Assembly: GCA_951406725.2 (NCBI GenBank)
Contig: OX597819.1
Coordinates: 39,866,001-39,930,000, forward strand
DNA: 64,000 nt
Origin: Octopus vulgaris
Lineage: Eukaryota
Reading direction: 5' to 3'
Shown here: positions 1 through 64,000 of the stretch, piece by piece
Numbering within the stretch: position 1 is the first letter of the stretch
How the letters are laid out: every line of letters begins with the position of its first letter
The notes under the pieces: model-generated
What the model was told of the DNA's origin: nothing
Databases searched by the model: none
Seen by the model: the letters and a program-made list of their open reading frames with translations, nothing else
Made by a program: the position numbers and the translations under genes

Positions 1-55
1 TTTTTATTTATATATTTATGGTGGCACCGACTTAGGTTTGTGTGTGTGTGAGAGA

Positions 56-98
<43 letters not shown>

Positions 99-256
99 GT
101 GTCTTCAGATATCCATGACAGGTTTTTCTGTTACCTGCTATACTGTAGGGAATATGAAATTGTTAATAATTTGTGTAAAGTGAAAAGTGCATATCTTTGG
201 AGGTTTCAACATTAGTCATCGTATCTTTTTGCGGAACACAGATAAGGTAAAGTGTG

Positions 257-380
<124 letters not shown>

Positions 381-387
381 GCACATA

Positions 388-800
388 TACTCTTTTACTC
401 TTTTACTTGTTTCAGTCATTTGACTGTAGCCATGCTGGAGCACCGCCTTCAGTCGAACAAATCTACAACAGGACTTATTCTTTGTAAGCCTAGTACTTAT
501 TCTATCGGTCTCTTTTGCCGAACCGCTAAGATACGGGGACGTAAACACGCCACCATCGGTTGTCAAGTGATGTTGGGAGGACACAGACACACAAACACAC
601 ACACACACACACACAATATATATATATATATATATATACACGATGGGCTTCTTTCAGTTTCCGTCCACCAAATCCACTCATAAGGCTTTGGTTGGCCCGA
701 GGCTATAGTATAAGACACTTGCCCAAGGTGCCACGCAGTGGGACTGAACCCGGAACCATGTGGTTCGTAAGCATGCCACTTACCACACAGCCACTCCTAT
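388..800 (-). mobile_element. tRNA-derived SINE, family A (head - internal (TA)/(TG) microsatellite - core - (GAGTAAAA) tail)
   Basis: On the minus strand: GGAGTGGCTGTGTGGTAAG A-box head, GGTTCCGGGTTCAGTCCC B-box, core GCGGTTCGGCAAAAGAGACCGATAGAATAAGTACTAGG and tail GACTGAAACAAGTAAAAGAGT; at least 12 copies in the window. Confidence 0.85.
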
Positions 801-1569
801 ACATATATATATATCAACAATATCGAACAGAAGATATGTGTTTTGGCAGTTTGTGGACCTACAATCGCAGCCTGCCTCTCATTCATACTTGAATATATAT
901 ATGTGTGTGTGTGAGGTGGGTGTATTCGAGGGTTACAATGGGCGACTCTTGCCCAAGTTGCCGCGCAGTTCGATAGAATCAAAGACTATGTGGTTGGGTT
1001 GCAAGCAACCTTCTTACCACACAGCCACGCATATACTTGTATATTTGTACAAGAGTACGCGCGCGCACGTGCGTGGAATGTATGTATTTATCTATATATC
1101 TGTTGTTGGTATTTACATACTTTATTATTACGGATGTTCTTAAGCTGAACCAAGATACGGCAGGCATATTCGTATTAGCATTGCACCAGTGACATCTGTC
1201 TCTGCAAAAGGAGATAGACTGGCGAGTAACACCCAATGATAAACAAAATAAACATAATGCAAGGAGTACAAAACGTGAGCATGAAGAATGAAATGGTCAC
1301 GATAGAGTAGAACAAAAATGACCAGATAGTGAGTGGAATTTTAAGAGATAATGATGGGTGTGTCCTAAGGTCAAATCTAAATGACTTGTAAGATACATTA
1401 ATTATTGCTCTAATATCGTAGCTAATTTAGTGAAAGGTCGACTAAGGGACGAAATTTAGTGTATTTGTGCGATTAGTGCTTATGTTACAACTCCTACAAT
1501 CTTTATGCGTCACGTCATTTTTCTCTTCTGATTGTTATTTAAGATAGCTATTATAAACTTTATGTAAGA

Positions 1570-1930
1570 CTAGCACTATGACCCGGCAACGCTGGGTCAT
1601 ACTGCTAGTGCACACATAAACAGCTGCGTGTGTGCGCACATACACGCGAGTACTGTCCAAATCTCCGTCCAATCACATACAGCTAGCTGGCATTCAATTG
1701 GCGTATCATGTTTCGGGCATTTTGATTGGGGTTTGGATAGAAAATTCACAAAAAAGTCACTTCTATTGATTTTTTAATGGCTTTGCGGGATGACTGGGGA
1801 AATGTAACGATGTGCACGACCACCTTGGACGGTTTTAAATGACCATAGAAAGTGCAAGTCCTCTAACTGAAAAATTGTGGATTTGTATAAAGGACACACA
1901 CACACAGACATTTTGCCGTTTATATATATA
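1570..1930 (-). mobile_element. Non-autonomous Helitron-like element
   Basis: On the minus strand it begins TATATATAAACGGCAAAATGTCTG and ends with a GC hairpin plus CTAG; homologous to 42745-43077. Confidence 0.7.
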
Positions 1931-2713
1931 CAAGAAAGGTAGTGCTCCAACATGGCCACAGTCAAATGACTGAAACGAGAAAAGAGTAAAAGATATATAT
2001 GTTGTACATTTATATATATGTGTGTATGTGTGTGTGCATGTACATATAAGTATACGTATATAAATACATATATGTGTGGGGTGGTGTATTTCATATTCGA
2101 GGCTCCGATGAAGTAATAAGGATTTACTGAGCTACTCAGTAAGTTCATGAGATAATCGCGTGTTCCTTTGTCATCTCATTTTCTTTTGCTGAACTGCTAT
2201 GTTACGAGGACGTAAACACACCAACATCGGCAGTCAATATACATCCATAGGTCACTCTCGTGTACCGTATTTGGCTCCTTTGGCAGAAAATCTGAGCATC
2301 GCTGGTGCCACAATAATACATCATGGAGCTTTTTTCCATTTCTTATGGTTGCGTTTAATTTCATACACCAACTAATTTAAAGCAACCACTCGGTAATTAG
2401 ATGGATGCATTTAATTTCGACTCGCCAACCGGTTTAACATGGACGGTTTAAAATGAACACCTGGTACCCAGGTGTCTTTCATTTTTTGTGGTACACTGAA
2501 GACCGCCCTTGCATTTCGACGCCAATATTTGTTGAAAGGATCAGGACAAGAGGACCAGTTCTGTCTTCTCTAATACATTTTGTTTCGCTTTTGTAATTTT
2601 GTGGTGTCTAAATACATTGTGTATTTCACATTTGCATTATATTGTATTTTATACATTATACATACACACATAAACACACATGTGCACGTGCACACACACA
2701 CACACGCACACAC

Positions 2714-2801
<88 letters not shown>

Positions 2802-2980
2802 GTGTATATATATGTGTGTGTGAGTGTGTGTGTGTGCTCACCTTATTGTAGGTAGGTCTCTAAATTCTGTACGACTCTTACCCTACATTTTAGTCCCACC
2901 CTCACGTTCATCCTTTTTTTTTCTTTTTCTCGATATGTATATTTATATATATATATACATTTATATATATATATAGATAG

Positions 2981-3084
<104 letters not shown>

Positions 3085-3109
3085 AGATATATATATATAT
3101 GTATATATC

Positions 3110-3239
<130 letters not shown>

Positions 3240-3263
3240 TATATATATATATATATATATATC

Positions 3264-3364
<101 letters not shown>

Positions 3365-3690
3365 ATCCTTATGCATTTATAAAGTATACGAGTAGTTTTC
3401 GTTAGGGTGACTCAGACTAATAGGTATGCACCATGAGTTATGCCTCTTAAAGTCCGGTTTGAACAGCAGTTGAACATGTCATGTTGAGACTGACTTTCTT
3501 CTGAAGCGGCTAGAAGTGGCTTTTCCTTCAGCATGTAGGTATAGGTTAAAATAGAAATGAAAATGCAGACCGTCAAGATTCGACAAGGAAATTTGATTTT
3601 TATTATATATTTCAATTAAATGCCCTTGTCAAGTCTTGACAACCGGTTGACCTTTACATTTGTTTAAATTTATTCACACATGCATGCATA

Positions 3691-4574
<884 letters not shown>

Positions 4575-4575
<1 letters not shown>

Positions 4576-4968
4576 TAGCAGTATCGCCCGGCGTTGCTCG
4601 GGTTTGTAAGGGAAATAATTATATAAGCATTTTTAGAGATGTAAAGTATAATAGCCATCTCAATATGGCTAACCACAAAGGGGGAGGGTGTTACTGTAGC
4701 TTTTTACGTTCTGAGATTTAATAATAAATTTTAGAGAGTTACTTCCCTTATATATGTCAAAAATGGATTAAAAATGGGAAAAATTGATGGTAATTTTTTT
4801 TTTAAATCGTAGACTCATTGTAGACGCGCGCTAATACCCAGACGGTCTCGATATGAATCACGACTATAAGATACCCGGTTTTGGTTAAACTGCATCGCAA
4901 AATGTGGGAGTAGTTAGGAATCTAAATCGTAGGAGACAGACACACAACCTCACTTTTATATATAAAGA
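4575..4968 (-). mobile_element. Non-autonomous Helitron-like element
   Basis: 5' TCTTTATATATAAAAG and 3' CCCGAGCAACGCCGGGCGATACTGCTAG; near-identical inverted copy at 7802-8196. Confidence 0.75.
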
Positions 4969-5138
4969 TTTCCTCTATTTACATAATATTGAGGTCTCTT
5001 TCTTTCTTTTGTTATCTTACTGTTTTTACCAATATACATATATATATATATATATATATAAATATATATATTTTGGTCCAGAGATGTACTTGCATAGCAA
5101 GTGACTTGATCTGAGATCGTGTGCTGGAACGAAAACAG

Positions 5139-5397
5139 TTGCAGCGTTGAAGGTGTTTATAAGCCATTTAAGAAACACACAAAAATCGTTAGATTCACTT
5201 CAACATTTAAATTTAATTTGTCAAAATATTTTCGTCGCTTTGAGACCGCGACCTGTTAGCACGATATTTTTGTCAGTAAACAGGTCGCGGTCTCAAAGCG
5301 AGGAAAATATTTTGGCAAATTAAATTTAAATGTTGAAGTGAATCTAACGGTTTTTGTGTATTTCTTAAATGGCTTACAAACACCTTCCACGCTGCAA
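5139..5397. repeat. Local hairpin (~120-bp arms)
   Basis: 5139-5256 is the reverse complement of 5279-5397. Confidence 0.8.
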
Positions 5398-5421
5398 GAT
5401 ATATATATACACACATATATA

Positions 5422-5456
<35 letters not shown>

Positions 5457-5719
5457 GTGTATATGTGTATGCATGTATGTGTGTGTGTGTGCGTGTCTGT
5501 GCTTGTGATTGTCCTCCACCACTGCTTGACAACGAATGTTGGTTTGTTTACATCCCTGTCACCTAGTGGTTTGACAAAGGAAACAGATAGAATAAGTACA
5601 ATGCTTACAAAAATAAAACTGGAGTTGATTCATTAAACTATAATTCTTCAAGGCATTGCCCCAGCATGGCCACAGACCAATGGCTGGAAAAAGCAGAAGA
5701 AAGGCATGAGAAAGCTTGA

Positions 5720-6012
5720 GTTTACATGAGAAGGCCTAACAGACCTGGTAGAAACAGCAGCCAAATCTCCCTCAAATCACACCTTACTGTCTTATGTATG
5801 TATATATATATATATGAGCCAATGAGGGGGACCTCTACATGGTAGCTAGACCTGGTAGAAATAGCAGCCAAATTTCCCCCAAATCACACCTTACTGTCTT
5901 ATCTATGTATATATGTATGTATGAGCCTATGAGGGAGACCCCTACATGGCAGCTAGACATGGTAGAAATAGCAGCCAAATCTCCCTCAAATCACACCTTA
6001 CTGTCTTATGTA
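5720..6012 (+). repeat. ~107-bp tandem repeat, 3 copies
   Basis: AGAC(C/A)TGGTAGAAA(C/T)AGCAGCCAAAT...CACACCTTACTGTCTTAT recurs at ~5741, 5848 and 5955. Confidence 0.85.
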
Positions 6013-6058
6013 TGTATATATATATATATATATACAAGCCACTACGGTTATTTAATGT

Positions 6059-6597
6059 CAAGTCTTCCTCAAATCACTCTCGCTATTTACTCTCTTCCAA
6101 GAACATTTTCACTCACTCTTATCTCTTAGCTTGCCATACATTTTACTCATGTATCTATCAGCGTGATAGACAGAAACAAATATTACATCGCCATCTGCCA
6201 TCGCATTCTATTGTCTACCTGTCAACACACACACAGTGAATTACTTTCATTTTATTCGTTGCACACTGTGTGTGTGCGTGTGTGTGCGTGTGCGTGTGCG
6301 TGTGGTGTAAACCACATTAAGAAAAGCATTTGACATACACACCAGAATGTGAGTTTTCTGTAAATTTTGCTTAATTGGAGTTTAAATTTTAAAAACTGGA
6401 CCTGGCATGACCCGATGCATTCTACTCTTAAAAATGCTAGGTAAATTGTAATTGAAGAAATCCTATATTGTAGATTTCTATAACTGACAAAGGGAGGCAG
6501 ATAAAATCTGCCTTTTATAATAAGACGTAAACGCACATAGACGTAAACGCACACAAACATACAAACACACACACACACCACGTATAAACCGAATATT

Positions 6598-6676
<79 letters not shown>

Positions 6677-7072
6677 TATTATAAAAGGCAGACTTTATCT
6701 GCCTCCCTTTGGGAGTTATACAAATCTACAATATAGGATTTCTTCAATTACAATTTACCTAACAGTTTTAAGAGTACAATGCATCGCGTCATGCCAGGTC
6801 CAGTTTTTAAAATTTAAACTCCAATTAAACAAAATTTACAGAAAACTCACATTCTGGTGTGTGTGTCAAATGCTTTTCTTAGTCTGGTTTACACCACACG
6901 CAAACGCACACACACAGTGGGCAACGAATAAAATGAAAGTAAATGTAATATTTGTTTGTGTCTATCACGCTGATAGATACATGAGTAAAATGTATGGGAA
7001 GCTAACAGATAACAGTGAGTGAAAATGTTCTTGGAAGAGAGTAAATTAGCGACAGTGATTTGAGGAAGACTA
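6059..7072. repeat. Head-to-head inverted pair of a Helitron-like 5' end
   Basis: 6059-6525 is the reverse complement of 6674-7072, with scattered mismatches and one deletion; the copy starts TCTTATTATAAAAGGCAG. Confidence 0.75.
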
Positions 7073-7801
7073 AACTGAACCTATGAAACAGTGTTTATGT
7101 ATAAACAGACCCCACTTATATAAACCCTTTCGTTACCAAACCGCCCGAATTTACCTATTCATATTTAAATGAGAATATCAGAGTAAATCTCTTTAGTACA
7201 TTCGTGAAAACACGTATTATACTTCGTAAACACTTCAAATACAGTTTTGTAGAAAAATCGAAGTGTAATTTTAATTCCGTGAATTATGGGAGATTTTTTT
7301 CCGAAATTTGTTCCTATTGTGTTTTCAAAATTTGTAATTCTGACAAAAAATGGATACGAATTTCATTATATCAAGCAGCGAGTCAGAATTCGAAGGATTT
7401 TCTACTGAAGACCTTCATAAATCTAACTCTATGACTGAAAAAAAAAGCATCTTTATATAATATTTTCCTCGCTTTGAGACCGCGACCTGTTTACTGACAA
7501 AAATATCGTGCTAACAGGTCGCGGTCTCAAAGCGACGAAAATATTTTGACAAATTAAATTTAAATGTTGAAGTGAATCTAACGGTTTTTGTGTGTTTCTT
7601 AAATGGCTTATAAACACCTTCAACGCTGCAACTGTTTTCGTTCCAGCACACGATCTCAGATCAAGTCACTTGCTATGCAAGTACATCTCTGGACCAAAAT
7701 ATATATATTTATATATATATATATATATATATGTATATTGGTAAAAACAGTAAGATAACAAAAGAAAGAAAGAGACCTCAATATTATGTAAATAGAGGAA
7801 A

Positions 7802-8196
7802 TCTTTATATATAAAAGTGAGGTTGTGTGTCTGTCTCCTACGATTTAGATTCCTAACTACTCCCACATTTTGCGATGCAGTTTAATCAAAACCGGGTATC
7901 TTATAGTCGTGATTCATATCGAGACCGTCTGGGTATTAGCGCGCGTCTACGATGAGTCTACGATTTTAAAAAAAATTTACCATCAATTTTTCCCATTTTT
8001 AATCCATTTTTGACATATATAAGGGAAGTAACTCTCTAAAATTTATTATTAAATCTCAGAACGTAAAAAGCTACAGTAACACCCCTCCCCCTTTGTGGTT
8101 AGCCATATTGAGATGGCTATTATACTTAACATCTCTAAAAATGCTTATATAATTATTTCCCTTACAAACCCGAGCAACGCCGGGCGATACTGCTAG
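7802..8196 (+). mobile_element. Non-autonomous Helitron-like element
   Basis: a|TC start, 3' hairpin plus CTAG|t. Confidence 0.75.
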
Positions 8197-8240
<44 letters not shown>

Positions 8241-8690
8241 CTTTTTGTGTGTGTGTATATACATATATGTATGCGTGAATGTGTGTGTGTATAATATTCA
8301 GAAAGTAGGTAAGTGTATGCAATGCTTTATAGAACATATACGTGTTTCAGTAAAATGCCGTAATAATTACATAACAGTTGTAGAAACATTATGCTATCTC
8401 ACATTTTACCCTATCTGTGTTCCGCAAAAAGATATGATGACTAATGTTGAAACCTCCAAATATATGCACTTTTCTCCTTACGTGAATTATTAACAATTTC
8501 ATATTCCCTACAGTATAGCAGGCAACAGAAAAACATGTCATGGATATGTGAAGACACGTCTCTCTCTCTCCCCCTCTCTCTCACACAGACACAAACATAA
8601 GTAGGTGCCACCATAAATATATATATATATATATATATATATTTATTTATATATATATATATATATACATATATATACATATATATATAT

Positions 8691-8738
<48 letters not shown>

Positions 8739-8910
8739 AATATTAGGGAATAAATCCAAATTTACAGGGAAAAAAACAGATTTAGGATTAAATCCAATTT
8801 TATAGTAAAATATTATAAAATATTATTAGAGACAAAACCACTATTTTGCAAAACAAACAAGGAAAGACTTAATCAATACATAAAATTTTAATAAATAGTC
8901 AAAAAAACCG

Positions 8911-8953
8911 CCACTACAATTGTTTCTTGTCTTGATCGACAATCTTCAGGTGG
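8911..8953 (-). ncRNA. Minimal type-I hammerhead ribozyme
   Basis: Reverse complement of 9014-9056. Confidence 0.85.
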
Positions 8954-9013
8954 ACTTCCAATAAGTCAGTTTCAAATTATGAAGTCATAATTTGAAACTG
9001 ACTTATTGGAAGT

Positions 9014-9056
9014 CCACCTGAAGATTGTCGATCAAGACAAGAAACAATTGTAGTGG
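9014..9056 (+). ncRNA. Minimal type-I hammerhead ribozyme
   Basis: ccac CTGAAGA ttgtc-gatcaa-gacaa GAAAC aatt GTA^ gtgg: intact core, stems I and II, palindromic stem III. Confidence 0.88.
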
Positions 9057-9144
9057 CGGTTTTTTTGACTATTTATTAAAATTTTATGTATTGATTAAGT
9101 CTTTCCTTGTTTGTTTTGCAAAATAGTGGTTTTGTCTCTAATAA

Positions 9145-9692
<548 letters not shown>

Positions 9693-10269
9693 TATATATA
9701 TATATGTACGTATGTATACACACATACATATATGCATATATTTGTGTGTGTGTACCTTTGTGTACGTGTTCGTCGACAATTGATGGTGGCTTTTTAACGT
9801 CACGGTAACTTAGCAGTTCAGCAAAAAAGACAGCAATAGAATAATTACGAGGTTTAGAAATAAGGGTTGGGGGCTGATTTGTTTGACTAATACCCTCAAG
9901 GCACTAAACCAGCATGGCTGCGATACAAAGAGTGGATCAAGAAAAAGAAAAAAGTAAAAGAAAATATTTAAGGTCGAAGCACACTCACACACACAATAAT
10001 GCACACACATACACACAACACATGTACATGTATAATGTCCGAGGTAATTTGCACGCACACGCACATTCACACACGCACACATTCTTATATGAGTATGTAT
10101 ATATACACACATACAACCTATTGTAGAACTCTATATACAATGCTTGGGAACGGAGCGTTAGCCGAGTACGGAGCGATAAAATGAAAATCGGATGACAAAT
10201 AAATAATCAATTATCTTATAAACGTTGGAGTTAATAAAAAATAATTGCTTGTTCCTTTGTCATTTCATT

Positions 10270-10851
10270 TTCATTTGCTCACTCTCCCTCCTCTTTTAAC
10301 TTCACTGTGTCCCTGTCATTTTTCTCGCCCTTCCTTAATTCTTCTGTCCTTCTGCCTCTACCTCTCTTTCTTCTCTCCCCACGTGACCGGTGTTCGGCCG
10401 AGCCTGATCTTTCTATCTTGGTTCGGCCGTCGTCCGTGCAACATCTATATCCCTCCCTGTACCTGTGAAATTTCGTATCCCTTTATTTCCACACACGCCA
10501 GCTTAATTTAATTCGACTTAGTCGAAAGACATCTGTTGTTATGTCCTGTTATTTATATTTGTGTAACATTCTCCGTTTTTTCCCGTCCTTGTTTTCGTAT
10601 ACATTCGCTGCTTTCTTCCAAAGAATCTAATGCTCTTAGCTTAGTTTTTCCTTGGGGCTGGCCAGATTGGAGGAATCTCGAGTATAACCAGCCGAAATTG
10701 CAGAGATAATCTGGAACTCGACTAAGAAAAGAAAACTCCGAATGACCCGTCCTTAATTTCTTTGTATCGTTTATCTGAATGGTTTGTTGTCTCTTTTTTG
10801 TATCACCTAACTGTCCGGATGTTTTGCGTTCTTGTCCCATTTTGTAGTATA
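10270..10851 (+). mobile_element. Unclassified interspersed repeat (possibly PLE pLTR-derived)
   Basis: Diverged reverse-complement homologue at ~19155-19790; its terminus recurs as an inverted pair at 31394-31615. Confidence 0.55.
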
Positions 10852-10863
10852 CACACACACACA

Positions 10864-11295
<432 letters not shown>

Positions 11296-11449
11296 TTACC
11301 TAAGTAGAAGACATTTACCTATATATATGTAAACACGCAAATATTCGGTTTATACGTGGTGTGTGTGTTTTTTTTCTTGTTTGTGCACGTTTACGTCGAT
11401 GCCACTTTGCAAGTTTCTTACCACACAGTCTCACTGCGCCTATCACACC

Positions 11450-11541
<92 letters not shown>

Positions 11542-11542
11542 T

Positions 11543-11575
<33 letters not shown>

Positions 11576-11579
11576 TGTG

Positions 11580-12125
11580 TCAGGTCACTTTCGAGTGCTA
11601 CTGGTAACATGTAACCCAGTACAACCTGTTGCATGGTCGGGTCGTCGGCGACTAAATCGGCAACCCCACCAAGCATGCTTGGTGAGAGGGGTGTTTATTG
11701 GACACCCTGCGGGAGGAAAATCAAAACCCGTCAAAGGGCGGATTAACTCTTGAGAGTCAACGGCCATCCAATAAATGTCTTAAGGATGTATCATGCGCGG
11801 GGACATAGAAATAATTGGACTGAATACCCGATCGCGCGGTTAAACCATTGGGAGTGAAGGACTCCTAGCCTTTGTTAGGGCATCCTTCTAGGAGAAGGTA
11901 ACTCAGGTAACTGGGATAACTCCGACATAAAACCTGCGCCTCAGAAGTTACCGATGATGTTGACTTGTTCTTCTTTTCGGATTATGGCTGCTGTTGCTTA
12001 GTGAGTGGGATTGACTCAGTGCACAGCCTTTTCTCACTTAAAAAAAAAATCTTCTTGCACAGGCATTGCACGATAACAACATTGATTAAGCTTCGTGCAA
12101 TGGCTATACTCGATAACGAGGGGGC
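11580..12125 (+). mobile_element. RTE-LINE 5'UTR-like non-autonomous element
   Basis: Motifs GGGCATCCTTCTAGGAGAAGGTAACTC and GTGCACAGCCTTTTCTCACTTAAAAA..GCACAGGC resemble RTE 5'UTRs; flanked by (TA)n. Confidence 0.55.
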
Positions 12126-13000
12126 ATATATATATAAACATATATATATATATGCAAAATATAACAGATAAAGGGTTGAAATTCCAGGTAAATACTTTTT
12201 AAGTACTCTGCAGGAGTCTAACTTGGGCAACAAAACTGGCCAGAGTAAGTTATTGCAATCCAGGTAGTCCGTATAACTACATAACTCTGTTTGCGCTATT
12301 TGTTAATCCGTAGTTCATACATCAAAATATTCAGTATGCCACAGAGTATAGTAGAAAACGCAAAAGAATGGAGAATTACAATTTTTAATCAACTTACATA
12401 CGCTTCGGAGACATGGATATTATGTAATTCTGCGATTTATCAATCCTTCATATTTGTAGGTTCGTCCTCTACAGAGATAGAGAAATTAACCCCAGCATGT
12501 CCTTCGTAAAGCCTGCACACGCTGCTAGGTATAGGTAATAGAGAACCATTAAGTGAGTAGTAAACTTAACAATTATGGCCAAAATGTGCAGGCCTACTCA
12601 GAAATTGTATGTTTGAAGTAGTACTGAAATATGATATGACAAAAACTCTTACCTTTGTTAAACTGACTGTCCTTAACAAAAGTATAGTGGACGTAAATAC
12701 ATACAATAGATTCTCATGAGATAAATTATTTAGGTTATAATATAACGCATATAGCTCAGTATTACCTTTATATATAGGATTGGATTTGAGCTGAAGACAA
12801 GTTAGTTAATGAGAATCCCAAAGAAAATAATCAGTAAATTACTTACTGAGGAATGTATTCTATTTAAAAGAGATTCGTTATTGTTAAGAAATAAATAAAC
12901 TTTAAAATTTAAGATAATTGCCTTATGGTTAAGATAACCAAAAGTAAAAAATAGTCTTAAAGTAAAGTTAATTAGAAATAAATAAAACAGAATAATGTTA

Positions 13001-13385
13001 TCTCTCTCTATATAAACGGCAGTTTGTCTGTGCGTTTTCTGTGTGTCTGTTTTCTCGTACCCTCACTCTGACCACGGCTTTCAACCGATTCTGATGAAAC
13101 TTGACACACACATAGCCCAATGTCATAATTCAAAACTAACGCAGCGAAAATTTTGAAAAGTTCCCCCAGTTCTGAAAAAAATCGATAAATTCGACATGGG
13201 GTCGAGAATCAGAAACCCAAACCACAGACCGTCTAGGGGACGCAACTCCACCTTTTTTAACTCTCAAAAAAAATTTACCATAATTTTTTTTCCATTTTTT
13301 TGCTATTTTTTTGGCTATAACTCTCTAAAAATGCTTTATAGTTATTTCCCTTACAAACCTGAGCAACGCCGGGCGATACTGCTAG
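13001..13385 (+). mobile_element. Non-autonomous Helitron-like element
   Basis: a|TCTCTCTCTATATAAACGGC ... CCGATTCTGATGAAACTTG ... GAGCAACGCCGGGCGATACTGCTAG|t. Confidence 0.78.
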
Positions 13386-13661
13386 TATGTATATACAGCA
13401 CCCTTTAGACGATATGTGTTCATTGGGATTCACCGGTATAAGGGGACTTTCAGACATACACTCTTTCGACCTTGTTATGTCTCCTCAGTAAAGGATATCC
13501 CACCGAACCGTTCAATCTAACACGAGCACGATGTTTTGTTTATAGAAATCAGTAAGCAAATTCTTTGCCGATGCTGTTTGATGCCAGAACAGCAGGAATC
13601 CAAATAAACTATCTAGTCGCTCTTCATACGTTATGGCAAATGCCATCGTATCTCATCGCAG

Positions 13662-13887
13662 GGAGCTGGCAGAATCGATAGCACGCCGGGCGAAATGCTT
13701 AGCGGTATTCTGTCTGCCGCTACGTTCTGAGTTCAAATTCCGCCGAGGTCTACTTTGCCTTTCATCCTTTCGGGGTCGACTAAATAAGTACTAGTTACGC
13801 ACTGGGGTCGATATAATCGACTTAATCCGTTTGTCTGTCCTTGTTTCTCCTCTCTGTGTTTAGCCTCTTGTGGGTAGTAAAGAAATA
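13662..13887 (+). mobile_element. SINE family B (Meta-domain-like core) with 15-bp TSD
   Basis: TSD CGTATCTCATCGCAG at 13647-13661 and 13888-13902; GAGTTCAAATTCC B-box; core GCCTTTCATCCTTTCGGGGTCGA. Confidence 0.85.
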
Positions 13888-13970
13888 CGTATCTCATCGC
13901 AGTTGTTTTTCATCATAGAAGGGCACCACCTGTCTTTAGACGATGTGTGTTCAAATTTTTGACGAAGAAA

Positions 13971-14012
<42 letters not shown>

Positions 14013-15190
14013 ACACAACAAGCTTGAAAAACCCCGATGACTCTAACTTCTACACCGGTAAATCGTTTATGTTATGAGCAAATATCTTCTAAAGAGAGGA
14101 GGTGTTCTCCGAAGACGCAAATCAGATATTCATGTTGGAATCTGCCAGAATTAAGAGTGAATAGGTACGTTAGTTTTGGATTCTCGGTGTCCTGTGTTTA
14201 CCCCATGAATTATTAAACAGATAAGGGTTTCGTTGATAGCTTTCGAATATTATTCCAACATATATCCAAACCATAGACTATTCAAGAGAAAATTGGTGCG
14301 GATTACTAGCCGAAAGAGCGAAACCATGAAACCAACAGTAGTGGTAATTATGAAACTCTCAGAATACATTTAAAAATTATTTTACATTTACATGTTGTGT
14401 TCTGCAATTTATCACTTCTTGGTGAGTTAACAAAAATTTTGTACTCCATATTTTGGGGTTGGAGTACATACATGGTGGAGTCTCCTGTCCTAAACAACAG
14501 ATGAAGGTTTTGCAGTTTGCTGATGAATAACCTTGACAGATGTTTGGTTTACAGTGATCGAATGTTTGTGCTGTACATCAGATCACATCTATGAAATCGA
14601 CATTGCCTGCGCAAGTGCAGAGTGTGCAGCACGTCAGGTGTCAAGGTGATTGTAGAGTAGCATGTAATTTAAAGGGGGTTTCTTTTTCTGGAGAACACAA
14701 CGCACCGCCCGGTCCAGGAATCAGAACAATACAGTCTCACGATCGTGAATGCAACACTGAAGCCACTAGGCCACGCGCATTCATACATACATACGTACGT
14801 ACATACATGCATACATACATACATACATACATACATACATACATACATACATACATACATACATACATACCAGCATGCATATATACATACGTACATACAT
14901 ACATTCATATTTAACTTACGTACATACATACATACATACATACATACATACATACATACATACATACATACATACATACATTTATACTTACATACATAAA
15001 TACATACATACCTGCATAGATACATATATACATACATACATACATACGCACTTTCATATTTAACTTACATACATACGTACTTACATGCACACATACAGAC
15101 ATACGTACATACATACACACATACATACATACATACACACGTACCTCCATATATAACATGCATATATCCATCCATCCATCCATACATACA

Positions 15191-15224
<34 letters not shown>

Positions 15225-15306
15225 CATACAAACACACATACATACATACAAACGTACGTACATACATACATACATGCATACATGCATACATACATACATA
15301 CATACA

Positions 15307-15340
<34 letters not shown>

Positions 15341-15986
15341 CATACAAGCATACACATACATACTTGAGGGAGAGAAGGATTTACTAGCATGGTTTCTAAC
15401 CTTTATACAAAGCCATTAATGTTTTGGTGAAGTTACAAGGCGGGGGTACTATTATTGTGAAGCACCGGAACGATGAAGTAGGATAAAGTTGGCTTTGGCA
15501 GGATACGAACTCAGAATATAAAAATGATGTAAATAAACATCGCAAGGGATTTCGTCCGACCCTCTGACAACTCATCGATTATATTTTTTCGATTACGAAG
15601 AGTGCAATAGATTAGGATGATAAAGATAACGAAGTGATAATGATGACGATGATGATGACGATCAGCATCATCATCACAGCCCCCCTCCTCGTTGTTGCCG
15701 TCATCCTCAACTCCTCCATGATGTGAAGCTGGCGGACATAACGAATGACGTTGTTGATGAAGATGGAGAGGATGAGAAGTGGAGAGAAATGGAGAATCAT
15801 CATCATTATCATCGTCGTCGTCGCCGTCGTCATTGCCGGATTCGTCGTCGTCGTCATCATCATCTCCATCGTCATCGTCAAGAACAGTAGTATGTTAAAA
15901 AAGAATTAATTATAAAGGAAAATGCGTGAGGACAGGAATTAATTAAAAAGAAGAGTAAAAAACAAAAAGATAGAGGAGGGAAGCAA

Positions 15987-16075
<89 letters not shown>

Positions 16076-17303
16076 GATGAAAGAAAGGATGCAAGGAAGG
16101 AAGGAAGGAAGAAAGAAAAAGGAAGAACCAATGAACGAATAAAAGAACGAAAAATAATGGAAGAAAGACAATCAAATACAAAGAAAAAAAATAAAGAATT
16201 AATAGATGAATAAAACAGAAAGAAAGAAAGAAAGAAAGAAAGAAAAAAAGAAAGAAAAAGAAGCTTTCTGCTAATCAACCTGTCAAATAAAATGGCCCGA
16301 TGGAGGGAGGTGAAAAAGTCCCTGTGAAACATCAGGAAAGGGAGTTTAGAGAAGAAAGAGGGCGGGCTTTGTAAGAAGGGGAAAGGAAGCGCATAACGCA
16401 TCTCCCAGCATCCAATTGGCTATAATTGAGAAATTGGTAGGAGGGTTGAAAGGAAGTAAAGATGTGTGTGCATAAGTGTGCGTGTTTCTGTGTGTAGGCG
16501 TGTGTGTGCAGGCGTGTGTATGTGTGTGTGTGTGTGTATACACACTCATATATGTTATATAGCAGAAGATAGCAATGAGAACTACCCCTCCAAACACCCA
16601 CATAGACATGCGCACGCGTACACACACATGCTCATATGCACTCACACACACACACAGAACAAGTCTAAGTTGCTGAGTACCGAAAGAAGGAGAGGAGGAG
16701 AAGAGGAGAGACAGAGATTAAGAAACGTGAAGGAAAGAGTTTGAAAGAAATATAGTGGATGAATGTGTAAAGAAAGGGGGTAGCATGAAGGAAGTTAAAA
16801 CAAAAGAATTAGAGAAAGGGGAAAGGAGAAACGGAGGGGTGCGCGTACCTGTATTACGTGTATGTATGTATGAGTGTATGTCTGCGTGTGTGTGTGCGTG
16901 AGCGTACGCGTGCTTGAAGAAAAACAACTAAAAAAGAAAGAAGCAAGGGGAGAAGGCACTCCTCTTTTCCGGTTTAAACAGCAAATGGGATGTGGGGTTA
17001 ATCGTCAGCAACGCCTTTCTACACAATCACGTACACAAGCAAACCAATGACGTATTGACAACGCCCATGTTTGATCTGCTAGAATTAGCAACTAAATCAC
17101 TGTCAAGTCGTACCGGACGGATTTCAATGGAAACGAAAGTACAGGGGGCAATGTAGTCAATCGCTAATGAATTCTAGAAGACGGGATAGTCAAGCATGTA
17201 ACGCTTTGATCATAGTTTTGCTTCAACAAATAAACACGATATATACACAGGCTCCTATATATATATATACTCACGTTTATATATATATATATATATACAC
17301 ACG

Positions 17304-17365
<62 letters not shown>

Positions 17366-17367
<2 letters not shown>

Positions 17368-17581
17368 TTACTCTTTTACTTGTTTCAGTCGTTTGACTGC
17401 GACCATGCTGGAGCTGGAGCGCCGCCTTTAATCGAGCAACTCGACCCCGGGACTTATTCTTTTTGTAAGCCCAGTACTTATTCTATCGGTCTCTTTTGCC
17501 TAAATCGCTAAGTAACGGGGACATAAACACACCAGCATCGGTCGTCAAGCAATGCTAGGGGGACAAACACAAACACACACA

Positions 17582-17666
<85 letters not shown>

Positions 17667-18162
17667 GACGTGCTTCTTTTCAGTTTCCGTCTACCAAACC
17701 CACTCACAAGGCTTTGGTCGGCCCGAGGCTATAGTAGAAGACACTTGCCCATGGTGCCACGCAGTGGGACTGAACCCGGAACTATGTGGTTGGTAAACAA
17801 GCTACTTACCACACACCCACTCCTATATATATGTATATATATATATATAAACACATCCATAGACACACATATTCGTTATTCTTTTACTTGTTTCAGTCAT
17901 TTGACTGCGGCCATGTTGGAGCCCCACCTTGAAGGGGTTTAGTCGACCCCAGGACTTATTTTTTTTTTTTTAGAAAAACCTAGTATTTCTTCTATCGGTG
18001 TATTTTGCTGAACCGCTAATTTACGGAGACGTAAACACACCAATAGCGGTTGTCAAGTGTTGATGGAGGGACAAACACAGACAAAAAGACATACATATAC
18101 GCACGCGCGCACGCACACACGCACACACACACACACACATACACACACACATACACACACAA

Positions 18163-18215
<53 letters not shown>

Positions 18216-18420
18216 GACCACAGCCTTGGGGATGAAACGTATAAAAGAACATATACGACGCCCTTCTTTTAGTTTCCATCTACCAAATTCACTCACAATG
18301 ATTTGGTCGGCCCGAGGCTATAGGAGAAATCACTTGCTCAAGGTGCTACGCTGTGGGACTGAACCCGGAACTATGTGACTGGGAAGCAATCTTTTTACCT
18401 GATAGCCACGCCTGTGCCTG
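17366..18420 (-). mobile_element. Two tandem SINE family A copies (17366-17825, 17876-18420)
   Basis: Two complete tail-core-head sets. Confidence 0.8.
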
Positions 18421-18810
18421 AAAGTATTATGACCTCGACGTGATTTGCGCACACAGTCTTCTGATCTTGACTTTGACACCATACCGTGGCGCCTCTTAGT
18501 CTTACGCACACTCACTGACACACATATACATAGGAGTCTTATTTCTTTTACTTGTCTGAGTCACTGAAGGGTTTAGTCAAAAAAATCCACCACCACCACC
18601 ACCACCACCACTACCAACCTCACTGCATTTATTTCTCGAAGTCGGGTACTCGTCCTTTTGGTCTCTATTGCCAAGCCTTTAAGTTGCGGAGATTAAACAA
18701 ACTAACAACGCTTGTCCAGAGGTGGCGCGTAACAAACACAAACACAAAGATAAATATGCACATAGATACACTCAGACACGCAGGCACACTAACACACGCA
18801 AACATAAAAA

Positions 18811-18845
<35 letters not shown>

Positions 18846-18851
<6 letters not shown>

Positions 18852-19109
18852 ACCGACCAGGCTATCAGATGTTGCTACACATCGCTGGTCACAATGCGCT
18901 TCGCATTGTTTTAGCCTTCAAATGACGCCACCCCGCTGACTAAGCGAGCAGGCCAACAGAAGAAAGAGTGAGAGAAAGTTGCGGCGAAAGATCTCGCGGA
19001 GCTTTAGGTGTTTTCGCTCAATAAACACTCATAACTCCCGGTCTGGGAATCGAAACCGCGATCCTCCGACTGTGAGTCCGCTACCCTAACCACTGGGTCA
19101 TTGCGCCTC

Positions 19110-19113
<4 letters not shown>
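18846..19113 (-). mobile_element. tRNA-derived SINE, family C
   Basis: Head TGTGGAGGCGCAATGACCCAGTGGTTAGGG...GGTTTCGATTCCC; homologous to 49790-50094. Confidence 0.8.
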
Positions 19114-19157
<44 letters not shown>

Positions 19158-19854
19158 TGGAACAAGAACGCAATAGAGGACATTAAAATGTTAGGAAAGA
19201 TAGACGATACATAGGTGGATACGAGAAACAACAATTAGGACAGGCAAAAAAAGACGGTTCATTCTTCGCTTTCTTTCATCAGTCAAGTCCCAGAAGTCAC
19301 GACCATTTCAGGCAGTTACACTTGAGATGGTTCGAGCTAGTTGCCCCCCCCCCAATTCTAAGCTAAGGGCATTACACCCCTTTGCGAATGTGTATGGCAA
19401 CAAAGACAAAAAAAACAAAGAAAAACGAAGAACATGGTACACAATTACAAATACAAACAGCAAGAAATAACAACAGGCGTCTTTCGAATGAGAACGAATG
19501 AAATTGAGCTGGCATGTATGAAGTGAAAGCCTAAAGGCAGGAACATGGAAGATGGACACAAGAGGTGTTGACGGTCGGCAGTCAGACCAAAAAAGATAGA
19601 TCATGGCTGGCCGGACACCGGTCGTGTGGAAGGAGGAGAGATGGGCAGGGGACAATGGGATTGGAGGATTAGAAAAATATCAAAGATAAAGAGAAAGTTA
19701 CAGGGGAGATAAACGAGTGGGAAATAGTGGGAGTTAAAGAAAGAGAGGGCCAAGAAACGTATATTCTCCGATTTAAAGCGACATTTATATATAAACAAAT
19801 TGACTGAACTTACAAAACATTCTGGTCTGTTTATAAATATTATGTATATATATA

Positions 19855-19910
<56 letters not shown>

Positions 19911-20343
19911 GTGATAAATAAAAATATATGCATACATCCAAACATATATGTACGTACCTACATCTACATGTATATATACATGCATATATAAATAATTATA
20001 CGTGAGTACAGGACACCACTAAGACGTAGAAACGGGAAAATCAAAAAAACAAAAACAAGAAAAACAAAAAACAAAAAACAAGAAAACGAATCATCAGCTG
20101 TCGTAGTAGAGTCGAGCATGTTTCGAAGGCAGAGACAGAACACTAATCCACTAGGCCTTCCTGCGAGAGAATTAAAATAAAATTCCAAGCAGCGGGGCAA
20201 AATGAGTACGAACACGAACAGGACGTAACAATAAAACTGCAAAATTAAAAGTACATGTACAAAAAATACAAATAAATACAAAAGAAGAAAATAAAAAGAG
20301 AATACGATACAGGAAATCAAACACACAAGAGCACGAACGAAAA

Positions 20344-20404
<61 letters not shown>

Positions 20405-20410
<6 letters not shown>

Positions 20411-20528
20411 TGTCAGCAATGAAGGACATGTGATGCTTCCTTACTTCTTTCCACAAGGCCTTAGAGTTAACTCTGCCGCCTACATTGAGGTCCTGGGAAC
20501 AATTGTTAAGCCCTGGATAGACAGTGTA
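20405..20528 (+). pseudogene. maT/Tc1-mariner transposase fragment
   Basis: GVVSNEGHVMLPYFFPQGLRVNSAAYIEVLGTIVKPWI resembles the DDD core of maT-like transposases. Confidence 0.6.
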
Positions 20529-21424
20529 TCTTTGAAAAGAGAAAAGGTAGAAGAGAGAGATAGAAAGTCCATGCAGGAAAGAAAGATGGTCAGGTCTGAG
20601 CAACGAGAGAGAGAAAGAGAAAGAGACGGACAGATAGATAGAGAATGGTGATGGGGAGAAAAAGAGGATTATAGAGGATATGGTAGAAAACAGTATTGAG
20701 TAGATCGCATCAAAAAGGTTAAGATACCTTTTCTCTTTTCAAAGAAAATATTTTTCTCAGGTTCACTATTTTCCCCCCTCGTTCAAGTCTAACGACCCTC
20801 CATGTTTGTTTCCGTTCAGTTTCCCAGTATGTCTCCACTGTTCTGTTTTTGTTCCCAATTTTGACTCGTCATAAATCCAAACTTATTTTGGTATTTATGG
20901 GAGCAACTGTCTTCGAAAACTCATATTATCATTGATTGTTCGAAATAGGGAGTAGATAGACAGTCGACAACTGATGAACTTGTATTACTTGCCCTTTTTT
21001 TTCTTTCGTTATTTGCGTATTTAACTCATTTGTTTTTGTATTTCATGTTGTTCACTGTTGGTGACGTCCTGTATCTATATATGCTATATATATAAATATA
21101 TATATATACATATATAAATTATTTATATTATATATATACACATACATACATTCATATATACTTATATATATACACATACATACATTCATATATACTTATA
21201 TATATACACATACATACATACATACATACATACATACATACATACATACATACATACATACATACATACATACATACATACATACGTACATACATACATA
21301 CATACATACAAATAAAGTTTTGGACGGAAGAGTTGAAAGTGACTTCGGATACCTCGCCTTCATCAGTCAGATGTACTAAAAAATGTACTAAAAGATATTG
21401 AGTGATTCCACATTTTATACATAC

Positions 21425-21491
<67 letters not shown>

Positions 21492-21631
21492 TAATTTAGA
21501 TTCAAGTCAATTCTAATGAATTTACTTGAATGCGGTACTTAACTTAGATGCACCAGAAAACTATATGGTGTTAACCATACAGTAATGTGGGGTGATTATA
21601 AACGAGAAAGAAGCAACAAGAATGAATTAGT

Positions 21632-21722
21632 TTTTAGTACAATTGTTTCATACAAAGACAGGCTTTATTAAAAGTTGCGAAAATTGCAGCAGATAAAAGT
21701 GTCCCGTACTCATCAGCTAAAA
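21632..21722 (-). ncRNA. Type-I hammerhead ribozyme (sense to the ORF, in the 3' pLTR)
   Basis: Reverse complement of 25508-25598. Confidence 0.85.
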
Positions 21723-23132
21723 TACATATGAGTTCTCCAAACATCTTAGTGGGTGAGGCTATACTCATGAAGTATTGGAGATAATTTCATTAAAAGCAGA
21801 TTTAGGTTGTAAACAGATTTCCGAAGTTCCTTAATGATGATGCACAGTCTTATCACAGGTTTTTAATAAAAGCTTATTAGCTTCACAGAGAAGGTGAATT
21901 AATCCGTAGTGTAGATGTAAATTTCCAGAGATATGAGGAGGAATTTCATACTCACAGACGATGAATTTATCCATGGTTAATCCACAATGAGGTGGGTATC
22001 ATTTCATGCTATATGATAAGGTATTTGCCACATTACTGTTCTTTTCACAAGACTGCTAAGTTATGACTTCTAAAGGCTGAAGGAATTTTTGTGGAGCAAA
22101 GAAAAGAAAAGAAAGGAAAGAGAAGAAAAGAGACAAGGAAAAGGAAAAAGAAAAAAGAAAAAGGAAAAAGAAAAAAGAAAAAGGAAAAACAAAAAAGAAA
22201 AAAGAAAAAAGGAAAAGAAAAAAGGAAAAGAAAAAAGAAAAAAGAAAAAAGGGGAGAAGAAAAGAAAAAAGGAAAAAGAAAAAAAGAAAAAAGAAAGAAG
22301 AAAAAGTAAAAGAAAAAAAGGGGAAAGAAAAAAGGGGGAAAAGAAAAAGCGCCCACATAGAGTATACTGTGACAACTTAGAGGGAAAGAGTTCTAAAGTG
22401 ACATACTACACAGAAGAATTTGTAGACGGCCTGGCTGGCTTGAATTTGCAAGAATCCAGGAACTATAAGGAGAATATTATTTTTGACCAGTAAAACAGCT
22501 ATTTATTGCCAACCTGACGTAGTTGAAAGCAGATATGAATCTAAAGAGAATCTAAAGAGATAACAAGGTCAGGGGTAGAGGGGTCAAAGGCTATCATCAA
22601 AAGGAAATACATTAAGAGAAAAATCTAAGTGCAATCCTAACAAGAGGTCATTTAAATTTATTTATTTATTTATTCCTGCTACTGTCTTAAATTGTTGCCG
22701 TTACTATCTATACATTGACAGACTACAGGTCAAAACTTAGAAGATTAGTTTACAAGGTGTGATGGAATTGTCTATTATTTTGAAATTTCTCATACTACTT
22801 TTCAAGGGAGTAGCCTTACTTATTTAAATTTGTAATAGAATTATGAAGCCTAAGTAACTTATTTTATTAAAGTTGTGTTACCTAAATTAGATTAAATTAA
22901 AAATTAAAAATTAAAAATTAAGATTTAAAATTAAATAAAACTTCATTTAAGCAACGTACAAGTACTATTTATTTCCTTGTGCTCAAAATCAGGTGCAGTT
23001 ATAAAGAAAAAGATAACTATAGTGTGAGAACTCGCAGTTATCTACTTAAAAATTAAAGTAAAGCTATACTAGTAAGAACCCAGCTATATCTATCTATCTA
23101 TCTATCTTGTTACGATTATTCTATACAGTAAT

Positions 23133-24485
23133 TCATTTTAAATATTTTAGAGTCTTCAATTTAGCGTGGACACAAACTTGACCTACTTCAATATGGTTAT
23201 TTAACAAACCTCTATTTTTTCTATGCCTTAGAATTTCATAGGTCTCCATGGAGCAGAGTTGGCAACCAGCCCTGTTATTTTTATACGGCATTGCTCTCCT
23301 AACTATTTCCCAATTAAGGTTATAATTCCTGTTATTATTTTTGAGTTCCCAGATCTTACTTGAAAGTGTGGTGGTACCAGCTTTATGACGTAATTTAAAA
23401 GATGAGATGTGATTTCTAACTTTGTCTTGAAAATTTATCGTACAACCAATGTAAAAAAATTTGTTATTCTCAGTAGATATGGTACATTTATAGATTACGT
23501 TATTTTCCCCGCATAGACCAGGTGCCGGGCATTTTGACTTAATTCTACACTTGCACGCAGGAGGAACAACTTCAGATGTTGGATTATTCATGGGTAGATG
23601 TCTTATGTTCCTGTTATTTTGATTATCATGAGTATAATTATCTTTATTATTATTATTATTTTTATAGTTGGTGCTGCTATCTAAAGCATTGTTATTACTT
23701 ATTGATCCTTCTGCTCCATCTTTTAGGTCTAAAGTCCTAACATGATTATTTACATTATTGGTAATGTTACTATTATTGCTAGTATTTTTATCAAACTGTA
23801 TATTGTTGTTATAGATATCACTGATATTTTCATTCTCTGTATTTTCTCTATTAGCCTTACTTCTATTATTAACATTATTACTTCTTTTAATATCGATATT
23901 ATTATTACTCCTATTAATGTTAATATTATTATTAGTCATTCTGTGGTTACTGATTCCATCCATGTTTTGATAGTTACTATTGTTGCGTTTATTGTTGGTA
24001 GTATTATTATAATTGTTATTGGTATTCATGTTGGTATTATTATTTTTATTTTTATCTTTCCTGGCTAGCTTAATGTTGTTATTATTAATCTTAGCTATTA
24101 AAGTGGACATATTTGGGAGGGTTGAATAAGAAATCCTAACTGTTTTCTTAGAAATAATTCTATGATATCTATGAGAGATTGGGAAATTTTTTTCCAGAAT
24201 TACTTTGAATTTGCTCTGTATATCCGATTGAATCGCACAGTTGAAAGGAATATTCAGCCATATTATATCTTTCTTATTAAATTTCCTTGAATTAGAATCA
24301 GGGTTCGTAGAATTATTACAATTCATCTCATCAAAGTCATTGTACTTATTACTATTATTTGTGTGCATCTTTGATTTATTTAATTCGATTTTATCCGAGT
24401 TACCTATGCTTTGGTCTTTTCTTCTATTTGAATTATTGGGCTTGTACGCTAGATTTGCGGTTACCGTGAATAACAATTCCATCAC
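23133..24485 (-). CDS. PLE C-terminal half: post-thumb linker, Asn-rich insert, CxCx5CP Zn finger and GIY-YIG endonuclease; no RT domain
   Basis: Motifs IIWLNIPF, FPISHRYHRI..TVRISYSTLPN, CKCRIKSKCPAPGLC, VIYKCTI..FYIGCT, LSSKIWELK, WEIVRRAMPY, CQLCSME, LLN..E...CVH; 450 codons uninterrupted. Confidence 0.88.
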   Translation of the reverse strand: MMELLFTVTANLAYKPNNSNRRKDQSIGNSDKIELNKSKMHTNNSNKYNDFDEMNCNNSTNPDSNSRKFNKKDIIWLNIPFNCAIQSDIQSKFKVILEKNFPISHRYHRIISKKTVRISYSTLPNMSTLIAKINNNNIKLARKDKNKNNNTNMNTNNNYNNTTNNKRNNSNYQNMDGISNHRMTNNNININRSNNNIDIKRSNNVNNRSKANRENTENENISDIYNNNIQFDKNTSNNSNITNNVNNHVRTLDLKDGAEGSISNNNALDSSTNYKNNNNNKDNYTHDNQNNRNIRHLPMNNPTSEVVPPACKCRIKSKCPAPGLCGENNVIYKCTISTENNKFFYIGCTINFQDKVRNHISSFKLRHKAGTTTLSSKIWELKNNNRNYNLNWEIVRRAMPYKNNRAGCQLCSMETYEILRHRKNRGLLNNHIEVGQVCVHAKLKTLKYLK

Positions 24486-25507
24486 ACCTTGTAAACTAAT
24501 CTTCTAAGTTTTGACCTGTAGTCTGTCAATGTATAGATAGTAACGGCAAAATTTAAGACAGTAGCAGGAATAAATAAATAAATACATTTAAATGACCTCT
24601 TGTTAGGATTGCACTTAGATTTTTCTCTTAATGTATTTCCTTTTGATGATAGCCTTTGACCCCTCTACCCCTGACCTTGTTATCTCTTTAGATTCTCTTT
24701 AGATTTATATCTGCTTTCAACTACGTCAGGTTGGCAATAAATAGCTGTTTTACTGGTCAAAAATAATATTCTCCTTATAGTTCCTGGATTCTTGCAAATT
24801 CAAGCCAGCCAGGCCGTCTACAAATTCTTCTGTGTAGTATGTCACTTTAGAACCCTTTCCCTCTAAGTTGTCACAGTATACTCTATGTGGGCGTTTTTTC
24901 TTTTCCCCCTTTTTTCTTTCCCCTTTTTTCTTTTTCTTTTTCTTCTTTCTTTTTTCTTTTTTCTTTTTTCTTTTTTCTTTTTCCTTTTTTCTTTTCTTCT
25001 CCCCTTTTTTCTTTTTTCTTTTTTCTTTTCCTTTTTTTTCTTTTCCTTTTTTCTTTTTTCTTTTTCCTTTTTCTTTTTTCTTTTTCCTTTTCCTTGTCTC
25101 TTTTCTTCTCTTTCCTTTCTTTTCTTTTCTTTGCTCCACAAAAATTCCTTCAGCCTTTAGAAGTCATAACTTAGCAGTCTTGTGAAAAGAACAGTAATGT
25201 GGCAAATACCTTATCATATAGCATGAAATGATACCCACCTCATTGTGGATTAACCATGGATAAATTCATCGTCTGTGAGTATGAAATTCCTCCTCATATC
25301 TCTGGAAATTTACATCTACACTACGGATTAATTCACCTTCTCTGTGAAGCTAATAAGCTTTTATTAAAAACCTGTGATAAGACTGTGCATCATCATTAAG
25401 GAACTTCGGAAATCTGTTTACAACCTAAATCTGCTTTTAATGAAATTATCTCCAATACTTCATGAGTATAGCCTCACCCACTAAGATGTTTGGAGAACTC
25501 ATATGTA

Positions 25508-25598
25508 TTTTAGCTGATGAGTACGGGACACTTTTATCTGCTGCAATTTTCGCAACTTTTAATAAAGCCTGTCTTTGTATGAAACAATTGTACTAAAA
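25508..25598 (+). ncRNA. Type-I hammerhead ribozyme with extended stem II
   Basis: ttttag CTGATGA gtacgggaca...tgtctttgtat GAAAC aatt GTA^ ctaaaa; 6-bp stem I; predicted cleavage after 25592. Confidence 0.85.
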
Positions 25599-25625
25599 AC
25601 TAATCCATTCTTGTTGCTTCTTTCT

Positions 25626-25697
<72 letters not shown>

Positions 25698-25986
25698 GTA
25701 GGATAAAATTTTTTCGAAAAAAAACATAATATAATATGATATAATATAATATAAATAATATATAAATATATGCATATATACATACGTATATGTACATACC
25801 TACATATATATGTATATATACATGCATATATGGGTACAGGACATAAAAAAAACGTGAACACAATGAGAAACGAAACATAAAAGAAATCTTTTTGGAACAA
25901 CTGAAAAACAGAGAACCGAGATATGCAACATATCATCAGTTGTCCCTGCTTCATCTACTCTGCATTTCGAAGGTGTGTGTGTCTCT

Positions 25987-26116
<130 letters not shown>

Positions 26117-26620
26117 CTGAAAAATAAGAAAATGGAGCTATAACATTTAATAAAGATTTATTATCAGCAAAAATTTAACATAGTCCCTTGTTTCATCTAA
26201 GCCCAATAAAGATTAAATAAATATTATTAAGATCATTTTGAGGGGCAAAATCTCTTCAGAGGGGTAGAAAAAGATATACCCTTAGGTTTTTTATTTGGTG
26301 TAGAAATATTTATGGCTAACGAGTCTAATTTAACCTCTAATTGAATATAATGAACAGCACATAGAATCTACGTCTCCAGACTTTCCATTTGACAAACTAT
26401 GAACTCCTATCAGAATTTACATACTATGGACAAGAAGCATTTCTACACCTTCTACACATCACTTTCTTTGGATAATGGAATTGCAACTATAACACCCTAC
26501 ATATATTTTTATTTTTGCTTTTATTCTCTTATTTCCCTTTACACTTCTTATTTCCATCCTTTTCCAAAATAACCCCTTATATTGAACTCTACTATTTCCC
26601 TTTATTTAACCATCTCACAT

Positions 26621-26667
26621 TGTCTCTGATGAAGGGATATCCCTAATATCCCAAAATCAATTGTCTC
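26621..26667 (+). ncRNA. Decayed hammerhead ribozyme in a probable PLE remnant
   Basis: CTGATGA agggatat-cccta-atatccc aAAATC aatt GTC; GAAAC mutated and stem I lost. Confidence 0.4.
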
Positions 26668-26674
26668 ATTTTAT

Positions 26675-26741
<67 letters not shown>

Positions 26742-26989
26742 CTAGAGAGAGAGAGATAAAAAGATACATGCATGCCTACATACATACATGCATGCATACA
26801 TACATACATACATACATACATACATACATACATACATACATACATACATACATACATACATGCATGCATGCATATGTACGTCGTACTTACTAGCATAATC
26901 CTTCCTAACTGCGATCGACCAGCACCTTTGATTGAATTTGGTAGACGAAACTATGCGGAAGCCCATCGTGAGCATGTCTGAGAGCGTGA

Positions 26990-27020
<31 letters not shown>

Positions 27021-27037
27021 TGTGTGTGTGTGTGTGT

Positions 27038-27166
27038 CTTTGTAAGCCTAGTACTAATTCTATCGGTCTCTTTTCTCGAACCGCTAAGTTACGGGTACGT
27101 AAACACACTAGCATCGGTTGTCAAGTGATGTTGGGGGGACAAACACAAACACACAAACATATGCAT

Positions 27167-27226
<60 letters not shown>

Positions 27227-27383
27227 GATGGGCTTCTTTCAGTTTCTGTCTACCAAATCCACTCACAAGGTTTTGGTCGGCCCGAGGCTATAGTAGAAGA
27301 CACTTGCCCAAGGTGCCACGCAGTGGGACTGAAACCAGAACCATGCGGTTGGTAAGGAAGCCAGTTACCACACAACCACTCCT
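27038..27383 (-). mobile_element. SINE family A (no tail)
   Basis: Head and core motifs. Confidence 0.75.
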
Positions 27384-27536
27384 CTTTCTTTAAAATAATT
27401 ATTTTTAAGAATTACTTTGAACTCGGTAGTAGAGAACCGGACAAACATCGCAAGGCATTTTGTCTGACGTTCTAATGGTTCTACCAGTTCACCCTCCTTA
27501 TTCGTTTTGAAAGTTATAAAACAATCACATACTCAC

Positions 27537-27645
<109 letters not shown>

Positions 27646-27668
27646 GATACAGACAGACTGACAGAGCT

Positions 27669-27773
<105 letters not shown>

Positions 27774-28720
27774 TTTGCATAAGTGGAATACTCGTCCACT
27801 TGTAATTCAATGAAGTGGGTTGTTCGATTTTTATTTTCGTTTTCCATTATTTTTTTTTTAATTGTGGAGTCTGGAGGAAAGAACATTGCGCATGCCCTTT
27901 GCAGGCAGGTTCTCACAGACCGGTGAATTGCAAGTTAACACCTACAAGAAAGAGATAAACAGAAAGAAGATTCTAGAGGGTCGGTGTTCTTGGGTGAAAG
28001 GACTGGAGGTAATGGTTAGTGCGGGACCGAGGAGACTGAATACATCAAGAATGACTAAAGGTAGAAAGATGAATGGATAGAAGATACCGGGGTGATGGAG
28101 GTATGAGACTAACCACTCCCGAGAAACAGTGGCCATTATAACCCTTTCTTCTATAGACGTGAAGCCTGAAATTTTGGCTAGGGGTTAAGTCGATTACATT
28201 GACCCTAGTGCTCAAATGGTAATTTATTGATCTCGGTGAAATTTGAACTCAGAACCTGAAAAGGGACGAAATGCCGCTAAGCTTTCTGCCTAGCGTGCTA
28301 ACGATTCTGCCAGATCGCCGCCTTAACAGTGGGCATTATAATGCTTTCTATCAGAAGCACAAGGCCTGAAATTTGGGGGAGGGAGATAGTCGATTACATA
28401 GACCACAGTACTCAACTGGTACTTAATTTATCGACCCCGAAAGGATGAAAGGGGATAGTGTGCCTATGAGCCAGAGGTTGCAGCGCATCCTCTGGAGAAT
28501 GAATACCAATTAGGAGCAGGCGTAGCTGTGTGGTAAGAAGTTTGCTTTTCAAGTACATGACTCTGGGTCCAGTCCCACTGCGTGAGACCTTAGTCAAGTA
28601 GCCAAGTGTCTTCTACTATATATTTCGGCTGACCAAAGCCCTGAGGGAGAATTTGAAAAACGCTGAATCTGAAAAACGCCGTCGTATATACATGTGTGTG
28701 TGTGTGTGTGCGCGTGAGTT

Positions 28721-28817
<97 letters not shown>

Positions 28818-28819
<2 letters not shown>

Positions 28820-29075
28820 GGAGGCGCGTGGCTTAGTGGTTAGGGTGTCAGTACCATGATCGTAAGATTGTAGTTTCGATTCCTGAACCGGGCGACGCGT
28901 TGTGTTCTTGAGCAAAACACTTCATTTCACGTTGCTCCAGTCCACTCAGCTGGCCAAAATTACTAATGCTGCGATGGACTGGCGTCTCGTCCAGCTTGGG
29001 AACACATACGCCATAGAAACCGAGAAACCGAACCCATGAGCCTGGCTAGGCTTTAAAAGGGCGCATTTATTTTAT
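28818..29075 (+). mobile_element. tRNA-derived SINE, family D (V-SINE-like)
   Basis: TGGAGGCGCGTGGCTTAGTGGTTAGGG..GTTTCGATTCC..GTGTTCTTGAGCAAAACACTT..TTGCTCCAGTCCACTCAGCTG; related head at ~14690-14780 (-). Confidence 0.75.
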
Positions 29076-29102
29076 TATTATATAGATATATTTATATACA
29101 TA

Positions 29103-29961
29103 CAGGGAATCCCCAAAGTCCCTGATGGATTTCAATTTTTAATAACTTCCTTAACTTTACAAATAAATGCATGAAATTATGATACAGTATAAAGGACATA
29201 ATGGAAATTAATAATTAATATGCACCAGTCAAATTTTACAACACCATTACATCACATATGAAAAATGACATCGCTTAAATGGCAGCCATTTTCGGCTTCT
29301 CACGCCTGTGTTCTTTCGAAAGCTTGCACCGTAACACCTTCAAGACTTTCAGACCCCACTTTTCTGATTTCTCTATTGATGTTCTTCATCAGTTACACCA
29401 GGATCTCCTGTTTGTTGACGTAAACCTTCTCTTCCAGATATCCCCACAAGAAAAAAACCCTGGTTAAATAAATCTGGGGAATGTGAAGACTAGTTGATAT
29501 TGCCGTAGCGGGAGATTATTCTCTTTCCAAAGCACTACCGTAGCATCTGCATTGTTTTTCTTGCGATATGAGCAGTTGCTGCATCTTGCTGGAACCATGC
29601 TGGAACTGTGAATGGCCTTCACATTCCCCAGACTTGGCTAGCCCGGGTTTTTTCTTGCGGGGATACCTGCAAGAGAGGGTTTACATCAACAAACCGGAGA
29701 CCCTGGTGCAACTGAAAAGGCCATCAACAAAGAAATCAGAGAAGAGATGTCTGAAACACTTATAGAAAGAGCACGGGCGTGCGAAGCCGAAAATGGCTGA
29801 GGTTTAAGTGATGTTTTTCATATGTTGTAGTGTTGCAAAATTTGATTTTTGCATATTAATTTCCATTATGTCCTTTATATTGTATCAAAATTGTATGCAT
29901 TTATTTTTAAAGTTAAGGAAATTATTAAAATTTGAAACTCATCGGGGACTTTTGGGACACC

Positions 29962-29962
<1 letters not shown>
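29103..29962. mobile_element. Fold-back Tc1/maT-like element made of two opposed transposase 3' ends
   Basis: TA-flanked TIRs CAGGGAATCCCCAAAGTCCC / GGGGACTTTTGGGACACCG; WPSHSPDLASPGFFLRGYL on + and GFFLWGYLEEKVY on -. Confidence 0.75.
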
Positions 29963-30055
<93 letters not shown>

Positions 30056-31342
30056 ATTGTGTGTGTGTGTTTGAGTACATATATATATTTTTGGCCTGAA
30101 GAAATGAATACGTATTAATATTCCCCCTAAAATCCATTGATATTGCAAATCATATTTGTAATATGCTGTGGATGGGGAACACACCAACAAAAACATGTGG
30201 TTTGTGGAAACGTACGTAGCAATGCATTAAAGGATTTATAAATTTTCATCCAAAAGTCCTTGCTATTACTATATTGATCCTATGCTATAGCGGCACCAAG
30301 CTAATAAACACCCCATAGAATTACCCTGTAAGATGGGAATATGCAGTAGCCGGAGCTTTTTATGAGCACACTCAAAAACCTTCACATAAATTAACTTGAA
30401 GGCTATACAGAGAGAGAGAGAGAGAGAAAGAGGGGGACACAGAGAGAGAGAGAGAGAAAGAGAGATACATACACAGAGACACAGAGAAAGAGTGACATAT
30501 ACGCTAAATATATCTGGATGGGGGAAAACCGTCGTCAAGAGGGGACTATAGAAACACTCACAGATAAGTAGAGATCGTGAGAACACCGGATCCAAAGGAA
30601 AAGCAGAAAATTTTAAAACTTTACATTCTTTTATATAAATATAAGAAGTGGGTATCATGTCAACACAACTCAAAATACTTCAACGATCAAATGAAACATT
30701 TCAAACAGATATATGTGTATCATATATATATACTTATACACACCCACACACACGCGCACACACACACACATACATACAAACATACATATATATTTATATT
30801 AGACAATGTATGGGGAGATTTATTCTCTTTTAGTGCCGTATTATCACACTCACTGGTTCGATTTCCACGCGTATTTATTGTTTTCTAAAACGTTCTTTGT
30901 CTTGCAGACTTTTCAATAGTCGTTGACTCTGTCCATTATCCGAGCTGCGTTCTTTTTGTTTGATTGTTTGTGCGCATGTGTGTGCGTCAGTGCGCATATG
31001 TATACGCTTATGTATGTATGTATGTATGTATGTATGCATATATGCATGTATATATGTACGTATGCACGTATGTTTGTAAATGTATGCATGTGTGTACATT
31101 TGTATGTATGTATGCATTTTGCATATTCATCTGTTTCTGTGTCCATGCTTGTGTGTTTGTATGTGTGTGTGTGTGTGTGTATTTGGTTGTGTACTTCTGT
31201 CTCCTTGTATGCGCATGTTTGAGTGTGTCTATGTTCATGTGTTTGAGTTTTCATTTGTGTATGTGTGTGGGGGCTTGTCTGTCCATATTACGTGTGTACC
31301 TATCTACATGTTTACTTACATATCCATTTACCTATATATATA

Positions 31343-31393
<51 letters not shown>

Positions 31394-31397
<4 letters not shown>

Positions 31398-31467
31398 TAT
31401 AATACAAAATGGGACAAGAACGCAAAGCATCCGGACAACTAGGTGATACAAAAGAGGACAACAAAAG

Positions 31468-31501
<34 letters not shown>

Positions 31502-31607
31502 ATTCGAATGATCTGTCCGTGTTTTTTTTTGTATCGGGATGTTTTGTTGTCCCCTTTTGTATCACCTAGTTGTCCGGATGCTTTGCGTTCTCGTCCCATT
31601 TTGTATT

Positions 31608-31615
<8 letters not shown>
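31394..31615. repeat. Inverted repeat of the terminus of the 10270-10851 family
   Basis: 31394-31465 is approximately the reverse complement of 31542-31615. Confidence 0.75.
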
Positions 31616-31658
<43 letters not shown>

Positions 31659-31921
31659 AAATATATATATGTATAGGTAAATGGATATGTAAGTAAACAG
31701 ATACACACACATATATACGTGTACATAGCAGCCTTCTAACAACTCTACATGTATATATAAACTGTGGGTATTGGGGTATGACTATCTTCTACGTGTATTT
31801 CCTATTTAGTACTGGTGATGTTTCATTTATGAGGATGTACTCCTGTAATTTTCTAGATGTTGGGTCCTTCGCGTACGTGGATAAAAGCGGATGTCAAGTT
31901 GACCTGGTATATATATATATA

Positions 31922-32800
31922 GGGCTGGTAAAATTCCCGAGATCCATGGACGAGCTCTCTCCGGCGGTCTTTGTCCCTCATCACTGCTGCCGTGTCCTGT
32001 GTCTCCCAGAGACTAGTGTCATCCTCAGTCTTCCTCTTCTAGTGTGTCCGTGTAGGGGCTCCCACAGGAGCATGTCCAGCTAACCTCAGTCTCCTAATGC
32101 TAAGGAGAATATTAGAAAGAGCTAGAGCAAAGTGTCTTCCTGCTGTCACGGCTTTCATTGATTTTAGGAAGCCCTTTGATTCGGCAGACCGTCACTACCT
32201 GATGAAGATCTTACTGGCTTATGGAATACCCAAGAAGATAGTAGACCTGATCTCACTACTCTACACCAACACCAGAGCCCAAGTCATTACTCTTGAGATG
32301 ACGGAGTGCTTCAGGGAGATACATTGCTCTCTACCTTTTTATCATCGTGGTGGACTTACGTTGGAGAAACACTAGGATCTGGCTTTACTGTAACGCCGGC
32401 TCAGAGCAGGAGGATCAAGGCTAATAAGATATCAGATGCTGAATTTGCTGATGACATAGTTCGGGTGACAAAAACAGTGAGGGAAGCAGAGGAATTGATG
32501 CAGAAGATGGAGACTGTGTCGATGAGCGTGGAGATGAAAATTAAGGAAATTAAGACGAAGTATCTAATACAGAACATTCAGAAACCACTAATGTTGGCTG
32601 AGGGCTTGCTATATCTGGAAGCAAAGATTGAGAACACAGAGGGTGACATAGTTGTACGGGTCTGAGACTTAGAGACTGAATAAGAAACTCACTCAGATGG
32701 TGGATGGGTCCTACACGAGAATGCTGAGGATGGCTCTGAACATTAATCAGTATACACTGAGGACAAAGAACTCAGAGCTATACGAGACCCAGCTAATAGC
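31922..32800. pseudogene. RTE-clade LINE fragment with 5' inversion (3' end on -, RT segment on +)
   Basis: + strand: FIDFRKPFDS, LQGDTL, EFADDI, DGSYTRMLRMALN; - strand 31922-32096: IRRLRLAGH... C-terminus. Confidence 0.8.
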
Positions 32801-32802
32801 TC

Positions 32803-32852
<50 letters not shown>

Positions 32853-33437
32853 AATCCAAACGGGAAAACAGAAAAAACAACAACACGTGGAACAATTACA
32901 GTATTATTATTAATAGGCGCTCAGGAAAGATGGAAGCAGGAAGGTATGACGTTTCGAGCGGAGCTCTTCGTCGGAAACATAAAGATGGAAGAGAGAGGAA
33001 AGAAAGATCCCGAAGTGGGCAAACAGAGGGAGAAAAAAAAAAGCGACTAGTGTTTACGAAGTACACATGGTGAAAGGCGGAAGTTTACGATAACAAGAGA
33101 AAAGTAGGTTTTTAAAGCCAAAAGAGTGGAGACAGGGTTGGTAACGCAACAGATGTGTGTGTATGTGTGAGTGTGTGCGTGTGCGTGTGTGTATGTGTGT
33201 GTGAGGCGAGATAAAAAAACAAAAAATGTATGTATAGATTAGTGTGTGCGTCTGTGTGTAGGCGTGTGAGGTAGGGCGAGACAGTAGTAGGCATAGCAGA
33301 CAGTGGTCAGTAGTAAAAAAATGAAGGAAGGAGGAAGGGAGGGAGGGGATATATCATGTTGTATTAACGTTAAGAATGATACACAAATGGCTATTTTAAT
33401 CTAATTTAACTTCTATTGTGTATATAAAAATATATAT

Positions 33438-33834
33438 GCGCATGAGTGGTTGTGTGGTAAGTAGCTTGCTTACCAACCAAATGGTTCTGGGTTCAGTCCC
33501 AGTGCGTGGCACCGTGTATAGGAGTCTTCTACTATAGCTTCAGGTCGACCAAAGCCTTGTGAGTGGATTTGGTAGACGGAAACTGAAAGAAGCCTGTCGT
33601 ATATATGTATATATATATGTATGTGTATGTGTATGTGTATATGTTTGTGTGTCTGTGTTTGTCCCCCCAACATCGCTTGTGGTGGTGTGTTTACGTCCCC
33701 GTAACTTAACGGTTCGGCAAACTAGACGGATAGAATAAGTCCTGGGGTCAATTTGCTCGACTAAAGGCGGTGCTCCAGCATGGCCGCAGTCAGATGACTG
33801 AAACAAGTAAAAGAGTAAAAGAGAGTAAAGAGTA
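33438..33834 (+). mobile_element. SINE family A
   Basis: Head, core and tail. Confidence 0.8.
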
Positions 33835-33870
33835 TATTATATATATATACATACATACACACAGAGGTAT

Positions 33871-33911
<41 letters not shown>

Positions 33912-34397
33912 TATGTGAGTGAGTGCGTGCATGTTATTCGATATATTGTAAGAGTAACACCTTTACTGCTTTTTTTTGCATAAACTTCAAGTTTCGCCTT
34001 CAAACATTTTTCTCACCCCGCGGACATAAATACACACACATACACACACACACACAAATATACATACATCCAAACATACATACACATTTTCACACAAACA
34101 AATACATACACGCAGTTTTCTAAATATGAATGCACGAATTTAATGAATGAGTTTGTTTACAATAAGTGTTTAAGTCACTAATGCAATTGTCAAAATAACA
34201 ATTTTTATATGTTTTCTGAATCTCCCATACTCTCTCAAAAATCTTATATTCGCTTTCTTCTCTTCTATTTCCTTGCTTCTTCTCCCTGCCACCGTCTTCG
34301 ACTCCCTTTTCCAGTAGCCTGTTTTCTGGCATAAATAAGTACGTTGATGTATATATGAGCGTGTCGGTGGGGGGAGGGGCGCATTTGTGCGCGTACA

Positions 34398-34453
<56 letters not shown>

Positions 34454-34465
34454 TGTGTATGTATG

Positions 34466-34532
<67 letters not shown>

Positions 34533-34883
34533 ACATACATACATACATACATACATACACATGTGTGTGTGTGTGTATGTATGTGTGTGTGTTTGCGTAT
34601 GTATGTATATATATATATATACATACATACACACATACATACATATATATACATACATACACAAACACACACACACATACATATATATATATACATACAT
34701 GCATACATACATATACATATATATATACATACATACATACATACACAAACACACACACACATACACTCACACACACACACACAGACACACACACACAAAT
34801 ATGATTAGAGGTCATGAATGAAAGGTTTCATCCAAGGATATATATTTTTATACGTGATTGCTATACTGCTTATATATGCATAC

Positions 34884-34978
<95 letters not shown>

Positions 34979-35728
34979 CACACGCACGAACACGCAAGAT
35001 TTTTTTTTCTTTTGCTACTGCTAATGGTATTATTAATTTCAATACAGAGTTCAAATCCAGCCGTAGTCAACTCCGTCTTTTATCCCTCAGGGGGCGGTGT
35101 AATCGACTAACACCCTCCCTCCAGCACTACTGGCTTTGTATCTAAATTAGAATTAATTATTATTGTCTCTATATATTATCATAACATCTATTTTTCTTGT
35201 CATTATCCATTTCCCTATGATGTGAGACCTTTCTCTCTGTCTGTTTATCTGTCTGTCTGTGTGTATGTGTGTGTGTATCTCTCTCTCTCTCTCTCCCTTT
35301 CTCTCTCCCTCTCTCTGTCTGTCTCTCTCTCTCCCTCACTCTCTCTTGACTTCGGGCATTCACACCTTTGACGGCCACTGGAAGCAATTTGCCTGCCCCC
35401 ATACGCTTATTTGTATCAAGCGACGCCGGGGAGCGCGAATAATGAGAAAAGCGGTCACGTGTTAGTGTCTGTTCCTTTATGAAGTGACAAAAGAACGAGT
35501 GCAAAATAGTGCGACGCATGGGCGGAGGCTAGACGGAGGAAGGTGTGGGCTTAACGAGAGCACGGTAAGCTTTTAACAAGTAGCGGAATATTATCTTCCG
35601 TTCCACTCGTCTTTGAAGATCATGCAATACATTCTGTCTACATCGGTTCTGTGTTTGGGGGTCAACCTCTAAAACATTGATAGATGTAGCGCAGTAAAAG
35701 CCTTTGGGAGAAGGAGAGAAACGACAGC

Positions 35729-35805
<77 letters not shown>

Positions 35806-36139
35806 GGAGAGAGAGAGAGAGATAGAGAGGACGAGGAGAGAAAGAAGACAGAGACATTAGGGTCAAAGAATAATTGACAAACATAATATATGCAGGTAAA
35901 AGGGCAATTATATAAAGGTTCTTACATAAAACATTTTAAAACATGTCTTAAACGTGTGGGTTTATACACACAAGCACACACACGCATTTATATGTATGTG
36001 TGTGTGTGTGTGTGCATGCATGTCTATATATATATATGATGATATTACACATATATATACACGCGCGTGCGCATACACACACAGGCGTGCACACACGTTT
36101 TTTTCTCTCTAGTTTCAACTCAGAGCTGCGGCCATGCTG

Positions 36140-36241
<102 letters not shown>

Positions 36242-36354
36242 ACATTAGAGACATTTTTATGGACTACGTCCAATATTCGCGGTCTTTCGTTATTCGCGGT
36301 TACTCTAGGAACGTAACCCCCGCAAATACCGGGGACTACTGTATGTGTGTGTTA

Positions 36355-36392
<38 letters not shown>

Positions 36393-36396
<4 letters not shown>

Positions 36397-36966
36397 GAAA
36401 TATTGAATTTCTAAATGTCTCAGAGAGACATAAGCGGTGGTGGAGCGATATAGTGGTCGTATACACCACCGCCATTTAGCCCTTTGCAAATATAAGGACA
36501 CAGAAAATGTGTCAAAGCCGGCAGGAGACGTCGATGTTTCCTAGGGCTAAATGGCGGTAGTGTAATTACCTTACGGGACTGTCACATTGAGTTGACGGTA
36601 TACGACCACAATATCACTCCACCACCGCTTATGTCCCTCTGAGACATTTAGAAATTCAATATTTCTAATTTCGCTGATCAGTAAATAAATTTTACTGATA
36701 ATATGATATATTTGTGAAGAGGTTGCGGTCATCTCAGCGAGCGAGACAAGCTACCCTGAACTGACGACGAACAATAAACTCAGAAACATATGTCGTCAGG
36801 TGCTTAGTCCCAGCTGGCGAGGGTGATTGCCTCCCCTTTGCAAATATAAGGACACAGAAAATGTGTCAAAGCCGACCGGAGACGTCGATATTTCCTAGGG
36901 CTAAATGGCGGTGGTGTAATCCCCTTACGGGACTGTCACATTGAGTTGACGGTATACGACCACTAT
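36393..36966 (+). mobile_element. Retrozyme/PLE pLTR-like HHR element (354-bp period, 5' inverted segment)
   Basis: 36481-36610 is repeated at 36835-36964; 36393-36474 is inverted relative to 36598-36668; HHR at 36755. Confidence 0.7.
36755..36800 (+). ncRNA. Minimal hammerhead ribozyme (weak stem II)
   Basis: cctgaa CTGACGA cga..tca GAAAC atat GTC^ gtcagg. Confidence 0.6.
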
Positions 36967-37196
36967 ATATATATATAGTTATATTTTATAATTATACTTA
37001 AATATAAATTAACCATTATGGTCTTGTTAGTATGTTGGCCACTAATAAATCATTAAATAATGACTTTATTCTAATTATGTATAAATATATATATTAATTC
37101 ACTCCACAAACACATTTGCTTAGTAAATAACCATAAGGTTGAAATGGACGTTCGAGTTTTTGTATCGTATATATGTGTGAAATGCATGTATATGCT

Positions 37197-37229
<33 letters not shown>

Positions 37230-37237
<8 letters not shown>

Positions 37238-37842
37238 GTCGTATACCGTCAACTCAATGTGACAGTCCTGTAAGGGAATTACACCACCGCCATTTAACCC
37301 TAGGAAACATCGACGTCTCCTGTCGGCTTTGACACATGTTCTGTGTCCTTATATTTGCAAAGGGGAGGCAATCACCCCCGCCAACTGGGACTAAGCACCT
37401 GATGACATATGTTTCTGAGTTTATTGTTCGTCGTCAGTTCAGGGTAGCTTGTCTCGCTCGCTGAGATGACTGCAACCCCTTCGCAAATATATCATATTAT
37501 CAGTAAAATTTATTTACTGATCACCGAAATTAGAAATATTGAATTTCTAAATGTCTCAGAGAGACATAAGCGGTGGTGGAGTGATATTGTGGTCGTATAC
37601 CGTCAACTCAATGTGACAGTCCCGTAAGGGAATTACACCACCGCCATTTAGCCCTAGGAAACATCGACGTCTCCTGCCGGCTTTGACACATTTTCTGTGT
37701 CCTTATATTTGCAAAGGGCTAAATGGCGGTGGTGTAATTCCTTTACGGGACTGTCACATTGAGTTGACGGTATACGACCACTATATCGCTCCACCACCGC
37801 TTATGTCTCTCTGAGACATTTAGAAATTCAATATTTCTAAAT
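37230..37842 (-). mobile_element. Inverted second copy of the 36393-36966 element (HHR at 37398-37443)
   Basis: Reverse complement with few substitutions and one ~39-bp indel. Confidence 0.75.
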
Positions 37843-37845
37843 ATA

Positions 37846-37878
<33 letters not shown>

Positions 37879-37879
<1 letters not shown>

Positions 37880-40028
37880 GGCGCAGGAGTGGCTGTGTGG
37901 TAAGTAGCTTGCTAACCTCACTGACAGAAGAGTGACTTTGCTTACCGTACTACGGTTTGGACGCGTTTTCTTCCCGGTAAGAGTTTTGCTGTGTTGTTAA
38001 TTGTTGAATTCCTACTACTGAAAATTTGCCTTTAAACGTTGCTGAACTGTCTTGTTCTCCGGTTTTACCGGGAAATAATTGAATAATTTCTTACCGTTGA
38101 ACTGTTAGCCATTGTGGCTTTTTATTTAGGTGACTATATATAGTCCTGCCAGACTATTTTCGTGCCCCTCCCCGAATGGGGGTGGGAATTGGAATTTTTG
38201 AACTGCTTTTTTGAACTACTTTGGAAGAAAAACTTTCTATAGGTTTCCCAGTTTTGTGGGAAACCAATATTCGTAATTTTTGTGTTGTCTAATTTCAACA
38301 GAATAATGTCTCTTGAAATTATTCACGAAAGTAGTGCTCTTGAGGAGAGCAATGTTAAAAAATTTTCTGCGGTAGCCGCAGTGGCTACCGAGAACATTGA
38401 CATCGATGTCAATCAGCTCGTCGAGCTATTTAAAAGAATGCCAGAGGAGGGTGGTGATGTTAAAATATCACCCTCCGCCAGTATCGTGGAGACCGAGAAG
38501 CGGACCGTAGTGTTTAAAACTTTCTGTCCACAAAGCAGAAGGTTCAAACACTTTGAAAAAAGCACCATCGAGAAATGCCTGTCCCCGATTTGGAAGGACA
38601 TCGTGTACGTCGCCAGGGGACGGGCATATGGCACTGTGGATGTCCGCTTCTCGGGGGAAGAAATTGCCCGCGGGCATTCTGTAAACCCCCTAAAAACCAA
38701 GGAGGTGGTACTTTTCCCAAGCTATAGGGGACGCAGGACGTCCCGGGTCAGGATTGTAGAAGCCCCGCCGGAAGTAGATCCGGCAGAGGTAGTGGCCGCC
38801 CTGTTATATAAAAGGGCGGACAAAATTAAAATACTAGAAGTAACATGCTCTGCCCCTCTATTTTGGCTCGGGCGTAACATTAATATATTAATTCAAGGAA
38901 CAGCGGAGGACCTGCAGCTCCTTCCTGAGAGGGTGCTCGTGGGCGAGAACATAGCCCTCAGGGTACAGGTCGAAGGCCGAAAACCCACCTGTTACGCCTG
39001 CGGCAAAAAAGGCCACATTCGTGTAGACTGTCCAGACAAGCAAAAGAAACCGCAGATACCAGGCCCCTCAGATAATAAAAAAGTCCCTACCCTTGCAAAC
39101 TCACCTACCCCTACAAAAACAAAAAATCCCACTCCTGCTGTTACGGTGCCAACCCCAAAACAGACTGAAGAAAAAACCCAGCCCTCGCACTCACACACCC
39201 CTACATTATTAAAACCTCCCACCCCCCTAAAAACTGTGGCGCCTACCGAACAAACTTTAGCTACCCCAGACGATACCATGGAGGTATCAGAGGGGGATTT
39301 ACACCAGTTCGTAAAAGAATTCGTGCATCATCCCCGTCCACATCCCCTACAAAAAATAATAAAAACAAAGACACACCACAGACACGGAAAAAAAATCCCG
39401 CTCAACTGGCCCAGAAAAAGAAGACAAAAAAGAAAATGAACTCATATTAATTGAATTCGACACACAAGACAAATACATAAACGATATTGTGGTTCAGCAT
39501 CAGTCAGCAAGACTGTACAACAAATACAAAGATCGAAATAGACACGCGTGGATTGCGGAAACAACGTTCAAACAATTAAAAAACAGACACCCAAACGCCA
39601 TCCGGCATATCGCGAACTTGCCGGACTATCTGAAGAAAGAGGAGAAAGAAGGGGCCCACAAACGTGTGGTGAGGTCGGCCCCCACCTCTCCAACGAAACG
39701 TAAGTAGAACTTTTACTTTTTGTAATGGCTTCGCTGTGTGGATTTGGTAGACGGAAACTGAAAGAAGCCTGTCGTATATATGTATATATATATATGTATG
39801 CGTGTGTATATGTGTGTGTGTCTGTGTTTATCCCTCTAGCATTGCTTGACAACCGAGCTGGTGTGTTTACATCCCCGTCACTTAACGGTTCGGCAAAAGA
39901 GACCGATAGAATAAGTACTGGGCTTACAAAGAATAAGTCCCTGGGTCGATTTACTCGACTAAAGGCGGTGCTCCAGCATGGCCGCAGTCAAATGACTGAA
40001 ACAAGTAAAAGAGTAAAAGGAGTAAAGA

Positions 40029-40030
<2 letters not shown>
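37879..40030 (+). mobile_element. SINE family A interrupted by a Tx1/L1-like 5'UTR plus ORF1 (37918-~39738)
   Basis: The SINE head ends at GCTAACC (37917) and the SINE body resumes at TGGATTTGGTAGACGG (~39739). Confidence 0.8.
38306..39707 (+). CDS. Tx1/L1-clade LINE ORF1 (gag-like, CCHC zinc knuckle) with two apparent frameshifts near 39292 and 39362
   Basis: CYACGKKGHIRVDC knuckle after RVQVEGRKPT, Pro/Thr-rich tail, 5'UTR motif GGACGCGTTTT; the reading continues via RKRIRASSPS into the 39489-39707 ORF. Confidence 0.75.
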
Positions 40031-40073
<43 letters not shown>

Positions 40074-40086
40074 TAATACACACATA

Positions 40087-40172
40087 CAGTAGTCCCCGGT
40101 ATTTGCGGGGGTTACGTTCCTAGAGTAACCGCGAATATTGGACGTAGTCCATAAAAATGTCTCTAATGTCAA
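40087..40172 (+). mobile_element. Tigger/pogo-like MITE end (inverted copy at 36238-36341)
   Basis: ta|CAGTAGTCCCCGGTATTTGCGGGGGTTACGTTCC TIR. Confidence 0.65.
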
Positions 40173-40343
40173 AATATAACGTAAAATATTATATAGATAG
40201 ATAGATATGTATATATATATATATATAGGGGGTACGTCCTGTGACATCCTGTGCCCATAAATGCATATGTATATACATATATATGTAAATATGTACATAT
40301 ATTTATGTATATATGCATATAAATATTAATATTTATATTATCA

Positions 40344-40374
<31 letters not shown>

Positions 40375-40520
40375 GTAAAATATCTGTTATAATAATGAGC
40401 TTCTTTGTTTGTCCAAAATCACGCAATAGGGAAGTAGCAGTGTAAGAGTTAAAAAAAGAGAAGAGACAAAATGGTAATATAAATGAGAGAGGGACTGATA
40501 TCAAACAGCGCCTCTTGCTT

Positions 40521-40556
<36 letters not shown>

Positions 40557-40578
40557 TCTCTTTCTCTCTCTCTCTCTT

Positions 40579-40626
<48 letters not shown>

Positions 40627-40718
40627 AATAAAATCCTTTCCACTTTATTGATGAATGCTGTCCCTCTCTCCTTCTCTCACTCTCTCTCCATCAACAGACG
40701 CACACACACACACTTTCA

Positions 40719-40759
<41 letters not shown>

Positions 40760-41315
40760 TCACTCACTCACTCACTCACTCTCTCTCTCTAAGCAACAGC
40801 ATTTTCATTTTTATTCGATGAACGGTGATTTTTTTTCTGGTAAACATTAATAATATGATACATAAACATGATTTTTGCACCTCAAAATTATTTTTCTTTA
40901 TCTCTATGGATGTTTGACTGTTCTGGAAGATTTTTCTGCTAAGTAGTAATTTTTAAGTCATAAAATAAAAATATTGTCTATTTAAATAAAACTTGATAAT
41001 ATTGTCTGTTTAAATATAAAAGGAAGTTAATTACGAATATTTACAAATACTTGCCAATACAGTGATGTTTGTAAATATTTATGAATGAAGAATTTTGCTA
41101 AGGCGGTGAAGTTTGTCTTCAAGATCTTTTTCCATTTCAGGCAGTAAAGAGAGTGAGAGAGAGATAGACAGACAGAGATAGAGAACGTGTAGACGTTGTT
41201 GGAAAAAATAGTAAGTCACCGTGTGTATGCCATCAATGTAATCCTGTGTAATTTTGGACTGTATCGTTACGTCTAGAAATATATACAAACTAACGTACAC
41301 ACACGCATACACACA

Positions 41316-41346
<31 letters not shown>

Positions 41347-41423
41347 GCGCGCAAATATACTCATACCAGGTCTTAGCTTTTTGAATGCCGTGATTTCCAC
41401 AGAGCTCCCATGGATCATTCTTA

Positions 41424-41820
41424 GGATCTTTTCGGTTTGAACGGCAGTTTTTCTAGCGGTGTCATATGAAATTGTCACCCATAATTATGACCCTAGTATC
41501 GATCTATTGCATTTCAATCTCTTTTAGGGTTAGGGTTAGTTAGGGTTAGGGTTAGGGTTAGGGTTAGAGTTAGGGTTTGGGTTAGGGGTGAGGGGAAGAG
41601 TATATATTTTTTTTTCACAAATGTAAATAAACCCAATCTGTTTCTTAAACGAGGGACATATTCATACGGCACATAATGTTTTTTAACTCAATAGACGTCA
41701 CTGATTGGTTGAAATTGCAGAAATTGAAGAAAAAAAACAACAAATATCTTACAAACTATAGAATTTTCTCAATAAAGCCAAGAGAAAAAGATGTTTTATA
41801 AACACATTCTACCAGTATTC
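41424..41820 (+). mobile_element. Merlin-like MITE, truncated, with internal (TTAGGG)n
   Basis: Same family as 53940-54349; about 10 TTAGGG-like units at 41524-41588. Confidence 0.7.
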
Positions 41821-42371
41821 TGCTGAATTACGGCCTTTACTTCTAATTGCCATTATATAATTTTATATACTTAAGTTATTAGTTTAAATTTATGTAGGTA
41901 TTTTTGTAAAATTATAATACAATTTAGCTCTGAAAACAAAAGAAAATCATTTAACAAATGTATACATTTTTTTTTAAAATCCATTTAACACTTATTGAAA
42001 AGTTATAATTTTACTATGTTGGAGGGGTACCTACCTACCAATTGTCTTGTATCTTGATGTTTTTACTATCTCTACTCATCAGATATTTTAAACAAGGTTT
42101 CTACAGTGAAATATGACCAAATGTTTCATATCCATAAGCAATTTAGTATATATATGTGTTAGAGATTATATGATTGATATAGAAAATTAGGGTATTTAAT
42201 TGTGGGTGGGATATATGCGAGGGGTACGGGGGTCATATATTTTATTTGAAATACTATTTAAAACTCTGCACATACCGCTGAATTAAAAATGGTTGTGTTT
42301 CGACCCCCATTCTAATGTGTGTGTGTTTGTGTGTGTGTGTGTGTATGCGTGTGTGTGTGTGTGTGTATGCG

Positions 42372-42415
<44 letters not shown>

Positions 42416-42744
42416 CGTGTGTGTGTGTACGTGTGTGTTAGATCCTATAGTTAAATCTCAGGGCTCTCACTGTCTAACGACCGAGTGAGATTGGGCCCCC
42501 GCTCCCATCGATTTGAAAACTTTAGATTCATAAATTCACTTCTGAGATTACTATAAAGCAATAGTGATCACTACAATAGACAATATAAGCTGCAACGGGT
42601 TAGGTTTTAACTAATATAACACTGCACACTCGGCTGTTTGCAGTGTTATATTATATTAATTATATAATATAATATATTATATTATATTAATTATATAATA
42701 TAATATATTATATTATATTATATTAATTAAATGGCTCACCAGCA

Positions 42745-43077
42745 TCTCTATATATATAAACGGCAAAATGTCTGTGTATGTATCCTTTATGCAAATCCAC
42801 AATGTTTTAGTTAGAGGGCTCGCACTTTCTATGGTCATTCAAAACCGTCCAAGGGTAGTGGTACCTATCTTTACATTTCCCCAGTCACCCTGCAAAGCCA
42901 TTAAAAAATCAATAGAAGTGACTTTTTGTGAATTTTCTATCCAAAACCCAATCAAAATGCCCGAAACTTGATACGCCAATTGAGATTTGGACAGTACTCG
43001 CGTGTATGTGCGCACGTACGCAGCTGTTTATGCATGCACTAGCACTATGACCCGGCGTTGTCGGGTCATAGTGCTAG
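42745..43077 (+). mobile_element. Non-autonomous Helitron-like element
   Basis: a|TC start; CTAGCACTATGACCCGGC..GTCGGGTCATAGTGCTAG|t terminal hairpin. Confidence 0.75.
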
Positions 43078-43115
43078 TAGTGTATATAAGATTACGCTTG
43101 TAAATATACTTATAA

Positions 43116-43445
43116 CCATCCATCCATCCATTCCTTTATATTATCCGCCAACTGTTTCCGGAAGGGTCGTGGGAGCAGAGTCTTCAAGCACTTCATCCAT
43201 AAGGTGTTATCAGATGCAACCGTCATTACAGCTTCTGAATGGACTCCAAAACATGACCAACTGAGACTGTGGATATTATCCAACCATCTCATTCTTGATC
43301 TACCCCCAGATCTCCTGCCGGGTGGTTCGGCTTGAAAAATCCGTCTTACGATACTTTTCTGCAACATTCTAATCGCATGTCCATACTACTGGAGCTATGA
43401 CTTCTCAATGTGGAGAACTAGCGGCTCAACCTGGAGAGACTCTTT
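43116..43445 (-). pseudogene. RTE (BovB-like) LINE 3' end with (GGAT)n tail
   Basis: GRRSGGRSRMRWLDNI motif; upstream KS*LQ*YGHAIR. Confidence 0.7.
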
Positions 43446-43881
43446 GATCATATCTTTAATAAATATCTTAGAAAGCTTTACTGAGCAAACTTTATTTATC
43501 AAAATGTTTAAAAGCATTTTCCATAGAAAATATAGGGATATACCCTATAAAGATTTTCAACGGCATCTTTAATCATTGTTTTACCCCCAAATTAGTGGTT
43601 TTTGTTGAAGCCTTATTGTCTGAAAGTAGTTAGTTATTAGTCAGTATTTTCATATAGAGAAAGTGTCCATAATGTAGGAAACAAAATGAAAACCAAGTGA
43701 TGTTAAAAGAACTACCACTAGGAAAATCGTTCGGAGTTCACATTCTCCTTTTTTCTCTTTTTTCTTTCAAGTAGGATGGTTGTCATATTTAAAAAAAAAG
43801 TATATTCATAGTGAAAAAAATCATTTATTTTTAGTACATCTAAATTTTGTATGACACACGGTAAAACCAGAATAGTAATCT

Positions 43882-43944
<63 letters not shown>

Positions 43945-43947
<3 letters not shown>

Positions 43948-44106
43948 CGCAGGAGCGGCTGTGTGATAAGAAGCTTGCTTACGAACCACATGGTTCCGGG
44001 TTCAGATCCACTGCGTGGCGCCTTGTACAAGTGTCTTCTACTATAGCTTCGGGCCGACCAAAGTTTGTGAATGGATTTGGTAGACGAAAACTGAAAGAAG
44101 CATTTC

Positions 44107-44169
<63 letters not shown>

Positions 44170-44447
44170 TATGCGCGCGCGTGTGTGTGTGTATGTTTGA
44201 CCCCACCATCTTTTGTATTAATGTGTGTCTACTTGTGTACTTGTGTCTGCTTGTCTACCCACAATCACTTGGCAGCCGATGTTGTTGTGTTTACGTCCCT
44301 GTAACTTAGCGGTTCGGCAAAAGGGACCGATAGAAAATAAGTACTAGGCTTACAAAGAATGCGTCCTGGAGTCATTTTGTTCGACTAAAGGCGGTGCTTC
44401 AGCATGGCTGAAGTCAAATGACTAAAACAAGTAAAAAAGTAAAAGAG
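43945..44447 (+). mobile_element. SINE family A
   Basis: Head, core and tail. Confidence 0.8.
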
Positions 44448-45783
44448 CAAAAGGATAAATATGTGTTTGCTGCATTTCGTAATTACATCTTAACGACATG
44501 GGGAAATCCAAGGCGATTGCTTAGATGCTGTTGAAAATCATCTCAAGTAGATGCAAACCACACTAAAATGGCGTTCAGGAAATCTAAAATTCAGTCAAGT
44601 TTTAGTTATCATGTACACACAGCAGATAACGGAAAAAAATTATTGTTCCCTTACTAGGCGGATATGTACATGGCAGCTTGACCTAGGTTTTAGAAAGAGG
44701 TTAATATTTGAATGTAAAACACGGTTGATTTCCTGTAAAAGTTTCTGTTGATTATATATATAATCTCTGCTCTCCTTATCTCTACTCACAAGGGAGGTGC
44801 TTCAAAGTGGCCTTAGCTGTGATTATTGAAACAAACTGAAAAACTAAATATAGAACATAATCCCTCATAGACTCACATACATCTCAGTATATAACCGTTG
44901 TTTGCTTATTCTGAATATTCTCTGAGGCAACAATCGAGATTGCTGAAGATTTCACTTGTCACAGCAATACTTCTATGGTTTTTAATTCTGTCATGCGATT
45001 AAAAAGGAATTAAAATAGAACAATGTCAAATATTTATTAACATATAATCTACTATAGAAAACCTTGAATCCTTACGACTCTTGGTAGAAGAAAACATTTT
45101 CAACACTTCCACATGAATATTAAACGTATTAGTAAAAATATTTTTGATTTCGTTTTTGGATTTGGTTTGCAAGATTCTTTACATGATTTCGTGTGTTGAA
45201 GCATATTCTGTTGTGTCTGGGGAGAGTCATTTTCTTTTTGTGCCTTATAATGTAACACAGTCAAGACTATTGAAAAGGTTGGAAGACGCAACGAAAATTT
45301 TAGGAAAATAAAAATAAGAAAAAAGTGGAAATTTTACCGGTGAGTGTGTTACATTATAAGGCACAAAAAGAAAATGACTCTCCCCAGACACAACAAAATA
45401 TTTTTTATTTGAGTTTCCTATATCTCGGTTAATAGCCAATACATAGAAATGGAATGAGGCTAAAAACATCATACAGCGTCTAAGATAAAACGACACTAAA
45501 CTGTGTGAGAAATAAATATTTCTCTACAAAATCCTTTAATACTCATCCAAGGTTTACATAAACCATGGATGGCCACAGCACCGAAATATCTGATTGTTGA
45601 AAAACAGAAGAAGACAGAAGATGGAAAGAGCAAAAAAGAGAATAGCCGAATCAGATAGAAAAACATAGTCCAGAATTATTAACACAGGCATAACGATAAA
45701 AACACCCATCCTCGTAATATAAATATATTGAAGTTAAAGCTAACATTATCGACTTTATCCACACCACTTATCAGGATGATGTA

Positions 45784-46976
45784 TCAAGTCATCCCATAAT
45801 TTCTGTCCGATTTTACCTGTATTAAAATTGAATGAAATTTAATAGTATTTTAGAATGTTTAGTGGAATTAAAAATTATTTTTATGCATTTGTGTACATTT
45901 AAACTAATTAAATATTATTTTACAGAATAATAAAATTAAAATTTCTTCTAACATGAAAGTATCCAAAGAGCATTTGAGGCACACAATGCTTTATGAGTAC
46001 AAAAAAGGAAACTCTGCAGCCGAAGCGACTCGAAACATACACTCAATTAATGGGATAGAATGTTTGAATGAAAGAACTTGCAGAAGATGGTTTGCAAAAT
46101 TCAGAAGTGTAGATTTCAGCCTTGAAGATGAAGCTCGAACAGGACATCCAGTTGAGTTTGATGATAAGCTCCTTGAGGTATTACTTGAAGAAAATCCTGT
46201 ATTATCAGTTGAAGAATTAGCAATAACGCTTAGTTCAAACCATACAACTGTTCATCATCATCTTCAACAACTTGGAAAGGTTCCTAAACTTGAAAAATGG
46301 GTGCCTCATGAATTGTCTGAAAGCAACCGCAAATCACGAGTTGACATCTGCTCTTCTCTCCATTCTCGCGAACTCATTTCACCCTTTTCTATAGACTTTT
46401 GACTGATCAAGAAAAATGGACCTTCTATCGAAATGTTAAACGTCGTAAACAGTGGCTTGGTAAAAGGGAAAAGGCTCAACCACAACCGAGAAGGGAGCTT
46501 CATGGAAAAAAGTTCTCTCTATTTGGTGGGATTGCGAAGGAGTAATTCACTTTGAATTGTTACCACCTAATGCAACAATCAATGCTCAAGTCTACTGTCA
46601 GCAATGAGAGCATTTGAACCAAGCTTTGAAGAAAAAAAGAATCGTTTTAGTGAATCGAAAAGGATTGATATTTCATCAGGACAATGCGCGACCTCACACT
46701 GCAAAGATCACATCACAGAAGATTGAAGAGCTTGGTTGGGTAAAAATTCCTCATCCACCTTATTATCCTGACCTTGCTCCTTCAGACTACCATTTGTTTC
46801 GTAGTTTACAGAATCATTTGGGGTACATATCTTTTGCAAGCCAGGAGGAGGTCGAAACTGACATTTCAGAGTTCTTCGCTTTGAAACTAAAAGAGTTTTA
46901 CATTGATGGGATTAAAAAGCTTGTAAATAGATGGAAGGAAGTCCTAGATAGTCATGGAAAGTACATTGATGATTAA
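45784..46976 (+). pseudogene. Mariner (DD34D) transposon; nearly full-length transposase pseudogene 45953-46976
   Basis: HTH, WVPHEL, HQDNARPH, HPPYYPDLAPSDYHLF; frameshifts and a stop at 46400-46610; left TIR ta|TCAAGTCATCCCATAATTTCTGTCCG; right TIR not seen. Confidence 0.9.
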
Positions 46977-47044
46977 ATTTCAATTAAATATAACATTTGA
47001 TCATTTATCTTTAATCTTCATTATATATCACTGAGTTCTCCGGC

Positions 47045-47107
<63 letters not shown>

Positions 47108-47142
47108 GCTTTATATATATATGTGTGTGTATGTGTGTATAC

Positions 47143-47612
47143 ATAATGGAGAAATTGTACAAAATGTAATAGATGATGAGTAAAGGACTGTCACAATTTC
47201 GATTACTTGTTATCCGTAGATTATTTGCAGGAAATTCGTAGATGGAATGTGTAATAGACTTCATTGGGTACAACACATGTTTCGACCCTTTCTAGGTCTC
47301 TTCAGATACATCAATAAAAAGTCTCACTATCATCTTCCTTTTGTTTCTCTTAACAGTTACAACAGCGAAAGCTCATTACGTCATTTTCTCTAACCTAGAA
47401 TGTATACTTTCCATGTTCATGTTAGAATTTTTTGCGTTTCAATAATTATTCTCTGATTTTACTCATTCTCGAATTTGATGGACATATAGCGGTACTTAAA
47501 CCGACTCATGAAATATCTAGTGAAACTTTTTATTGATGTACTTGAAGAGACCCAAGACGGGTCGAAACATATGTTGCACTCAATAACGTCTATTACACAT
47601 TCCATCTCCTAT
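47143..47612. mobile_element. Small PLE-type fold-back element with two opposed HHRs
   Basis: IR 47240-47329/47518-47607; HHR (-) 47268-47309 gtat CTGAAGA gacc..ggtc GAAAC atgt GTT gtac; degenerate HHR (+) 47538-47579. Confidence 0.7.
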
Positions 47613-47728
47613 CTATATATATATATATATGTATATATGTGTATATGTATGTATGTATTTATATATATATATATATATATGTGTATATATACATATATGT
47701 CTATATTGTGTATGTGTGTGTGTGTGTG

Positions 47729-47774
<46 letters not shown>

Positions 47775-47913
47775 CTGAGTTTGATTTGAAAACCCCGCTA
47801 GAATGGGAGAAAGCGCTAATGATCTAAGTGATATGATATATATAAAATGTAATATATAAATAAATATCTGTAAATATAAACCATCCGATCTTCTGAGTAC
47901 CTCATTTCTTCTA

Positions 47914-48008
<95 letters not shown>

Positions 48009-48010
48009 CA

Positions 48011-48802
48011 TTGGGTTATCCGGAAAGTTCGTGCCGATTTATAGTAACTTATTTTTCGACTTGTTTTAGAACATGGTTGAGTCCATAAAATAGGATTTTA
48101 CTACACCTCCATTTAGAGCACAGTTTAAGCTATCCTATAACCTGTGTTAATTCTGTAACCCTTTAAAATGGAAGATAAGAAAGTTAATTTTCGGCACTTG
48201 ATGCTTTTCTCTTTTTTGTGAAGGGAAAAATGCATCACAAGCAACCAAAGAAATATGCGCAGTTTACGGTGATCTTTCTTAATACGAAAGAAGTGTACGG
48301 AAGTGTTTCGCAAGGTTCTGAGCTGGAGATTGTGGCCTTATTGATAAAGAGTGATCAGGCAGACTATTCACTATTGATGATGACCAGATCAAGTCATTAA
48401 TTGAGAATACCCCACATTGCACAACCCGAGAATTGGCAGAAAGCCTCAACCTATCAAAATCTATCGTTTATGAGCATCTGGTACACATCGCTACGATGTT
48501 TGGGTACCACATGAGTTGAGTGAGAAGAACCTTTTGGATAGCATTTCCATCTGTGATTCGCTTTATAAACGGAATGAAAACGCGCCTTTTTAAAGCAAAT
48601 TGTGACAGGTGATGAGAAATGGATTATCTACCGAAATGTTCAGAGAAAGCGATCCTGGAGTAAGCGACATGAGCCACCCTTAGCCACCCCAAAAGCGGGT
48701 CTTCACCCTAAAAATGTCTTGCTTTGTGTCTGGTGGGATTGGAAAGGAATTCTGTACTATGAGCTTCTCCCAAGTAACCAGACAATTAATTCTGAGAAGA
48801 CT
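48011..48802 (+). pseudogene. Second mariner element, 3'-truncated and decayed
   Basis: TIR TTGGGTTATCCGGAAAGTTCGTGCCG; WVPHEL at ~48501; TGDEKWIIY; LCVWWDWKG. Confidence 0.85.
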
Positions 48803-49222
48803 GCTGGTCTTCCATAAACAACCGGGACTTGTGCCTCGGAGGGTAACTTTCTAGGTGCAATCACATGGTCATTCGTGACCGAAGGCGGTCTCCGACTTTC
48901 CTATTTATTAGGTGGTGTATGCAGTTGGCTAGGGACGTGGATTTGCTATGTTCTTCATATTCAAATGAGCTTTGATATGCAGAATGTTTCTATTTAAAAT
49001 TAATAGTAGACCTGATGTAGTAACAAGTAAAATTATGTAATATGTTGTGTACAATGCATTTATATAATCTACGTTAAACCTTCTGCAGCGGGCATTCGAT
49101 CCCGGATCGGCAGTTGCAACTACCTGTCTTACGCAGATGGAGAGGGAAGATGTACTATATATGGATAAATTAAAGTTAAGAGTAACTAGGGGATTGGCTC
49201 GTATCATTATTATTGCTGTTAT

Positions 49223-49422
<200 letters not shown>

Positions 49423-49789
49423 ACAGCCGTACTCCAACCTTCCTCGGAAGCGGGGATATTCGCATCCTGGTTTGTGCTAGTTATAGTGCTATGGTTATGA
49501 GCGTAGTCTATGTTATCATGTTCGACGCTAGTGTTTTCGCTGTTATTGGCCTATGTTATGATTATATATATTTAAGTAGTAGGAATTTTGAGTACGCTTA
49601 TTGGATGAGGTAACAATAGATTCTATGTTGGGCGGAGAGGAGTAAGATAATTTCAGAGTAGATCTGTTGAAGATTGAATGGCACTTATGGTGACGCGGGA
49701 AAAGGTTTTAGCTAATCTCTTAACATTTAAAGCGAATGTGGTGGGGATGAACCAGAGAATCGATCTCCCCCGTTTTTATTAGGCAATGT

Positions 49790-50094
49790 CACCGTGACCG
49801 TGACCGACCAGTCTATCAGATGCTGCTACACATCGCTGGTCACAATGCGCTTCGCATTGTTTTAGCCTTCAAATGACGCCACCCCGCTGGCTAAGCGAGC
49901 AGACCAACAGGGGAAAGAGAGAAAGTTGTGGCGAAAGAGTAAAGGCAGGGATCGCCACCACCCCCTGCCGGAGCCTCGTGGAGCTATAGGTGTTTTCGCT
50001 CAATAAACACTCACAACGCCCGGTTTGGGAATCGAAACCGCGATCCTACGACCGCGAGTCCGCTGTCCCAACCACTGGGCCATTACGCCTCCAC
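49790..50094 (-). mobile_element. SINE family C with 12-bp TSD
   Basis: TSD ATTAGGCAATGT at 49778-49789 and 50095-50106; tRNA-like head. Confidence 0.85.
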
Positions 50095-50400
50095 ATTAGG
50101 CAATGTAGGGGAAGTATAATCTGTAGTATTTGTTAGAGGAAAGTTGCAGGATTCAATGTAGTTTATCTGTTTGAATTTCGACCGAGTGTTATACGGGTGA
50201 GCGCAGGACGGACGAGAACATTTCATTCGAGGTCCTTCTATGTTTCTAGCGTGGGTTTTGGTTTTTCTATCTAAATTGGGAGGGTTAATGTGTCTTTTAG
50301 TGGGGCATGTCTCCACGGGCTGAGTTCAGAGATGTGTTTTTTAAGCCTAGTGTTTGCTATTAATTTCATTTGCTAGGAGAAGTCGCTAGCGGCTTGTTAT

Positions 50401-50575
50401 GTTCTCATTAATCTAGCCGCTAGATTAGTATTGTTTTGTTCTCATTAATCTAGCCGCTAGATTAGTATTGTTTTGTTCTCATTAATCTAGCCGCTAGATT
50501 AGTATTGTTTTGTTCTCATTAATCTAGCCGCTAGATTAGTATTGTTTTGATCTCATTATTCTAGCTGCTAGCGGC
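50401..50575. repeat. 37-bp tandem repeat, 4 copies plus a partial, each with an internal hairpin
   Basis: GTTCTCATTAATCTAGCCGCTAGATTAGTATTGTTTT at 50401, 50438, 50475 and 50512. Confidence 0.9.
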
Positions 50576-50803
50576 TGGTTGTAGTATTGAAGATTTCTTC
50601 CGTGGCTGAAAGATCCGATATCCGGATAGATATGCCTTTGGTTATACTATCGAAGGCAGATTTATGGTGATTAGAATCTATGTTAATGTATCTGAGTAAT
50701 GATTAGGTTCATGGTAGGGTGAGATTCCATGGTATGTCGGTTAATGGTATGTGAAATTCCACTGCGAATTTCCTTGTCTAGAACTTTCATATATATTCAC
50801 CTT

Positions 50804-50879
50804 GTCTCTGATGACGGAATAGCCAGTGTACAGACATGCTAGCCTATCACTTGAGATATCCCAGAAACAGCTGTAAGAC
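50804..50879 (+). ncRNA. Type-I hammerhead ribozyme
   Basis: gtct CTGATGA cgga...tccca GAAAC agct GTA^ agac. Confidence 0.75.
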
Positions 50880-50983
50880 TTTAAATTAACCTTACCCTAA
50901 TTAAATAATTATAAATGACTTGAGATGCTTGTCCTGCCTTGGTTTTTGATGTCCTTTGTAGCTAATATAACTATATATTTATA

Positions 50984-51176
50984 TACTTTCTTTTATTGGT
51001 TTCAGTCATTTGACTATGGCCATGCTGAAGCACCACCGCTAGACGAACAAATCGACCTCATGACTTATTATTTGTAAGCCTAGTACTTATTCTATCAGTC
51101 ACTTTTGAAGAACTGCTAAGTTACGAGGATGTAAACACACCAACATCGGTTATCAAGCGATGGGGGGGACAAACAT

Positions 51177-51246
<70 letters not shown>

Positions 51247-51365
51247 GACGAGCTTCCTTCAGTTTCCGTGTACCAAATCCACTCACAAGATACTTGCCCA
51301 AGGTGTTACGCAGTGGGACTGAACCCGGAACCATGTGGTTGGAAAGCAAGCTTCTTACCACATAA
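50984..51365 (-). mobile_element. SINE family A
   Basis: Tail, core and head. Confidence 0.8.
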
Positions 51366-52185
51366 ACATAACCCAAAATTTTCACAACTGTCTAAACACT
51401 TATTCTTTATTGAACTATTAGAATAATCTGTTAAAATCTTTCTTACTTTTCTGGAAAGACTTATTATGTAAACTCAATGATTGAAAGACTCGAATATAAA
51501 AAAAAAGTAGCTGGAGTATCAATAGCCTTCTACGGCTTTGTTATTACCTCTTGAAAATTTCTGAAATAAAGAATATGTCAAATTCTATCAGTAGAGACCT
51601 CACTTTAGTCAATTTGTTCCTTCTGTTTCATAGTTTCCCTACATGGATCAGCAGGTGCCATCTTAACAACATAATAGGCTCCCGGGGGGAATCATTGCAC
51701 TGGGCCCTATAGTAATTATTTATTGACGAAAAACCACAGCATACATCGATTAGAAGTGAACCTTGGGTTCGTGAGGCCCTCCAGCATCTACTCAGTGTGT
51801 CCATGCCTTGAGATGACATTGTGTATCAGCTAAAACTAGATAAATGAGAACAAAATAAAGCTCTCACTAAGCACTCAACAATTTACTAAAAACCAATAAT
51901 GTACAAATTAACCTTATTAGTATCTTATTTGGGTATTTTTATTTTAGCAACAAGAACTAAATATTGAATGTTGAATCGTTTGTTCCTTTCGATGTATTAA
52001 CAATATAAGATTGCTTTATCACTTGAAATCAAAAGAGTCATTGAATCAGCTGAAAACATTTCTCCGCTCTGTAAGCTAATTTGGTCGGCGGAAACTGAAA
52101 ACAAGCCCGTCGTATATACGAAGGGTTGCTGAAAAGTTCCGGGCTTTGGGTAAAAGAAAATACAGGAAGATCAGTTAATTATGAT

Positions 52186-52223
<38 letters not shown>

Positions 52224-52254
52224 ATACACACACTCATACACTCATACACACACA

Positions 52255-52298
<44 letters not shown>

Positions 52299-52601
52299 AG
52301 GATACAATGCATGCGCACATAAGGATACACATCTTAGAAGAACAGAATGGAGAAAGTGGAGCAAGAACACACACGGAAGCCAAAAATGTCGCTGAAGGCT
52401 ACAGATATGTGACGAAAGATTTCCGGATAATGGACGTAAGTTAAAATAATAAACGAGTGAAGAAATACACACACACACACACATATATAGTGCATGTGTA
52501 TATTTGGCAATAAATAAATAAGTAAATAAAATGACAATCCCGAAATACAATGTATATATGAATGTATGTATGTATGTATGTATGTATGTATGTATATACA
52601 T

Positions 52602-52640
<39 letters not shown>

Positions 52641-52865
52641 ATGTGTATGTGCGTCTTTATGTTTGTGTTTGTCCCAAACAACATTGCTTGATGACCGATG
52701 TTCGTGTGTTTACGTTCCCGTAACTTGCTCGTTCGACAAAAGAGAGCGATAAAATAAGTACTAGGCTAACAACGAATAAGTCCTGGGGTCGAGTTCTCCG
52801 ACTATAACCTTTGAAGGCGGTGCTGCGGCATGGCCGCAGTCAAATGACTGAAACAAGTAAAAAAA

Positions 52866-53297
52866 ATCCTTTCTACTATAGGCACAATGCCTGAAATTTG
52901 GGGGAGGGGGATAGTTGACAACATCAACTCCAGTGCGTAACTGGTACTTAGTTTATCGACCTCGAAAAAGGATGAAAGCCAAAGTCAACCTCGGCGGAAT
53001 TTAAACTCAGAACTTTGCGGCAGACGAAATAGCACTAAGCATTTTGCCTGGCGTGCTAATGCTTCTTATTTCTTTATTGCCCACAAGGGGCTAAATATAG
53101 AGGGGACAAGCAAGGACAGACAAAGGGATTAAGTCGATTATATCGACTCCAGTGCGTAACTGGTACTTATCTAATCGACCCCGAAAGGATGAAAGGCAAA
53201 GTTGACCTCGGCGGAATTTGAACTCAGAACGTAGCAGCAGACGAAATACCGCTAAGCATTTCGCCCGTGTGCTAACGTTTCTGCCAGCTCACCGCCC
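52866..53297 (-). mobile_element. Two tandem SINE family B copies (others at 28143-28325 and 57147-57365)
   Basis: TCGACCCCGAAAGGATGAAAGGCAAAG core and GAATTTGAACTC B-box. Confidence 0.75.
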
Positions 53298-53939
53298 TTG
53301 AAGCAAGTAAAATAATAAAAGAATTTTTAAAATGTAGATATGTGTGTATGTATGTATGTGTTTGTGTGTGTGTGTGTGTGTTTGTCTGTGTGTGTGTGCT
53401 TGTCTGTGTGTGTGTGCTTGTCTGTGTGTGTGTGTGTGTGTGTTTGTCTGTGTGTGTGTGTGCTTGTCTGTGTGTGTGTGTGTGTATGTGTGTGTGTGTG
53501 TGTGTGTCTGTGTGTGTGTGCTTGTCTGTGTGTGTGTGATTGTCTGTGTGTGTGTGTTGTGTGTGTGTGTGTGTGTCTGTGTGTGTGTTTGTCTGTGTGT
53601 GTGTGTGAGTGTGTGTGTGTGTGTGCGTGCGCGCGTGTGTGTGTGTGTGTGTGTGTGTGCGTGTGTGCGTGCGTGTGTGGTGCTCATATATGTCAGAAGT
53701 ATATGAACACTAGGTTTGCATTAAATTATTGTAGTGAAAGCTAAAAAAGCCATTTCACCCGTGATCATCCATTCTTCATCGTATTTCTGACACATTGTGT
53801 CTGGAGTCAGATTAACAAGTGCGTTACTCGTTTCCGAAGGTAGCAGAGTATGCGCTGATGAAGATTTGGCTGCTACTATAAGCAGATCGAGAAACTAGTT
53901 ACAAGCCCTCTTCATTGTGTCGTTGCTTATAGCAAACAC

Positions 53940-54349
53940 GGATCTTTTCGGTTTGAACGGCAGGTGTTTCTAGCGGTGTCATATGAAATTGTCACCTATA
54001 ATTATGACCCTAGTATCGACCTATTTTAGGGTTAAGGTTAGTGAGAGTTAGGGGTGGAGGAAGGGTATCTTTTTTTCTTCACAAATGTAAATAAACCCAA
54101 TCTGTTTCTTAAATGAGGGACATATTCATACAGCACAGAATGTTGTTTACCTCAATAGACGTCACTGATTGGTTGAAATTGCAGAAATTGAAGAAAAAAA
54201 CAACAAATATCTTACAAACTATAGAATTTTCTCAATAAAGCCAAGAGAAAAAGATGTTTTATAAACACATTCTACCAGTATACGAAGTTTAAAATCTTTT
54301 AGTTACCTAGAAATTATGTTAAAAGCTGCCGTTCAAACCGAAAAGATCC
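53940..54349 (+). mobile_element. Merlin-like MITE, complete
   Basis: TIRs GGATCTTTTCGGTTTGAACGGCAG / CTGCCGTTCAAACCGAAAAGATCC; 8-bp TSD GCAAACAC at 53932-53939 and 54350-54357. Confidence 0.85.
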
Positions 54350-54776
54350 GCAAACACTTATACATTGTTTTCATACAGCGTTCACGCGATGTCTATATGA
54401 TTTTACAAAGTATGCCTTACATTTCAAACGTACGTATAGTTTCGTTTCAATAAACAAATTCTTTGTTTACTGACAATAATTGTTTACTTAAATTCGTAAA
54501 TGAACGTCATTGAAAATATCAAATTAAAGCACAAACAACTTTCACAACATCATCTCGAGTTAATAAAATTTAACTCAAACCGCCTGAAACATCAAATATT
54601 AAAAAACATAATGGTTTGTCTGCGTAAAACTGGAGGCATCGAAACAAATCGATAAGAACCAAACAAATAGTAATTTCGAAAGAAAAATAACATACCAAAT
54701 ACACACACACACGCACATACACACACACACACATACACATACATACATATATATATATGTACAAATATGTATGTGC

Positions 54777-54875
<99 letters not shown>

Positions 54876-55910
54876 GTACATATATATGGATAGATAGATA
54901 TGCACAGTATATATATACACCTATATATATGTGTGTATGTATGTATGTATATGTATGTATGAAAGTGCAGGAATGTATGTATGCATGTATGTATGTATGT
55001 GTGTATATATATATGTATGTATGTGGGGGTGAGAGTGAGGGTCTGGGTGAAAACAATAGTTTAGAGGGATTCATTTATATCATAATGAATTATTAAAACT
55101 TATATGAAGATAGACTATTATGAATTAATATAAATACAAAATTGTATTTCTGCGTGTCTGTTTGTTTGTGTGTGTGTGCGTGTGCGTGTGTGTGTGTGAC
55201 AGAGAATATGTCTGTGTGTATGCGCGCACGTAAGTATGTGCATCAAATAATTTGTTTTAAGAAAATATAAAATATTAATGATGAAAATAACTGGAGGCCT
55301 TCATACCTGGAGGCAAATATAGTATGAGAAGCCTAGGGAGACCTGGTAAATGACGTAAGTGAGGTATGTATGTATGTATGTATGTATGTATGTATGTATG
55401 TATGTATGTATGTATGTATGTATTATGTATGTACGTACGTATGTATGTATGTACGTATGTATGTATGTATGTATGCATGCATGTATGTATATATGTATGT
55501 ATGCACGTATGCATGCATGTATGTGTGTATGTATATGTGTGTATATTTATACGTGTGCGTGTGTATGTTTGTACTTACGTATGCATGCATCTTTGTAAGT
55601 TTGTAGCTGTGTGTGCATGTATTTGCTTGTATGTATGTGTGCGTATGTATGTACGTATTTATGTGTGTATGTATATATTTGTGGAAATATATGTGATAAT
55701 TATTTGTGTGAGTGAGTGTATGTAATTGTGTGAGTGTTGGTTTTTTTGCATGTGTTTATGTATTTCTGATGTACATGTATATGTGTGGGTGTGTGTGCGT
55801 GTGTAAATATCCATTTGCGCGCTCACACACACTAACACACATAGGATGAAGAAAAGCGGGAAAATTCATAATACAGCAAAACAAGTTTATATACATAAAC
55901 AGGAACTAAT

Positions 55911-55960
<50 letters not shown>

Positions 55961-57753
55961 TCAGACAGACAGGTAGAGAGACGGATTGATAGATACTGAC
56001 ATATATACACTGGTGTACATACAGTGACATCATTATATTGTCACATACATACTGACAGACACACATACACACACAGGCATACGTTCACACGCATACATAC
56101 ACACACAGACAGATATATATATATATATTTCCGCATCCATACTGTCACATCTCTATTGACGCATTCACGTTGATAAATAACACATGCGAGCGCATACTGA
56201 CAAATATATACGGATATGTACATTTGTAGATGTGCATAATATTAAAGTCAGTTAAACGTGCCAATGTTTGCACAAGCAAAATGGTTTACATGGGAACACA
56301 TGTGCATTTATCTGTTGTGTGTTTGTGTGTGTTTGTGTGTGTGTGTGTGCGTGTGTGTGTGTGTGTGTGCGTGTGTGTGTGTGTGCGTGTGTGTGTGTGT
56401 GCGTGTGTGTATGTGTGTTGCGTGCGCACAAGTGCCTTGTGTATGCAACTGAATGCATGCTAAAGAGCATGTGTGTATTTTAGAATGTGAAAGTACATAT
56501 GCAAATGTATGATTATACATGTGGAACTGTATGTGTGTGTGTGCGCGTGTGTGGAAGTGCATTGCAGGTGTGATTGGTCGGCTGGCTTTTTTTTTTTTTT
56601 TTTTGGTTGGTTGGTTGGTTGGTTGGCTGGTTGGTTGGTTGGTTGGCTGGTTTGTTGGTTGGTTGGTTGGTTGGATAGTTGTATTGTTGCGTGAAAATGT
56701 GTAGTGTCTTACATCACCATTTTACACATTTGGCATATATTTACATGTCCTAGAATAGCAAGAAACTTAAATGACTCCGGTAAATATTGAACTCAGAGCA
56801 TAGAAACACAAAATAGTAAATCGTTTACTTCGATCTTTGGAATGCTTTAGTATTCCACCAACTTGAGGCATGAAACTATCGAAACCTCTTCAAACATTAG
56901 ACCTTACCCCTTACTTTGCTTAATCACTCAGTAGGCAGGAAAATAATAGCCAAAAAAATCGTGAAAACACGCTTGGACATCTTATTAAATGTATTCTAGA
57001 TTTATAATGCTTCGAAGAAAAGATAAGATTGTTGAAATATCTTTGATCATAGGTCTGTTGGATGCAGTCTAACCAAGGACCATCAACAACACTACACTGC
57101 ACATGTCTTCATTTTCGTTGCACTTTAAATTGACTTCAAAGTTGTTATTTCTTTACTACCCACAAGGGGCTAAACACAGAGGGGACAAACAAGGACAGAC
57201 AAACGGATTAAGTCGATTATATCGACCCCAGAGCGTGACTGGTACTTATTTAATCGACCCCAAAAGGATGAAAGGCAAAGTCGACCTCGGCGGAATTTGA
57301 ACTTAGGACGTAGCTGCGGACGAGATTTCGCTAAGCATTTCGCCTGGCGTGGTAACGTTTCTGCAAAGACAATTTGACATCAAAGTGTCTTGTAACAATC
57401 AATGTACAATGTGTTCTCGATGTCGTAAGAATTTAATAAACTTTCGAGAGAACGTGAACTAATTCGTTTTTGGAATATCTCGAAGCATTCATATAAAGCT
57501 ATAAATAATATCTAAATATTGGATCGAAAACCCTTTTTGAATACAAAAACCCGAAGGCTGCTCGCGGGACACGTACCCACATCCCCTGTCTCACAGACAG
57601 CCTTCGACTTTTTCTATCCAAAGAGGAATTTACATGTTATTATTTATAGTTTTATGAGTGCACCTCGAGATATTCCAAAAACGAATTATTTATTGTACAG
57701 TTTATCTATAACAATCCAGTATAGAGCAATCGTCTATAAGTAGTTAACTCTGT

Positions 57754-58180
57754 ACTCTCTTTTACTCTTTTACACGATTCAGTCATTTCACTGCGGCCAT
57801 GGAGCACCACCTTTAGATGAGCAAATCGACCCCAGGACTTATTCTTTGTAAGCCTAGTACTTATTCTATCGGTCTTCTTTGCCGAACCGCTAGGTTTCAG
57901 GAACATAAACACACCAGCATCGGTTGTCAATCGACGGTGGCGGGGGGGGGGGGGCAAGCAAAAATACATATATACATATATATATATACATACATATATA
58001 TATATGTATATATATACACACTACGGGCTTCTTTCAGTTTCCGTCTACCAAATCCACTCACAAGGCTTTGGTTGGTCCGAGTCTATAGTGGAAGAGGCTT
58101 GCCCATGTACCACGTAGTGGGACTGAACCTGGAACCATGTGGTTGGGAAGTAGGCTTCTTACCACGTAGCCACGCCTGTA
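57754..58180 (-). mobile_element. SINE family A
   Basis: Tail, core and head. Confidence 0.8.
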
Positions 58181-59219
58181 CCTATTTTACTTTCAAAGGA
58201 TTGGAAGACAAAGGTTAGTGGTCCCTGATAATTCTTTAACGAAATGACGAAACTAAAATCAAAAGACCCATAGAAGACTGAAATAATTACTGAGAAATGT
58301 AATGAGTTGAAGAGAGTCTCCCGTTTAGAGTTAAATAAACTTCCCTGAAAAAATATCATTAAATTCAAGATCCTACGTACACATGGAAAATTGAACAATA
58401 AAAATATGTTGGAAGTAAAATAAATTTGATTGTATACGCAACAGTAAACACTCTGCTATGGCATGGCAAATTGCTAATGAAATTTTTCTAACATTCCCTG
58501 CATTACTTTCGTGGAAATCTTACCGTGATGCGGAATTCCAAAGCACGAAATGCTTTGCTAGTGGCCGTGTTCTATGTCCCAAAAGCCAATGGGAATGTGC
58601 TTTACGTTACAAAATTTGACGCCACCGTAAGATTTTCAGAAATGCAGTGTTTCCGTAACATTTGGGGTTGTTTCTACATATCTGTAAAATTATTTCTACT
58701 TATTCGTAATTTTTCCTCCACTACAAAATTGCGAGAATATAACTCTGCAGGAGCGCCTAAACGGGTGGGACATTTCTAGAACCTTCTCGGTAAACCGTCA
58801 GCATGCTCAATAGACCGATAGAAATTGTTTTCACATTGGATGAACTTGCTGAATCCTGAAATGGACCAAACAGGAAAGTGGCTGGCCTTAAATCTGGATG
58901 TCAGAAGCATTCATTAATATGCCCCTTCAGTATACAATCAAAACACGGTTGAAAAACAAATTTAGCCTGGCTAAAATCACTGAAGGCTTATTTTTGGCTG
59001 CATCACCCCGTGGTCCACTTGTGGTCGCAGTTATTACAAGGGAGATCATCATTTCTTCACAAGATTTGATGAGAATAGAAATATGAATTTTGAAATTATG
59101 GAATAATAGGAAAGCGATGCATAGAATACACAAATTTAGTCTTTTTTCAAATTATTACAAAGTTGAGAGCAGCAAAAATGTACAAATTGTTGCTGAATAA
59201 TACACAGGCACAATACATA

Positions 59220-59620
59220 TAGGTGCAGGTTATATGGTAAGAAGCTTACTTCCCAACCACATAGATCCGGGTTCGGTCCCACTGCGTGGCACCTTGGGCA
59301 AGTGTCGTCTACCATAACCTCGAGCCGACCAAAGCCTTGTGAGTAGATTTGGTAGACGGAAATTGAAGGAAGCCCGTCGTATATATATATGTATATATTT
59401 ATGTGTGTGTCTTTGTTTGTCCATCCCATCACTTGACAACCGATGTTAGTGCGCTTACATCGCCGTAACTTAGCGGTTCTCAGAAGAAACCGATAGAATA
59501 AGTAATAGGCTTACAAAGAATAAGTCCAGAGGTAGATTTCTTCGACCAAATGGTGGTACTCCAGTATGGCCCCAGTCAAATAACTGAAACAGCTAAAAGA
59601 ATAAAATAATAAAAGAAAAG
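59220..59620 (+). mobile_element. SINE family A
   Basis: Head, core and tail. Confidence 0.78.
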
Positions 59621-59719
59621 TGATAACTCGATAAAATCATGTGAAAAATCCAAAATGGGTTTACGGAAAATTGGTCTACTGTTGGACAAATCTTAACAGC
59701 CAAAAGAATCATTGAAAGA

Positions 59720-60990
59720 GTAAGATCAACAAGGAGTTTTACTGTTTATCAACTTCCCGAAAATTCATTGACTCTGTCCACCAATGAAAAATAGAATAAC
59801 TCCTTCTAGTAATACATTTAGAAGGAGTTGCAGTAGTAATGGCACTCTACAAGAATACGAGAGCTAAATTACAATCACCTAAAGAAGATATCGATTTGTG
59901 TTGTCAGTTCAGGTGTTTTGCAAGCATCACTCGTGTTTATCATCTGCCAAAACTACATACTTTTCACTTCGATTGACACCTGCTCTCATTGCCCAATCAC
60001 AAAAATATAGGACACTTATTATGCCGATGATGACGCTTTCTTCGCAGACACCAGTTTAGATGTTTATCACCTTTCGACATGATCATAAAACAGCGCTAGA
60101 CGATATTGGTCTCTATGTCAGTTTCACAAAGTTTGAATACATCTGCTATCGAGAGTTCAATAAGCACAATCAAACAAAACCTTTTAAAATCTGAAGAAGA
60201 ATACTACTTAAAAGTACTTTAAGAAGTATTTCATGAAATACTTTGGAAGTAACATCGCAGTTACAGACAAAAAAAAAAAATATTTGCCATGACAACTTAG
60301 GCTGTTCTTAATGGCCTCTATGTCATCTGGAAATCATTGCTACCTAATGATCTTCAATAGAGGCACATGGCCTAGTGGTTAGAGCAGCAGCTTCGCGGTC
60401 GAGGGATCGCGGGTTCGAATCTCAGACCGGGCGATGTGTGTGTTTATGAGCGAAACACCTAAGCTCCACGCGGCTCCGGCAGAAGGTAATGACGAACTTC
60501 TGCTGACTCTTTCACCACAACTTTCTCTCACTCTTTCCTCCTGCATCTTGCAGCTCATCTGCAACGGACTGGTGTCCCTTCCATGTGGGGAACCTATGCA
60601 CCAAGGAAACCGGGAAACCGGCCCTTGTGAGTCAGGCATGGTTCGAGAAGGAACAAACAACAACAACAACAACAACAACAAAATGATCTTCAGAGAGGCT
60701 TCTTCCGTGCAATTGTAGATTTAGTGATGTGCGACCCTACCGTATGGACTCTCACCAAACACATGGAAGCAAGGATTGTGGTACTTACAGCTGTATGTTA
60801 TATTCTGTTCTGAATATCTTATGGAGAAGGCATCCGACTAAAGAATGACTGTAAGACAGTCGTGTTGCAATCAATTATGCCATGTCATTAGAAAGGCAAG
60901 TGTATGTTGTTGGATATTTCTGAAGAGCTAAACGGGAACACATTATTGATACACTCGTATGGATATCTCGACATGGATATGTACGGGTGG
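59720..60990 (+). pseudogene. Highly decayed RTE-like RT fragment, interrupted by a SINE
   Basis: Relics ALYKNTRA, GVLQ and YADD (~60020). Confidence 0.55.
60357..60681 (+). mobile_element. tRNA-derived SINE with (AAC)n tail and 11-bp TSD
   Basis: TSD AATGATCTTCA at 60346-60356 and 60682-60692; TGGCCTAGTGG and GGTTCGAATCT boxes. Confidence 0.85.
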
Positions 60991-61719
60991 GCAGTTAGTC
61001 AGAATTCTTCATCGGTTAAATGTGCGTGAACAACTCTGTGTTACCCTGACGACCTAGGGTCAGGCAAATCTGAGCAAGCTTTATCAAATGAAATTGAAAT
61101 ACAAAACTGGACAAAATTCGGTCTTATTAGTGTTCCTCAGCGAAAGTAGGCGTCATAGTACTGACTAGAGTAGTTGGGAGATCACTAAGTAAAAGTAAAA
61201 TGTTTTACACGAACACGTAAGAACAATTAACATATTTTAAAACATACATTTCTGAAATTAATTATTCAGGAAGCCATTCACATGAAAAGCAATAGTTATA
61301 CTTTACTGTTACACGTCTAAAATAGTGAGAATCAAAAATCTAATTTCAAACACCCATTAGCAAGTAAAAAAATAGCTTAATCAGTAACGCAAGTATGTGA
61401 GACAATCCCGAATACGTTTCGGTTTTGTAACACCTCCTCAGTGACAGATAAATTTCGACATATTTGCGAAAGTAATGATGATTGAATCACGAAGTTAACA
61501 TGCAGTATTGTACATCAGTAAGTGCGAATAAATAGCCTAGTGGTGATTCCTCTGTGATAAGTAAAATTAGAGACATTCTACTGATTTCCAAGAGAGTTCG
61601 ATCTTTCTTCATATCTTAACTTTCGCAGAAGTTTTTGTATCTATTGGAAAATATGTAATCCAAAGGCAATATATGTGTGTGCGTGTGTGAGTATGTATGT
61701 AAATGTATACATATGTATA

Positions 61720-61780
<61 letters not shown>

Positions 61781-61886
61781 ACATACATACATACATACAT
61801 ATATATATATATACATACATATATAATATATGTGTATATATATATATATATAAATCTATTGTGTAAATATACATGTATATATAAAC

Positions 61887-61938
<52 letters not shown>

Positions 61939-62455
61939 GTATATATGTCTGTACTTGTCTACCTCTCAATCCATCTATCTCTCTATCTATCAATCTATCT
62001 ATCTATTTATGCTTATTTTACTTCTTACATACATTATTTCAAGTCTTGCTTTATGATTTGTTTTTGTTTTGTTTTTCCTTTTTTTTTTTGTTTTTTTGTT
62101 TTTTGTTTTTGTTTTTGTTTTGTTTTTTGCAGCAAGAGAATTTCAAGATGAAAAATATTTCCTGTACTCGTTTCACCTGCCAGGTTTTCCTATTACCTCT
62201 ATTACGAAGGATGTAGTTCGCATTTCAGTTAAGATGCAAAAGAATGACAGAAAAACAAAAGATATGATATTGATAAGGAAAAAAAAAAACTACAAATAAT
62301 TTTTAATAACTTTTTTCATGCAGTGAAAAAAACTATACATTTAGGAAACTTATATCATGTGAATATTTTAAACACACACACATACACAAACACCACACAT
62401 ACACACACATACACATATACACATATATACACACATATACATATACATATGTATG

Positions 62456-62499
<44 letters not shown>

Positions 62500-62581
62500 T
62501 ATATATATATATACGTACTTATATATATACATATATATGTATATATATATATATTTATGTATATATATATACATATATATG

Positions 62582-62626
<45 letters not shown>

Positions 62627-62733
62627 GTGTGTGTGCCTGTGTGTAATATTCGATAAAAACAGCAAAATTTTCAGCCTGGTTTTATGTATACGTATATATG
62701 TGTATCCGTTTATATGCGTGTGTGTGTGTATGT

Positions 62734-62809
<76 letters not shown>

Positions 62810-62890
62810 TATATATGGATATATATGTGCGTTTGTGTGTTTATATATATATATGTATGTATATATGTGAGTGTGTGTGTTTGTATTTAC

Positions 62891-62921
<31 letters not shown>

Positions 62922-63282
62922 TGTATGTATGCATGTATGTATGTATGTATGTATGTATGTATGTATGTATGTATGTATGTTTGTGTGTATGTATGTATGT
63001 ATGTATGTAAGTACGTATGTATGTATGAATGCATTGTCAAGGATGTACACATAACAGATATGTTCATGTTGTGTATATTTGTGAAAACGAGAATAAGAGA
63101 GTGTTTTATACGTATATATATCGGCATATATACGCGTAGTAATGTAAATAGGAGAGTAATAGGGAGAGTAAGAAAGAGTATCTATGTCTGCATCTGAAGA
63201 AGTGTATATGTTCTGTGGTCCCATGTGTGTAAGCAGCAATGTTTTTATATGAGTGTTTAGGTTAAAGGATAGATTATGTGTT

Positions 63283-63313
<31 letters not shown>

Positions 63314-63381
63314 AGGAAAGAGAAAGAGAGAGAGTGTGTGTATACATTTTCTACGCATGTATAAATATATCTGTATGTATG

Positions 63382-63508
<127 letters not shown>

Positions 63509-63558
63509 ATATATATAATATATATATATATATATGCACAAATATATATATATGTATG

Positions 63559-63693
<135 letters not shown>

Positions 63694-64000
63694 ATTACAC
63701 ATGCAAATATCTTCACAAATGTTTACGCACACGGGCACTCACACATGAAAATTATATAAAATATAATTTCTTATCTATTTGGTCGTGTGTGTAATAGGAG
63801 AAATTTAATACAAAACATCAGATTCAAAATTCGGCGGTGGTGTGCATTGCATTTGAGTGTTAAAAAAAAGGAACGAAAAACGTTAAGAAGATAAAATATA
63901 TTAACAAAATATTTTAGCTACAAAAGATGAGACTCACATTTCATTCGAGACTGCATTGTACTCGAATAAATGCAATAATATCTTAACATATATAATAGTA

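What the first reader, a model, noticed from the sequence alone, without database searches (positions are those of the whole stretch)
21485..25627. Young Penelope-like unit: intact RT-less GIY-YIG ORF between 1.16-kb ribozyme-bearing inverted repeats
Seen: near-identical inverted arms (21604-22771 / 24473-25626), a ~120-bp one-sided tail, (TA)n on both sides, and an uninterrupted 450-codon ORF. The first codons (GTG-ATG-GAA-TTG) lie inside the inverted arm and are fused in frame to the PLE just after the RT thumb. Known: 5'-truncated PLEs can carry an inverted pLTR. Inference: the rearrangement has produced a TIR-transposon-like cassette that could express a stand-alone Zn-finger/GIY-YIG protein. 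A read-through RNA would fold into >1 kb of dsRNA and could be trimmed by an HHR. This may be a mobilisable endonuclease-only family or a one-off truncation.
Basis: partly seen in the sequence, partly recalled or inferred. Interest (0 to 1): 0.82.

Follow-up and report, generated by a model that had tools for sequence, protein, structure and literature searches.

The report
Truncated Hydra-clade Penelope retrotransposon copy
This is a front-truncated copy of a many-copy Penelope-type jumping gene, likely from an octopus, that lacks its reverse transcriptase and carries a mirror-image copy of its own rear end in front; that layout is already described for these elements, and this copy's DNA-cutting domain is likely weakened by a change at a key arginine.

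Summary
The anatomy is real: 99.5% identical inverted arms, a 116-nt one-sided tail, (TA)n flanks, a hammerhead in each arm, and an open 449-aa frame with a GIY-YIG fold and no RT. It is a Hydra-clade Penelope-like element (Craig et al. 2021), not Naiad, Neptune or Poseidon. It belongs to a many-copy family whose named relatives are Octopus gene models.

The layout is ordinary. Penelope-13_HM has it. Control locus L013 has it, also RT-less with an open endonuclease frame. An unrelated 0.4-kb insertion 12 kb away has it too.

This copy has Lys where the GIY-YIG Arg should be: Arg in 144 of 148 homologues and in 87-100% of family depth in four runs. An in-frame ATG from the arm arises about 10% of the time by chance.

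The junction is therefore not private to this assembly, but that contig could be an allele of this locus. No RT-bearing sibling was found, and the searches could hardly have shown one. Verdict: probably an inactive truncated copy; a mobile RT-less family remains possible (about 12%).

The parts
21426..21487 (.). (TA)n target microsatellite, 3' side of the element
   Evidence: Hydra-clade families insert in (TA)n (PMC8557442 section 11)
21488..21603 (-). One-sided 116-nt tail (3' extension), strongly structured as RNA
   Evidence: absent from arm 2; -27.8 kcal/mol, z -4.44, 0 of 200 shuffles as good
21604..22771 (-). Arm 1 = distal 1.17 kb of the element's 3' region (pLTR), in sense with the ORF; holds an A/T-rich tract at about 22090-22350
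   Evidence: contigs of X5, X9 and X13 join 22772 to the arm sequence (table 5)
21632..21722 (-). Type I hammerhead motif in sense with the ORF; predicted cut after GUA at 21638
   Evidence: read from the sequence; motif script; same form as the Hydra HHR table in suppl. File S2
22772..23132 (-). Proximal 3' UTR, not duplicated
23133..23555 (-). Hydra-type CxCX5C linker plus GIY-YIG endonuclease (VIY..YIG, E420, N435, CxxC, CxH); Lys361 at the Arg site (nt 23422)
   Evidence: AlphaFold model pLDDT 92.7; best match I-TevI Z 9.2, rmsd 2.4, 90 aligned
23568..24083 (-). In-frame Asn-rich insert (172 aa, 37% N)
   Evidence: SYS-to-CxC distance 192 aa against a median of 31 in 97 proteins
24096..24275 (-). 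Post-thumb linker region (IIWLNIPF...SYS; family motif WFNPPF)
   Evidence: tblastn E 2e-10 with a profile consensus of Hydra-type ORFs
24438..24472 (-). 5'-most native sequence: end of the RT thumb (LAYKP) and the truncation/inversion junction at 24472/24473
   Evidence: compared by eye with the alignment; junction spanned by X13 contig 24388-24540 with 0 differences
24473..25626 (+). Arm 2 = inverted, 5'-truncated second copy of the 3' region; read on the ORF strand it supplies GTG-ATG-GAA-TTG (ATG at 24482-24480)
25508..25598 (+). Hammerhead motif of arm 2, antisense to the ORF; predicted cut after 25592, 34 nt from the arm end
25628..25695 (.). (TA)n target microsatellite, 5' side

Best explanation
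This is likely a single, passively made insertion of a many-copy Hydra-clade Penelope-like retrotransposon: two 5'-truncated copies of the element's 3' part sit head to head in a (TA)n run, and the longer one keeps the linker and GIY-YIG frame but no reverse transcriptase. Inferred mechanism: an RT-bearing family member nicked the (TA)n target and began cDNA synthesis in the structured tail past the hammerhead. It stopped at the end of the thumb coding region, and an inverted copy of the 3' 1.15 kb, ending at the second, shorter 3' end point, was laid in front (fold-back or second priming). The frame is open because the source was under selection and the copy is young (about 0.6 My on a rough published clock). 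The start codon from the arm is an accident. The copy has since gathered mostly amino-acid-changing private substitutions, among them Arg to Lys at the nuclease active site, so it is likely inactive. Shown: anatomy, clade features, fold, copy abundance, Lys361. Inferred: the insertion steps, the age, the RT-bearing parent and the loss of activity.
For: Clade features match section 11 of PMC8557442. [quoted passage not shown] Controls: 2 of 78 Hydra-type loci show an inverted 3' end abutting the truncation point. One of them, L013, is RT-less, flanked by (TA)n and has an open 301-codon endonuclease frame. The window holds a second, unrelated head-to-head hammerhead pair with a one-sided tail in (TA)n at 8738-9149 (165 of 166 pairs). 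Control ends fall 32-57 nt (7 loci) or 100-116 nt (8 loci) past the hammerhead cut, in the 15 of 53 loci where a (TA)n end was seen; here they fall at 34 and 150 nt. Residue 361 is Arg in 144 of 148 homologues and Lys in none; family contigs read Arg at 87-100% of depth in 4 of 4 runs. The Tyr+10/His+4 spacing equals I-BmoI Y17-R27-H31, where R27 is essential (PMC2853131). An in-frame ATG arises at 110 of 1109 arm end-points. Once a distant family that aligns only at 24499-24549 is removed, arm depth is about equal to 3' UTR depth in X1 (329 vs 345) and X9, not twice it. N-rich inserts between RT and EN are described in rotifer PLEs (PMC3846280).
Against: An X13 contig spans the same junction with 0 differences over 153 nt at depth 10.3. 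All X13 depth at 24320, 24380 and 24564 carries the non-window allele, and 24564G is in both arms here but in none of the four runs. If X13 held a young allele of this locus, 4 or more differences in about 270 nt has P about 0.03 (this assumes the neighbouring contigs are the same copy, which is not shown). No run holds more than 45% of this copy's words (about 2.5% divergence), which is more than the arm age predicts. No close RT-bearing relative is among the best 150 of 4239 hits. Arm depth in X5 and X13 is 1.2-2.1 times 3' UTR depth. Arg-to-Lys is a conservative change, and no test of such a variant was seen.
Confidence: 0.6

Rival explanations
1. The junction arose once and the RT-less two-armed unit has been copied again a few times in trans as a non-autonomous subfamily, using its tail and pLTR as cis signals, with both arms rebuilt from the 3' arm at each round; its endonuclease frame is not under selection.
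For: Junction in X13 beside non-window alleles; 24564G shared by both arms but absent from 4 of 4 runs; word share 0.45 at most. pLTRs alone mobilised a host gene in trans in A. vaga (PMC3846280). The tail folds strongly.
Against: Only one junction contig was seen, among 32 of 1669 pieces shown. An allele of the same locus with gene conversion between the arms explains the same data. In X13 the junction contig carries 10.3 of a mean 66 depth at the ORF's 5' end.
Confidence: 0.25
2. The family as a whole is RT-less: a mobile endonuclease-only Penelope derivative that makes a Zn-linker/GIY-YIG protein from the arm ATG or from Met46/Met61 and borrows RT from another PLE; the window copy is a decaying member.
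For: The family's endonuclease looks selected: 6 of 12 listed changes in it are synonymous against 3 of 21 in the N-rich insert (Fisher P 0.044; against the neutral share P 0.07; only the 40 best-supported of 243 changes were shown). None of the 35 listed ORF changes makes a stop, and the listed ORF indels are in frame (9, 3, 114 and net 225 nt). Junction seen in a second sample. The ATG has G at -3 and +4.
Against: The same selection is expected of RT-bearing parents. In X1 and X9 arm depth is not twice 3' UTR depth. In X13 the depth at 24500, after removing the distant family, is fully explained by two 3' UTR joins and one junction contig (35.5 vs 35.4). The layout arises often by ordinary truncation (L013; 8738-9149).
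Confidence: 0.12
3. A cut-and-paste or TIR-type DNA element, or a host-domesticated nuclease gene.
For: Long terminal inverted repeats and an open frame with a start codon.
Against: The ends are asymmetric and carry hammerheads. The protein is a GIY-YIG nuclease, not a transposase. The locus seems absent from four other samples, and its active-site Arg is lost while the family keeps it.
Confidence: 0.03

Closest known systems
[quoted passage not shown] 2021, PMC8557442), including Hydra-1_Obim of Octopus bimaculoides
   Same: C-terminal GIY-YIG with CxCX5C linker, CxxC and CxH around E and N, no CCHH, hammerhead near the 3' end, (TA)n target
   Different: No RT in this copy. It is a different family from Hydra-1_Obim (by eye, IIWLNIPF and CKCRIKSKC here against TLWFAPHF and CSCRIRNEC). 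Two N-rich inserts. About 1.4 kb from stop to hammerhead against about 0.1 kb in L002 and L013. Tail 116 nt against 30-40 nt quoted for PLEs.
Penelope-13_HM (Repbase, Hydra clade; row in suppl. File S1/S2 of PMC8557442)
   Same: Incomplete protein, about 1-kb 5'-truncated inverted copy at the 5' end, hammerhead on both strands, (TA)n
   Different: Cnidarian host; how much RT it keeps was not checked
Pen2/Pen2a of Adineta vaga (PMC3846280)
   Same: 5'-truncated copies bounded by inverted pLTRs, optional tail, in-frame Asn-rich insert between RT and EN
   Different: Short pLTRs (about 200 bp) that include the ORF start; different family
Stand-alone GIY-YIG ORFs of Terminons, and animal retrozymes (PMC8557442; bioRxiv 10.64898/2026.07.22.740005, abstract only)
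   Same: PLE-type nuclease apart from RT (Terminons); hammerhead-bearing non-autonomous PLE derivatives (retrozymes)
   Different: Terminon nucleases keep CCHH and sit within giant RT-bearing units. Retrozymes are short non-coding tandem repeats (recalled). Neither is a two-armed nuclease-only unit.

Membership tests
Hydra-clade PLE | CxCX5C linker before the nuclease | tested here: met
   CKCRIKSKC, aa 317-325; cysteines conserved in 141-146 of 146-148 homologues
Hydra-clade PLE | C-terminal GIY-YIG, CCHH absent, CxxC and CxH flanking E and N | tested here: met
   CQLC..E420, N435, CVH444-446; fold match to I-TevI Z 9.2, rmsd 2.4, 90 aligned; no CCHH seen in the translation
Hydra-clade PLE | Canonical hammerhead in the 3' region | tested here: met
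   motif with stems I-III on the coding strand at 21722-21632; cleavage not tested; Rfam gave no hit
Hydra-clade PLE | Insertion into (TA)n | tested here: met
Hydra-clade PLE | RT with RWK and DKT motifs in one ORF with the nuclease | tested here: not met
   no RT homology upstream of 24472; so this is a truncated derivative, not a complete member
Hydra-clade PLE | Placement in the RT phylogeny | not testable with these tools
   no RT in this copy; a quick nuclease tree nests it among Hydra-type hits, with a starred sister P0114 and mostly open forks
Naiad/Chlamys PLE | N-terminal nuclease followed by RT; no canonical hammerhead | tested here: not met
   nuclease is C-terminal and follows thumb and linker; hammerhead present
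Neptune, Nematis, Penelope/Poseidon PLE | CCHH in the nuclease; CX2-5CxxC linker or none | tested here: not met
   motifs read against the definitions and the alignment
Active GIY-YIG nuclease | Tyr, Arg, Glu, Asn of the active site | tested here: not met
   Y351, E420, N435 present; Arg replaced by Lys361; activity not assayed
TIR DNA transposon | Symmetric terminal repeats, DDE transposase, fixed target duplication | tested here: not met
   one-sided tail; GIY-YIG fold; no duplication can be read in (TA)n
RT-less mobile family (proposed) | Same junction at many independent loci | tested here: inconclusive
   one junction contig in X13, flanks unknown; no genome held

The most novel reading that the evidence does not exclude
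An octopus Penelope derivative that has dropped its reverse transcriptase for good, keeps a selected Zn-linker/GIY-YIG nuclease frame, rebuilds two identical 1.15-kb inverted arms at each round by fold-back, and spreads using another element's RT: a split RT/endonuclease retrotransposon system.
Probability: 0.12. Interest if true: 0.7.

Novelty: new member of a known kind. Interest (0 to 1): 0.27.

Why it matters
As it most likely stands, this adds an apparently undescribed, abundant Hydra-clade family in Octopus (distinct by eye from Hydra-1_Obim), with long Asn-rich inserts, a long 3' region and a long structured tail, plus a clean young example of the inverted-arm and tail layout. The two classes of 3' end seen across the control loci fit the two RT start sites reported for the anole PLE (PMC11167929). 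If the junction proved family-wide, it would be a retrotransposon that supplies only the targeting nuclease and borrows RT. My paper searches showed no such PLE family. It would make trans-complementation between PLE nuclease and RT directly testable.

Tried and rejected
No genome is held, so no in-genome BLAST; the window has no second copy of the unit. Rfam gave no hammerhead; Pfam gave nothing at threshold for the ORF. Word-index protein searches found nothing at E 0.001 for the nuclease among longer (47 candidates) or similar-length proteins (66), nor for the N-terminus among shorter ones (14): weak blanks. The exact protein is not in the collection. No close relative in metagenome contigs. 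Foldseek gave no match at E 0.001, though its top rows were GIY-YIG proteins. No earlier notes of this scan were found. No RNA holder is listed; X13 is only guessed to be RNA and contigs give no strand or level, so transcription is untested.

Withdrawn: (1) an apparent sum rule of depths at the arm start, which came from a distant family aligning over only 50 nt. (2) The lack of an RT-side loose end near 24470: only 24 of 289 loose ends were shown, apparently the deepest, so it says nothing. (3) An eye-matched decayed RT N-terminus in the arm (MRW..., YDF..., D at the DKT spacing): HMMER found nothing, and a frameshift-aware profile score was reached by 21 of 60 and 32 of 60 shuffles, and by 9-24 of 100 under four parameter sets. 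The same test detects simulated 30% decay but is near its limit at 40%. (4) A junction palindrome at 24453-24471 (7 of 9 pairs, by eye) is within chance.
Full report
Observation. The inverted arms are at 21604-22771 and 24473-25626. They differ at 6 of 1139 aligned columns (4 of 911 outside the A/T-rich tract), and nearly all gaps lie in that tract. A 116-nt tail lies on the left only, and (TA)n runs flank both ends. The minus strand carries a 456-codon open frame, 449 aa from the ATG at 24482. The ATG lies in arm 2, ten bases from its inner end. Each arm holds a type I hammerhead motif with a 6-bp stem I, core CUGAUGA, palindromic stem III and a GUA site. The one in arm 1 is in sense with the ORF; the one in arm 2 is antisense. 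Rfam missed it and it does not fold better than shuffles, but a motif script finds the same form on the coding strand of 53 of 78 related loci. The tail folds strongly (z -4.44).

What it is. A profile-free search of 1.84 billion representatives gave 4239 hits at E 0.001. Three of the best 150 are close (64-91%) and are named Octopus sinensis and O. vulgaris gene models that contain pieces of this family; the host is therefore inferred to be an octopus. The rest are about 28-42% identical, and 37 of the 150 other proteins then held carry a YRDD-type RT motif. The motifs CxCX5C, CxxC..E, N and CxH, the lack of CCHH, the hammerhead and the (TA)n target are the features given for the Hydra clade (PMC8557442, section 11 read in full). 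The fold is GIY-YIG (model pLDDT 92.7; I-TevI Z 9.2, rmsd 2.4, 90 aligned). The junction falls at the end of the thumb, judged by eye from the published alignment (supplement part 58), which also shows that Hydra-1_Obim is a different family. Contigs of four public runs cover all 30 bins of 22772-24885 with 165-627 records each at 85-100% identity, so the family has many copies (depth is not a copy number).

The layout is ordinary. Craig et al. describe an inverted 5'-truncated copy plus a one-sided tail as frequent (passages) and list Penelope-13_HM, a Hydra-clade family, with such a copy at nt 1-966 and hammerheads on both strands (supplement part 2). Passages of PMC3846280 describe truncated rotifer copies between inverted pLTRs and in-frame Asn-rich inserts between RT and nuclease. 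I fetched 78 Hydra-type loci, the best 80 of 475 confirmed stretches, many on short contigs. RT homology covers the YRDD region in 60 of them. Two (L013, L042) have an inverted 3' end at the truncation point, and three more (L023, L035, L071) begin inside an inverted copy. L013 is RT-less, lies in (TA)n and has an open 301-codon frame through the nuclease. The window itself holds an unrelated head-to-head hammerhead pair with a one-sided tail in (TA)n at 8738-9149. In 15 of the 53 control loci with a hammerhead a (TA)n end was seen; it lies 32-57 nt (7 loci) or 100-116 nt (8 loci) past the cut. Here the two ends are at 34 and 150 nt. This fits two RT start sites bounding the tail, as reported for the anole PLE (passages of PMC11167929).

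This copy looks inactive. Residue 361 is Lys. It is Arg in 144 of 148 aligned homologues and Lys in none, and family contigs read the Arg codon at 100, 92, 98 and 87% of depth in the four runs. Its spacing from Tyr351 and His365 equals I-BmoI Y17-R27-H31, where R27 is required (passages of PMC2853131; only Ala mutants were seen). Of eight ORF sites where nearly all family depth differs from the window (23269, 23422, 23553, 23698, 23740, 23886, 24320, 24380), one is synonymous. Across the family the nuclease looks selected: 6 of 12 listed changes are synonymous against 3 of 21 in the insert (P 0.044), no listed change makes a stop, and listed ORF indels are in frame; only 40 of 243 changes were shown. 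Overall the protein is not an outlier: it departs at 7 of 41 conserved columns, as do or exceed 18 of 136 proteins. An in-frame ATG arises at 110 of 1109 possible arm end-points, and a 456-codon frame stays open with probability 0.48-0.75 at 0.5% divergence. Arm divergence gives about 0.6 My on the clock quoted in PMC13282606 (passages), unless the arms were homogenised later. That paper counts 31 recently active Penelope-like families in O. vulgaris.

Results against this reading. One X13 contig spans the junction (24388-24540, 0 differences, depth 10.3). All X13 depth at 24320, 24380 and 24564 has the non-window base, and 24564G is in both arms here but in none of the four runs. No indexed run holds more than 45% of this copy's words. 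The junction may therefore be older than this insertion and may have been copied with it; an allele of the same locus with conversion between the arms is the alternative. No RT-bearing close relative was found, but the searches were weak and no genome was available. Depth gives mixed, weak evidence on whether most copies have two arms: arm to 3' UTR ratios are about 1 in X1 and X9 and 1.2-2.1 in X5 and X13 after a distant family is removed. In X13 the junction contig accounts for 10.3 of a mean 66 at the ORF's 5' end.

The RNA ideas. Transcription is untested. A read-through RNA would form a duplex of over 1 kb (follows from the sequence), but that duplex would hold the only sense hammerhead. 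PLE hammerheads with short palindromic stem III are thought to work as dimers and cleave poorly (passages of PMC4209133); the second motif here is on the other strand. Cleavage was not needed for insertion in vitro in the anole element.

Verdict. Most likely (0.6) a young, truncated, likely inactive copy of an apparently undescribed octopus Hydra-clade family in a known layout. A small trans-mobilised RT-less subfamily has 0.25, and a family-wide nuclease-only element 0.12. Paper searches for an RT-less nuclease-coding PLE family (listings only, unless named above) showed none; the only stand-alone PLE-type nucleases met were those of Terminons. Interest 0.27.

Noticed in passing
window 8738-9149: Small non-coding head-to-head pair of PLE 3' ends: perfect palindrome centred on 8983/8984 (165 of 166 pairs), a canonical hammerhead pointing outward in each arm with the same CAATTG stem III, a one-sided tail of about 80 nt on the left, (TA)n on both sides; not similar in sequence to the main unit.
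   Followed up: partly
window 36395-37841: (TA)n-bounded cluster of 91-96% identical direct and inverted repeats with two inward-facing CTGACGA...GAAAC motifs (36761 +, 37437 -); perhaps another PLE-end or retrozyme-like family, hammerhead fold not checked.
   Followed up: no
window 48870-50690 (-): Older, broken Hydra-type element: thumb (50690-50574), linker (49701-49594) and nuclease (49121-48894) pieces with stops, a long (ACT)n/Thr-coding repeat between linker and nuclease and other inserts.
   Followed up: partly
window 38243-39439 (+): 398-codon open frame with a zinc knuckle (PF00098, E 1.6e-5), like a LINE ORF1/gag.
   Followed up: no
window 24499-24549: A much deeper, distant repeat family shares only about 50 nt with the inner end of the arm (depth about 8860 in X5, 580 in X9, 94 in X13), with arm-like but diverged flanks and no ATG at the matching place; likely a sister PLE family or a non-autonomous derivative.
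   Followed up: partly
P0003, P0011 (O. vulgaris) and P0002 (O. sinensis): Named gene models begin with the Asn-rich insert of this family; two are fused to aGPCR- or ankyrin-like sequence. Likely annotation artefacts, possibly exonised copies.
   Followed up: no
window about 21660-21730 (-): The hammerhead core and its long loop II read in one frame like a stretch of the Hydra N-terminal region (22.6 bits; 0, 2, 29 and 6 of 100 shuffles as good under four parameter sets); probably chance.
   Followed up: partly
window 3769-4574 and 4531-8240: Further young inverted repeats: 199 nt at 98% and 782 nt at 99%; not examined.
   Followed up: no
L001-L078: Hydra-type insertions end in two classes, 32-57 or 100-116 nt past the hammerhead cut, and in tandem copies the ORF starts about 146-169 nt past the cut in most loci where it was found (87 nt in L068); suggests a clade-specific tail of 60-80 nt.
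   Followed up: partly
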